From: Ranitomeya imitator
Lineage: Eukaryota
Assembly (NCBI RefSeq): GCF_032444005.1
Contig: NC_091287.1
Location: 381,238,001 to 381,302,000 of the forward strand
DNA: 64,000 nucleotides
Direction: 5' to 3'
Shown here: positions 1 to 64,000 of the stretch, piece by piece
Layout of the letters: every line of letters begins with the position of its first letter
Numbering within the stretch: the stretch's first letter is position 1
Program-made: the position numbers and the translations under genes
Notes under the pieces: generated by a model
What the model was told of the DNA's origin: nothing
Databases searched by the model: none
What the model saw: the letters and a program-made list of their open reading frames with translations, nothing else

Positions 1-120
1 ACATGATAATATTATCTTAAACAATACTAAATACCACCACCTCTAAAGAGTGATCTTTAAGGCACACCTTCCAACAGAGTGCAGGAATAAGTAACTAAAT
101 ACAGGGGGGGGGGAATGTAT

Positions 121-205
121 GGGTGCTGTCGTGGACTCTATAAAATCCTATTACCGGTACGTAAAAACCGGTTTTCCTATCGCCACGACAGCACCCACAA
201 CGAGA
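121..205 (-). other. DIRS internal complementary region (ICR) with 14-bp hairpin stem
   Basis: 172-205 is complementary to the element 5' end; 121-134 gggtgctgtcgtgg pairs with 183-196 ccacgacagcaccc. Confidence 0.8.
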
Positions 206-221
206 GACTTTCAAAGACTAT

Positions 222-1002
222 TTAACTGGGAGGGACCACAGCACTAAGTACTGAACGGCCAAATTGTAAGCTGGAATTAGCTGATAGATCAAGGCGATAG
301 TGCTTATAAAAGGTGGAAGGTGATGACCAAGTTGCCGCCTTACATATCATTTCAATGGGGACATCTGCCTTCTCCGCCCAGGATGATGCCATAGCCCGAG
401 TGGAGTGCGCCCTGATGCCTTCTGGTGGTGTTACTCCCCTGGCAGAGTAGGCAAGACATATCGCTTCTCTAATCCATCTAGCGATAGAGTTCTTCGTGAC
501 CCCAGAACCTTTTTTCTGATTCTGGAAAGAAACAAACAGAGCCCTACTCTGTCTCCAGCTTTGTGTCCTGTCCAGGTATTCTAATATCGCCCTCTTTACA
601 TCTAGAGTATGATATTTTTTCTCCTCTTCTGAACCTGGATTTTCATAGAAAGATGGTAAATAAATCTCCTGACTTCTATGAAATTTAGTTGCTACTTTTG
701 GCAAATATGCAGAATCGGGTTTTAGGACAATCTTATCCTGGAGAATTATTAGATAGGGAGGATCTACTGATAACGCATGTATATCACTGACCCTCCTGGC
801 AGATGTTAAGGCTAAGAGTAGAGCTGTTTTTAAGGTTAAATTTTTTATAGAAATAGAGTCTAATGGCTCGAACGGAGGTTCAGTCAATGCCTCAAGTACC
901 AAATTTAAATCCCAAGGGGGTATTCTTACAATATGGATTGGGTTCGAACGCTGACATGCCTTAATAAACCTAGCAACCCATCTATTACCAGCTTTATCAC
1001 TG
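222..1002 (-). pseudogene. DIRS tyrosine recombinase, C-terminal catalytic part
   Basis: ORF 222..902 has LTSARRVSDIHAL (catalytic R), RAHSTRAMASSWA (HxxR) and TWSSPSTFYKHY (W/Y). The frame stays open upstream to ~1002 (SDKAGNRWVARFIKACQRSNP...PPWDLNLVL). Confidence 0.92.
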
Positions 1003-1005
1003 TAA

Positions 1006-1784
1006 GGCTATATTCACACTTAGCGGTTTTTACCGCGGAACCGCCGCGATTTTGATGCTGTGGGTCCGCAGCAGTTTCCATAGCGTTTACAGTAACATGT
1101 AAACCCTATGGAAACCGCAAACCGCTGTGCACATGCTGCGGGAAAAACCGCGCGGGAACGCAGCGGTTTACAACCCGCAGCATGTCACTTCTTTGTGCAG
1201 AATCGCTGCGATTCTGCACCCGTAGGAATACATTGAACCGCTTACTTCCCGCATGGGGCTGTGCCCACGTTGCGGGAAGTAAGCGGATAATGTGCGGGTG
1301 GTACCCGGGGTGGAGGAGAGGAAACTCTCCTCCAGGCCCTGGGAACCATATTTGGGGTTAAAAAATAAAAAATCTGGTTATACTCACCCTCTGATGTCCG
1401 GAGCTCCTGGGCGCTGCACGCGGCCGTCCGGTCAGAGTTGCTGTGCGACCAGGACCTGCGGTGACGTCGCGGTCACATGACCGTGACGTCACGAAGGGTC
1501 CTTCTCCCACAGCATCTTAGGAACCGGACCGCCGGGTGCAGCGCCCAGGAGATCCGGACATCAGAGGGTGAGTATAACCAATTTTTATTATTTTTAACAT
1601 TACTATTGATGCTGCATATTGCTGCATATGCAGCATCAATAGTATAGGCGGAAACCCGCAGCGGAAAACGCGGAACAAACCGCGATAAATCTGCAGGGAG
1701 AACCGCAGTTGTTTTGCCCTGCAGATTTATCAAATCCGCTGCGGGAGAACCCGCAGGGACCCGACGCAAGGTGTGAACATAGCC
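1006..1784. mobile_element. Palindromic non-autonomous DNA transposon (PIF/Harbinger-like MITE) inserted in the YR gene
   Basis: TIR ggctatattcacac / gtgtgaacatagcc, internal inverted arms, flanks TAA (1003-1005) and TTA (1785-1787). Confidence 0.75.
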
Positions 1785-1789
1785 TTATA

Positions 1790-3355
1790 CAGGTCCTTCT
1801 CAAAAAATTAGCATATAGTGTTAAATTTCATTATTTACCATAATGTAATGATTACAATTAAACTTTCATATATTATAGATTCATTATCCACCAACTGAAA
1901 TTTGTCACGTCTTTTATTGTTTTAATACTGATGATTTTGGCATACAACTCCTGATAACCCAAAAAACCTGTCTCAATAAATTAGCATATTTCACCCATCC
2001 AATCAAATAAAAGTGTTTTTTAATAACAAACAAAAAAACCATCAAATAATAATGTTCAGTTATGCACTCAATACTTGGTCGGGAATCCTTTGGCAGAAAT
2101 GACTGCTTCAATTCGGCGTGGCATGGAGGCAATCAGCCTGTGACACTGCTGAGATGTTATGGAGGCCCAGGATGCTTCAATAGCGGCCTTAAGCTCATCC
2201 AGAGTGTTGGGTCTTGCGTCTCTCAACTTTCTCTTCACAATATCCCACAGATTCTCTATGGGGTTCAGGTCAGGAGAGTTGGCAGGCCAATTGAGCACAG
2301 TAATACCATGGTCAGTAAACCATTTACCAGTGGTTTTGGCACTGTGAGCAGGTGCCAGGTCGTGCTGAAAAATGAAATCTTCATCTCCATAAAGCATTTC
2401 AGCCGATGGAAGCATGAAGTGCTCCAAAATCTCCTGATAGCTAGCTGCATTGACCCTGCCCTTGATGAAACACAGTGGACCAACACCAGCAGCTGACATG
2501 GCACCCCACACCATCACTGACTGTGGGTACTTGACATTGGACTTCAGGCATTTTGGCATTTCCTTCTCCCCAGTCTTCCTCCAGACTCTGGCACCTTGAT
2601 TTCCGAATGACATGCAAAATTTGCTTTCATCAGAAAAAAGTACTTGGGACCACCTAGCAACAGTCCAGTGCTGCTTCTCTGTAGCCCATTTCGGCACCTG
2701 TAGCCCATTTCCTGCACACGCCTGTGCACGGTGGCTCTGGATGTTTCCACACCAGACTCAGTCCACTGCTTCCTCAGGTTCCCCAAGGTCTGGAATCGGT
2801 CCTTCTCCACAATCTTCCTCAGGGTCCGGTCTCCTCTTCTCGTTGTACAGCGTTTTCTGCCACATTGTTTCCTTCCAACAGACTTACCATTGAGGTGCCT
2901 TGATACAGCACTCTGGGAACAGCCTATTTGTTGAGAAATTTCTTTCTGGGTCTTACCCTCTTGCTTGAGGGTGTCAATGATGGCCTTCTTGACATCTGTC
3001 AGGTCGCTAGTCTTACCCATGATGGGGGTTTTGAGTAATGAACCAGGCAGGGAGTTTATAAAAGCCTCAGGTATCTTTTGCATGTGTTTAGAGTTAATTA
3101 GTTGATTCAGAAGATTAGGGTAATAGGTCGTTAAACTTTAGAGAACCTTTTCTTGATATGCTAATTTATTGAGACAGGTTTTTTGGGTTATCAGGAGTTG
3201 TATGCCAAAATCATCAGTATTAAAACAATAAAAGACGTGACAAATTTCAGTTGGTGGATAATGAATCTATAATATATGAAAGTTTAATTGTAATCATTAC
3301 ATTATGGTAAATAATGAAATTTAACACTATATGCTAATTTTTTGAGAAGGACCTG
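1790..3355 (-). mobile_element. Tc1-family DNA transposon inserted in the YR gene
   Basis: ~200-bp ITRs starting caggtccttctcaaaaaattagcatatagtg; TA TSD at 1788-1789 and 3356-3357. Confidence 0.95.
2068..3020 (-). pseudogene. Tc1 DD34E transposase with an internal deletion/frameshift near 2690
   Basis: MGKTSDL HTH N-terminus (ATG 3020) is in one frame; FSDESKF, FQHDLAPAH and SPDLNPIENLW (34 residues between D and E) are in ORF 2068..2697. Confidence 0.93.
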
Positions 3356-3357
3356 TA

Positions 3358-3600
3358 CAGAGCCCCCAAGGCTGAAACGTGAACTCTCAGTGTTGACTGC
3401 TAAACCCAATTCCCAGCCTTTCTGAAGGAATTCTAGAATAGCTGAAATCGGAGCCTTATCTCCTAATGGTTGCTGATGAAACATAAGGAATTTTTTCCAA
3501 ATTTTTGTATAGATCTTTGTAGTAATCTCCTTTCTGCTTTTCAATAAGGTAGTAATTAAAGCATTGGAGAACCCCCTCTCCTTCAGAAGCTCCCTCTCAA
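3358..3600 (-). pseudogene. DIRS tyrosine recombinase N-terminal part (1-bp frameshift near 3395)
   Basis: ORF 3302..3961 contains LLKERGFSNALITTLLKSRKEITTKIYTKIWKKF...AILEFLQKGWELGLAVNT; a shifted frame gives (L)RVHVSALGALY up to the Tc1 TA. Confidence 0.8.
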
Positions 3601-4594
3601 GTTCCAAGCCGTTAAGTGAAGAGTCTCCAAATTTGGATGACGAAACGGACCTTGAGAAAGGAGCTCCGGAACCACTGGCAACACCCAGGGATCCGTCACT
3701 GACATCGTTCTGAGGAGAGAGAACCAAGGCCTCCTGGGCCAGAAGGGGGCGATTAGGATCACTCTGGCTCCTTCTTCCCGAATCTTCCTGAGAGCTATCG
3801 GAATCAGGCACATAGGAGGAAAGGCATAAGCCAGCTGGAAGTCCCAACGGACACGAAGGGAATCCACTATGAATGGTTGGTCTGCCATGTGTAAGGATGC
3901 GAACCTCCTGACCTTCCTGTTCTTTCTCGTAGCAAATAGGTCTATTATCGGCAAACCCCACAGATCAACTATTTGATCGAATACCTGTTGGTCTAGGGAC
4001 CAGTCTCCCTGACGAAGGGAATGGCGACTGAGATAGTCCGCCTCTATATTGAGTTCTCCTTTTATATGAACTGCCGACAGGGATTGTAAGTGATTCTCGG
4101 CCAGAGACAATATCTGTGCTGTAGTGGTCATTAGGGATAGAGATCTTGTCCCCCCCTGATGATTGATATAGGCTACCACAGTCATATTGTCTGTTTGTAT
4201 CTGTACATGTGCATTCCTCAGGGATGGTAGTAAGCAAAGAAGAGCCTGTTTGACTGCCACAAGCTCTCAGATTTGAGGAATACTGGGATTCTTGAATCGA
4301 CCATTTCCCTTGGGTCAGAATGTCCTCCATATGGGCTCCCCAACCAAACGGACTGGCATCTGTTGTAATTACATTGTTCGGAGTGATGGTCCAGAGAACC
4401 CCTTTTGACAGATGTGCCAGATCGAGCCACCATCTTAGATCGTGAAGAGTGGCGGGTGATAGATCGAATTTTCTGCTCAGAGCACCATGAAGATCTTTCT
4501 CCGCTTGAAGAACCTCGTATTGAAGCATTCGAGTGTGAACCTGAGCCCATCTCACTGCCGATATACACGCAGTTAAAGATCCTAGTAGAGACAT
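3583..4594 (-). pseudogene. DIRS RNase H plus N6-adenine-methyltransferase-like domain (frameshifted ~4260)
   Basis: VITTDASPFGWGAH (ORF 3965..4594); QIQTDNMTVVAYINHQGGTRS, NIEADYLSR, IDLFAT, AYAFPP and VILIAPFWPRRPWF (ORF 3583..4260). Confidence 0.9.
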
Positions 4595-5620
4595 TGCGTC
4601 TCAAACTTAAGTTTGGAATTTTCCTTACAGCCCTGATTCTTTGGATAATCTTCTGCTTCTTCTCTTCTGGTAGGAAGGATGACTGGTCTTCTGAGTCTAG
4701 CAGAACTCCTAGAAAGATCTGACGTCTTGTGGGTTCTAGTTTTGATTTTTCCCAGTTGACTATCCACCCGAGTTCCTGTAGGGATGATATTATGGCATTT
4801 ACCCTACATGTACACTGAGCAATTGAATTTCCGATTATCAAAAAATCATCTAGATAGGGCACTACAAGGGTTTCCTTTTCCCTAATATGGGCCATTACTT
4901 CCGAGATAACTTTAGTAAAAATTCTAGGTGCCATGGATAGGCCAAAGGGCATTGCCAAATATTGGAAATGTTTAATCTGATGGTTTACCCATACTGCCAT
5001 CCTGAGGAATTGCTGGTGATTTCTGTGAACTGGAAGATGGTAGTACGCATCTTTTAGATCCAAGACCGACATGTAGCACCTAGGAAACAAAAGCTTAGTT
5101 GTTGACTTAATGGATTCCATCTTAAAAGCGTGGTACTGAAGATATCTATTCAATTTACGTAAATTTATGATAGTCCTAAAGGACCCATCAGGTTTAGAGA
5201 TTAAGAATAGCGGAGAATAAAAGCCCGTCTTCTCCTGATGTTTTGGTACTTCTTCAATAACCCGCTTTGTAAGCAATTGTTGGATCTCTAATTCTAAGGC
5301 CTGTTGTTGGGCCGGCGTGTCCAGTGATGTTATCACAAAATGATTTGGTGGAGTTCTCAAAAATTCTAATTTTAATCCTGACTCAACCACCCCCATTATC
5401 CAGGCACTAGAAGTAATCTTTTCCCATTTTTCTGAGAAGAACTTTAGTCTTCCCCCTACTGGTAGATCAGTATTATCTGTAATTACGTCTACGTCTTGAG
5501 AAAGATGGAGGGTTCTTATAGTATCCACCTTTCTTCTTTTGATCCGATGTTTCCCAGTCGCGATTATTTCCCTGCTGGTCTGACTGGAATCTTCTGAAGG
5601 GAATGCGTCTCCGGAAGGCA
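4595..5620 (-). pseudogene. DIRS reverse transcriptase (frameshift ~4595 into RNase H frame)
   Basis: ORF 4218..5759: PVGGRLKFF, FYSPLFLISKPDGSFRTIINL, LDLKDAYYH, MPFGLSMAPRIFTK, VPYLDDFLI. Confidence 0.93.
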
Positions 5621-6699
5621 TTCCTAAAAGTGGGATTAAATGTTTTAGGGAATCCCTTCTTTCTGTCTTCTGCCTTTGCCAGGATGTCATCCAGCACCGG
5701 GCCGAATAGGTACTCACCCCTACATGGAATGGAGCACAATTTAGCTTTTGCCTGAGCATCCCCCTTCCAGGTCTTCAGCCAAAGTGCCCGTCGGGCTGCG
5801 TTTGAGAGACCCGCAGATCTTGCAGCCAATTTCAGGGAATCAATCGATGCATCCGCTAGATAAGCCGCTCCTTCCCTGATCTGAGACAGGGAGTTTAACA
5901 ATTTATCCCTGGGTACTTTTGCTTTAAGCTGCTCCTCCAGCTGAGTTACCCAGACCATAACTGATCTTGCCGTACAGGTGCCTGCGATTGCGGGCTTAAA
6001 GGCTCCAGATGATGCTTCCCACACCTTCTTAAGGAGCATGTCAGCCTTCCTGTCTGAAGGATCTTTAAGGAGTCCTACATCCTCCAATGGTAGCGAGCCT
6101 GTTTTCGAGGTAGAGGCTACTGCCGCATCTATTTTTGGGATCTTCATCCACTGGGATAAGGTGTCATCTTCAAAGGGGTACCTTCTTTTTGCGGCCGAAG
6201 GTAAGAACCCTTTATCCAGTTTGTCCCACTCCCGTTTGACCAGATCTTTAATGGTCTCTACTACCGGGAAAGCTTTGCGACTTCTCTGGCTCAGCCCTGC
6301 GAACATGATTTCCTGGGTTGTCTTAGGCTCTTTACTCTCAGCTACATCCATCGTCGCACGGACTGCCTTAATTAAAGCCTCCATATTATCTGTGGCAAAG
6401 CAAGGCCTTCCTTCCTCATCTGAGGAGGATGGTGATGAACTCTCCGAGCACTCGCCCTCTTGCAATGAAGGGCTGGAATCGGATACCATATCCATACTAA
6501 TTTTCTCATGCCGTTTAGATTTAAGAGAAGATTTTATCTCTTCCCTGATTACTTCCCTCAAATCCGATACACGAAGGGGGGCCTCTTCCTCTAACGTGCG
6601 GCATATACACGTCTGACATAATCTCTTTACATAGGTGTCAGGTAGTGGTTCCATGCATAATGCACACTGCTTATGTTTGGATTTTGAGACCTTCTTCCC
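5473..6699 (-). CDS. DIRS gag-like ORF1, main exon (probably spliced to an upstream exon 6785-6919)
   Basis: 393-aa ORF 5473..6654 with ARSAGLSNAARRALWLKTW and YLFGPVLDDIL; the frame extends to an AG acceptor at 6700-6701 and includes CALC...CQTC. Confidence 0.85.
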   Translation of the reverse strand, partial: GKKVSKSKHKQCALCMEPLPDTYVKRLCQTCICRTLEEEAPLRVSDLREVIREEIKSSLKSKRHEKISMDMVSDSSPSLQEGECSESSSPSSSDEEGRPCFATDNMEALIKAVRATMDVAESKEPKTTQEIMFAGLSQRSRKAFPVVETIKDLVKREWDKLDKGFLPSAAKRRYPFEDDTLSQWMKIPKIDAAVASTSKTGSLPLEDVGLLKDPSDRKADMLLKKVWEASSGAFKPAIAGTCTARSVMVWVTQLEEQLKAKVPRDKLLNSLSQIREGAAYLADASIDSLKLAARSAGLSNAARRALWLKTWKGDAQAKAKLCSIPCRGEYLFGPVLDDILAKAEDRKKGFPKTFNPTFRNAFRRRIPFRRFQSDQQGNNRDWETSDQKKKGGYYKNPPSFSRRRRNYR

Positions 6700-9601
6700 C
6701 TACAATAAAACATAGTATAGAAGACAATTGTATCAGCCAGTGGCTCAGATATAACACTCACCACTGCTGATGAAATTAGAGTACCGGTTTCTGAGGGGGT
6801 GAGGTGCGATGTGGCGTGCCAGGATCCTGCTGCCCGCGTGCCACATCTCCACTCTGAGATCTGCTGCTGCTCCTTTGCTGCTCTCCTTTTTGGTGTTCGG
6901 CGTCTCCTGTGGAAGACATATCGCCGCACACCACTCACCAAGCGCTGCCTTCTTTTCAAGGGTCCCGCGCTCCTCCTCCCGGCCTCCTCCGGAAGTCGTT
7001 AGCTCACTTCCGGGTCATAAGCGCCGACCTGCTCCCGCAGTGTCGCGCGCGTGTGGACGACCCAGGGCGGCGTGCCTTCCCCTGGGAACGCCACCTCAGC
7101 GTTCAGCCGCTCCTTGCCAGACGAGGGGGGAAGCTGGACACAGAACTTCCCCCGACGCTGCTTCCGGGCCCCCGACTCTGCCGTTCTCACCTGGACACCG
7201 CACAGAGGCTTGGCGGACCCAGGTAGGTGAAACGACCTGTAGGCTCCCGCCGTCCGGACAGGAACCCAAAACTGGAGGGCGACCGCCCCTTTTTAACCTG
7301 TAGGTTCCTGTCCGGAAGGTGGGCGGATCCCCTCTCTCGTTGTGGGTGCTGTCGTGGCGATAGGAAAAACTCAGTTTTTAGCTGAAAGTACGGTATATAC
7401 AAATTATAAAAACCGATCCATGTGTGTTGTACAGTATTACACACAGGACTTTCACACACCATTTGTCCTCAGTTTTGCTATACTGGACCCTCCACTATGT
7501 CAAACATAAGGTAGACCAAAAGGCACAGAATGTTCAAATAAAATACCCTTTATTTATACATCCCAAAAAGGCAACAATTCTACCCTTTCAAGCTAAAACG
7601 GACACGCTGTGTGTTGGCTTCACAAATGTGTCAGAAAACTTAACACTTACCCCGCGCAAGACACATATGCTGAAAAGATCCAAGGCGCCATACATCTTAA
7701 ATAGAAACCTCACTTTCCACACTTTATAAACAAGCAAAAATATGAAGCTCTAAATTTCCTTTGAGAGGTATTCCCCACTTATCAGTCACTTCTCTAATGC
7801 ACTGTGGAATATGTTAGCGCTATATAAAAATAAAGATTATTACCGTATAATAATGATAATGAATAATAACAATAACCGATAATTCACTTAAAAACTGCTC
7901 AAATCTGCCTACAGATCCGTCTACAGTAAATGGTCAGATTACATATGCTGCCTATAGAAATCTTCGAGTGAGGGAGGAAGGAGAAAGCTAAATTGAGAAC
8001 ACTGAGTGAAAAAAAAAAATAAGCTCCAAATTAAAACAAATCATAGGGGCTATTAAAAAATAAAACTGATGCAAGTTATATAAATAACAGAAATAGCATT
8101 ATTCCTCATGGACACAGACATTATAGGTAATAAAGTCACCTGAAAGTGAAGGTGAATTTACACTGGTCAATAATCTGTCAGATTCCAAGGGCAACAACCT
8201 ATTGCTCACAATAATTGCGTAATGTGTATAGCTTAAGTGAAAACGTGTATAAAAAAAATAAAAAGTTCATTGTGCATGAAATAGTTTAAGTGAGCGAAAA
8301 CAAAATTCCCGTTCATATTTAAGAATTAAACTATTAGGCAGCAGGAGGAGTGGAAAGATCATGATGCAACCATTTAATTTGCCATTCTTGAACAACATCG
8401 CTTGGTAGTCGCGAGTTACGATTATCTGATCATGAAAACAGACCAAAGTCAAGACCATTAAGTCCACAACACGCACAGGCCTCTTGACCTGAGTTCAACC
8501 ACCTTCCGATCATATACGAGATTGGTGAATTTGGATTGGAAGACCTCTCCTGGTTCTGATATTGCGATCCGTGAAAGTTGGATGTGTGAAACAGTTCTTA
8601 CTCTTGAAGTGGTCCCCTTATGCCAATTGGGAATTTTTATGAAAGGCACACTGCATACTGAAGAATTCCATAAAATTTACACAGACACTTTAAGAGGTGG
8701 CCCACTACGACAGGCACCCATTTAAACAAAGTAGTCCCCTTTATAAAAATAAAACACAAATGCATTATGTCACATGAGCCCTGCAACCAGGGGCGGATTA
8801 TAATAGGGTCAATGTGGGCGGTAGCCCAGGGCCCAGTGGTGTGGGCGAGTCCTGGGCTACCGCTCAGATTGCCTGCCGCCATCAGGGAATTACTGCCCTG
8901 ACTGACGTATGGGCCCGGTGGGCAGAGGGGGCACGCATCAGGCCCCGTCTCGTCTGCTCACTGGGCCCCTACCGGCCTGACGTCATTGTCAGTCGCTGGC
9001 GAGTGCGCGCTGCTGGAGGGAGCTCGCCGCTGGAGAGCACAGGTCAGGTGAGGAGAACTCGTTTTTTTTTTTTTGCTAACCGCAATCCGGGGGCCCGGGC
9101 GGGGCAGATTGCTGGAGGACACTGGGGGCAATGCTGGAGACACTGGGGAAGATTGCTGGACACACTGTCTGGGGGCAATGCTGGACATACTGAGGCAGAT
9201 TGCTGGACAAACTGGGGGTAATATGCTGGACACACTGTCTGGGGGCAATGCTGGACACCGGGGCAGATTGCTGGACACACTGGGGCAGATTGCTGGACAC
9301 ACTGGGGGCAGGACTGGAGGCATGGGCAGAATGTAGATACGGGGCATGATTGGAGACACGGGGCAGAATGAAAGACATGGTGCAGGATTGGATCATGGGG
9401 CAGGATGGATACGATTGAGACAGATGGGGCAGGAAGGGGAGATCACATGGGGTAGAATGGATAATCATGAGGGCAGGATGCGAGAACATATGGCTGGAGC
9501 CAGGAATGAGAAACGGGGCCAGGATGGGGAATATTATTACCATAGGGGCTAATTAAGGGATATTATTACTGCAGTGATGTATTTATTTTATTTTTTGAGT
9601 A

Positions 9602-10710
9602 CCGTATATACTCGAGTATAAGCCGACCCGAGTATAAGCCGACCCCCCTAATGTTGCCACAAAAAACTGGGAAAACTTATTGACTCGAGTATAAGCCTAG
9701 GGTGGAAAATGCAGCAGCTACCGGTGAATTTCAAAAATAAAAATAGATGCTCCATAGTGTTCATTATTGCCCCATAGCTGTGCCATATAGTGCTCTGCGC
9801 CGTTCATTATTGCCCCATAGCTGTGCCATATAGTGCTCTGCACTGTTCATTGTTGCCCCAAAGCTGTGCCATAGTGCTGTGCGCCGTTCATTATTGCCCC
9901 AAAGCTGTGCCATATAGTGCTCTGCGCCGTTCATTATTGCTCCATAGATGTGCCATATAGTGCTCTGCGCCGTTCATTGTTGCCCCATAGCTGTGCCATA
10001 TAGTGCTCTGCGCCGTTCATTATTGCCCCATAGCTGTGCCATATAGTGCTCTGCGCCGTTCATTATTGCCCCATAGCTGTGCCATATAAAGCTGTGCCAT
10101 TGCTGCCGCAATAAAAAAATAAAAAAATACATGCCATACTCCCCTCTCTTGCTTGCAGCTCCCCAGCGTCTCGTCCCAGCGTCTCTCTGCACTGACTGAT
10201 CAGGCAGAGGGCGCCGCACACACTATATGCGTCATTGCGCCCTCTGACCTTAACAGTCAGAGAAAGATGACGCGAAGACAGAGCGGCGCCCGGCGTGTGG
10301 AACGCGGACAGGTGAATAATACATACTTACCTGCTCCCGGTGTCCCGCGCCCTCTGCCTGTCACACGGTCTTCGGTGCCGCAGCCTCTTCCTCTATCAGC
10401 GGTCACCAGCACCGCTGATTAGAAAATTGAATATGCGGCTCCACCCCTATGGGAGGTGGAGCCGCATATTCATTTCTCTAATGAGCGGTCCCACGTGACC
10501 GCTGAACAGGGGAAGAGCTGCAGCACCGAAGACAGTGTGACAGCAGGGGGAGCGCCAGGACCGCCGGGACTAGGGGAGTATGCCTCAGCGCCCTCTCCCC
10601 CTCACCCGCCGACCCTGCCGCCCACCGTGACTCGAGTATAAGCCGAGAGGGGCACTTTCAGCCCAAAAATTTTGGGCTGAAAATCTCGGCTTATACTTGA
10701 GTATATACGT
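9602..10710. mobile_element. Tc1/mariner-superfamily (pogo/Tc2-like) non-autonomous element nested in the hAT element
   Basis: TIR ccgtatatactcgagtataagccga / tcggcttatacttgagtatatacg(t); TA flanks at 9600-9601 and 10711-10712. Confidence 0.8.
9761..10090. repeat. ~42-bp tandem repeat (about 8 copies) inside the Tc2-like element
   Basis: Repeated cattattgccccatagctgtgccatatagtgctctgcgccgtt. Confidence 0.9.
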
Positions 10711-11719
10711 TATACTGTTTTAAATGGGGGGGGGGGGGGGGGAAGGGGCGGGCCTGTTACTGTGCAGAGTTACACTATATTTTTTCTTCATGTGGTGTAC
10801 TGTAGAAGTTGTGAAAAATTAAGAAACGAGTCCTGGCTGGAAGAAATGATGGCGGTCTGTGCTGGATGAAAGATGAAGGACTTCACCTAGAGACGTCACT
10901 GGTGAGTCAGTGTTACCTATACATTGACACTATACACTGTATACTATATACAGAGGTCCTGTGTACAATGTCACCAGTGATCACTGTATTACCTATACAT
11001 TATATACAGAGCTCCTGTGTATAATACCACCAGTTATCTCTGTACTACCTCTACACAGACACTGCATACTAAGTACAGATCTCCTGGGAATACTGGCACT
11101 TATGTTGATAGTATAGTGTTTTGGGTTTTTTTTGTTTGTTTTTTTTATTACTGATCAGTATTGTAGTATTCAGTCACTATGTGGTGGTAATATGTGGTCT
11201 GGAAATGGTGTTGCTGTATTTTTCCCTTGTATGTGCTATTTGGTCACCAAGTGGTGGTAATATGTGGTCTTGACATGGTGCGGTGGCATTTGTTCCTTGT
11301 ATGTGATATTATTCGATCACTGTGGTTGTAATTTGTGGTGTGGTCATCGTGGTGGGGTGGTATTTGTTCCTTGTATGTGATATTGGTCATTTTAAAAATT
11401 GAAAAATAAATCAAAATATACCTAAATTGTATTGCATATTTTAACAAATATTTAATAGGTTACAATAGAGTAGGGCCGGCCATTTTTCTGGAATAATCTG
11501 GTTCAGGTATATCATGACCCCAGTCACATGACCCCAGTCACATGACCCCAGTCACATGACCGGGGGGGCTCACAGTGTCTGAACAGCCCGGGGCCCTGGC
11601 TACCTTTAATCCACCCCTGCCTGCAACCAATCAGTGGCATGGCAGCTATTGGGCTGCTGCGTGATCACTTTGTCTAAATTTCGTACAGAAGAAAGTAATG
11701 AGCACTGTAGCCTACTTAA

Positions 11720-12582
11720 AGGGAACCTGTCACCCCGTTTTTTCAGATTGAGCTATAAATACTGTTAAATAGGGCCTGCGCTGTGCGTTACTATAGTGTA
11801 TGTAGTGTACCCTGATTCCACATGTATGCTGAGAAATACATTACCAAAGTCGCCGTTTTCGCCTGTCAATCAGGCTGGTCAGGTGGGCGTGTTCACAGCG
11901 CTCTTTTCTTCCCCAGCTTTCCGTTGGTGGCGTAGTGGTGTGCGCATGTCCAAGGTCCGAATTCCCTGCGCCCACGTGAAGACACAGCGCGCGATCTGCG
12001 CTGTCATCCCTTTCATTGGTGGGGGCGGCCATCTTCCTGGGGCCGCGCGTGCGCAGATGGAGTGCTCTGCTGCACGGGGGCTTCAGGAAAATGGCCGCGG
12101 GATGCCGCGCGTGCGCACAAGAGATCGCGGCGGCCATTTTCCCAAAGCCGAGATGCAAACTCCGGGCAGCCGGAAAGCAGAGCGGTGACGTCACCGCTCT
12201 GCTTTCCGGCCGCTGTGCTCACAGCCAGAGCAGAGAAGCAGAGCGCCGGGGACAGACAGCGGTAGGTATGTAGTGGTTGTTTTTTTTACTTTAACGATGG
12301 TAACCAGGGTAAACATCGGGTTACTAAGCGCGGCCCTGCGCTTAGTAACCCGATGTTTACCCTGGTTACCAGCGAAGACATCGCTGAATCGGCGTCACAC
12401 ACGCCGATTCAGCGATGTCAGCGGGAGATCCAGCGACGAAACAAAGTTCTGGACTTTCTTCCCCGACCAGCGACATCACAGCAGGGGCCTGATCGCTGCT
12501 GCCTGTCACACTGGACGATATCGCTAGCCAGGACGCTGCAACGTCACGGATCGCTAGCGATATCGTCTAGTGTGACGGTACC
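11720..12582. mobile_element. Chimeric MITE: left arm of a Kolobok/T2-like palindrome fused to the right arm of a ggtaccgtcacac-family palindrome
   Basis: 11720-12162 matches one arm of the element at 34904-35783; 12163-12582 matches the family at 32053-32601 and 62790-63143 and ends gtgtgacggtacc. Confidence 0.75.
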
Positions 12583-12724
12583 TTAAGCAAAAACTCTTAG
12601 TGTTGCGGCGTTGCCCTTATTCATTCTCGTCTTGACTATTGCAACTTTCTACTAATCGGTCATATTCCTTCTCAACCGCTACACCGATGCCTCTACCCTG
12701 GGCCAGTCATTGCAACGGTTGCCC

Positions 12725-13010
12725 ACAGGGCTGTGGAATCGGAGTGGGTGCCCATTTTGATGATGTTGGAGTCTGTATAAAATGGACCGACTGACTCCTA
12801 AAATATTATAATAAATTGGGTTCTGTAGTTCAGTGCAGATGTGCTGCAAATGGTTTCATAAAAATATGGGAAAGTTATGAAATGTTCTTTAAATATCTGT
12901 TCTATTCCTGATGTAAGGATCTCTGCTTTTAGTAGATAAATCTGTGCTGCACTTTATGCACATGCTCAGTAGTGAGGCAGTGCTGTGGAGTCAGGGAAAT
13001 TGAAATCCAC
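12725..13010. mobile_element. Degenerate hAT-like (cagggctgtggagtcgg-type) element remnant
   Basis: Starts cagggctgtggaatcggag; internal similarity to 32860-33050. Confidence 0.45.
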
Positions 13011-14339
13011 TACAGAGTTTAACCCCTTTCTGGCATTGGACATGCTATTCCGTCCTTGTGACCTGGGACTTAATTCTCATGGACGGAATAGTATGTCCAA
13101 TGCGATCAGCCACGCTCCCGTTAACAGTTGTGTTGTGATGCTCCAGCCCTTCATTACCTGTCACCACAGCGTGGCTGGCTGCGGGACCTGCACAAGCAAA
13201 AATTAATTAAAAAGGTTAGTCATTACAATACAGGGAAAAAAAAAAAGCACTCTGCCACTCCTGTGGTCAACTATAAATCCCAGCATGCCATAGGTTCTGC
13301 AGGACATGCTGGGAGTTATAGTTCTCCCATTGGATCTTAAAGCAGCACTCCAGTGTTATTTTTCAGTGCTGGAGTGGTGCTTTAAATATAAGCCCTGTGC
13401 CCCCATTCTTATTCTCATCCTCCAGAGTCTTCATATAGTTCTTTACAGACACCACACTGGTCCCGCAGTAGCACCATCTTCTACCCATAGCTTCCAACAT
13501 AACATACTATTGTATATAACACCACCACATATAATATGTTATTTAGGTTATTAAATATTTTACCACATCTTTTGTTTCAAATATTTTTTTTACCCATTTT
13601 CCACCTCTAAAACCTGGGTGCCTTTTATAGTCCGGTGCGTCTTATAGTCCAAAAATACGGTAAACATTTCTATGTCAAACGACTCGCTGCTCATATGCTT
13701 TTGAATGTCTTGACTGCTTCAGGACCATTCTTCAGGTGTTTTACACTCAGAAGATACTCTGCCATTTAGTAGAAAAGGGAAAAAGACACCCGGAAGACAT
13801 CCACAGACTGTTTTTGGAGCATTTGATCATAGTTTTTTTGCTTTAAAAAAAAAAAAAAAAGCTAGACGTTTAACCCCTTCATGACCCAGCCTATTTTGAC
13901 CTTAAAGACCTTGCCGTTTTTTGCAATTCTGACCAGTGTCCCTTCATGAGGTAATAACTCAGGAACGCTTCAATGGATCCTAGCGGTTCTGAGATTGTTT
14001 TTTCGTGACATATTGGGCTTCATGTTAGTGGTAAATTTAGGTCAATAAATTCTGTGTTTATTTGTGATAAAAACGGAAATTTGGCGAAAATTTTGAAAAT
14101 TTCGCAATTTTCACATTTTGAATTTTTATTCTGTTAAACCAGAGAGTTATGTGACACAAAATAGTTAATAAATAACATTTCCCACACGTCTACTTTACAT
14201 CAGCACAATTTTGGAAACAAAATTTTTTTTTGCTAGGAAGTTATAAGGGTTAAAATTTGACCAGCGATTTCTCATTTTTACAACGAAATTTACAAAACCA
14301 TTTTTTTTAGGGACCACCTCACATTTGAAGTCAGTTTGA

Positions 14340-17095
14340 GGGGTCTATATGGCTGAAAATACCCAAAAGTGACACCATTCTAAAAACTGCACCCCTCAAG
14401 GTGCACAAAACCACATTCAAGAAGTTTATTAACCCTTCAGGTGCTTCACAGCAGCAGAAGCAACATGGAAGGAAAAAATGAACATTTAACTTTTTAGTCA
14501 CAAAAATGATTTTTCAGCAACAATTTTTTTATTTTCCCAATGGTAAAAGGAGAAACTGAACCACGTACGTTGTTGTCCAATTTGTCCTGAGTACGCTGAT
14601 ACCTCATATGTGGGGGTAAACCACTGTTTGGGCGCACGGCAGGGCTTGGAAGGGAAGGAGCGCCATTTGACTTTTTGAATGAAAAATTGGCTGCACTCTT
14701 TAGCGGACACCATGTCACATTTGGAGAGCCCCCGTGTGCCTAAAAATTGGAGCTCCCCCACAAGTGACCCCATTTTGGAAACTAGACGCCCCAAGGAACT
14801 TATCTAGATGCATAGTGAGCCCTTTAAACCCCCAGGTGCTTCACAAATTGATCCGTAAAAATGAAAAAGTACTTTTTTTTCACAAAAAAATTCTTTTAGC
14901 CTCAATTTTTTCATTTTCACATGGACAACAGGATAAAATGGATCCTAAAATTTGTTTGGCAATTTCTCCTGAGTACACCGATACTTCACATGTGGGGGTA
15001 AACCACTGTTTGGGCACATGGTAAGGCTCGGAAGGGAAGGAGCGCCATTTGACTTTTTGAATGAAAAATTATCTCCATCGTTAGCGGACACCATGTCGCG
15101 TTTGGAGAGACCCTGTGTGCTTAAACATTGGAGCTCCCCCACAAGTGACCCCATTTTGGAAACTGGACCCCCCAAGGAACTTATCTAGATGCCTAGTGAG
15201 CACTTTAAACCCTCAGGTGCTTCACAAATTGATCCGTAAAAATGAAAAAGTACTTTTTTTTCACAAAAAATTTATTTTCGCCTCAATTTTTTCATTTTCA
15301 CATGGGCAATAGGATAAAATGGATCCTAAAATTTGTTGAGCAATTTCTCCCGAGTACGCCGATACCTCATATGTGGGGGTAAACCACTGTTTGGGCACAC
15401 GGCAGGGCTCGGAAGGGAAGGCGCGCCTTTTAACTTTTTGAATGGAAAATTAGCTCCAATTGTTAGCGGACACCATGTCGCATTTGGAGAGCCCCTGTGT
15501 GCCTATGCAATGGAGCTCCCCCACAAGTGACCCCATTTTGGAAACTAGACCCCCCAAGGAACTTATCTAGATGCATACTGAGCACTTTAAACCCCCAGGT
15601 GCTTCACAGAAGTTTATAATGCAGAGCCATGAAAATAAAAAATAATTTTTCTTTTCTCAAAAATGATTTTTTAGCCTGGAATTTCCTATTTTGCCAATGG
15701 TAATAGGAGAAATTGGACCACAAATGTTGTTGTCCAGTTTGTCCTGAGTATGCAGATACCCCATATGTGGGGGTAAACCACTGTTTGGGCGCATGGCAGG
15801 GCTCAGAAGGGAAGGCACGCCATTTGGCTTTTTAAATGGAAAATTATCTCCAATCATTAGCGGACACCATGTCGCGTTTGGAGAGCCCCTGTGTGCCTAA
15901 ACATTGGAGATCCCCCACAAATTACCCCATTTTGGAAACTAGACCCCCAAAGGAACTAATCTAGATGTGTAGTGAGCACTTTGAACCCTCAAGTGCTTCA
16001 CAGAAGTTTATAACGCAGAGCCATAAAAATAAAAAATTATTTTCTCAAAAATGAATTTTAGCCCGCAATTTTTTATTTTCCCAAGGGTAACAGGAGAAAT
16101 TTGACCCCAAAAGTTGTTGTCCAGTTTCTCCTGAGTACGCTGATACCCCATATGTGGGGGTAAACCACTGTTTAGGCACATGCTGGGGCTCGGAAGTGAA
16201 GTAGTGACGTTTTGAAATGCAGACTTTGATGGAATGCTCTGTGGGCGTCACGTTGCGTTTGCAGAGCCCCTGATGTGGCTAAACAGTAGAAACCCCACAC
16301 AAGTGACCCCATTTTGGAAACTAGACCCCGAAAGGAACTTATCTAGATGTGAGGTGAGCACTTTGAACCCCCAAGTGCTTCACAGAAGTTCATAACACAG
16401 AGCAGTGAAAATAATAAATACGTTTTCTTTCCTCAAAAATAATTTTTTAGCCCAGAATTTTTTATTTTCCCAAGGGTTACAGGAGAAATTGGACCACAAA
16501 AGTTGTTGTCCAGTTTCTCCTGAGTACGCTGATACCCCATGTGTGGGGGTAAACCACTGTTTGGGCACACGTGGGGGCTCAGAAGGGAAGTAGTGACTTT
16601 TGAAATGCAGACTTTGATGGAATGGTCTGCGGGCGTCACGTTGCGTTTGCAGAGCCCCTGGTGTGCCTAAACAGTAGAAACCCCCCACAAGTGACCCCAT
16701 TTTGGAAACTAGACCCCCCAAGGAACTTATCTAGATATGTGGTGAGCACTTTGAACCCCCAAGTGCTTCACAGACGTTTACAACGCAGAGCCGTGAAAAT
16801 AAAAAATCATTTTTCTTTCCTCAAAAATGATGTTTTAGCAAGCAATTTTTTATTTTCTCAAGGGTAACAGGAGAAATTGGACCCCAGTAATTGTTGTGCA
16901 GTTTGTCCTGAGTATGCTGGTACCCCATATGTGGGGGTAAACCACTGTTTGGGCACACGTCGGGGTTCGGAAGTGAGGGAGCACCATTTGAATTTTTGAA
17001 TACAAGATTGGCTGGAATCAATGGTGGCGCCATGTTGCGTTTGGAGACCCCCTGAAGTGCCTAAACAGTGGAAACCCCTCAATTCTACCTCCAAC
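14340..17095. repeat. ~380-395-bp tandem repeat (about 7 diverged copies) internal to the piggyBac-like element
   Basis: aagtgaccccattttggaaact recurs at ~14762, 15142, 15527, 15921, 16301 and 16689; atgtgggggtaaaccactgtttgg recurs in each unit. Confidence 0.9.
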
Positions 17096-17098
17096 ACA

Positions 17099-17225
17099 CC
17101 CCTAACCCTTATCCCAACTGTAGCCGTAACCCTAATCACAACCCTAACCCCAACACACCCCTAACCACAACCCTAACCCCAACACACCCCTAACCCTAAC
17201 CACAACCCTAATTCCAACCCAACTC
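17099..17225 (+). repeat. Degenerate telomere-like (CCCTAA)n tract
   Basis: ccctaacc units interspersed with ccccaacacac. Confidence 0.7.
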
Positions 17226-17228
17226 TAA

Positions 17229-17926
17229 GGCTATGTGCCAACGTTGCGGATTCGTATGAGATTTTTCAGCATCATTTCTGAAAAATCCGCGGGTAAAAGG
17301 CACTGCGTTTTACCTGTGGATTTACCGTGGATTTCCAGTGTTTTTTGTGCGGATTTCACCTGTGGATTCCTATTGAGGAACAGGTGTAAAACGCTGCGGA
17401 ATCCGCACAAAGAATTGGCATGCTGCGGAAAATACAACGCAGCGTTCCCGCGCGGTATTTTCTGCACCATGGGCACAGCGGATTTGGTTTTCCATATGTT
17501 TACATGGTACTGTAAACCTGATGGAACACTGCTGCGGATCCGCAGCGGCCAATCCGCACCGTGTGCACATAGCCTAATTCTAAAGGTATGTGCACACGCT
17601 GCGGAAAACGCTGCGGATCCGCAGCAGTTTCCCATGAGTTTACAGTTCAATGTGAACCTATGGGAACCAAAAATCGCTGTACACATGCTGCGGAAAAACT
17701 GCACGGAAACGCAGCGGTTTACATTCCGCAGCATGTCACTTCTTTCTGCGGATTCCGCAGCGGTTTTACAACTGCTCCAATAGAAAATCGCAGTTGTAAA
17801 ACCGCAGTGAAATGCGCAGAAAAACCGCGGTAAATCCACGATAAATCGGCAGCGGTTTAGCACTGTGGATTTTTCAAATCCGCTGCGGAAAAATCCGCAT
17901 AGGACCAGAATACGTGTGCACATACC
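17229..17926. mobile_element. Two adjacent Harbinger-like palindromic MITEs (17229-17574, 17585-17926)
   Basis: ggctatgtgc.../gtgtgcacatagcc with TAA/TAA flanks; second ggtatgtgcacacg/cgtgtgcacatacc. Confidence 0.7.
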
Positions 17927-17930
17927 GAAA

Positions 17931-18026
17931 CCCTAACCCTAGCCCTAACCCTAACCCTAACCCTACCCCTAACCCTAACCTTACCCCTATTCCTACCCCT
18001 AACCCTACCCCTAACCCTAACCCTAG
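17931..18026 (+). repeat. Telomere-like (CCCTAA)n tract with variant hexamers
   Basis: About 16 hexamers: ccctaa, ccctag, ccctac, ccttac. Confidence 0.85.
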
Positions 18027-20078
18027 TTCTTACCCCAACCTTGGTGAAAAAAGAAAAAAAAACTTTATTTTTTTTATTGTCCCTATCTATGGGGGTGACA
18101 AAGGGGGGGGGGGGGGTCATTTACTATTTTTTTATTTTGATCACTGAGATATAACCTATCTCAGTGATCAAAATTCACTCTGGAACGAATCTGCCGGCCG
18201 GCAGATTCGGCGGGCGCACTGCACATGCGCCCGCCATTTTGGAAGATGGCGGCGCCCAGGAAAGAAGACGGACGGACCTCGGGCGGCCAGGTAAGTATAA
18301 GGGGGGGGAGATCAGGGCACGGGGGGGCGTCGGAGCACGGGGGGGGGGGGGTGGATCGGATCATGGAGGGGGTGGATCGGAACACGGGAGGGAGGATTGG
18401 AGCACGGGGAAGGATTGGAGCACGGGGTGAGGGATCGCTGTGCGGGGGGGGTGGATCGGAGCACGGGGGGGTCGCTGTGTGCGGGGGGGGATCGGAGTGC
18501 GGGGGGGTTTGATTGGAGCGCGGGGGGTGTGATTGGTGCACGGGGAAGCGGACAGGAGGACGGGGGAGCGGAGCACAGGACGGAGGGGAGCGGACCACAG
18601 ATCGGGGGGCTGGGGGGGCGATCGGAGGAGTGGGGTGGGGGCACATTAGTATTTCCAGCCATGGCCGATGATATTGCAGCATCGGCCATGGCTAGATTGT
18701 AATATTTCACCATTTTTTTAGGTGAAATATTACAAATCGCTCTGATTGGCAGTTTCACTTTCAACAGCCAATCAGAGCGATCGTAGCCACGAGGGGGTGA
18801 AGCCACCCCCCCTGGGCTAAACTACCACTCCCCCTGTCCCTGCAGATCGGGTGAAATGGGAGTTAACCCTTTCACCCGGCCTGCAGGGACGCGATCTTTC
18901 CATGACGCATATGCTGCGTCATGGGTCGGAATGGCACCGACTTTCATGACGCAGCGTATGCGTCAAAGGTCGGGAAGGGGTTAATTATTGAATGGTGTAA
19001 AGCAAATGACAGTAAAAAGTCACAAACTCCATGTGAAATCCATCCTGAAAAATACCAGGCAGAAAAATGCTCAGTAAACAACAATGAAAAAATGGCAGTT
19101 CACTGAAGAGTCTTCTGCTTGAAAAACTCTGTATATTCGCCCAAGTGTAAAAGGTCGTCATGTGCACAAGCCCAAAGTGATCCTTGATATGTGAACTTCA
19201 GTAAAAGATGGAGGACACTACAAAACTCATCTGTATCTGAATGTTAAATGACTCGAGTCTTTTCAGAAGGACGCAGCAATCAAGAAATGTAACATATGCC
19301 GGCAGGATTTTCGCTTTATTTTGTTAAATGCTGGATGTTAAAGTGGGAGAGGAAAATGAAGTAGGAAAGGAAAAGGAAACAGAATACTTTTTCACGGAAG
19401 TTCTCAATAAATCAGATTAAAAAAAAAAAAAAAAAAAAAAAACACAACACATCAAGCTTTAAGGTTTTTTTCAGGTTTAAAATCTTTTACTCAGGCAACA
19501 TTTATCTAAATATAAAAAGTGAGCTTTACTTACCCCCTGACGCCCCAGCACTGCCCATAGTTTTTCGCTGCATCGATAGCATCACAACCACCAGGACCAC
19601 CGTTCATGGTGATGTAGATAGTACGTGGCTGCCCGGCGACTGGTGGCTGCTGTCACGTTAAAGACCACAGACAGAAATGCAGGGAAAGTAAGCTCGTTTT
19701 GCCATTTATCAATATAGTATGCATATAAAAAAAAGGATTTAAAACCTGAAAAAATGTAAGGACCTCATACAGCAACCCTTCTTTTATGCGCTGCAGAAGA
19801 GAACTGCTGACAAACAGCGACTCTTCCTCTGGCTGACTTTGGCAATGTATTTCATTTCAAGGACACAAGTATTGTCACATTTCCCTTTTACCTGCTGCAA
19901 AGAGAACACTCAGCAAAACAGTCTGTTCCCAGGAGACCTCTACAGAGGTGCTCTATATCCAGAGAGGCCAGTGTAGGATGCCGAAAGGGAGGGTGCCACT
20001 TACCTCGGAGTAGATTTACTCCCAAGTTTTCACATGTTTTACCAATGTGCTTTTATTTGATGAATAAATGGACATTTA

Positions 20079-20485
20079 GGGTGCGTGTCCATGGTCTGGA
20101 TTGTCGGCCCTTTGGATGGAGCGGAAAACGCACTCCGCCCAGAGCACCGCCCCCTTCTGTACGCGCGGTGATTCCGGATGTGTTCATTGCACACATCCGG
20201 AATAGCCGCACCCCATACATAGGGCCCTGTGATTTACCTTGCGGAGCGTCACCGCGAGGTAAACAGACATGCTGCGTTCTAAAAAGACGTACCACATGTC
20301 CGTAAACACAGGGCCGCCGGATGCGTGTTTGCACGCATAGTGTAGACGGGATTTCATAAAATCACCTCCACTATGCTGTAACATTTGGCCGCTGCGGGTT
20401 GAAAGCTGCGGCTGTACGCAGCGGCTGTACGCAGCATTCAATCCGCAGCTAATCTGGATGTAATCCATACAGTGGACACATACCC
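20079..20485. mobile_element. Harbinger-like MITE
   Basis: gggtgcgtgtcca / tggacacataccc TIR with TTA TSD on both sides. Confidence 0.7.
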
Positions 20486-20775
20486 TTACACTGCAAGATG
20501 ATCCTAAACGAGTATCGTTAAAAATGCTCATTTCACGATCTTGCGGTGTAAACAGGCGGCCGAGCAACATGCTCGTTCATCAGGTGAAAAGATTATCGCT
20601 TGCAGCATGTGATCAAGCCACCATCTATGAAGTTGTTTTTTTATTTTCGATGAAACAAGAAAGAAAACAGTGCGGCACTCACCCTTATTATATGAAGCTA
20701 TGAAATCGTGCTCTTTATTGGAGAAAAAAAATCCATTAGGACATCAGGTCAGCGAGAGGGTGCGGAGGTGGAGTG

Positions 20776-20818
20776 TGGACGACGGCCGTTTCGCACGGTA
20801 TGTGCTTCAACGGGTCCA
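20776..20818 (-). ncRNA. Third (inverted) copy of the hammerhead-like motif
   Basis: Reverse complement of 24136-24178. Confidence 0.6.
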
Positions 20819-21094
20819 GTTCACTGATTACTAAACGTCATTTCCTTATAAAGGGTTCCCGACGTGTGAATACAATAACAACAGTGCATATTCACCTACA
20901 CATGAACTAAGTGAAATTGTGCAAATAATATACATTAATAAACAGTAATCAAATTGCAATATTGCAACACTAAAAGTTGTTTCAGACTTGCTTAATTATT
21001 ATATAGTAATAACATTTCCATATGTAATTAAATATTATTAAATATTTTTTAAACGTTTTACTTTTTTCATTCAGAAGCATAAAAACCTCTTATA

Positions 21095-22932
21095 CTAAAG
21101 AAATACCGACATGTCTAATTTGTCATTTAAGCCTATTGGCCCTTGCGCGTTAGTGTTCAGAATCCACCGGGCTTCTTTCTGCAATAGTAGTCTATTTTGA
21201 TCTCCTCCCTGCGAAGGATATTTCACTATCTCTATACCAGCAAAAAGCAATAAATTAGGATTAGCGTTGTGCTTTTCTCTCATGTGTTGAATCAATCTCT
21301 GACAGCCTTTTCCTGAAGCAATTGAGTTATAGTGTTCAGTGAACCTTTTTATCAGCGGTCTTATAGTTTTCCCGATGTAGAAATACCGGCACGGGCAGAA
21401 GAGAACATACACGACAAATTTGCTCTTACAGGATATAAAATCCTGAATTTTATGTGTAATAGAGCCAATTTTAATGGGATTGTGTGTAACATGGAGATGA
21501 CAAAACCTGCAGTTTCCGCATTTATGATTACCTATTGGCGCATTATTAGTTAACCAATTTTGTTTAGTGGCTAAGATTTTATTGTGTACTAATAAATCAG
21601 ATAAATTATGTGCTCGTTTGTATACGAATTTTGGAGCATGACTAATAATAGACATCAGATCTTTATCTGTTTGTAAAACATGCCAATTTTTACGTATAGA
21701 GGCATGAATAGCTTGGTCCAAATTGGTATGTTTAAAACAAAAAGAAAAAGGAAAAGATGGGGGGAATTTTTCAGCACCAATTATTCCTTTTGATAAAGAA
21801 TGTTTTACTCCACTCCTTTTACTCAGAAAATCTTTTTGGGAGAATTCTTTAATGCGTTTTTCTGCTTCTATTAATGTTTGTTTTGGATAACCTCTATCAA
21901 TGAAACGAGATTTTAATTCATCAATCTGCTCCTCAAATATTTTGTTATTACTATTAATTTTACGCAATCTAACCATTTGGCTGTATGGCAATCCTCTTTT
22001 TGTATGGGCTGGATGATCACTATCAAAATGGAGCATATTATTTGTTGCGGTTTCTTTTCTGAACACTTTAGTTACTATTTCGCTGTCCACAATCTCTATT
22101 TTTACATCCAAGTATTCTAAACTGTCTGCTCCAAAACAAGAGGTAAACATCATATTTTCTGAATTAGAAACGTTAAGGTATTTTACAAAATCATTAAATA
22201 CTGTTTTATCCCCGTCCCAAATTATCATAATATCATCCACAAATCTTACATAGAAGCGGATATATTTCAGAAAAGGGTTATTGATATTATTGATATAAGT
22301 ATCTTCGAAGGCAGCCAAAAATAGATTTGCATAAGTGCATGAAGTGGGCGTACCCATGGCAGTCCCCATCAATTGTTTATACCATTTATCCATGAACTTA
22401 AACGAATTATGGGACAAAATGAAATCCAGGCTTTCCATAATAAAAGAAATTATATTAGAGTCTAAATTTCTATTTTGTAAGATTTTTTGAATCGCCTGTA
22501 TACCTTTTTCTTTTGGGATACGGGTATAGAGATTTACTACATCAATAGATGTCAATGAAAAAGTAGGTTGCCAATCTATTTCCCTTAAGGCCAGCACTAG
22601 ATCTCCTGAGTCTTTTATATATGAAGGAATGGATTGAAGTAATGGTTTTAACAACCAGTCAATATATTGTGATAGGGGTTCTGTAACAGAATTTATCCCT
22701 GAAATTATAGGGCGGCCTGGAGGTTCCTTCATGCACTTATGAACCTTCGGTATACTATACCAATAGGGAAATTGCGGATATTCAAGGAGGAGACTTTCAG
22801 CACGTTTCTTTGGTAATATTCCCTTTTCCACATATTTTCTTAGTAAAGATCTCAACTTAGTTTTATAATTTTGGGTGGGATTTTGTGACAACACACAATA
22901 AGTGTTTTCGTCATGTAATTGTGAGAGGGCTT
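21095..22932 (-). pseudogene. 5'-truncated inverted copy of PLE ORF2 (RT core + GIY-YIG)
   Basis: Protein matches residues from ALSQLHDENTY to the C-terminus of ORF 25355..27844. Confidence 0.9.
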
Positions 22933-23227
22933 GCCATACAGCCAATTGGTTAGATTGCGTAAAATTAATAGTAATAACAAAATATTTGAGGAGCAGATTG
23001 ATGAATTAAAATCTCGTTTCATTGATAGAGGTTATCCAAAACAAACATTAATAGAAGCAGAAAAACGCATTAAAGAATTCTCCCAAAAAGATTTTCTGAG
23101 TAAAAGGAGTGGAGTAAAACATTCTTTATCAAAAGGAATAATTGGTGCTGAAAAATTCCCCCCATCTTTTCCTTTTTCTTTTTGTTTTAAACATACCAAT
23201 TTGGACCAAGCTATTCATGCCTCTATA

Positions 23228-23270
<43 letters not shown>

Positions 23271-23859
23271 GCATGTTTTACAAACAGATAAAGATCTGAT
23301 GTCTATTATTAGTCATGCTCCAAAATTCGTATACAAACGAGCACATAATTTATCTGATTTATTAGTACACAATAAAATCTTAGCCACTAAACAAAATTGG
23401 TTAACTAATAATGCGCCAATAGGTAATCATAAATGCGGAAACTGCAGGTTTTGTCATCTCCATGTTACACACAATCCCATTAAAATTGGCTCTATTACAC
23501 ATAAAATTCAGGATTTTATATCCTGTAAGAGCAAATTTGTCGTGTATGTTCTCTTCTGCCCGTGCCGGTATTTCTACATCGGGAAAACTATAAGACCGCT
23601 GATAAAAAGGTTCACTGAACACTATAACTCAATTGCTTCAGGAAAAGGCTGTCAGAGATTGATTCAACACATGAGAGAAAAGCACAACGCTAATCCTAAT
23701 TTATTGCTTTTTGCTGGTATAGAGATAGTGAAATATCCTTCGCAGGGAGGAGATCAAAATAGACTACTATTGCAGAAAGAAGCCCGGTGGATTCTGAACA
23801 CTAACGCGCAAGGGCCAATAGGCTTAAATGACAAATTAGACATGTCGGTATTTCTTTAG
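22933..23859 (+). pseudogene. 5'-truncated tandem copy of PLE ORF2 C-terminus, frameshifted by an A39 run
   Basis: ORFs 22931..23299 and 23299..23859 match ORF2; A39 at 23229-23267 replaces gtaaaaa. Confidence 0.88.
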
Positions 23860-24135
23860 TATAAGAGGTTTTTATGCTTCTGAATGAAAAAAGTAAAACG
23901 TTTAAAAAATATTTAATAATATTTAATTACATATGGAAATGTTATTACTATATAATAATTAAGCAAGTCTGAAACAACTTTTAGTGTTGCAATATTGCAA
24001 TTTGATTACTGTTTATTAATGTATATTATTTGCACAATTTCACTTAGTTCATGTGTAGGTGAATATGCACTGTTGTTATTGTATTCACACGTCGGGAACC
24101 CTTTATAAGGAAATGACGTTTAGTAATCAGTGAAC

Positions 24136-24178
24136 TGGACCCGTTGAAGCACATACCGTGCGAAACGGCCGTCGTCCA
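24136..24178 (+). ncRNA. Minimal type I hammerhead-ribozyme-like motif in PLE pLTR (variant core)
   Basis: Stem I tggac/gtcca, core ccgttgaa, stem II gcac-atacc-gtgc, GAAA, palindromic stem III acggccgt, GUC site (cut after 24173). Confidence 0.6.
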
Positions 24179-24554
24179 CACTCCACCTCCGCACCCTCTC
24201 GCTGACCTGATGTCCTAATGGATTTTTTTTCTCCAATAAAGAGCACGATTTCATAGCTTCATATAATAAGGGTGAGTGCCGCACTGTTTTCTTTCTTGTT
24301 TCATCGTATTTACTCTGGATTGCCTATCAGTGCTGAGCACCATATACCCAGAACATACGTGCCACCTGCATATTTCTCGGATGTTCTCTAAAGAGTATAT
24401 TTCCATATTGATTTGTGCTTCTCTAGTGCCGTCCTTTGCTCATTCTGTGTGTTGGGTTGTATTCTTCTACATTTTGGGACAGAGCACAGAGTACACAATA
24501 GCACAAGGAGATAAAGTATACAAAAGTTTCTATACTAAGACTTTATCAGATATA

Positions 24555-25367
24555 ATGGATGAAAATATGGACTCTGCCGAAAATGCAGGATTGGAATCAC
24601 ATGGTGTTTTAGCAGGTCGTGAGGGTGCGGTGGAGTTTTTTGCAGATTGCAACCTAAAAGACGAGCTTCAAATTATTAGCACTAAAACCTTGGAAACTAA
24701 AATCTACACGCTTGCCGAAAAGGAGATGCGTTTATTTTGGACAATTAAGTCTTTGAAATCATACATAGAGTGTGATAGAGTCCCTAGAGGCTTACGTGTT
24801 TTTAAAGAAATCTCACAATTCCAGCATGACTCTTCCTTCCAGGAAGAATGGGAAAAAATACATCTGCAATGTTCTCGCAGCCTATTGCACCTAGTAACTG
24901 CTCAGAATGAAAAGGAATATGCACAACTATGCCAGGAATTGGAAAAAGCAAAGTCCGAATTGTCACTAAGATTAACGGAAAATCAGTATAAGAACTTTAC
25001 TAACAAATTAGAAAGAAAACTAACTTTACTACAAATGGAAATTAAACAGCTAAAGAAAGAAAAATTCCTTAGAGATAAAAACGACTTTGATATGGGACAG
25101 GTGTTTACGTGGAACAAAAACAAGAACAAGCAACCTACATTTTTTAATAGGAACCGCAGTTATAAAAGTAACAAGAGTTATAAGAAAAAGAAACAAGATG
25201 GTTGGGTGACCGATTCCGAATCAAGTGCAGCTGAAGAGGCAGGTGAAACGAGTTTGGTAACTCCTGCAAAGAAAGTTCCAGCAATCCCTTTAGAAGCAAA
25301 ATCAGACGAGGGAGAAGAAAGCGCAACTATCAGGAAAAAACGCAAACAGGTTTCATGGAAAAGATAG
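24555..25367 (+). CDS. PLE ORF1, 270-aa coiled-coil/basic protein
   Basis: First ATG after a GT-AG intron (24272-24482). Motifs FWTIKSLKSYIECDRVPRGLR, FQEEWEKIHLQCS and KKEKFLRDKNDFDMGQVFTW, with a basic tail RKKRKQ. Confidence 0.7.
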   Translation: MDENMDSAENAGLESHGVLAGREGAVEFFADCNLKDELQIISTKTLETKIYTLAEKEMRLFWTIKSLKSYIECDRVPRGLRVFKEISQFQHDSSFQEEWEKIHLQCSRSLLHLVTAQNEKEYAQLCQELEKAKSELSLRLTENQYKNFTNKLERKLTLLQMEIKQLKKEKFLRDKNDFDMGQVFTWNKNKNKQPTFFNRNRSYKSNKSYKKKKQDGWVTDSESSAAEEAGETSLVTPAKKVPAIPLEAKSDEGEESATIRKKRKQVSWKR

Positions 25368-27844
25368 TTGAAAAAGAAAAAGACGAGTTGCAAGTATTAA
25401 ATCTGTCTAAAAGAACTCTGAGTGATGACCATATTTCTCTTCTATCTAAAGGATTGAACTTTTGCCTCCCTGAAAACTTCGATCTAACAAGCTTTAAAAT
25501 TGACTTGTTCAAAAATGTGAGAAAACTCCATCTAAAAAAATTTTTTCATAAAGACAAACAACAAACAGTTAATAGCTCTGATTTAAAGCTACAGCAGGAC
25601 ATCTCTTTAGTGTCGGATGAAGATATAGGCTCTCTGGGATTTATGGTGCCATCATCTCAGAACACTGCTGAAATGGACGATTCTATTTTGCTGCTGAGTA
25701 TAAATGATCCTTCTTTATTGCCATCTACTAATATAAAAAATACCATCAGTCCTCAGACAAAACCCTTTAAGGGTGGTAATCAGTCACGGTTTGTCCCTCC
25801 CGTGTCTCCTGGTAACGTTATCGATCTCTTTCAAGAACTAGTAATTAAAGATGTAGAAGCTATTCTATATCAAGCTCCTAGTAAAAATCTAAGTAATAAA
25901 GAACTTCTTGCTTTAAAAGAATTGCAAAAGTGGGATGATATCGTTATCAGGAGAGCGGACAAAGGTGGCAATATAGTAATAATGGATAAGCAATACTATA
26001 TATCTGAAGCCCTCTCACAATTACATGACGAAAACACTTATTGTGTGTTGTCACAAAATCCCACCCAAAATTATAAAACTAAGTTGAGATCTTTACTAAG
26101 AAAATATGTGGAAAAGGGAATATTACCAAAGAAACGTGCTGAAAGTCTCCTCCTTGAATATCCGCAATTTCCCTATTGGTATAGTATACCGAAGGTTCAT
26201 AAGTGCATGAAGGAACCTCCAGGCCGCCCTATAATTTCAGGGATAAATTCTGTTACAGAACCCCTATCACAATATATTGACTGGTTGTTAAAACCATTAC
26301 TTCAATCCATTCCTTCATATATAAAAGACTCAGGAGATCTAGTGCTGGCCTTAAGGGAAATAGATTGGCAACCTACTTTTTCATTGACATCTATTGATGT
26401 AGTAAATCTCTATACCCGTATCCCAAAAGAAAAAGGTATACAGGCGATTCAAAAAATCTTACAAAATAGAAATTTAGACTCTAATATAATTTCTTTTATT
26501 ATGGAAAGCCTGGATTTCATTTTGTCCCATAATTCGTTTAAGTTCATGGATAAATGGTATAAACAATTGATGGGGACTGCCATGGGTACGCCCACTTCAT
26601 GCACTTATGCAAATCTATTTTTGGCTGCCTTCGAAGATACTTATATCAATAATATCAATAACCCTTTTCTGAAATATATCCGCTTCTATGTAAGATTTGT
26701 GGATGATATTATGATAATTTGGGACGGGGATAAAACAGTATTTAATGATTTTGTAAAATACCTTAACGTTTCTAATTCAGAAAATATGATGTTTACCTCT
26801 TGTTTTGGAGCAGACAGTTTAGAATACTTGGATGTAAAAATAGAGATTGTGGACAGCGAAATAGTAACTAAAGTGTTCAGAAAAGAAACCGCAACAAATA
26901 ATATGCTCCATTTTGATAGTGATCATCCAGCCCATACAAAAAGAGGATTGCCATACAGCCAAATGGTTAGATTGCGTAAAATTAATAGTAATAACAAAAT
27001 ATTTGAGGAGCAGATTGATGAATTAAAATCTCGTTTCATTGATAGAGGTTATCCAAAACAAACATTAATAGAAGCAGAAAAACGCATTAAAGAATTCTCC
27101 CAAAAAGATTTTCTGAGTAAAAGGAGTGGAGTAAAACATTCTTTATCAAAAGGAATAATTGGTGCTGAAAAATTCCCCCCATCTTTTCCTTTTTCTTTTT
27201 GTTTTAAACATACCAATTTGGACCAAGCTATTCATGCCTCTATACGTAAAAATTGGCATGTTTTACAAACAGATAAAGATCTGATGTCTATTATTAGTCA
27301 TGCTCCAAAATTCGTATACAAACGAGCACATAATTTATCTGATTTATTAGTACACAATAAAATCTTAGCCACTAAACAAAATTGGTTAACTAATAATGCG
27401 CCAATAGGTAATCATAAATGCGGAAACTGCAGGTTTTGTCATCTCCATGTTACACACAATCCCATTAAAATTGGCTCTATTACACATAAAATTCAGGATT
27501 TTATATCCTGTAAGAGCAAATTTGTCGTGTATGTTCTCTTCTGCCCGTGCCGGTATTTCTACATCGGGAAAACTATAAGACCGCTGATAAAAAGGTTCAC
27601 TGAACACTATAACTCAATTGCTTCAGGAAAAGGCTGTCAGAGATTGATTCAACACATGAGAGAAAAGCACAACGCTAATCCTAATTTATTGCTTTTTGCT
27701 GGTATAGAGATAGTGAAATATCCTTCGCAGGGAGGAGATCAAAATAGACTACTATTGCAGAAAGAAGCCCGGTGGATTCTGAACACTAACGCGCAAGGGC
27801 CAATAGGCTTAAATGACAAATTAGACATGTCGGTATTTCTTTAG
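25355..27844 (+). CDS. PLE ORF2: reverse transcriptase + Cys linker + GIY-YIG endonuclease (829 aa, intact)
   Basis: VLNLSKRTLS...LLSKGLNFC, IRRADKGGNIVI, KVHK...PPGRPIISG, SIDVVNLYT, GTAMGTP, RFVDDI, CGNCRFC, VVYVLFCPCRYFYIGKT...RFTEH, LLQKEARWI...GLN. Confidence 0.96.
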   Translation: MEKIVEKEKDELQVLNLSKRTLSDDHISLLSKGLNFCLPENFDLTSFKIDLFKNVRKLHLKKFFHKDKQQTVNSSDLKLQQDISLVSDEDIGSLGFMVPSSQNTAEMDDSILLLSINDPSLLPSTNIKNTISPQTKPFKGGNQSRFVPPVSPGNVIDLFQELVIKDVEAILYQAPSKNLSNKELLALKELQKWDDIVIRRADKGGNIVIMDKQYYISEALSQLHDENTYCVLSQNPTQNYKTKLRSLLRKYVEKGILPKKRAESLLLEYPQFPYWYSIPKVHKCMKEPPGRPIISGINSVTEPLSQYIDWLLKPLLQSIPSYIKDSGDLVLALREIDWQPTFSLTSIDVVNLYTRIPKEKGIQAIQKILQNRNLDSNIISFIMESLDFILSHNSFKFMDKWYKQLMGTAMGTPTSCTYANLFLAAFEDTYINNINNPFLKYIRFYVRFVDDIMIIWDGDKTVFNDFVKYLNVSNSENMMFTSCFGADSLEYLDVKIEIVDSEIVTKVFRKETATNNMLHFDSDHPAHTKRGLPYSQMVRLRKINSNNKIFEEQIDELKSRFIDRGYPKQTLIEAEKRIKEFSQKDFLSKRSGVKHSLSKGIIGAEKFPPSFPFSFCFKHTNLDQAIHASIRKNWHVLQTDKDLMSIISHAPKFVYKRAHNLSDLLVHNKILATKQNWLTNNAPIGNHKCGNCRFCHLHVTHNPIKIGSITHKIQDFISCKSKFVVYVLFCPCRYFYIGKTIRPLIKRFTEHYNSIASGKGCQRLIQHMREKHNANPNLLLFAGIEIVKYPSQGGDQNRLLLQKEARWILNTNAQGPIGLNDKLDMSVFL

Positions 27845-28120
27845 TATAAGAGGTTTTTATGCTTCTGAATGAAAAAAGTAAAACGTTTAAAAAATATTTA
27901 ATAATATTTAATTACATATGGAAATGTTATTACTATATAATAATTAAGCAAGTCTGAAACAACTTTTAGTGTTGCAATATTGCAATTTGATTACTGTTTA
28001 TTAATGTATATTATTTGCACAATTTCACTTAGTTCATGTGTAGGTGAATATGCACTGTTGTTATTGTATTCACACGTCGGGAACCCTTTATAAGGAAATG
28101 ACGTTTAGTAATCAGTGAAC

Positions 28121-28163
28121 TGGACCCGTTGAAGCACATACCGTGCGAAACGGCCGTCGTCCA
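28121..28163 (+). ncRNA. Second copy of the hammerhead-like motif
   Basis: Identical to 24136-24178, 3985 bp downstream. Confidence 0.6.
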
Positions 28164-31100
28164 CACTCCACCTCCGCACCCTCTCGCTGACCTGATGTCC
28201 TAATGGATTTTTTTTCTCCAATAAAGAGCACGATTTCATAGCTTCATATAATAAGGGTGAGTGCCGCACTGTTTTCTTTCTTGTTTCATCGTATTTACTC
28301 TGGATTGCCTATCAGTGCTGAGCACCATATACCCAGAACATACGTGCCACCTGCATATTTCTCGGATGTTCTCTAAAGAGTATATTTCCATATTGATTTG
28401 TGCTTCTCTAGTGCCGTCCTTTGCTCATTCTGTGTGTTGGGTTGTTTTTTTATTTTGCCATCATTCATAGTAATTACAAGGACTGTTGAATCACGTAAAG
28501 ACATCACAGACAAGTGTTGTTTCCAATTGGTCTAAAGGTGCAGGTAAATTACAGAAATCGATGTATAAAGCAACCCCCGAGTTGCTGTGAATATTCAAGA
28601 TCTCCTTATGCGGTCAATAACTAAAACCCAACTTTATTGCCATCGCATTAACATCAGTCCTCGTCATGTAATATACAACAGTCCAGAAAAACGGCAAACA
28701 ACTGTTAAAATCAACGAGAAATTGAAAACGCAAGATAGGACTACAGAGTTTGTTGTTATACTGTACAATTTATTCCTAAAACTGGGAGAAACTCCTTTTT
28801 AAGAAAGTTACTTTTTTAAGGCTTCATGCACATAGCAGAGCTGTACAGAGGGAGATGGTACATAGCAACCCATACCGGGTCTAATAACAGATGGTACATG
28901 GGATCCTTTGCTTGGCTGCTGTGACAATGGATTGCATAGTATAAGGGGGAGGGTGGGTAACCACGTAGCAGGGGTTTCCTCCCTTTATTCAACTACTTAG
29001 ATGCTGTGGTTACCATTGATTGTGGCGTCTAAGGTCTTAAAACGTCAGGGACTGGTAATGACTGATCCCCGCTGCTCCGGTAGGGTGCCAGATGTAACCC
29101 TGCAGCAAAGGCCATCGAGCCAATTCCATCCCTGCACTCCTGTATGTTGCAGTGCGAATAGGTCTCACAACATGCTGCACTGACCATGTACTTCACAAAG
29201 CACTGACGGGAAAGAAGGGGTTAATAGCTCTTGTAAAATACACAGTAAATGAGATACACAAGAGAAGCAAGACAGCTGATGAGAGCTATAAAAAGCTTAA
29301 ATTAGAATTTTTCATGAACTCCAGTGGAAATATTCTAACTAACCTCCAAGGGGATCAGCAATCAGATCTGTGCACATCTCAGGAACGTCAGCGATACACT
29401 CCACAAGCCGTATGTACGCCCGGCTGTACTTGGGTCCAGGGCACTTTACATGGAGGATGTTGTGCTCAGTCAACGGTTGCATTACACCACTGCCAGTAGA
29501 TACTCATTAGCTCCTACTGGTGGGAAGAGCCATCACTGTGATAAGCATGCTGGGTTCAAATAAGGCAGAGATGATACATTTCTGGACTGTATTCATTTGA
29601 ATGGGGTATGTCGAAATCTTAAAAACACCACTTCAGATGCATGGAATGTTATTTTTTTTTCCAGTAGCTAAATTTTCAGAAGCAAAGGAGCCACTTGTGC
29701 CATCTACATATGCACCTCACAAGATTAAATATTGTTCCAATGATGAAAATACAAGACAGGAAAAATAATTCATTGATGATAGCTTAATGACAACGTGGTA
29801 AAAACCTGCAGTCAATAACTAAGGGAAAAACCATACAGATAATTTACGGTACCTATACAAAACACTTCAACAGAATCACAGCTAAAAGCAAGTAATGCAA
29901 CAGGAAACACAGCAAGTGTTCGGATGTAAATCTAGCTAACCTCCGTATGACGCCTCACATAGGCACCATTGAAACTAGAAAAGATTTTCTGCAGTGAAAC
30001 ACATCCAAAAACAGATTCTGAAAATATAACGTATGACAAAGGATCGCAGAGCACACAGGGCGAGGACAATGAGAGCAGATGCTCAGCAGCAAAAATTCTA
30101 GGGACATTCCCACCTTGCAAAAGGAACAAAAGACTGCTTATGTATGCACATACATCCTCTATATGCAGCCATTCGCTTCACCGAGCAATTTCTCTCCTGT
30201 GCTGTAGTATTTGCTACAGACATCATGTTTGGTTATTGACATTTTTACTTCCATCTCCTAGGAATTAAATATTTGGATAATAAATAATAACTGCATCTCC
30301 AATTTATGCTTATTTGCATTCATAGAGCAAATTACAATTTCACTACTGAACTTGCAGACATGACACAGAAGTGAGTGTTTGCCAAGTGCCTTCATCCAGA
30401 ATGAAATCACACGCTAATGAAGCTGAGGAACCTAAAATATCCTCGTTAATCATCTTTCACCTTTACTGATGGATCTCTGTTACACAAAAGGTCGGGTTCA
30501 CTTTTTAAAACAGAGCTATGACAGAATGTCAGCATTAGTGAGGAAGGGGGCACATGTCCTGTGTCATCGGTTACTAGAACGAAAAGGCCAGAATGATCCT
30601 CTGGTCCTATGCCCCCAATTCATCATGGCTTGATGAATACTGCACTGGAGTAAGCCCCAAATTCATAAAGAAGCGTGCACTCCTAAATTAATTTAGCACA
30701 TCTCTCTGCTGCCATGTGCCAGCGCAATACACGTTCTACAGTTTCAGACTTGAGAACATGTGTTGTAATTTACACCACTTTTGTGGCATAAATTGAGATA
30801 AATTTGCTGAGCTCATTCCCTCAAAACTTTAACCACTTTCTAAAATTATGGCTAAGACTGGAGTAAAAAAAACAAAAAAACAAAGACGCAAAAAACTTTT
30901 GCATCTGAGTTGCACAAAAATTGTGAGGAATTGGGGCCTATGCCTTCAGACAAACATCTTCACTTCTTGATTTTATCAAAAAAGCAAATAAGAAAAACTC
31001 CCAGCTATGACTAGTCAGAAGTCACATAAAAAGTAACCCGTTTAGGGCATATTCAAGCAATCGCTTCAAAGATGGGATCGGTCTTTCCTGGATGAAGCAG

Positions 31101-32052
31101 AAGTGGTTGCAGTCTGTGGCATGCACCTTGTGTATTATTTGGCACCACTCTTTCAGAGTCCATTGGGTACACAGGCCAAGTTCACCGGGAGAATTTCACT
31201 GCAGTGAATTCGCCTCTGCACCGTGAGACTTTCTCCTCATTGTGCTAGCAGAAATCTCACCGAGGTCACTGCAGTTCAGCCCGGCTGGGAACGAAGCCAC
31301 AGTGACAGGAGGTAACCTTGATGACGTCACTGCTAGTCACTGACTCTGTGCTTGCAGCAGATCATTTCTCAGTGGTTCTCAGCCTGGACAGTTGCATCTT
31401 GGCACTGTCCAAGTTAAAAACTATTTATCCCCAGACATGGATTACGACATGGGACAGAACGACAGACAGGAGAGGGATATTGTTTTTTTCTTTTTGTTTT
31501 ATTACAGGAGATAAGGGATTCAATGGAATGGACGTTAGGCAAGTATAACTGTTATTCTTAAATAAAAAAGGAAAAAAGTGTGGTTCGTTTTTATTTCAAA
31601 TAAAAGACTTCATTCTGGCTGTGTGTTTATTTACACTAGAACGATAGGATTAGTAATGGGCAGGGAATCTTATAGATGCCTCTCCATTACTAATCCTTAG
31701 GCTTGATGCCACCAGACAATACAAAGGTGACAAGTCACCCCAAAAATATGAACCCCACCTGCCAGTGGGAAGAGTTGGGAAAAGAGCAAGAATTGGCGCA
31801 TCTAATAGATGTGCCTTTTCTCGGGCGGCTGTGGGCTGTTATTTTTATACTGGGTGGCCAAAATGCACGGCCCCTTATCCTGAGAACAACAGCCCCAGCT
31901 GTCTGCTTTAGCAAGGCTGGTTGTCAAAAACGAGGGGGCGGGGTGTTTGAGGTTACTTGATGCAACCTCATTGCTGAATAGATAGATATGTGTAGGGAGA
32001 AAGCTGGGGGCGGGAGAACACAGCAGGGTCCACCTTGGTGACTAGTTCTAAA

Positions 32053-32601
32053 GGTACCTTCACACAACGATTTCGTTAACGATATCGTTGCTTTTTGTGA
32101 CGTAGCAACGATATTGTTAACTAAATCATTATACGTGACAGCGACCAACGATCAGGCCCCTGCTGGGAGATCGTTGGTCGCTGGGAATGATCAGGACCTT
32201 TTTTTTTTGCTCGCTAATCACCCGCTGTCATTGCTGGATCGGCGTGTGTGACACCGATCCAACGATGTGTTCACTGGTAATAAAAGTAAATATCGGGTTA
32301 CTAAGCGCAGGGCCGCGCTTAGTAACCCAATGTTTACCCTGGTTACCATTGTAAAAGTTAAAAAAAAACCAAACACTACATACTTACCTTCCGGTGTCTG
32401 TCACGTCCCCCAGCGTCGGCTTCCCACACTGACTGTCAGCGCCAGCCGGCCGTAAAGCAGAGCACAGCGGTGACGTCACCGCTGTGCTCTGCTTTACGGC
32501 CGGCGCCGCTGACACAGTGCAGGGAAGCTGACGCCGGGGGACGTGACAGACACCGGAATTTAAGTATGTACTGTTTGTTTTTTTTAACTTTTACAATGGT
32601 A
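32053..32601. mobile_element. Truncated palindromic MITE (ggtaccttcacac family)
   Basis: Left TIR at 32053; palindrome centre gcggtgacgtcaccgc ~32468-32483; right arm stops ~32601. Confidence 0.65.
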
Positions 32602-32789
32602 AAAACACAGACTTCAGTTTAGCAACACCATAAACGCATTCATCTACTTTCCCAGAAGTGTTTGGATCTCCATTAAAGAGTGTCTGTCAATCCTCCTGAC
32701 ATGTCAATGTTTAGTAAATTGAAAAATAATTTGGGATTTTTTTTTTATGTTCCTATGATGCCTCTTAAGATATTTCTGAGTACATTACC

Positions 32790-33319
32790 AACTGGTTTTG
32801 CCTCTTTGACAAAGGAGTGGTGTCTAAACCAGTACTGTGACATTGGTGTCCACTTATATAGAATCGGAATAAAATGGACAGACTCCAAAAATATATAATA
32901 CATTGGGTACAGTAATTCAATGTAGTATGTGCTGAAAATTTTCTCAAGAATTTGGGAAAGTTATGGAGTGTCCTATAAATGTCTTGTGTTCCTAATCTAA
33001 GGATCTCGGCTTTTTAGTGGAGATGAATCTCTGCTGTACTTTATGCACCAGGAAGGAATGCCGGCACCAGGAAGGAATGCCGGCACCAGGAAGGAATGCC
33101 GGCACCAGGAAGGAATGCCGGCACTTATCTCAGAACTGCTAGGGTGAACAGGAAAACAGGATTAAGGTAAGTAAAAAGCTTGATTTTTGTATCATTATGG
33201 TGATGAAAAGACTCCTACCATTTTACTCAAACAGGAGCAATGTATGAGGGAATCGGAGTTGAGCCAGGGAAATTGAGGAGGCAGAGTGGGAAGTTTGGCT
33301 TACCGACTTCACAGCCCTG
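32790..33319. mobile_element. Degenerate hAT-like element remnant containing a 19-bp x4 tandem repeat (33046-33124)
   Basis: Ends ccgacttcacagccctg; similar to 12725-13010; repeat unit caccaggaaggaatgccgg. Confidence 0.45.
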
Positions 33320-34015
33320 GTCTAAACAGCAATAAAGGGACAATGACCAATTCCCCAATGTATTCTTATAAATTTATAATTTATTTACGTTTTTCCAGGA
33401 GGTGATTAATTATTTTTTTTTTAAGTTTCAACTGTCATTTGGGGTTTTTAAGGAGAAGAAAAAAAAAAAAAAATGATAACGTTTTGGTTCTCAGCTGTTT
33501 CGCTATTGAGACTTCTCAGCTGGGAGGTAACAATGTGGGTAGAGTATGGGAGTTTCAGCATGGAGATATAAGGAAACTGCTTTTTGCTTCCTAGTGGTCT
33601 TTAGTGTGATGTGAATGTGGCATCTGGTTACAGTATGTAGTGACAGACTCAAATTAACTATTTAAAGGCAACAGGTTGCTTTAGCTGCATTATACACGGT
33701 GGCATCTTATTAAACGGCTAATAACTACCAATATCTACACTACGGCAAAGTTTATGCTCCTTAGTTGGAGAGGAGGTAAATCTTTGCCCAATTTGCATTT
33801 CATTAATTTACCTTTGGTGAGTTTATACAACCACTGGCAAAAATTATGGAATCACCAGCCTTTGAGGATGTTCATTCAGCTGACTGTGAACAACCAACAT
33901 CTTTTGCAACATTGTGTGATGATTTACCCTCTTTTAAGAGTTTGATAATCCTCTCCTTTGTTTCAATTGACATCTCTCGTGTTGGAGCCATGATTCATGT
34001 CAGTCCACTTGGTGC

Positions 34016-34754
34016 CTCACAGATATAATGATGGCGTGCACTCAGTCAGAATTTGCGAGGTGCTGGTGTAATGGATCAGTAGACCCTGGGTACTAATAAA
34101 TATGTATACACCGCACACTCCAATGACGTGTGATTTACACTTAAATATTTATTAGTCACAAAATAAATTTGGATAGGGGAGCGAAACAGAAATATAGTGC
34201 TGGAAGCGATATATAAAGCAAACGTTTCGGCTCAACCAGAGCCTTATTCATTGAATCGCTTATCCACAAGAAGTAGAGTGAAGCGGAAAGGGTAGATATC
34301 CCTCAGTGCCAAGATTACGGCTATAGCTGAGGTATAGATTATGAGTCCTCAAGGGTGCTGGCCCGAAAGATATGTTGTAGCCTGCAGAGTAGTGGATATA
34401 AGCGGCACTCCCGCTATGTCCATAGCAAGGCACGGGAGCGCCGCTTATATCCACTCCTCTGCAGGCTACAACATATCTTTCGGGCCAGCACCCTTGAGGA
34501 CTCATAATCTATACCTCAGCTATAGCCGTAATCTTGGCACTGAGGGATATCTACCCTTTCCGCTTCACTCTACTTCTTGTGGATAAGCGATTCAATGAAT
34601 AAGGCTCTGGTTGAGCCGAAACGTTTGCTTTATATATCGCTTCCAGCACTATATTTCTGTTTCGCTCCCCTATCCAAATTTATTTTGTGACTAATAAATA
34701 TTTAAGTGTAAATCACACGTTGTCATTGGAGTGTGCGGTGTATACATATTTATT
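34016..34754 (-). mobile_element. Non-coding Penelope-type insertion forming a ~320-bp inverted repeat
   Basis: TSD agtccacttggtgc (34002-34015, 34755-34768); arms 34092-34413 and 34433-34757; pLTR-like motif tgaataaggctctggttgagccgaaacgtt. Confidence 0.6.
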
Positions 34755-34903
34755 AGTCCACTTGGTGCAACAGCTCTCCAGGGTGTGATCACTCCTTTTT
34801 AGATGCAGACTAACGAGCAGATCTAATTTGATGCATGGTGATTCCATAATTTTTTCCTCAGAATTGAACGATTCCATAATTTTTTCCCTATATGCTTAGT
34901 TAA

Positions 34904-35783
34904 AGGGAACCTGTCACCCCGTTTTTTCAGATTGAGCTATAAATACTGTTAAATAGGGCCTGCGCTGTGTGTTACTATAGTGTATGTAGTGTACCCTGAT
35001 TCCCCATGTATGCTGAGAAATACATTACCAAAGTCGCCGTTTTTGCCTGTCAATCAGGCTGGTCAGGTCGGGTGGGCGTGTTCACAGCGCTCTTTTCTTC
35101 CCCAGCTTTCCGTTGGTGGCGTAGTGGTGTGCGCATGTCCAATTTCCGAATTCCCTGCGCCCACGTGAAGACACAGCGCGCGATCTGCGCTGTCATCCCT
35201 TTCATCGGTGGGGCGGCCATCTTCCTGGGGCCGCGCGTGCGCAGATGGAGTGCTCTGCTGCACGGGGCTTCAGGAAAATGGCCGCGGGATGCCGCGCGTG
35301 CGCACAAGAGATCGCGGCGGCCATTTTCCCAAAGCCGAGTTTGCATCTCGGCTTTGGGAAAATGGCCGCCGCGATCTCTTGTGCGCACGCGCGGCATCCC
35401 GCGGCCATTTTCCTGAAGCCCCGTGCAGCAGAGTACTCCATCTGCGCACGCGCGGCCCCAGGAAGATGGCCGCCCCCACCGATGAAAGGGATGACAGCGC
35501 AGATCGCGCGCTGTGTCTTCACGTGGGCGCAGGGAATTCGGAAATTGGACATGCGCACACCACTACGCCACCAACGGAAAGCTGGGGAAGAAAAGAGCGC
35601 TGTGAACACGCCCACCCGACCTGACCAGCCTGATTGACAGGCAAAAACGGCGACTTTGGTAATGTATTTCTCAGCATACATGGGGAATCAGGGTACACTA
35701 CATACACTATAGTAACACACAGCGCAGGCCCTATTTAACAGTATTTATAGCTCAATCTGAAAAAACGGGGTGACAGGTTCCCT
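34904..35783. mobile_element. Kolobok/T2-like MITE, near-perfect 880-bp palindrome
   Basis: TTAA TSD (34900-34903, 35784-35787); agggaacctgtcacc termini; apex loop 35340-35346. Confidence 0.88.
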
Positions 35784-36416
35784 TTAAAAAAGTAACCATT
35801 ACTGACTACCACATTTTTTGTTCTTGATTTCTTTTAGTGTTTCTTAAAGCCAGAAAGTTGCCATTTGAAGTGACTTTAGTTTTGTGCCATGTCTGATCTT
35901 TTTTTTTTCTACAAAATTAAACAACTGAATGAACATCCTCCAAGACCGGTGATTCCATAATTTTTGCCAGAGGTTGTAGTATCATGCTCATATATGGGAC
36001 TGTTGGACCCAACACAAGTTTTCTGAATGGTTCTGTCTTTTCACAAATGAAATGAAGGTACAAAAAAGGAGCTTTATTTATGGAGACTTCACACACCGAG
36101 GTTTCACTGCTATTTTTTTCCTGCCAGCTTCTTTTTCCTATGCAACTACAGAGCGCTTTGAGGATGCCGAATTTTGACCAGTTTATGGTATTTTTGCTTC
36201 CATAGATCTCCCATGGTGTTTAGTTCTTGCTTACAAAAACTTGTAAAAAAAAAAATAAAAAAATAAAAAAACGCGACCACTGCAACCAATAAGGGACTTG
36301 ATAGTGACGTGCTGGTCATTCCTACAGCACTCACATGCATCTTTGAACTGAAACGGAAGTATAGCGAGAGCTGTGGCCAATGGGGAAGGGAGTATTATTT
36401 AGGGATTATTCTTTAA

Positions 36417-37699
36417 CCCCTATCTGACCTCGGACGGGATAGTACGTCCGAGGTCAGATCCCCTGCTTTGATGCAGGGCTCCGCGGTGAGCCCGCATCAA
36501 AGCCGGGACATGTCAGCTGTTTTGAACAGCTGACATGTGCCCGTAATAGGCGCGGGCAGAATCGCGATCTGCCCGCACCTATTAACTAGTTAAATGCCGC
36601 TGTCAAACGCAGACAGCGGCATTTAACTAACGCATCCGGCCGGGCGGCCGGAAATGACGTCATCGCCGACCCCAGTCACATGATCGGGGGTCGGCGATGC
36701 GTCTCCATTGTAACCATAGAGGTCCTTGAGACCTCTATGGTTACTGAACGCCGGTGGCTGTGAGCGCCACCCTGTGGTCGGCGCTCACAGCACACCTGCA
36801 TTTCTGCTACATAGCAGCGATCAGCAGATCGCTGCTATGTAGCAGAGGCGATCATGCTATGCCTGCTTCTAGCCTCCCATGGAGGCTATTGAAGCATGGC
36901 AAAAGTAAAAAAAAAAAAAAGTTGAAAAAAAATGTTAAAAAAATAAAAAAAAAAATATAAATCACCCCCCTTTCGCCCCAATCAAAATAAATCAATAAAA
37001 AAAAAAAATAAAATCTACACATATTTGGTATCGCCGCGCTCAGAATCGCCCGATCAACCAACTAAAAAAAAGCATTAACCTGATCGCTAAACGGCGTAGC
37101 AGGAAAAAAAATCAAAACGCCAGAATTACGTTTTTTTGGTCGCCGCGACATTGCATTAAAATGCAATAACGGTCGATCAAAAGAACGTATCTGCACCGAA
37201 ATGCTATCATTAAAAACGTCATCTCGGCACACAAAAAAATAAGCCCTCAACCGACCCCAGATCACGAAAAATGGAGACGCTACGGGTATCGGAAAATGGC
37301 GCAATTTTTTTTTTTTTTTTAGCAAAGTTTGGAATTTTTTTTCACCACTTAGATAAAAAATAACCTAGTCATGTTAGGTGTCTATGAACTCGTACTGACC
37401 TGGAGAATCATAATGGCAGGTCAGTTTTAGCATTTAGTGAACCTAGCAAAAAAGCCAAACAAAAAACAAGTGTGGGATTGCACTTTTTTTGCAATTTCAC
37501 CGCACTTGGAATGTTTTTCCCGTTTTCTAGTACACGACATGCTAAAACCAATGATGTCGTTCAAAAGTACAACTCGTCCCGCAAAAAATAAGCCCTCACA
37601 TGGCCAAATTGACGGAAAAATAAAAAAGTTATGGCTCTGGGAAGGAGGGGAGTGAAAAACGAACACGGAAAAACGAAAAATCCCAAGGTCATGAAGGGG
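36417..37699. mobile_element. piggyBac-like non-autonomous element (1.3 kb)
   Basis: TTAA TSD (36413-36416, 37700-37703); right end gtcatgaagggg; the empty TTAA site is visible in the paralogous segment at 51164-51167. Confidence 0.85.
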
Positions 37700-37741
37700 T
37701 TAATATTCAGTAATCAACCTCTACACAATTTCTCTGGGTAA

Positions 37742-37937
37742 GGCCAGGATCACACATGCGAGAAACACGTCCGTGTCTCGCATGTGAAATCCAAGCTCTG
37801 GCGACGGCACTTCGGAGCGGAGCGTGCGGCCGCATAGGAACACATGGAGCCGCACGCTCCGCTCTGGAGTGCAGGCGCCAGAGCTTGGGTTTCACATGCG
37901 AGACACGGACGTGTTTCTCGCATGTGTGACTCCGGCC
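37742..37937. mobile_element. Harbinger-like MITE
   Basis: ggccaggatcacac / gtgtgactccggcc, TAA/TAA flanks. Confidence 0.75.
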
Positions 37938-38320
37938 TAATGATTAAAAATAGAAACAGTCTGGGAAAAAACCCTACTTTACCGCGATGGTTGAGTACAG
38001 AATGCACCAGTGATCTGCACTAAGTCAGGAGATTATAACATCCCTGGTGGTCAAGGGCTGCTCACTACTAGGACAACCCCTTTAATTAAAGTGCCCCGTG
38101 TAAAATAAAAACACCACATATTCTCCTGCAAGACCAGCTCCTTTGCAGCCATCACTGGCTGCAGAGCTCACATTTCACTTTGACCATGTTGTTCAATATT
38201 CATATCACATAATATCACGCAATTGCACACAGACAAGTGCTGACAACACTGGGACGGTGTTGGTCCAGGCGAGTATACGGTGTTTTCATTGTACATCGGG
38301 CACTTAAAAAAAAAAAAAAA

Positions 38321-38408
38321 ATGTCTCATCTGCTTTTTTTCTACAAAATTAAACAACTGACTGAATATCCTCCAAGGCCGGTGATTCCGTAATTTTTGCC
38401 AGAGGTTG
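38321..38408. mobile_element. Solo right end of the same Tc1 family as 33828-35976
   Basis: Matches 35890-35976; followed by TA (38409-38410). Confidence 0.75.
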
Positions 38409-38757
38409 TATATTTATTAGGTAACATCTCCCATTATACTCTATGGACCAGAAAGTCAGAAGATGGGTAAACAGAGCAAATTCTGCCATATCCAATTATA
38501 AGGCTCCAACTCCGCATTCAGATGCTGTTTAGAAGGTGCAAATTATGAAAAGAGATTCGCACCAGATTTTGTGCTCACTCTGGTTTCTGTAAAACTGAGG
38601 GAAATCATCTGATACAACACTGCACATTTGCCAGCCCCCTTTTTTGACATAGCTGATACATAGCTGGAGTCACGGACAGATTTAACTATTGAAGTGAACA
38701 GTCATCCAGCCCCTTTCTCACACACACAGACGATGTGCCAGTGCAAACCTATAATGA

Positions 38758-40000
38758 GGCCTCTTTCACACTTCCGTCTTTTCAGATCCATTGCAATGTG
38801 TCATTTGGGAAAAAAAAAACGGATCCTGCAAATGTGCCCACAGGATCCGTTTTTTTCTCATAGACTTGTATTAGCGACGGATGGCCACATGTCACATCCG
38901 TCGTGCGACAGATCCGTCGTGTTTTGGCGGACCATCTGGAAAAAAACAGTTCAATGTAACTTTTTTGTCTGCGTCGGGAAAACGTGTTGCGACGGATCCT
39001 GCGGCATTCGTCGCTGACTAGAATGGAAGCCTATGGACGCAAGATCCGTCGTGACACATCGTATGACGGAATCCAGCGCTGGAATCAGTTTTTTTTTTTT
39101 GTTTTTTGTTTTTTTTTTTAACACAGCATGCTCAGAACCAAGAATTTGTAGCCAATTGGCCAGACAGGCCCCAAATCTACATAAACCTGGCCTGGGGCGT
39201 CACCCACAAATGTGCCAGCAAGACTCCTGCCAGCCTGAAGACAGACAGCCAGTCAATATATTGGTTTCCCTATTTTCCAGTAGCCAATCACATTTGGGAG
39301 ACTCCCATTTTTAGGCATGGAAAATGGATCCGTCAAAAAAAAAAGGGAAAAAACGGATGGTAAAAACGGATGCAAGGGATCCAGTTATTTTTGACGCATC
39401 CGTCGATACGTCGCACTGACGCATTGTGACGGATTAAAAAAAACGGAAGTGTGAAAGAAGCCCAAGGCCTCTTTCACACTTTCGTCTCTGTAGCCCTATC
39501 GAGATACGTTTTTTTTTAAAAAAACAGGATCCTGCAAAAAAATTTGCAGGATCCTGCAAAATCTCATAGACTTGTATTAGCGACGTATCGCGACGGATGG
39601 CCACACGTTTTGTCCGTCGTGCACTGGATCCTGCGAGATTTGTCGGCCCGTCTTTTCAAAAAAAGTTCCGTGAAATGTTTTTTGTGTGCAGTGGAAAAAC
39701 GTTCGACGCCTCCTGCGGCATACGTCCTTCCACAGAATGGGAGCCTATGGACAATGGATCTGCGCACACTGTGAAACGCAGGAATCCAGTGACTGATGCA
39801 GTTTTTACTTCTGAGCATGCCCGGAAGCATATTCCAAAGTCAGTCTCTCTCTCCATAAAATTCGGCCAGGAACTCAGTCGACGCATCCGTCATAACACTG
39901 GATGCGTCGCACACATTTTCCTCTATTTTCACAACATCCGTCGACGCGTCATTTCACTGCACTATGACGCACAGCCAACGATGGAAGTGTGAAAGAGGCC
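38758..40000. mobile_element. Two head-to-tail MITEs (38758-39462, 39466-40000) of the ggcctctttcacac family
   Basis: TIRs ggcctctttcacac / gtgtgaaaga(a/g)gcc separated by 3 bp (caa). Confidence 0.7.
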
Positions 40001-40263
40001 TAAGAAGTTACCCAATCATAAGTGGAATTGTCATTGAGGGAATACAGCAAATGCCCCAGAGAAAGTCAGAACCGACGTTTCCAATGTAATCTGGGTCTAA
40101 TGATGCGTAACCTTAGCTCATTTAAATCGCTTTACTCCTGTCTCACCATTATACAGAGCAGGAGAGATGAGCTGTCCAGTAATGCCATCACATACAAGCT
40201 GTGGCGCTGGCCCAGGTGTAAGGAGTAATGCCCAGATAACTGGGATAGATCTAGAGTGCTGTA

Positions 40264-41825
40264 CAGTCATGGCCAAAAGTTTTGAGAATGAGACAAATAT
40301 TAATTTTTCCAAAGTCTACTGCTTCATTTTTTCTAATGGCAATTTGCATATACTCCTGAATGTCAGAGTGATCAGCTTAACAGCAATTACTGTACTTGCA
40401 AAATCAATATTTGCCCAGAAAATGAACTTTAACCCCCAAAACACATTTCAACATCATTGCAGTCCTGCCTTAAAAGGAGCAGCTAACATCGTTTTAGTGA
40501 TTGATCCATTAACACAGGTGTGGGTGTTGATGAGGACAGGGCTGGCGATCAGTCATGATTAAGTAAGAATGACATCACTGGACACTTTAAAAGGAGGCTG
40601 GTGCTTGGTATCATTGTTTCTCTTCAGTTAACCATGGTTATCTCTTAAGAAACACGTGCAAACATCATTGCACTGCACAAAAATGGCCTAACAGGGAAGA
40701 GTATCTCAGCTACAAAGATTGCACCTCAGTCAACAATCTATTGCATCATCAAGAACTTCAAGGAGAGAGCTTCCATTGTTGTCAAAAAGGCTCCAGGGCG
40801 CTCAAGAAAGACCAGCAAGCGCCAGGACCGTATCTTAAAACTTTTTCAGCTGTGGGATCAGACTACCAGCAGTACCGAGCTTGCTCAGGAATGGCAGCAG
40901 GCTGGTGTGAGTGCTTCTGCACGCACTGTGAGGCGGAGACTCTTTGAGCAAGGCCTGGTTTCAAGGAGGGCAGCAAAGAAGCCACTTCTCTCCAGAAAAA
41001 ACATCAGGGACTGACTGATATTCTGCAAAAGGTACAGGGAGTGGACTGCTGAGGACTGGGGCAAAGTTATTTTCTCCGATGAATCCCCTTTTCGATTGAT
41101 TGGGACATCTGGAAAACAGCTTATTCGGAGAAGAAGAGGTGAGCGATACCACCAGTCTTGTCTCATGCCAACTGTAAAGCATCCTGAAACCATTCATGTG
41201 TGGGGTTGCTTCTCAGCCAAGGGAATCGGCTCACTCACAGTCTTGCCTAAAAACACAGCCATGAATAAAGAATGGTACCAGAATGTCCTCCAAGAGCAAC
41301 TTCTCCCAACCGGCCAAGAGCAGTTTGGCGCCCAACAATGCCTTTTCCAGCATGATGGAGCACCTTGCCATAAAGCAAAGGTGATAACTAAATGGCTCAT
41401 GGAACAAAACAGAGATTTTGGGTTCATGGCCTGGAAACTCCCCAGATCTTAATCCCATTGAGAACTTGTGGTCAATCATCAAGAGACGGGTGGACAAACA
41501 AAAACCAACAAATTCTGGCAAAATGCAAGCATTGATTATGCAGGAATGGACTGCTATCAGTCAGGATTTGGTCCAGAAGTTGATTGAGAGCATGCCAGGG
41601 AGAATTGCAGAGGTCTTGAAGAAGAAGGGTCAACACTGCAAATATTGACTTGCTGCATTAACTCATTCTAACTGTCAATATAACCTATTGGTACTCATAA
41701 TATGATTGCAATTATATTTCTGTATGTGATATAAACATCAGGCAAACACTAATAAAAACCAGGGGGCAGCAGATCATGTGAAAACATAATTTTGGTGTCA
41801 TTCTCAAAACTTCTGGCCATGACTG
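40264..41825 (+). mobile_element. Tc1-family transposon with degenerate transposase (~40634-41648)
   Basis: TIR cagtcatggccaaaagttttgagaatga / tcattctcaaaacttctggccatgactg; TA TSD; fragments FSDESPF, FQHDGAPCH and SPDLNPIENLW split by stops and frameshifts. Confidence 0.92.
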
Positions 41826-42868
41826 TATGTGCCAAACACTGCATGTACAACCCATTGTACAAGAAGCGCTCCTCGTGTTGTGCGAGGACATTCATAATTA
41901 GAGTTGGTGAGAGTTTATTCACATGTCTCCGTCCATCAGCCATGACAGTGATCGCTGGATGGGAGCACCACCCATTACCTGATGGCATCTAAGGCTCCTA
42001 TTTTGATTTGATGGCCTGGCACAACATTACTTGTACGTCACACAACAATTATGTTGCACCATTCCAAGTACGGTAATCAAAACAAGAGTCACAGATGCCA
42101 ACAGGTAAGGCTTCTTTCACACTTACCGTGATTTTAGCTGCCTGTTTTTGCAGGCCGGATCGCCACAATTTTCCCGGTCTGCTGCAAAAATCTGCGAATA
42201 GCCGTTTTTCTGTATTAGAATAGTAGGAAAAAAGTAGGGACCAAAAAAAAAAAAAAAAAAAATTTTAAGGCCGTGTCCGTAAGCCGTGAAAAATAAATCG
42301 AACAGGCTCAATATTCTTTCACGGCCGTAGATACGGCGCTGTGTGGAATTATTGCGGCCTCATAGAAATCTATTGGGGCTGCAAAAATGGGATGAAAAAC
42401 CATGGCAAGTGTAAAAGCCTAAGAGACAGCTCTCACTCACCTGCCCAGTGGCTACAGATCACTGGTGTGTCTGACGGACTGGAACTTGTAAATCAATTTG
42501 TAACAATTCTAATCATCATCGTCATTACAGCACTAGGAAAGTAGAGCTGCAACAGGGAGCAGTGATGAAGATGACGGCATGTGAGAAATACTGCACTCTG
42601 GATCTCTCCCGGGTATCGGGGCATTACTCGCCAAAACCTGGGGTGGATCCATAGCATTGCATGTAACATTACACTACGTTTCTCCTCTCCAATGGTCTTC
42701 CTTCTCAGTGAGATAACGTTAGATGCATCAGTCTTACAATATCACATTGGGAGGGAAAAAAAAAAAAAAAAAATCAACACAGTTACAATATGCTACATTT
42801 ATACAGCCCAAAATAAGAACTGCTTCAAAACCCATGATAACTAGTCCCATCTAATACAAAGATCTTTA

Positions 42869-42968
42869 GGCTATGTGCCCACGTTGCAGAAAGTTTGCAG
42901 AATTTTCCTGATCAAATCCGGACTCCCTTGGAAGGAAATCCACTTGCGTTTTTTTTGGGCACATAGCC
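42869..42968. mobile_element. 100-bp Harbinger-like mini-MITE
   Basis: ggctatgtgccc / gggcacatagcc; flanks TTA/TGA. Confidence 0.6.
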
Positions 42969-43265
42969 TGACTGTGGCCGTGACTCAAAGTGTTTTCGCT
43001 AGATTTCGATCACAAACACTGACAAATTATAAGAAGCTTTTGCACAACTTGAAGTTTCCAAAGTAGATGGAGCATGGACAAGAAGAGTTGTGGTGAAGGC
43101 AATCCGACAAATTTTTCATAAATTACGCCAAAAACCTACTCTAGTCCAGAATGTCTGGAGTAACAATTCTGGTGAGGCGCACGGAGAAATGAATCCTACT
43201 CCTCCTGCAAGGCACACATGTGAAACACCAATTTTAACTACTTGGGTCAAAAATATACACATTAA

Positions 43266-43837
43266 AGGGAATCTGTCACCCCAAAATCAAAGATGAGCTA
43301 AGCCCACCGGCATCAGGGGATTATCTACAGCATTATGGAATGCTGTAGATAAGCCCCCGACGTATCCTGAAAGATGAGAAAAAGAGGTTAGATTATACTC
43401 ACCCAGGGGCGGTCCCGGTCCTCCCATCTTCATAGGATGACGTCCTCTTCTTGTCTTGACGTTGCGGCTCCAGTGCAGGCATACTTTATCTGCCCTGTTG
43501 AGGGTAGAGCAAAGTACTGAAGTGCACAGGCGCTGGGCCTTTCTGACCTTTCCCGGCGCCTGCGCACTGCAGTACTTTGCTGTGCCCTCAACAGGGCAGA
43601 CAAAGTACGCTGGAGCCACAGCATGAAGACAAGAAGAGGATGTCATCATAAGATGGAAGGCCCCGGACCGCGACGCCCATCGGACCGGACCGCCCCTGGG
43701 TGAGTATAATCTAACCTCTTTTTCTCATCTTTCAGGATACATCAGGGGCTTATCTACAACATTACAGAATGCTGCAGATAAGCTCCTGATGCTGGTGGGC
43801 TTAACTCCTCTTCGATTTTGGGGGTGACTGGTTCCCT
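43266..43837. mobile_element. Kolobok/T2-like MITE
   Basis: TTAA TSD; agggaatctgtcacc / ggtgactggttccct; internal inverted arms. Confidence 0.82.
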
Positions 43838-44047
43838 TTAAGAGTTAGATTTTAGGCTACCTTTAGGACAGCATTTTGCCGGGCTTCGAGGGATTTTGTT
43901 TGGGATAAAGCTGTATAGAGTTTAAAACAGAATGTGAGCATATTACTGACCTACTGAAATACTTACAGCTCCAACACAGCTCCAGCACCCCCTCTCCACT
44001 GCCCCTGCCAGTCTTTGTTGACTGGGCTGGAGTGGTAATGCAACGTT

Positions 44048-44215
44048 TATTATTATTATTATTTTTTTATTTATATAGCACCATTAATTCCATGGTGCTG
44101 TACATGAGAAACGGGTTACATACAGGGTTATAGATATTTACAGTACAAAACTTATGATGACAGACTAGTACAGAGGGGAGAGGACCCTGTCCTTGCTGAC
44201 TTACATTCTACATAG
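44048..44215 (-). mobile_element. LINE (L2-like) 3' end fragment
   Basis: Minus strand ends ...ggtgctatataaataa plus a (TAA)n tail, as is typical of L2-clade tails. Confidence 0.5.
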
Positions 44216-46219
44216 ATCATGGAGGTGCCCACATAGGCATCACTCCCCGAGGCCAGGGATCACCCAGTTGGCTGTAGACTGGATGCCACCACACATTAGT
44301 GGAGAGCAACAATGGCTTCAGTAAGCAAACATTATTTAATATTTTATTTTTTCCACTGAAAACGCTGATATATGTGAAGATAGCCTTGGGCAAAAGACTC
44401 AAGAGAAAGTTGACATTTGTCAAGCGGTGAAGGGTCGCAATGTGGAGAATTGTTTTGTGCTCACAAGGTGCAGCAATTCTTAAGGGTGCACCAGAAAAGA
44501 AGGTGGAGTAGTAAACCTCTTGCCAAATTATATCAAAGCCAAGTGGAGCAGAAGACAGAAGCAAACGAGAGGCGATGCCATGTCAACCTGCCTCCAGGGA
44601 GATTACTGCTAGGATGTGCCATTTCTTATTTTCTATGCGGCATTCATGCCTGGGTTTGCATTGTCTCCAAATGCTCGCCTGTGGAGAAAGAAGGAACACA
44701 CCCCCTTCTTCCTACTAGCTTTATATCACACCACTGTCAAATATATGGACGCACGGTCAAGAAAAAAAAAAATACACAATTGGTTTACAGATATGAAATA
44801 AATGAATATACCCCCTCCCGTACTGGGTGCTCCAGGCAGAACACTGTAACCTTTTTACAAAGAACAGGTAAGGTTATTAATTTGTGGTCCGTGTGTGCAG
44901 CCGAGACCGGCCAAATGCTGACACAATGCACTTTATTCTGCCTTGTGATTGATGTGATAAAATGGAAAGTAAAAGCACAAAACCTTAAGGTTGGCCTGAG
45001 AAGCTGTATGTAGCCTGGAGCCATGACAATGCAGGCAGCTGGGCAGGGACACATCCAGCAGCTGGAACTCAGCCACAACAATTTATAGCACAGAGGCCAG
45101 TGGGGGTCCACAGCAGCCATCCCCATGGGAAGGTGGAGGCGCACGCCGGCCACCATGGTCTCTCCACCTGGGGATGTTGGGGAGGGACCATGGTGGCCAT
45201 CAGAAGCCACCAACTCCCCAACAATGGGCCCACAGCGGCCAGCGGGAGCTGCCACCACCCACACCCGCAGGGGGGCCCACGGCAACTAGAGCAAGCCGCC
45301 ATCACCACCAACCCCCAGGGGAGCCCACAGAGGTAGCGTGGGCCATCGCTGCCACCACCATCATCAGGGGAGCCCATGGAGGCCAGTTCAAGCCGCCACG
45401 AACTGGGAGGGGCTACTGGAGTAGGCACAAATCACTACATCCCCTTTGGGGGTCGCAGCAAACAGCTAGCTGGTGCAAGATGATTTGCACAACCTGGTCC
45501 ATCACCGCATCGTATTCATAGACTGGATTATTTTTCTTACAGAGACAGAGCGTCTCCGCAAGATAAATAGACATGCTGCGGTCTGGAAAGACGCGCCACA
45601 TGTCCTGTTACACAGGGACGTCAGATGAGCCGTTCACGCACAGTGGACACGGGATATCATAAAACCCCCTCCGCTATGCTGTAACATCTGGACGCTGTGG
45701 CTGTACGCAGCAAATCCTGAAGGCTTCCTGACCGTGGAAGCATAGCCTAACTGTGGCATCCGTGGCTCTTTGTGCAATTAGCCGGCCTAGCGCAACATAG
45801 GCGAATGACAAACTGCAACAATGACATTGCGCCAATCCTAAGAATGCCAGATGCCGGTGTCAGGGACCATCCAGAGGGCACACATGACCCTAGTCGCTGG
45901 GCCGCTGCCTGCAAATCCAACTCTACGGCCAGCACAAGCCACAGCACCACAGTGCCCAGCACACAACAGAGGGGTGGCAGAGGCTGGCAACACTACACAG
46001 GTGGCCCAGGGGCTGTCAGTGGGCACACAGCCACGTCCCAGTATACATGTACCCCTCTGCCATGCCGCCGGGAACTCCTGGGGGACAGCACTGCCACACT
46101 CTGCCCGGGCACAGGGGGTGATAACCGCACTGAGGCACAATGTGCGGCACACAACAACACTGCCATGTCTGCCGCCCGAGTCCCGGCCTAGGCTCCCATG
46201 TGACCCGTCTGCCCCTTAC

Positions 46220-46490
46220 CTGCTGCACGCCGTTACTTGTATCCCGCCCGCCACACACTGCAGACCGTATCGGTGCGAGAAGCGGGGCGCACGGCGCTGA
46301 CTCCCCGGTATCTCCTCACGGCAGCGCTCACACCCCTCTTCTTCCCTCTCGGCCGCCCTCCCCCTCACTACGCGCTCCCCGCCTCCCTGCACACAGCCCT
46401 CAGCGACCTGCAGCGGATTGGACGACGCGCTGCAGATCACGTGATGCCAGGCCGGCGGAGCGAGATTGGACCAGATGTGGGCGGAGTCTC
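46220..46490 (-). promoter_or_regulatory. GC-rich promoter and non-coding first exon of a minus-strand host gene
   Basis: Donor CAG|GTAAGG at 46220/46219; CCAAT boxes 46417-46421 and 46465-46469; E-box TCACGTGA 46437-46444; GC box 46479-46486; CpG-rich. Confidence 0.65.
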
Positions 46491-46769
46491 GGCGAGCTGT
46501 CACTCACAGGGCGTACACAGCACAGCCTGCACGTATAGAGCAGAGGGCTGCGTGACAATGGGGCGTGCAGCTGCACCGCTACCAAAGGGGGCGCTGCCGC
46601 GTCCTACGTCCAGCACAGCATACAGTAATCTGTCAGTGTCTGGCCCATCCCCCACTCACGTCCTGGCTGCCAGAGATAACGCACTTCCACATAGCTCCTC
46701 CCTCCACACGTCACGGAAAGGCGGGATCCGTCGGTACAAGCTGGCACTTGGAAACAGATCTGCCGCCTC

Positions 46770-47190
46770 TGATTGGCTACTGGGTTACTGACGTCATCCA
46801 GGGATGGCTGCTGTGCCTAGAAGAAGGTTCTCGAAAGTGGAGGAGGGAGAGCACTGGTCCGAGGTGTCGGATGCTGCCAGCGGCTGCCCAGTCTTCCTCT
46901 TCGGCCATTCGGTTCTGTCTGTTGTCTTGTGTGTGTAGCACGGAGGTTGCCATTGTTGGGGTCGCCTTCACTATTGTTGTGATGGCGCAGTGAGTATTGT
47001 CCCATAGACGCCTCGGGCGCATGCGCGAAATCTAGGAAGGGTTAATGACGTCACTTGCGGCAGTGACGCAACCATCTGTTGTTTTGACAGCGACTGTTAT
47101 TGAGGTACTAACATGTGCGACTGTGAACCGCCGGCAGAGGGCGACCTTCCGTGATGGCAAAGAGATGTAGCTTGTAACTATGGAAACTGC
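46770..47190 (+). promoter_or_regulatory. Promoter module of a plus-strand host gene
   Basis: Reverse CCAAT 46772-46776; CRE TGACGTCA 46789-46796 and 47046-47053; NRF1-type GCGCATGCGC 47017-47026; RFX X-box-like GTAACTATGGAAAC 47174-47187; donor GCA|GTGAGT at 46989/46990. Confidence 0.55.
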
Positions 47191-47324
47191 TCGTTCTTCC
47201 TGGAGCCTGCCGGTGTCCTTGGTGCCTGCTGATTGCAGTGCACTGGTGTCGTGCTTAGTGGCTGCAGCGGTGTGAGGATCATTGGGTGACAACATATCTG
47301 TCAGCATGTACACAGACCGGTGTA

Positions 47325-48166
47325 ATAGTGTGAGGCTGGTGTAATACCATGAGGTTGGTCCGACAGTGTGAGGCTGGTGTAATACCGTGAGGCTGGTCCG
47401 ACGGTGTGCGGCTGGTGTACTAGTGTGTGTGAGGCTGGTGTAATACCGTGAGGCTGGTCCGACGGTGTGCGGCTGGTGTACTAGTGTGTGTGAGGCTGGT
47501 GTAACACTGTGGGGCTGGTGTACTAGTGTGTGTGTGTGTTTGTGAGGCTGGTGTAATACTGTGGGGCTGGTGTAATACCATGAGGCTGGTTCAACAGCGT
47601 GAGGTTGGTCCGACAGTGTGAGGCTGGTGTAATACCGTGAGGCTGGTCCGACAGTCTAAGGCTGGTGTAACACCTTGTGGCTGGTCCGACAGTGTAAGGC
47701 TGGTGTAACACCGTGAGGCTGGTCCGACAGTGTAAGGCTGGTGTAACACCGTGAGGCTGGTCCGACAGTGTAAGGCTGGTGTAACACCGTGTGGCTGGTC
47801 CGACAGTGTAAGGCTGGTGTAACACCGTGAGGCTGGTCCGACAGTGTAAGGCTGGTGTAACACCGTGAGGCTGGTCCGACAGTGTAAGGCTGGTGTAACA
47901 CCGTGTGGCTGGTCCGACAGTGTAAGGCTGGTGTAACACCGTGAGGCTGGTCCGACAGTGTAAGGCTGGTGTAACACCGTGAGGCTGGTCCGACAGTGTA
48001 AGGCTGGTGTAACACCGTGTGGCTGGTCCGACAGTGTAAGGCTGGTGTAACACCGTGAGGCTGGTCCGACAGTGTAAGGCTGGTGTAACACCGTGAGGCT
48101 GGTCCGACAGTGTGAGGTTGGTGTAATACCGTGAGGCTGGTCCGACAGCGCGAGGCTGGTGTAATA
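47325..48166. repeat. 38-bp minisatellite (two related 19-bp halves)
   Basis: ggctggtccgacagtgtaa + ggctggtgtaacaccgtga; the ORF track shows a 38-aa periodicity (3 units). Confidence 0.93.
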
Positions 48167-48242
48167 CCCGATGTCTGGCCAATCTTACAGATGAGTCCAC
48201 TTGGCTGAGTTGTCCGTTTGCTCCCACAGATCTTCTGTTTTA

Positions 48243-48434
48243 GGCCGGGGTCACACTTGCGAGTTCAATGCGAGAAACTCTCATCAATACCCGGCCCTGC
48301 TGCCGGCACTCGGGACCGGAGTTTGCGGTTGCATGTATTTCTATGTAGCCGCACGCTCCGGTCCAGAGTGCCGGCAGCAGTGCTCGGACTTGATGAGAGT
48401 TTGTCGCATTGAACTCGCATGTGTGACCCCGGCC
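48243..48434. mobile_element. Harbinger-like MITE (same family as 37742-37937)
   Basis: ggccggggtcacac / gtgtgaccccggcc; flanks TTA/TAA. Confidence 0.75.
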
Positions 48435-48599
48435 TAAGGAAGAGAATTGATTCTGCCCTATCTGTTGTGGTCCTAAAATAAGCCCCTTCTGCAGCCTATA
48501 GGGACCCGTTCTGCAGATGCTGGTTACACATGAGGAGTGTGAATAAGTGTGTTTGATCAGATATTTGGGATACATTTGCTGGACAAGTTTTTATCCTTG

Positions 48600-49165
48600 G
48601 GGCTCTTTTCCACTTGAGAGAAAAAAAACGGTCCGATTTACGGAAATGAAAAAACGGAGGAAAATATTGGGATTTTTTTTTTTTCCCCGCTACATCCGTA
48701 TGACATCCGTATTGCTGTCCGATTTTTACGCACCAGTGTCATTTGAAAAGCCGGCAATTCAGTGTGGTGTACAGTATAATCACACTGACAGGTTAGAATA
48801 GAAGATATATATTTATCTCTTCTATTCTAACCTGTCAGTGTGATTATACTGTACACCACACTGAATTGCCGGCTTTTCAAAGGACACCGGTGCGTAAAAA
48901 TCGGACAGCACTCGCATGGTCTGAGTGCTGTGCGTTTTTTTTTTTTTTTTTCCTCGCACCCATTGACTTACATTGGTGAGTCTCGTCCGAGAATCGCAGC
49001 AATACGCAGCTTGCTTCGGTTTTTTTTTTTTTTTTTTTAAGTCTGATTTCAGCTGAGAAAAAAAATCGCAGATGAGATGTCACCCATTGAATAACATTGG
49101 TCCGAGTGCAATCCGATTTTATCGGATTGCACTCGTCCGTTTTTCTCGCAAGTGGAAAAGAGCCC
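48600..49165. mobile_element. Palindromic MITE
   Basis: gggctcttttccacttg / caagtggaaaagagccc. Confidence 0.72.
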
Positions 49166-49565
49166 TTATAGTCAAACACCACAAGGACAGCTGCATACTA
49201 TCATGGTTTAGCAATGCGGTTTCCAATTGTGTGGTACGTACAGGAGCTCACAATAAACCCACATACACTGATGTTCCAATCATGTGACCAATGCAGTCAA
49301 TTACAGGCTTAAAGGGGTTGTTCACTACTTGGACAACCCCTTACAGAAGGACTCCCACAAAAAATGTTATGACTTTAGCCCTTCTTAGTATGTCTGTAGA
49401 GTAAGTGCAATAAAATGGTTACCAAGTTCCATCTTCCCTGTGTCCCAGCGCCGCTCTGGTCCTCTTCTGACTCGCATGGCACTATACTACGTGGGCTGGG
49501 CACTATACTACGTGGATATGCATATTCTAGAATACCCGATGCGTTAGAATCGGGCCACCATCTAG

Positions 49566-50704
49566 TCTATTATATAATTGTCTAAGGGTCACTTCCGTCT
49601 GTCTTTCTGTCTGTCTGTCACGGATATTCATTGGTCGCAGCCTCTGTCTGTCATGGAAATGCAAGTCGCTGATTGGTCTCGCCAGCTGCCTGTCATGGCT
49701 GCCGTGACCAATCAGCGATGGCCACAGTCCGATTAGTCCCTTTGTACTCCCCTGCAGTTAGTGCCCGGCACCCGCTCCATACTCCCCTCCAGTCACTGCT
49801 CACACAGGGTTAATGCCAGTGGTAATAGACCGCGTTATGCCGTGGGTAACGCACTCCGTAACCGCTGCTATTAACCCTGTGTGACAAAGTTTTTACTATT
49901 GATGCTGCCTATGCAGCATCAATAGTAAATAGATCTAATGTTAAAAATAATAAAAAAAACAAACCTGCTTTTCTCACCTTCTGTAGTCCGACGATGCGCT
50001 CACGCCTGCCGCCAGCTTCCGTTCCCAGAGATGCGTTGCAAAATTACCCAGAAGACTTAGCGGTTTCGCGAGATTGCTAAGTGATCTGGGTAATTTCGCA
50101 ATGCATCCTGGGAACGAAAGATGGCGGCAGCCGTGCGGATATCGCCAGATCTACGCTGGATCCCGGCGGGTGAGTATATAATTATTTTTTATTTCAATTT
50201 TTTTTTTTTTAACAGGGATATGGTGCCCACGCTGCTAAATACTATGTGGGCTGTGTTAGATACCGCGTGGCTGCTATATACTACCTGGCCAGTGTTAAGA
50301 TACTATGTGGGCTTTGTTCTATACTGCGTGGGCTGTTCTATATGTTACGTGGGCAGTGTTATATGCTGCGTTATATACTACATGGCTGCTATATACTACG
50401 TGGCTGTGTTCTATACTGCGTGCTATATACTACGTGGCCACTGTTAGATACTATGTGGGCTGTGCTATATATTATGTGGCCAGTGTTATATACTATGTGG
50501 GCTGTGTTATATACTGCGTGGCTGCTATATACTGTGTGGGCTGTGTTATTTACTGCATGGCCTATATTAACGCATCGGGTATTCTACAATATGTATGTAT
50601 ACTATATACTACGTGGCCTGTGCTATATACTATGTGGCTGCTATATACATACATACATACATATTCTAGAATACCCGATGCGTTAGAATCGGGCCACCAT
50701 CTAG
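49566..50704 (+). mobile_element. Non-autonomous Helitron-like element preceded by a 3'-end stub (~49480-49565)
   Basis: 5' TC (49566); 3' hairpin cccgat...atcggg (50674-50693) then CTAG (50701-50704) followed by T; identical 3' end at 49523-49565; internal minisatellite ~50235-50640. Confidence 0.7.
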
Positions 50705-50739
50705 TACTATACATATTTAGAAATGTTTTGTTGGGATTT

Positions 50740-51596
50740 TTTTTTTTTTTAAATGAAAGTGCCCCATGTACAATGAAAACACCGTATACTCGCCTGGACC
50801 AGCACCGTTCCAGTGTTGTCAGCACTTGTCTGCGTGCAATTGCGTGATATTATGTGATATGAATACTGAACAACATGGTCAAAGTGAAATGTGAGCTCTG
50901 CAGCCAGTGATGGCTGCAAAGGAGCTGGTCTTGCAGGAGAATATGTGGTGTTTTTATTTTACACGGGGCACTTTAATTAAAGGGGTTGTCCTAGTAGTGA
51001 GCAGCCTTTGACCACCAGGGATGTTATAATCTCCTGACTTAGTGCAGATCACTGGTGCATTCTGTACTCAACCATCGCGGTAAAGTAGGGTTTTTTTCCA
51101 GACTGTTTTTATTTTTTAATCATTATTACCCAGAGAAATTGTGTAGAGGTTGAATACTGAATATTAAATAATAATCCCTAAATAATACTCCCCTCCCCAT
51201 TGGCCACAGCTCTCGCTATACTTCCATTTCAGTTCAAAGATGCATGTGCGTGCTGTAGGAATGACCAGCACGTCACTATCAAGTCCCTTATTGGTTGCAG
51301 TGGTCACATGTTTTTTTTTTTTTTCTTTTTTTTTCATGTTTTTGTAAGCAAGAACTAAACACCATGGGAGATCTATGGAAGCAAAAATACCATAAACTGG
51401 TCAAAAATTCGGCATCCTCAAAGCGCTCTGTATTTGCATAGGAAAAAATAGCAGTGAAACCTCGGTGTGTGAAGTCTCCATAAATAAAGCTCCTTTTTTG
51501 TACCTTCATTACTGACGGGCTTTCATTTGTGAAAAGACAGAACCATTCAGAAAACTTGTGTTGGGTCCAACAGTCGCATATATGAGCATGATACTA
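50740..51596 (-). repeat. Inverted paralogue of 35977-38320 lacking the nested insertions
   Basis: Collinear reverse-complement match over ~860 bp. Confidence 0.85.
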
Positions 51597-51908
51597 TATG
51601 GAGCATAAAGGGAAGAGTGCCTGGGCTAATAGGAAAGCGGCACCTGGGGGCTATACAGATCAATGAAAATACTGTTTTCTCTGGTTCCTCTTCCAGCGCT
51701 CAGAATATTCAGGGGGCTCGTGAGGAAACGGTGACTGGCATTACATATAGACGTCTCTGTTTATAGGACCTGCTTCATTTATTTCCCTAATACTTCTAAA
51801 ATGTAAAGCTGGCAAGAAAAAGCAGGAGAGCGATTTGTTCTGGTGTATGACTTTGTCTGTAGCAGTTTCCTTAGTTCTCCTTTGCACACACTGCTACTTG
51901 GTGTTTAA

Positions 51909-52229
51909 AGGGACACTGTCACCTGAATTTGGAGGGAACAATCTTCAGCCATGGAGGCGGGGTTTTGGGGTTTTTGATTCACCCTTTCCTTACCCGCTGG
52001 CTGCATGCTGGCTGCAATATTGGATAGAAGTTCATTCTCTGTCCTCCATAGTACACGCCTGCAATCTTGCCTTGCGCAGGCGTGTACTACGGAGGACAGA
52101 GAATGAACTTCAATCCAATATTGCAGCCAGCATGCAGCCAGCGGGTAAGGAAAGGGTGAATCAAAAACCCCAAAACCCCGCCTCCATGGCTGAAGATTGT
52201 TCCCTCCAAATTCAGGTGACAGTGTCCCT
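51909..52229. mobile_element. Kolobok/T2-like MITE, near-perfect palindrome
   Basis: TTAA TSD; agggacactgtcacc termini. Confidence 0.85.
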
Positions 52230-53896
52230 TTAAAGCAGCACTCCAACATTTCAGCGCTGGAGTGGTGCCAGTAATGTGCTCACCAGCCGCTGTCTTCTGC
52301 TGTTCCTGGCGCCACTCTGGGCCTGCACCGTCATCTTGTGACCGCGACTTCTAACTGACCGGAAGTCACAAGCTCTCCATGCAGGCCTACGAGATCCGTC
52401 TTCTGGTCCTCAGACTTGCATTGAGCTGTGACTTCCGGCTCACACAGCAAACACTGGAGAAATCTGGGAAGTCACAACCCGCAGACGACCAACCAGAGCG
52501 GAGCCGATAACAGATGAATATGGCGGCTGCTAAGGATATGACTAAGGGCAGGAAACTTAGATTAGTTGCATCACTCTATAAAAAACCCACTGCAGTTGGG
52601 ATTGACACTTTTTTTGTTTTTTATCTTGGAGATGTACGTCTTTTGTGGCATGAACATGTAAGGAATATGTGCCATCTTCGTGGTATGCTGCATTTTGGAT
52701 CAACCCCAAAATTTGCCCAAAAAAACTCACAGGAAACAAAGTTTCTTGAACACAACCTGTACAGTATTTTGCTAAAAATCGTAAAGTAACATCTCGTTAT
52801 CATATATTTGACCAAAAGGAAAACAAAAAAGTGGCCCCATTGATCAAATTTCAATTTTTGTCTTTTTGCAAATATAAGGTTGGAGATTTCTCAAACTTCT
52901 GCTTCAGTGCAAAATAGACATCACTAAGATGCCATCCGGACAATGGCCAGGATTTTCAGACTCAGACTTGCATTGAAAAGTTTGATGTGTGACTCTGATG
53001 ATAAACAGACTTTATTTTTTGCAGGGTGGGGGGGGGGGGGGTATTGGTTGACAATGACCTCTGGTCTGCAAAATAGACATGGTAACAGCCCTTGCAGACT
53101 AATGGGTACAATTATGATGGACGTTAAGGGCACTTATTCCTCAGCACCGCTTTTTAATGGCACTGAGAAATAAGGGTATAGCGACCCCAGCGTCAGAAAA
53201 TCTCTGGGGTCTCTGCTACCGGGGGTAGCCGAGACCCCGGAGAAGATGATTCGGGTTGGTTTTTACTGTCCTTAGTCTCATGATCAGTTATTCACGGAAT
53301 AACGGCAATCACAAAAAAAAAAGATTCCCATTCATTTCTCTCTCCTCTGATATGATCTAGCATACCAGGGGAGAGAGAAATTGGGTCCTCTGAGCCCTCC
53401 GGTATCCCCGGACACTCCAGTGTCATCCCCCAGCATGTTTTTCCTATTGGTTCATTTTGATCACTTTGATAAGGTCTATCACAGTGATCAAAGTAAAAAA
53501 AAGTAAATTAAACCCCCCTTCATCTCCCACGTAGTTAGGATAAAATAAAAAAAGTATTTATTTCCATTAGGATTAGGGTTGGGTTAACTGTTAGGGGTGT
53601 GTTGGAGTTATAATTGAGGGATTCCACTGTTTAGGTACATCAGGGGGTCTCCAGACGCGACATGGCTCCCACCATTGATTCCAGCCAATTTTGCGTTCAA
53701 AAAGTCAAACGGTGCTCCCTCCCTTCTGAGCCCTGCTGTGCGCCTAAACAGTGGCTTTCCCCCACATACGGGGTATTAGTGTACTCAAGAGAAACTGCAC
53801 AACAAATTTTCTGGTTCATTTTCCCCTGTTACCCTTGTGAATATAAAAAAAAAAGTTTGGGTCTAAAGTAATTTTTTTTTGTGAAAAAAAAGTTAT

Positions 53897-54649
53897 AATA
53901 GAATTAGTCTTAGGCTATGTGCACACGTTCAGGATTTCTTGCAGAAAATTCCTGAGAATTCTGGACATTTTCTGCAAGAAAACCGCATGCGTTTTTGCCG
54001 CGGTTTTTTCCGGACACTTCCCAATGCATTTTGGAGTGGGAAATCCGCAAAAAAAAACGGAAAATTAATGAACATGCTGCGTTTTTTGCCGCGATGCGTT
54101 TTTTTCGCGGAAAAAAACGCATCATGTGCACAAAACATGCGGAATTCATTCTAAATGATGGGATGCTTATTGTATGCGGTTTTATAGCATTTTTATCGGG
54201 AAAAACCGCAACGTGTGAATACAGCCTGACTGGTAATTCGGTTTCTAGGAACCTTCCATGACAGCAGTATCGGAGGATGTCTCCCCGCCCTAATGAGGGA
54301 CAGGAAACACAGAGGTTAAATACCCCTCCCCTTCCTGCAACCATTAGTGATTTTTCTGGACACAGTAGCATGTATAATTACCACTCAACAAGTGCAGGAA
54401 TAATCCAATAAGAATATCAGATAGTGCTGTTGTGGAAGGTTCCTAGAAACCGAATTACCGGTAAGACTAATTCTATTTTTTCCAGTCACCTTCCACGGCA
54501 TCACTATGCAGTACCTCTTCATGCCCCATAGGGGGCAGATAAATACTGGTGGTTGTAGGGAGGGGTATTTAACCTCTTTGTGTTTCCTGTCCCCCATTAG
54601 GGCGGGGAGACATCCTCCGATACTGCTGTTGTGGAAGGTGACTGGAAAA
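53897..54649 (-). mobile_element. Miniature non-autonomous DIRS element (ITRs + ICR, no ORFs), interrupted by a MITE
   Basis: ITRs 54252-54345 / 54546-54638; ICR 54424-54504 equals the junction of the two termini. Confidence 0.75.
53913..54226. mobile_element. Harbinger-like MITE inside the mini-DIRS 3' extension
   Basis: ggctatgtgcacacg / cgtgtgaatacagcc; flanks TTA/TGA. Confidence 0.75.
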
Positions 54650-55405
54650 ATGTTTTTTCCTTCCACATTGCTTTAGTTTGCGTGAAGCACCTGAAGGGTT
54701 AATAAACTTCTTGAATGTGGTTTTGTGCATCTTGAGGGGTGCAGACTTTAGAATGGTGTCACTTTTGGGTATTTAATGTTATATTGACCCCCAAACTCAC
54801 TTCAAATGTGATGTGGTCCCTAAAAACAAATGGTTTTCTAAATTTTGTTGGAAAAACTAGAAATTGCCAGTCAACTTTTAACCCTTATAACGTCCTAACA
54901 AAAAAAAATATTTCCAAAATTGTGCGGTTGTAAAGTTGACATGTGGGAAATGTTATTTATTAACTATTTTGTGTGACATAGCTCTCTGATTTAAGGGCAC
55001 AAAAATTAAGATTGAAAATTGCACAAAGTTCCAAATTTTTGCCAAACTTCCGTTTTTGTTTTTTTTTTCATAAATGAATGCAAGTCACATCGAAACTTTT
55101 TTACCACTAACATGAAGTACGATATGTCCCGAAAAAAATAATCTCAATCAGTTGAATCCATTGAAGCATTCCAGAGCTATAACTTTAAAGTGAAAGTGGT
55201 CAGACTTGTAAAAGTTGACCCGGTCACTAAGAGGTTAAGCTGTGTGGTTTTGTTTACTTGCAGGGATTGTTTAGCACTAGGAGCTCATCATTGCTGGACA
55301 CAAACTCCTGGCAGATTCCCCCTCCTGTGATAAGCACCTCACTGGCTATAGCCATGTACACACAGCATAGTTCAATGCTTTGCATTGCTAAATCCAAAAA
55401 GCTGA

Positions 55406-57331
55406 GGGAATGTACACACGTTGCAGATTTGCCTGTGGAATTTTCTGTGCAGATTCATCTTCTTGGCAGAAAACGCAGGTGCGGATTTTCATGTGTTTTT
55501 TTTTTTTAATGCAGATTTGTATGCGTTTTTGAAAGCTAAATAAAGATCTATTATTGAACAAAAAAAATAAATTGTGATGTCATTTCTTGTCCAACCTCTT
55601 CATTTACATACTCCATTGTAGAATGTTTACACACAGAGATATAGATCTATAGATCGATAATACCAAGCCCGATGTTTAGTAATAAACAATAAAATGGTAC
55701 ATAAAGAGTTAAAGACACACAATCTGCATTATTAAACGCAATATCTTTTTAAGTGAAAAAAATGGTGTGGACTGCCACGCAATTGTCTGCACCAGAGAGG
55801 GAAAACTGATAGCCGGGGGCCGATGTTTATAAGCTGGGAAGGGGTTAATACCCATGGATCTTCCCAGGCTATATATTTATTGGCTATTAAAATAGGTGGA
55901 CTCCACCCCAAAAAAAAAAGACGAAGTGTGGTCCCCCTATAATTTATAGCAAAAAAGGCTATGCAGACAGCTGCGGGGTGATATTCATAGCCTAGAGAGG
56001 GGCCATGGATATTGGCTCCCCCCGGCTACAAATACCATCTCCTAGCCACCCCAGAAATTGCTCATCTGTGAGATGCGCCAATTCCGGCACTTAGCCGCTC
56101 TCTTCCCACTGCCCTGTAGCGGTGGCATAAGGGGTAATAAGGGGATAATGTCACCTTTGTATTGTAAGATGACATCAAGCCCAGTTAATAATGGAGAGGC
56201 GTCAATAAGACACCTACCAATTATTAATCCTCTAGTAGTGAAAGAGTTAAAAAAAAAAAAAAACCACGAAGCCAGAAAAAAGTATTTTAATATTCTTAAT
56301 TTCACCATACTGCCTAATTCCCCGAAGCCATCGATCACCTGCAAAAAATAATAAACCAACCGTATAATCCCTGGTCCGACACAGTCCAATTAATAACGTG
56401 TCCCACGACGATTTCCCCAATAGAACAGTGACATCAGGTGACGTCACTGCTCTATAGGGCCTCCCAGTGACACACTGACAGGAGACAATGGCTCCTGCAG
56501 TGCATCGCAGAAGAGGTTACCTTAGTTCATTCTCTCACTTCACGGCAATGCTGCGTGGGAATTTTCTCTCACAGCGTTGCCGGTTAGAGAATGAACTTAA
56601 GTGACGACCTCTCTCTCGGCAGCGGTGGAGGTATCCTCCGCCTGTCAGTTCATCGCGGGGCCCCTGTAGAGCACTGACATCGCCCGATGTCACTATTCTA
56701 CATGGGAGATTATCATGGGACACGTTAACTGGACTACGGCGGAAAGGTAGCTATAGGTTGGTTTATTATGTTATCTTTTACAGGAGAATCGAGGGCTTCA
56801 GGGACTAGGTGATTGGTAAGTATGTACTCTGTTATGTGTTGTATGTTGTGTATGTACTGTATATGTTGTATGTTCTGTTTTTTGTTTGTTTTTTTTTTAA
56901 TACTGAACACAGCCATTGTCTGATGGGACTACTTTCCCATCATCGGCAATGCTGTCACTGTGAGCTCCGGATGGGAGCAGTAATCTTATCAGACAATGGA
57001 TGTTTACACAGACACAGGGACACGCAGACACCGACACGCACACACTCCCACCTCCTGATCTGCAGCGTTTCATCCGCAGCAAAACCGCAGATCTTTTTTA
57101 CATCTGCGGTTTTGCTGCGGATGTGCCTGACACAATGGAAGTCATTGGGTGCAGAAACACCAAAAGAATGGACATGCTGCGGAAAAAAAACACGATTCTG
57201 CGCGTTTTTTCCGCAGCATGTGCACAACAAATGTCAATTTCACATAGACTAACACTTGCTGTGCATTACACTGCAGATTTGATGCAAATCTGCGACCAAC
57301 GCATCAAAATCCACAAAGTGTGCACATAGCC
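55406..57331. mobile_element. Long Harbinger-like non-autonomous element
   Basis: gggaatgtacacacg ... gtgtgcacatagcc with TGA/TGA flanks; internal segments resemble 31300-31950. Confidence 0.5.
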
Positions 57332-58714
57332 TGAATGTGTCAGAATAGTTTGCATTGTAAGGAGAGGACCTGGGGCGTAGGAAAAGCAGAGACCATTCCC
57401 ACCCCCCAAAACAGCTGTTAATTTCAGGGTTGGGGCTGGTCTCTGTTCTCCCTGCTCACTCTCCTTACAACTGATGTGTGGTTTCATGGTGGGGGATCAA
57501 AGGCTGCAGCAGCTGAGCCCTGACTTGAGCAAAAAAAAACAAGTTTAATGTATTTGTCTTTATGTGCCCCCTTTTTCACATGTAAAGCGCCATAGAATAA
57601 AGGGCGCTATAAAAATGTATCAGAATAATGTCTTCTTAGTGTATCCCAGCATGCACGTGGGGGGGTTCTCAACCTAAATGTCATCAAATCAGTAGTAAAA
57701 ATTAAAGCAGAGAGGCAATGATGGGGACGAAGTATATTATTACATTAGACATTTAGGACTAACTCCATGGTAGTTTCGGACGACCTCTTTAGGGTTACAG
57801 CAGATTTAAGGCTGCACTTGACCCGATACCACCTGCAAAGCCCTAAACACTTTTCAAAAGAACACCATAAAAACACCAAAAATCGGTACGTGATTGTGCG
57901 CTATTGTGATGTTTCTATGCTAGTAAAGTGTAAATTACAACATACCGTAAATATCACATTTCAGTGTGAGCACCCCAGCATGGCAGCAGCAGCTTTAGCG
58001 CGGCTATTAGCGGTAAATGTGCAGCTTTCCTTTGGCTCAGATCAGTGCTGCCAGTGTACCAGCACCTCTGCAGTGTGTGGGAGGAAAGAATGGACCCCGG
58101 GGGATTTCCCAGCCTCACTTGTAGAGAGAGACAGCCTGTGTGCACACTGCCGATTGGCTGCGTGTTACATGAGCACAGCACCCATACACAATACATGCAA
58201 GCGATAGGGTTACCTACTTACATACAGCGTGTGTGTGTATAATATATATATTTATCAGACTCAGGAGCTCCAAACATGGCATGTGCCTGCTTTCCTGGTT
58301 CAGGTGGATGGTTTTTCTGTTAGTCCCAGTACGTACTATTGATAATTAACTCAGCAATATTCTTTTCTACATAGACCCCCTCATCATTTAAAAAAAAAAA
58401 AAAAAAAGTGCATTCTGTTTTTTTGTGTGTTTGATTAGAATAGCTCATGAAACAGCAGGCAGCTCCTGCACCTGTCCGCAATGAGACCTGCAAAGTGACA
58501 GCGATCTAGCGTGGATTAATAAAAAAACAAATTCGTCTTCCTGATCAATCACTGTTAATTATCCTGCACAGTGAACACTATACCTCAACATTTGAGAAAT
58601 GCGGTGGGGTTTTTTAAATACACAAACTTTAATGTATACAGAGAGCACGATCAGATACCCCAGGTGGACACTCTAGAGTCGTACTTATGGAGCAAAAAGC
58701 ACAGGCAACATTTG

Positions 58715-60290
58715 CTTCCTTCCCCTACTCTCCCTGATTATTGTACTCCATGTCCCCTCCCGCTTCCTGCTCTCCCTGATTATTGTACTACACGTCCCCT
58801 CCTATTTTCTGCTTTCCCTGATCGAACTTCATGTCCCCTCCTATTCTCCCTGATCGTTATACTCCACATCCCCTCCTGTTTCCTGCTCTCCCTGATTATT
58901 GTACTCCACATCCCCTCCTGCTCTCCCTGATCATTATACTCCACGTCCCCTCCTGTTTCCTGTTCTCCCTGATCATTATACTCCACGTCCCCTCCTGCTC
59001 TCGCTGATCATTGTACTCCACGTCCCCTCCTGTTTCCTGCTCTCCCTGATTATTGTACTCCACGTCCCCTCCTGTTCTCCCTGATTATACTCCACGTCCC
59101 CTCCTGTTTCCTGCTCTCCCTGATTATTGTACTCCATGTCCCCTCCTGCTCTCCCTGATCATTATATTCCACGTCCCCTCCTGTTTCCTGCTCTCCATGA
59201 TAATTATACTCCACGTCCCCTCCTGCTCTCCCTGATCATTATATTCCACGTCCCCTCCTGTTTCCTGCTCTCCCTGATTATTGTACTCCACGTCCCCTCC
59301 TGTTTCCTGCTCTCCCTGATCATTGTACTCCACGTCCCCTCCTGTTTCCTGCTCTCCCTGATCATTATACTCCACGTCCCCTCCTGTTTCTTGCTCTCCC
59401 TGATTATTGTACTCCACGTCCCCTCCTGCTCTCCATGTCCCCTCCTGCTCTCCCTGATCATTATACTCCACGTCCCCTCCTGTTTCCTGCTCTCCCTGAT
59501 TATTGTACTCCATGTCCCCTCCTGTTCTCCCTGATCATTATACTCCATGTCCCCTCCTGTTTCTTGCTCTCCCTGATTATTGTACTCCACGTCCCCTCCT
59601 GCTCTCCCTGATCATTATATTCCACGTCCCCTCCTGTTTCCTGCTCTCCCTGATAATTATACTCCACGTCCCCTCCTGCTCTCCCTGATCATTATATTCC
59701 ACGTCCCCTCCTGTTTCCTGCTCTCCCTGATTATTGTACTCCACGTCCCCTCCTGTTTCCTGCTCTCCCTGATCATTATACTCCACGTCCCGTCCTGTTT
59801 CTTGCTCTCCCTGATCATTATACTCCACATCCCCTCCCGTTTCCTGTTCTCCCTGATCATTATACTCCACGTCCCCTCCTGTTTCCTGCTCTCCCTTATT
59901 ATTGTACTCCACGTCTCCTCCTGTTCTCCCTGATCATTGTACTCCACGTCCCCTCCTGTTTCCTGCTCTCCCTGATCATTATACTCCACGTCCCCTCCTG
60001 TTTCTTGCTCTCCCTGATCATTATACTCCACATCCCCTCCCGTTTCCTGTTCTCCCTGATCATTATACTCCACGTCCCCTCCTGTTTCCTGCGCTCCCTT
60101 ATTATTGTACTCCACGTCTCCTCCTGTTCTCCCTGATCATTGTACTCCACGTCCCCTCCTGTTTCCTGCTCTCCCTGATTATACTCTACGTCACCTATTT
60201 CCTGCTCTCCCTGATCATTATACTCCACGACCCCTTTTGTTCTCCCTGATTATACTCCAGGTCCCCCCTCCTGCTCTCCCCGATCATTGC
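58715..60290. repeat. Pyrimidine-rich minisatellite of mixed 42-bp and 35-bp units
   Basis: ctccacgtcccctcctg(tttcctg)ctctccctgatcattata; 14-aa periodic ORFs in the track. Confidence 0.93.
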
Positions 60291-60544
60291 GCCCTTGGTT
60301 CCTCCGATGCTCTGCATTGCAGGTTCAGATTACTGTCTCCAGTTAACTACTTTTGTTATATCTGATCCATGTCTATCCTTTAGATGCTGTTCTTATATAA
60401 CCAGTTTTCATGTCATGTCCTCTTCTCAATGGTAAGAGGTCTCTTCTGTTGGAAACTATAAATTGTACATTTAATAAATGTTACTTTATACTTCACTTTG
60501 TAGCCCCATAGTTTGTCTGGAGTTAAGAATTTAAAGAGGCAGCC

Positions 60545-60553
60545 ATGGAAAAA
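60545..60553 (+). CDS. Candidate start-codon micro-CDS (M-E-K) in exon 60504-60553 of the plus-strand host gene
   Basis: gccATGG Kozak context, donor AAA|GTAAGT, acceptor ttcactttgtag; 72-nt intron to an upstream donor ATG|GTAAGA (60431/60432). Confidence 0.4.
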
Positions 60554-61489
60554 GTAAGTTTTGTGTTCACTGAAGAAGCATGGATCACATAAGTAAGAAC
60601 ATCAATCCTCCAAATTAGCCTTGGCTTTGCAGGAACCAGGCATAATACACTGCAAAATGTAAAATGTTCCCTTTACTGCAGATATTGAAATCTCATCCTC
60701 AACAAGTAAATGGACTCAAACATCATCTCACCTATTCTCCTCAAAGGTTGGATAACCCTTATAAATAAAATAGACCATAATCAAAGTGAGTGCAAGAAGT
60801 ATATGGTTTCATAACATAACTTTATTAATGTTTAGTTTTGCAAATAGATACATTTATTCTATTGTATACAGTTCAGAGGTCTGCCCTAACACCAAAACCA
60901 GGTCCTGGCGGGGGTCCGGTCAGAGAGGTTAGTCCTCCAGAGGGCTCACATGAGAACCTGCCATTTCTGTAAAGAAAAAAAAACCAATACCAAATAAGCC
61001 ACTATACAGTCTAGGTGTGGATGTATGTAAAAGCTATAATATCTTATAACTTATTCGCTGTGACATGTGCAGCAGTGGAGGATTTTCCATCCAGACCTCA
61101 ACAGTCCAGGACACGGCAGTGTTCATACGTTAACCCTTATTCCCTAGGCACCTATTCACAAAAGAAATATTATACACTTTTCTCCTTATGTTTTCAATCC
61201 TAATGCTGCGGGGAACCGGCATTTACATAAATAAACATAGCCCCTCCCATTTGTCAGCTTGTAATTAGTATTGAAGGGGTTAAATGCGACCATAGGCAGG
61301 AAACCAGGTCTTTTGGCTTCAGTACATACCATGGCTAATGTTGCCAGCAAAAAGAAAGGTAGAATTGGAGGAACAGGACTAAAAGGACCACGAAAATGAA
61401 GATTTACTCATCACTTTGTAGAAGTCTATGGTGACTGGAAGAAATTACGGGTTGTGCACGAAAAAGACAAAATACGTAAAAAGAATAAA

Positions 61490-61720
61490 ATGGAATAGAG
61501 ACCTCCAGGGTCATCGTGTCCAACCCCCTGCTCAATGCAGGATTCACTAAACCATCTCAGATGCCTGTACAGCCTCTGTGTGAAGACCTCCATTGAAGGA
61601 GAACTCACCACCTCTCGTGACAGCCACTCATTGATCATCCTCACTGTCAAAAAGTTTTTCTAATATCTAATCTGTATCTTCTCCCTTTCAGTTTCATTCC
61701 ATTGATTCTAGTGTTTCCAT
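61490..61720 (-). mobile_element. CR1-like LINE 3' fragment
   Basis: ORF 61426..61650 TVRMINEW...REVVSSPSMEVFTQRL..HL resembles the CR1 ORF2 C-terminus. Confidence 0.7.
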
Positions 61721-62789
61721 GTGCAAATTAAAAAAAATATATATATACATACATACATACACACACGCATACAAACATACACACACACTGTTCTTGCAGA
61801 CCCCTTTTTACCCCTGTTCTAGTGCTGGATGGGACCACGGTTAGTCTCCGTACTTGCCCTTTTGGCAGTGGTGAAACATGCCTGCACCGTGTCCAATGCT
61901 ACCAGCACTGGAGGAGCGGCGGTGATGATCAGCGAGTATACTTTATTTTAGCATTTTCTACCATTTCAGGATTTATTTTTTTTATTCAAACTCAGTGATT
62001 GAAAACTTTAAGAATCTAGTGCTGAGAGCAGAACAGAAATTCACTTTGGCGTTTGCCATCTCATATCTTCAGTTTCCATAATGTAGAGAACACTGCCAAC
62101 AGATGAGCTGGTTCCACGGGAGCAGAAGTCTGGGCATGACATTCACATATGATAGGGGCAATACTGTATATTAAATATCGAGTAGACAAAGAGAAATGCT
62201 CTAAGGAGGAAAGTGTATAATATGTCTAAATAAACTTACAGCAGATCACCGCTCCTTTGTAACTAAAATTGGTTACAGTCGCCAAATTCAGCATGTTTTT
62301 CATTTTCAGCGTAGGTGCTCCTACACACAGGATCAGTACAAACTTTGATAGAGCAATGCTGATCCCTGCTGGTCAGACCGCTGGGACCTCTAGTGATCCC
62401 GAAATCGGGGCTCTGCAGCTCTTACTCCACTGCATTCATTGTCTATCGGACTGCTGGAAAAAGGCAATATATATTCAGCATTCCCATAGACAATGAAACA
62501 AGCAGCGCTCTGCCTTGTTCTCAGAATTACACCCCGCGATCTGGGGATCCCAGCAGTCTAACCCAATGATCAGGAAATTGATTTTATTTTTTTGGGGAAT
62601 AACCCTTTACTAGGATCGTTCTATCCCAGCACAACATGCACATGGACAGCAGCACATCTCCTGTTTATCAGCTGCAGGCTCGCTGGGGTAGATGTCCATT
62701 TGTTCCCACCTAGGCTTGGAACCAGCAGAAATTAAGCCTGATCCCCATCTCCATTTCCTATGTTGGGAGGATAACAGTCTCCTACTAAA

Positions 62790-63143
62790 GGTACCGTCAC
62801 ATTAAGCGACGCTGCAGCGTCGCTGTAGAGACGTCAAACACGGCAACAGCAGAACGATGCAGGAGCGATCCAGTGACGTAACGGCGATTAACTTATCGTT
62901 CTCGCTGGTTGTTAGCTCCATGAAAAAAACATTGCAGGCATTGTTGCTTTTGCTGTCAAACATGACGAATCACGCCGACCTGACGACCAAATAAAGTTCT
63001 GGCCTTCTAGCTCCGACCAACGATGTCACAGCGGGATCCTGATCGCTGCTGCGTGCCAAACACAACGAGATCGCTATCCAGGACGCTGCAACGTTACGGA
63101 TCGCTGTCGTTCTCGTTGGAAAGTTGCTCAGTGTGAAGGCACC
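62790..63143. mobile_element. MITE of the ggtaccgtcacac family
   Basis: ggtaccgtcaca / gtgtgaaggcacc termini. Confidence 0.65.
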
Positions 63144-63928
63144 TTTAGAATGTGAGACTCATTATCACTTGAGTCCCTGCAGCTTAGTTCATTAACACAT
63201 GAATATCCAATGCCAGTAGCAAATGTTCATGTTTTAATCAGCCAATTAAGATGGATGTCCTGGTCATTCAAGTCACATTAGAATAAAATGAAGACATATT
63301 AGTACAGAATGATATTGCTAGATTTTTGCTGACCACACAGGCCTACTACAACTTCAAGCTAATCCATAGATACAGGAGGATACAATGAACAGCAAATGCA
63401 TAAAATGTTAGGATATAGACACACATCTGTTACCTTGGCCCAGGATTAGGAACATTCCCAGCCTTTAGTTCATCAATGATACTTTCGATATCCTTTGGCA
63501 ACAAATCTTCCTGCAAGATTGGTATACACATCAATATGGTCCGCAAAAAGGCAACATTCACTTATATTTCACAGCTCTTAAAAAAAAAAAAAAAAGGAGC
63601 CTACTATTCAATATACATAACAACATAGTAGTTGCACTTCTGTACTGGATTTCTCAGAGCAAAAACGGTCAGATTTTTATACCGGTATTTTACCTTAGAA
63701 AATATCTAGATGGAGTCATAGTGGCCTTCTCTGGATGCAAATCTGTTGGCTAAAATAATGTACCGTACTAAACATCCTTTAGGAAAATCTGTCCCCAGGT
63801 TTATGCTCCTGAATCAGAGGACAGCATGGAGAGATTCCACTAATGTGTCTCTTTTTCGGCGCTTTTTGCTGTAGTTCTGATGAAAGTGATTACAGTAGCT
63901 CTTTCTAACCCATACTATTCATGTACAG

Positions 63929-64000
63929 ATTGCTGACTACACCGTGCATTGTAGGGGGCTCAGAATGGTGGACGGTGATAGCCACAGCGCATTAATACCC
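63929..64000 (+). CDS. Candidate coding exon running off the window (IADYTVHCRGLRMVDGDSHSALIP)
   Basis: Branch-like ctaac at 63905-63909, acceptor tacag; phase-0 frame open to the window end and compatible with MEK|. Product unidentified. Confidence 0.35.
   Translation, partial: MADYTVHCRGLRMVDGDSHSALIP

What the first reader, a model, noticed from the sequence alone, without database searches (positions are those of the whole stretch)
53897..54649. ~440-bp miniature DIRS retroelement that keeps the complete replication signals but no genes
Seen: two ~90-bp inverted terminal repeats (54252-54345, 54546-54638) and an ICR (54424-54504). The ICR sequence ...ggaaggttcctagaaaccgaattaccggtaagactaattctatt|ttttccagtcaccttccac... 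is the join of the 3' end (53897-54255 once the MITE at 53913-54226 is removed) and the 5' end (54631-54649). There is no TSD and the site is A/T-rich inside an older piggyBac-like repeat. Established: ITR + ICR is the architecture DIRS elements use to make circular cDNA for YR integration. Inference: this is a TRIM/MITE-like non-autonomous DIRS parasite mobilised in trans, from a different family than the full DIRS at 1-7368.
Basis: partly seen in the sequence, partly recalled or inferred. Interest (0 to 1): 0.75.

Follow-up and report, generated by a model that had tools for sequence, protein, structure and literature searches.

The report
Gene-less miniature DIRS retroelement copy
A 438-base remnant of a poison-frog DIRS jumping gene keeps both inverted ends and the internal end-repair signal but has lost every gene; the structure is real and cleanly inserted, but nothing I could run shows that it multiplied as a miniature parasite family.

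Summary
After removing a nested 314-bp MITE, window 53897-54651 is a 438-nt element. [quoted passage not shown] It has no usable ORF.

Its sense strand is the minus strand. It begins and ends with ATT, has AAT at the ICR junction, no left extension, a 28-nt right extension and ICR halves of 31+60 nt. This is the published layout of Xenopus DIRS1-like elements.

A paralogous empty site in the same window carries AAT once where the filled site carries it twice. That is the DIRS1-like 3-bp recombination signature, with no target-site duplication (TSD).

The coding region was lost between the 5' ITR and the ICR, at about 54508-54515. It was not lost in the longer spacer.

Logan contigs from three related frogs show that the ITR, ICR and both spacers are multi-copy. 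The dominant contigs stop at about 54511, so most relatives continue differently there. No second copy of the mini junction was demonstrated.

Verdict: a real, old (~14-24 My) deletion derivative. The family claim is untested. The scan noted another mini-DIRS (s1-279836) elsewhere in this genome.

The parts
54536..54651 (-). 5' ITR (sense nt 1-116). It begins with ATT, which reads AAT at 54649-54651 on the plus strand. It carries a TATA-like GGTTAAATA about 30 nt before its inner end.
   Evidence: 85% identity to the other arm; sense map. The ATT start matches Table 3 of PMC3266345. The promoter role is inference.
54508..54535 (-). Spacer 1 (sense nt 117-144), 28 nt. This is all that remains between the 5' ITR and the ICR. 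It holds a GC hairpin (CUGCCCCCUAUGGGGCAUG inside a longer stem) and the deletion junction at about 54508-54515.
   Evidence: fold -21.1 kcal/mol, z = -2.7. (dominant contigs covering 54540-54560 end at 54508-54513 in all four runs).
54417..54507 (-). ICR. 54477-54507 is complementary to the first 31 nt of the element. 54417-54476 is complementary to its last 60 nt. The junction trinucleotide is AAT in sense.
   Evidence: the definition is in PMC8969392 and PMC9210276.
54359..54416 (-). Spacer 2 (sense nt 236-293), the normal stretch between the ICR and the 3' ITR.
   Evidence: Contigs in X1, X3 and X10 run from the ITR through this spacer into the ICR (record 4 and the from_end values).
54242..54358 (-). 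3' ITR (sense nt 294-410).
53897..54241 (-). 28-nt right extension of the 3' end. It is split by the MITE into 54230-54241 plus 53897-53912. It ends with ATT, which reads AAT at 53897-53899 on the plus strand.
   Evidence: the MITE-free left end matches the reverse complement of the ICR at 55/61 positions.
53913..54226 (.). Nested 314-bp MITE, inserted later, with flanking TTA (53910-53912) and TGA (54227-54229) as a decayed 3-bp TSD.
   Evidence: One search shows high depth and shows that other copies' 3' ends lack it.
53578..53896 (.). Left part of the host repeat (381-bp unit family) into which the element inserted.
   Evidence: Summed contig depth is 1e5-1e6 in all frog runs.
54652..55213 (.). 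Right part of the same host repeat.
   Evidence: with the element removed, 53623-55213 aligns colinearly to 14751-13919 (79% over 856 nt).
14484..14486 (-). AAT at the paralogous empty site. The empty site reads gtta-AAT-gttcattttttcc; the filled site reads gttat-AAT[element]AAT-gttttttcc.

Best explanation
This is a genuine DIRS1-like (ITR/ICR-type, tyrosine-recombinase) retroelement copy that has lost its whole ~5-kb interior: gag, RT/RNase H/MT and YR. It keeps the 5' ITR, 28 nt of leader with a hairpin, the complete ICR, the ICR-ITR spacer, the 3' ITR and the 28-nt right extension, 438 nt in all. Its sense strand is the minus strand. It entered a copy of a 381-bp host repeat by the normal DIRS route, that is, recombination between the 3-bp junction sequence and an identical AAT/ATT in the target, which leaves no TSD. 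That step is shown by the empty paralogous site. From ICR-versus-terminus divergence, the last templating of the ends was roughly 14-24 My ago. This is inference: it uses a rate of 2.5e-9 and assumes the ends were copied from the ICR. A MITE landed in the right extension later. I think the mini form is most likely a one-off or very-low-copy product. It would have arisen either from an RT template jump from just upstream of the ICR to about 25 nt downstream of the 5' ITR, or from a later deletion in place, rather than being an amplified non-autonomous family. The copy is now decayed and inactive.
For: Architecture. Orientation and layout match the published DIRS1-like elements, with ATT/ATT/AAT, no left extension, a right extension of ~30 nt and a short-then-long ICR (PMC3266345 Table 3, PMC9210276). 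They also match the coding DIRS in the same window. Precise insertion with a shared AAT: plus many contigs joining 53890 to 54653. The parent family exists and differs at the junction. Spacer 1 and spacer 2 have similar summed depth in each run (X1 3354 vs 2697-6372; X3 1277 vs 745-3505; X9 173 vs 82-248). The dominant contigs over 54540-54560 end at 54508-54513 in all four runs. Nearly all the depth at 54540 and 54544 carries letters other than the window's; only 51-59 of ~1900 in X1 and 21-23 of ~930 in X3 carry the window's letters. There is no second copy in the 64-kb window. Another mini-DIRS in this genome that was followed up (s1-307365) was judged a one-off. Age: 10/92 mismatches between the ICR and the ends, 4 of them CpG transitions (rate from PMC11152451).
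Against: The deletion is almost the largest possible one that spares every known cis signal, which is what selection for trans-mobilisation would produce. [quoted passage not shown] A second non-coding mini-DIRS of 544 bp was noted elsewhere in this genome (s1-279836, unchecked). The residual depth carrying the window's own letters at 54540/54544 in X1 (51-59) exceeds the depth of single listed contigs (5-18) and occurs in two organisms, so a few copies may share this variant. Contig data cannot count copies, and I could not search the genome assembly.
Confidence: 0.55

Rival explanations
1. This is a propagating non-autonomous mini-DIRS family. On this view the 438-nt unit is transcribed from the ITR promoter. 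The partner's RT copies the RNA in trans, the mini's own ICR restores its ends, and the partner's YR integrates it at ATT. This locus would then be one old member of the family.
For: All cis parts are retained and the breakpoints hug them. The insertion is precise, with ends exactly as the ICR predicts. Trans action of DIRS-1 RT and other proteins, and the ICR requirement, are shown experimentally. Non-autonomous DIRS exist (TOC1 of Chlamydomonas). Another mini-DIRS and 'non-autonomous DIRS lineage' notes exist in this genome (unchecked). A small share of contig depth in two organisms carries the window's diagnostic letters.
Against: No second copy with this junction was seen anywhere. The dominant family contigs break at the junction. 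A precise insertion is equally expected if a full-length copy inserted and was deleted afterwards.
Confidence: 0.38
2. It is not a DIRS derivative. It would instead be a long-TIR DNA transposon or foldback element, or a chance arrangement of inverted repeats.
For: It has long inverted termini and no coding capacity.
Against: A cut-and-paste element would have a TSD and would have no reason to carry an internal reverse complement of its two joined, unequal ends, including the 28-nt one-sided extension. The ATT/AAT rule and the layout match DIRS1-like elements. Motifs are shared with the coding DIRS in the window: CCACGACAGCA, TACCGGTAAT and GGACAGGAA..AGGTTAAA. BLAST E-values are 1e-31, 7e-12 and 8e-5 for the three complementarities.
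Confidence: 0.03

Closest known systems
DIRS1-like retrotransposons of Xenopus tropicalis (XtDIRS2, XtDIRS3; Repbase DIRS-n_XT families)
   Same: The ITRs are ~100-125 nt. There is no left extension and the right extension is ~30 nt. The ICR has a shorter 5' half and a longer 3' half (41-43 / 61-65 there, 31 / 60 here). The same NTT trinucleotide lies at both ends and is complementary to the ICR junction. There is no TSD (PMC3266345 Table 3; PMC9210276).
   Different: Those elements are 5.5-6.2 kb and encode gag, RT/RH/MT and YR. This one is 438 nt with no ORF. Its trinucleotide is ATT, whereas the Xenopus elements use TTT.
TOC1 of Chlamydomonas reinhardtii, an active non-autonomous DIRS-order element
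   Same: It is a DIRS-order element without its own enzymes, presumed to be mobilised by a partner (bioRxiv 10.1101/2022.06.16.496473).
   Different: From my own knowledge, not checked here: TOC1 is about 5.7 kb, has split direct repeats (PAT-like) rather than ITR+ICR, and is multi-copy and mobile. Multiplication is not shown for the frog mini.
trDIRS-1 helper/donor construct of Dictyostelium DIRS-1 (Malicki et al. 2020)
   Same: It is an engineered DIRS-1 lacking GAG, RT and RNase H coding capacity that is still reverse transcribed by endogenous RT in trans. The ICR was shown to be essential (PMC7192593).
   Different: It is an artificial construct in an amoeba, with a marker cassette and part of the interior retained. 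Completed retrotransposition of the truncated donor could not be scored there.
TRIMs / LARDs (non-autonomous LTR retrotransposons)
   Same: The concept is the same: terminal repeats plus minimal cis signals, with no genes.
   Different: They have direct LTRs, a PBS/PPT, DDE integrase and a 5-bp TSD. Here there are inverted repeats, an ICR, YR-type integration and no TSD.

Membership tests
DIRS1-like (ITR/ICR-type) retrotransposon | Imperfect inverted terminal repeats | tested here: met
   54242-54358 vs 54536-54648, 85% over 119 aligned positions, E 1.9e-31.
DIRS1-like (ITR/ICR-type) retrotransposon | An ICR near the 3' ITR whose 5' part is complementary to the start of the element and whose 3' part is complementary to its end | tested here: met
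   54477-54507 vs the 5' end at 27/31; 54417-54476 vs the MITE-free 3' end at 55/61. Definition from PMC8969392.
DIRS1-like (ITR/ICR-type) retrotransposon | No TSD; the same NTT trinucleotide at both ends, complementary to the 3-bp ICR junction and present once in the empty target | tested here: met
   In sense the ends are ATT...ATT and the ICR junction is AAT. The paralogous empty site at 14484-14486 has the trinucleotide once (rule in PMC3266345). There is a one-base discrepancy in the adjoining homopolymer run, 6 in the ICR against 5 at the 5' end.
DIRS1-like (ITR/ICR-type) retrotransposon | Encodes gag, RT/RNase H (with or without MT) and a tyrosine recombinase | tested here: not met
   Only 28 nt lie between the 5' ITR and the ICR, and the ORFs in the region are short and span non-coding parts. 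It is therefore a derivative, not an autonomous member.
DIRS1-like (ITR/ICR-type) retrotransposon | Sequence relatedness to a coding DIRS family | tested here: inconclusive
   Only short shared motifs with the coding DIRS at 1-7368, and BLAST finds no similarity.
Non-autonomous (TRIM/MITE-like) mobile family | Several copies of the same length and the same internal junction at independent loci | tested here: inconclusive
   One copy in the window. Logan contigs show the parts are multi-copy but break at the junction. No raw reads were available and there was no genome search.
Non-autonomous (TRIM/MITE-like) mobile family | An autonomous partner with matching termini | not testable with these tools
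   The evidence is indirect only: contigs sharing the 5' ITR plus 25 nt of leader end at about 54511. The ICR 22-mer was absent from the metagenome and viral collections.
MITE (the nested 314-bp insert) | Terminal inverted repeats, short TSD, no ORF, high copy number | tested here: met
   The TIR shows about 17 of the first 21 nt matching. It is flanked by TTA/TGA where the ICR predicts an uninterrupted TTACCGG. Summed contig depth is 1e5-1e6 in X1 and X3. The superfamily was not determined.

The most novel reading that the evidence does not exclude
The 438-nt unit is one member of an amplified, TRIM-like non-autonomous DIRS1-like family in dendrobatid frogs. If so, nature has already defined the minimal cis set for tyrosine-recombinase retrotransposition: ITRs, a ~25-nt leader hairpin, the ICR and the ICR-ITR spacer. 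To my knowledge and in the literature searches run here, no such sub-kilobase ITR/ICR-type family has been described.
Probability: 0.35. Interest if true: 0.65.

Novelty: new member of a known kind. Interest (0 to 1): 0.38.

Why it matters
DIRS replication is the least understood retrotransposition pathway. The primer, the packaging signal and the exact use of the ICR are all still open. A natural 438-nt element that had been mobilised would mark which sequences suffice in cis. It would also give a compact donor for helper/donor assays. As it stands, the locus is a clean textbook example of DIRS1-like end structure and of 3-bp (ATT) target recombination, verified against an empty paralogous site. 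It does not by itself show a new class of parasite.

Tried and rejected
1. I first read the depth dip at 54389 and contig record 4 (X1, 54311-54496) as a deletion junction bridged by other copies. I rejected this once the orientation was settled. That stretch is the normal ICR-spacer-3' ITR tail of any family member, and the dip is probably an indel in this copy (record 4 has 16 gap positions).

2. A word search with the 93-aa ORF that spans the junction (54388-54666, minus strand) found no candidate.

3. An exact 22-mer from the ICR was absent from metagenome contigs and viral contigs. Neither collection is expected to hold frog DNA.

4. The search of earlier findings by sequence was blank.

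5. Partner search: the RT of the window's coding DIRS found annotated DIRS proteins in Ranitomeya variabilis, R. imitator, Dendrobates tinctorius and Phyllobates terribilis.

6. Rfam gave nothing above noise.

7. I tested whether the DNA upstream of the large DIRS 5' end is a second element's 3' ITR. It is not.

8. All runs offered were Logan contigs, not raw reads. Depth cannot be read as copy number, and nothing can be said about expression. X10 is only guessed to be RNA.

Full report
**What is there.**

- Inverted arms at 54242-54358 and 54536-54648 are 85% identical over 119 aligned positions. The BLAST E-value is 1.9e-31 against the whole 64-kb window.
- The stretch 54417-54507 is the ICR. 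It is the reverse complement of the left end followed by the reverse complement of the right end.
- With the insert 53913-54226 and one TGA removed, the left end matches the ICR at 55 of 61 positions. The right end matches at 27 of 31.
- The three complementarities have E-values of 1e-31, 7e-12 and 8e-5, so this is not chance.
- No ORF of any significance lies inside, and Rfam finds nothing.
- No other copy of the mini lies in the window.

**The nested MITE.** 53913-54226 is 314 bp with terminal inverted repeats. It sits where the ICR predicts an uninterrupted TTACCGG, and TTA and TGA flank it. This is consistent with a 3-bp TSD that has since decayed. In the frog runs it is high-copy. Contigs from other copies join the ITR straight to the right extension without it (joint 54623->54425). 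It is therefore a later, private insertion.

**Orientation.** The ITR/ICR design is symmetrical under reverse complementation, so polarity has to be argued. Three points place the sense strand on the minus strand.

- Read that way, the element begins and ends with ATT and the ICR junction reads AAT. This is the commonest case in the survey of 28 DIRS1-like elements (PMC3266345 Table 3).
- Read that way, it has no left extension, a 28-nt right extension and ICR halves of 31 then 60 nt. XtDIRS2 and XtDIRS3 have no left extension, right extensions of 30-34 nt and ICR halves of 43-61 and 41-65. PMC9210276 describes ITRs of ~120 bp in Xenopus.
- The coding DIRS at 1-7368 lies on the minus strand, with a LAP2alpha-type gag, RT, RNase H-like and YR hits. 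It has the same design. Its 5' end is TTTTCCTATCGCCACGACAGCA, against TTTTCCAGTCACCTTCCACAACAGCA in the mini. The 3' half of its ICR carries the same TACCGGTAAT motif.

The sense map is 438 nt:

| Part | Sense nt | Window |
|---|---|---|
| 5' ITR | 1-116 | 54651-54536 |
| Spacer 1 | 117-144 | 54535-54508 |
| ICR | 145-235 | 54507-54417 |
| Spacer 2 | 236-293 | 54416-54359 |
| 3' ITR | 294-410 | 54358-54242 |
| Right extension | to 438 | 54241-54230 + 53912-53897 |

The genes were therefore lost between spacer 1 and the ICR, not in the longer spacer. Spacer 1, with the inner tip of the ITR, folds into a GC hairpin (-21.1 kcal/mol, z = -2.7). This recalls an unchecked note of a hairpin module just inside the left ITR of this genome's DIRS families (s1-294872).

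**Insertion.** The flanks belong to a very abundant 381-bp repeat unit that forms a 6.6-copy tandem array at 14489-17072. I found nothing that makes it piggyBac-like. With the element removed, 53623-55213 aligns colinearly to 14751-13919 (79% over 856 nt).

At the site the paralogue reads gtta-AAT-gttcattttttcc. The filled site reads gttat-AAT[element]AAT-gttttttcc. The trinucleotide occurs once in the empty site and twice in the filled site. The published model predicts exactly this: recombination between the 3-bp junction sequence and an identical genomic sequence, with no TSD (PMC3266345). Many contigs in three frog organisms also join 53890 directly to 54653. One base does not fit: the homopolymer run next to the trinucleotide has 6 bases in the ICR and 5 at the 5' end.

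**Family or one-off.** This is the crux, and I could not settle it. All the runs offered were Logan contigs, none raw reads, so depth is not copy number. What one search shows is the following.

- ITR and ICR sequences are abundant in organisms A and B and less so in C.
- The two spacers, which are specific to this family, have similar summed depth within each run. At 54537 against 54377/54402 the values are X1 3354 vs 6372/2697, X3 1277 vs 3505/745, X9 173 vs 248/82 and X10 57 vs 57/26. This fits one family that carries both spacers.
- The contig reported for differences at 54540, 54544 and 54560 lies 29, 34 and 50 letters from its end in X1, with near-identical values in X3, X9 and X10. The dominant contigs therefore stop at 54508-54513 in all four runs. 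In a de Bruijn graph that marks a point where the same sequence has at least two different continuations. It coincides with the mini's junction, so most relatives continue into something else there, presumably leader and gag.
- Almost all depth at 54540 and 54544 carries other letters than the window. Only 51-59 of about 1900 in X1, and 21-23 of about 930 in X3, carry the window's letters. That could be the orthologous locus or a handful of copies.

I first took contig record 4 (X1, 54311-54496) and a depth dip at 54389 as evidence of other minis. Once the polarity was known, that stretch turned out to be the ordinary 3' tail of any member, so it says nothing.

**Other attempts.** These either failed or were blocked.

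- A word search with the 93-aa ORF across the junction found nothing.
- An ICR 22-mer was absent from the metagenome and viral collections.
- The scan's sequence look-up was blank.
- The RT search found annotated DIRS proteins in Ranitomeya, Dendrobates and Phyllobates. This agrees with earlier notes that the genome is a poison frog's.

**Age.** If the ends were templated from the ICR at the last retrotransposition, they should then have been identical to it. That is the model, and it is supported by the experimental ICR requirement in PMC7192593. The ICR and the ends now differ at 10 of 92 positions, 4 of them CpG transitions. The rate used for Dendrobates tinctorius is 2.5e-9 per site per year (PMC11152451). 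This gives about 24 My from all sites and about 14 My from the non-CpG differences. The window copy also differs from the contig majority at many positions, for example 54259, 54344, 54345, 54350, 54377, 54402, 54431, 54540 and 54544. It is an old, dead copy.

**Mechanism.** The following is shown:

- the DIRS1-like cis architecture;
- integration at a shared ATT;
- loss of all genes.

The following is inferred.

- A TATA-like GGTTAAATA about 30 nt before the inner end of the ITR would start transcripts near the ITR tip. The RNA would then lack the 5' end and need the ICR to restore it.
- Any copying would need RT and YR from a partner. [quoted passage not shown]
- The classical circular double-stranded intermediate is a model. 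The DIRS-1 experiments saw mostly linear single-stranded cDNA (PMC7192593).
- The interior was lost in one of two ways. One is an RT template jump from just upstream of the ICR to about 25 nt past the 5' ITR. The other is a later deletion in place. Nothing here separates the two.

**Comparison and novelty.** Non-autonomous DIRS-order elements are known: TOC1 is described as an active non-autonomous DIRS retrotransposon. Three literature searches found no description of a sub-kilobase ITR/ICR-type family. The scan itself noted another non-coding mini-DIRS of 544 bp (s1-279836) and putative non-autonomous DIRS lineages (s1-288387, s1-272025) on other DNA of this genome, all unchecked. One followed-up 2-kb mini (s1-307365) was judged a one-off.

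**Odds.** I put 0.55 on a one-off or very-low-copy deletion derivative, 0.38 on a real mini family and 0.03 on something other than DIRS.

**Verdict.** The structure is real and instructive. The exciting part, a TRIM-like DIRS parasite family, is open and can be decided by one genome-wide search of the junction.

Noticed in passing
window 14489-17072, 17127-17228 and 17929-18025: The host repeat of the mini-DIRS forms a 381-bp-period tandem array of 6.6 copies. Next to it lie interstitial telomere-like (AACCCT)n and degenerate CCCTAA-type repeats.
   Followed up: partly
window 1-7368 (minus strand), especially 1788-3357 and 1-207: The coding DIRS carries a nested Tc1/mariner-like insert with 202-nt perfect inverted repeats and Tc3-type HTH hits. 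Its ICR lies at about 110-207, directly after the YR ORF. At least 110 nt follow the ICR without any ITR, so the window start cuts off its 3' ITR and it is not complete in the window.
   Followed up: partly
window 54242-54651 compared with 7200-7368 and 100-207: The two unrelated DIRS families share short motifs at equivalent places: CCACGACAGCA near the outer ITR ends, the palindrome TACCGGTA(AT) in the right extension, and GGACAGGAA..AGGTTAAA(T/A)A inside the ITR (TATA-like). These are candidate conserved cis sites for YR binding or promoter function.
   Followed up: partly
window 7369-7390; 53880-53896 with 14484-14500: The target DNA next to each DIRS end resembles the element's own opposite terminus. 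TAAAAACTGAG upstream of the large DIRS resembles its ICR-predicted 3' end TAAAAACCGG. The host site GTGACTAAAAAGTTAAAT resembles the mini's GTGACTGGAAAAAAT. This may reflect target choice by similarity to the circle junction, or chance in A-rich DNA. No 3' ITR lies upstream of the large DIRS.
   Followed up: partly
window 54495-54515: GGTACTGC-ATAGTGA-TGCCGTGG looks like a 7-nt tandem duplication (ATACTGC / ATAGTGA) at the boundary between the ICR and spacer 1. Without it the complementarity to the 5' end would extend about 8 nt further. It coincides with the place where contigs from all four runs end.
   Followed up: no
window 54069-54130 (inside the MITE): There is a CpG-containing palindrome in the MITE core (GATGCGTTTTTTTC / GAAAAAAACGCATC, 14/14, inside 26-nt arms).
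   Followed up: no
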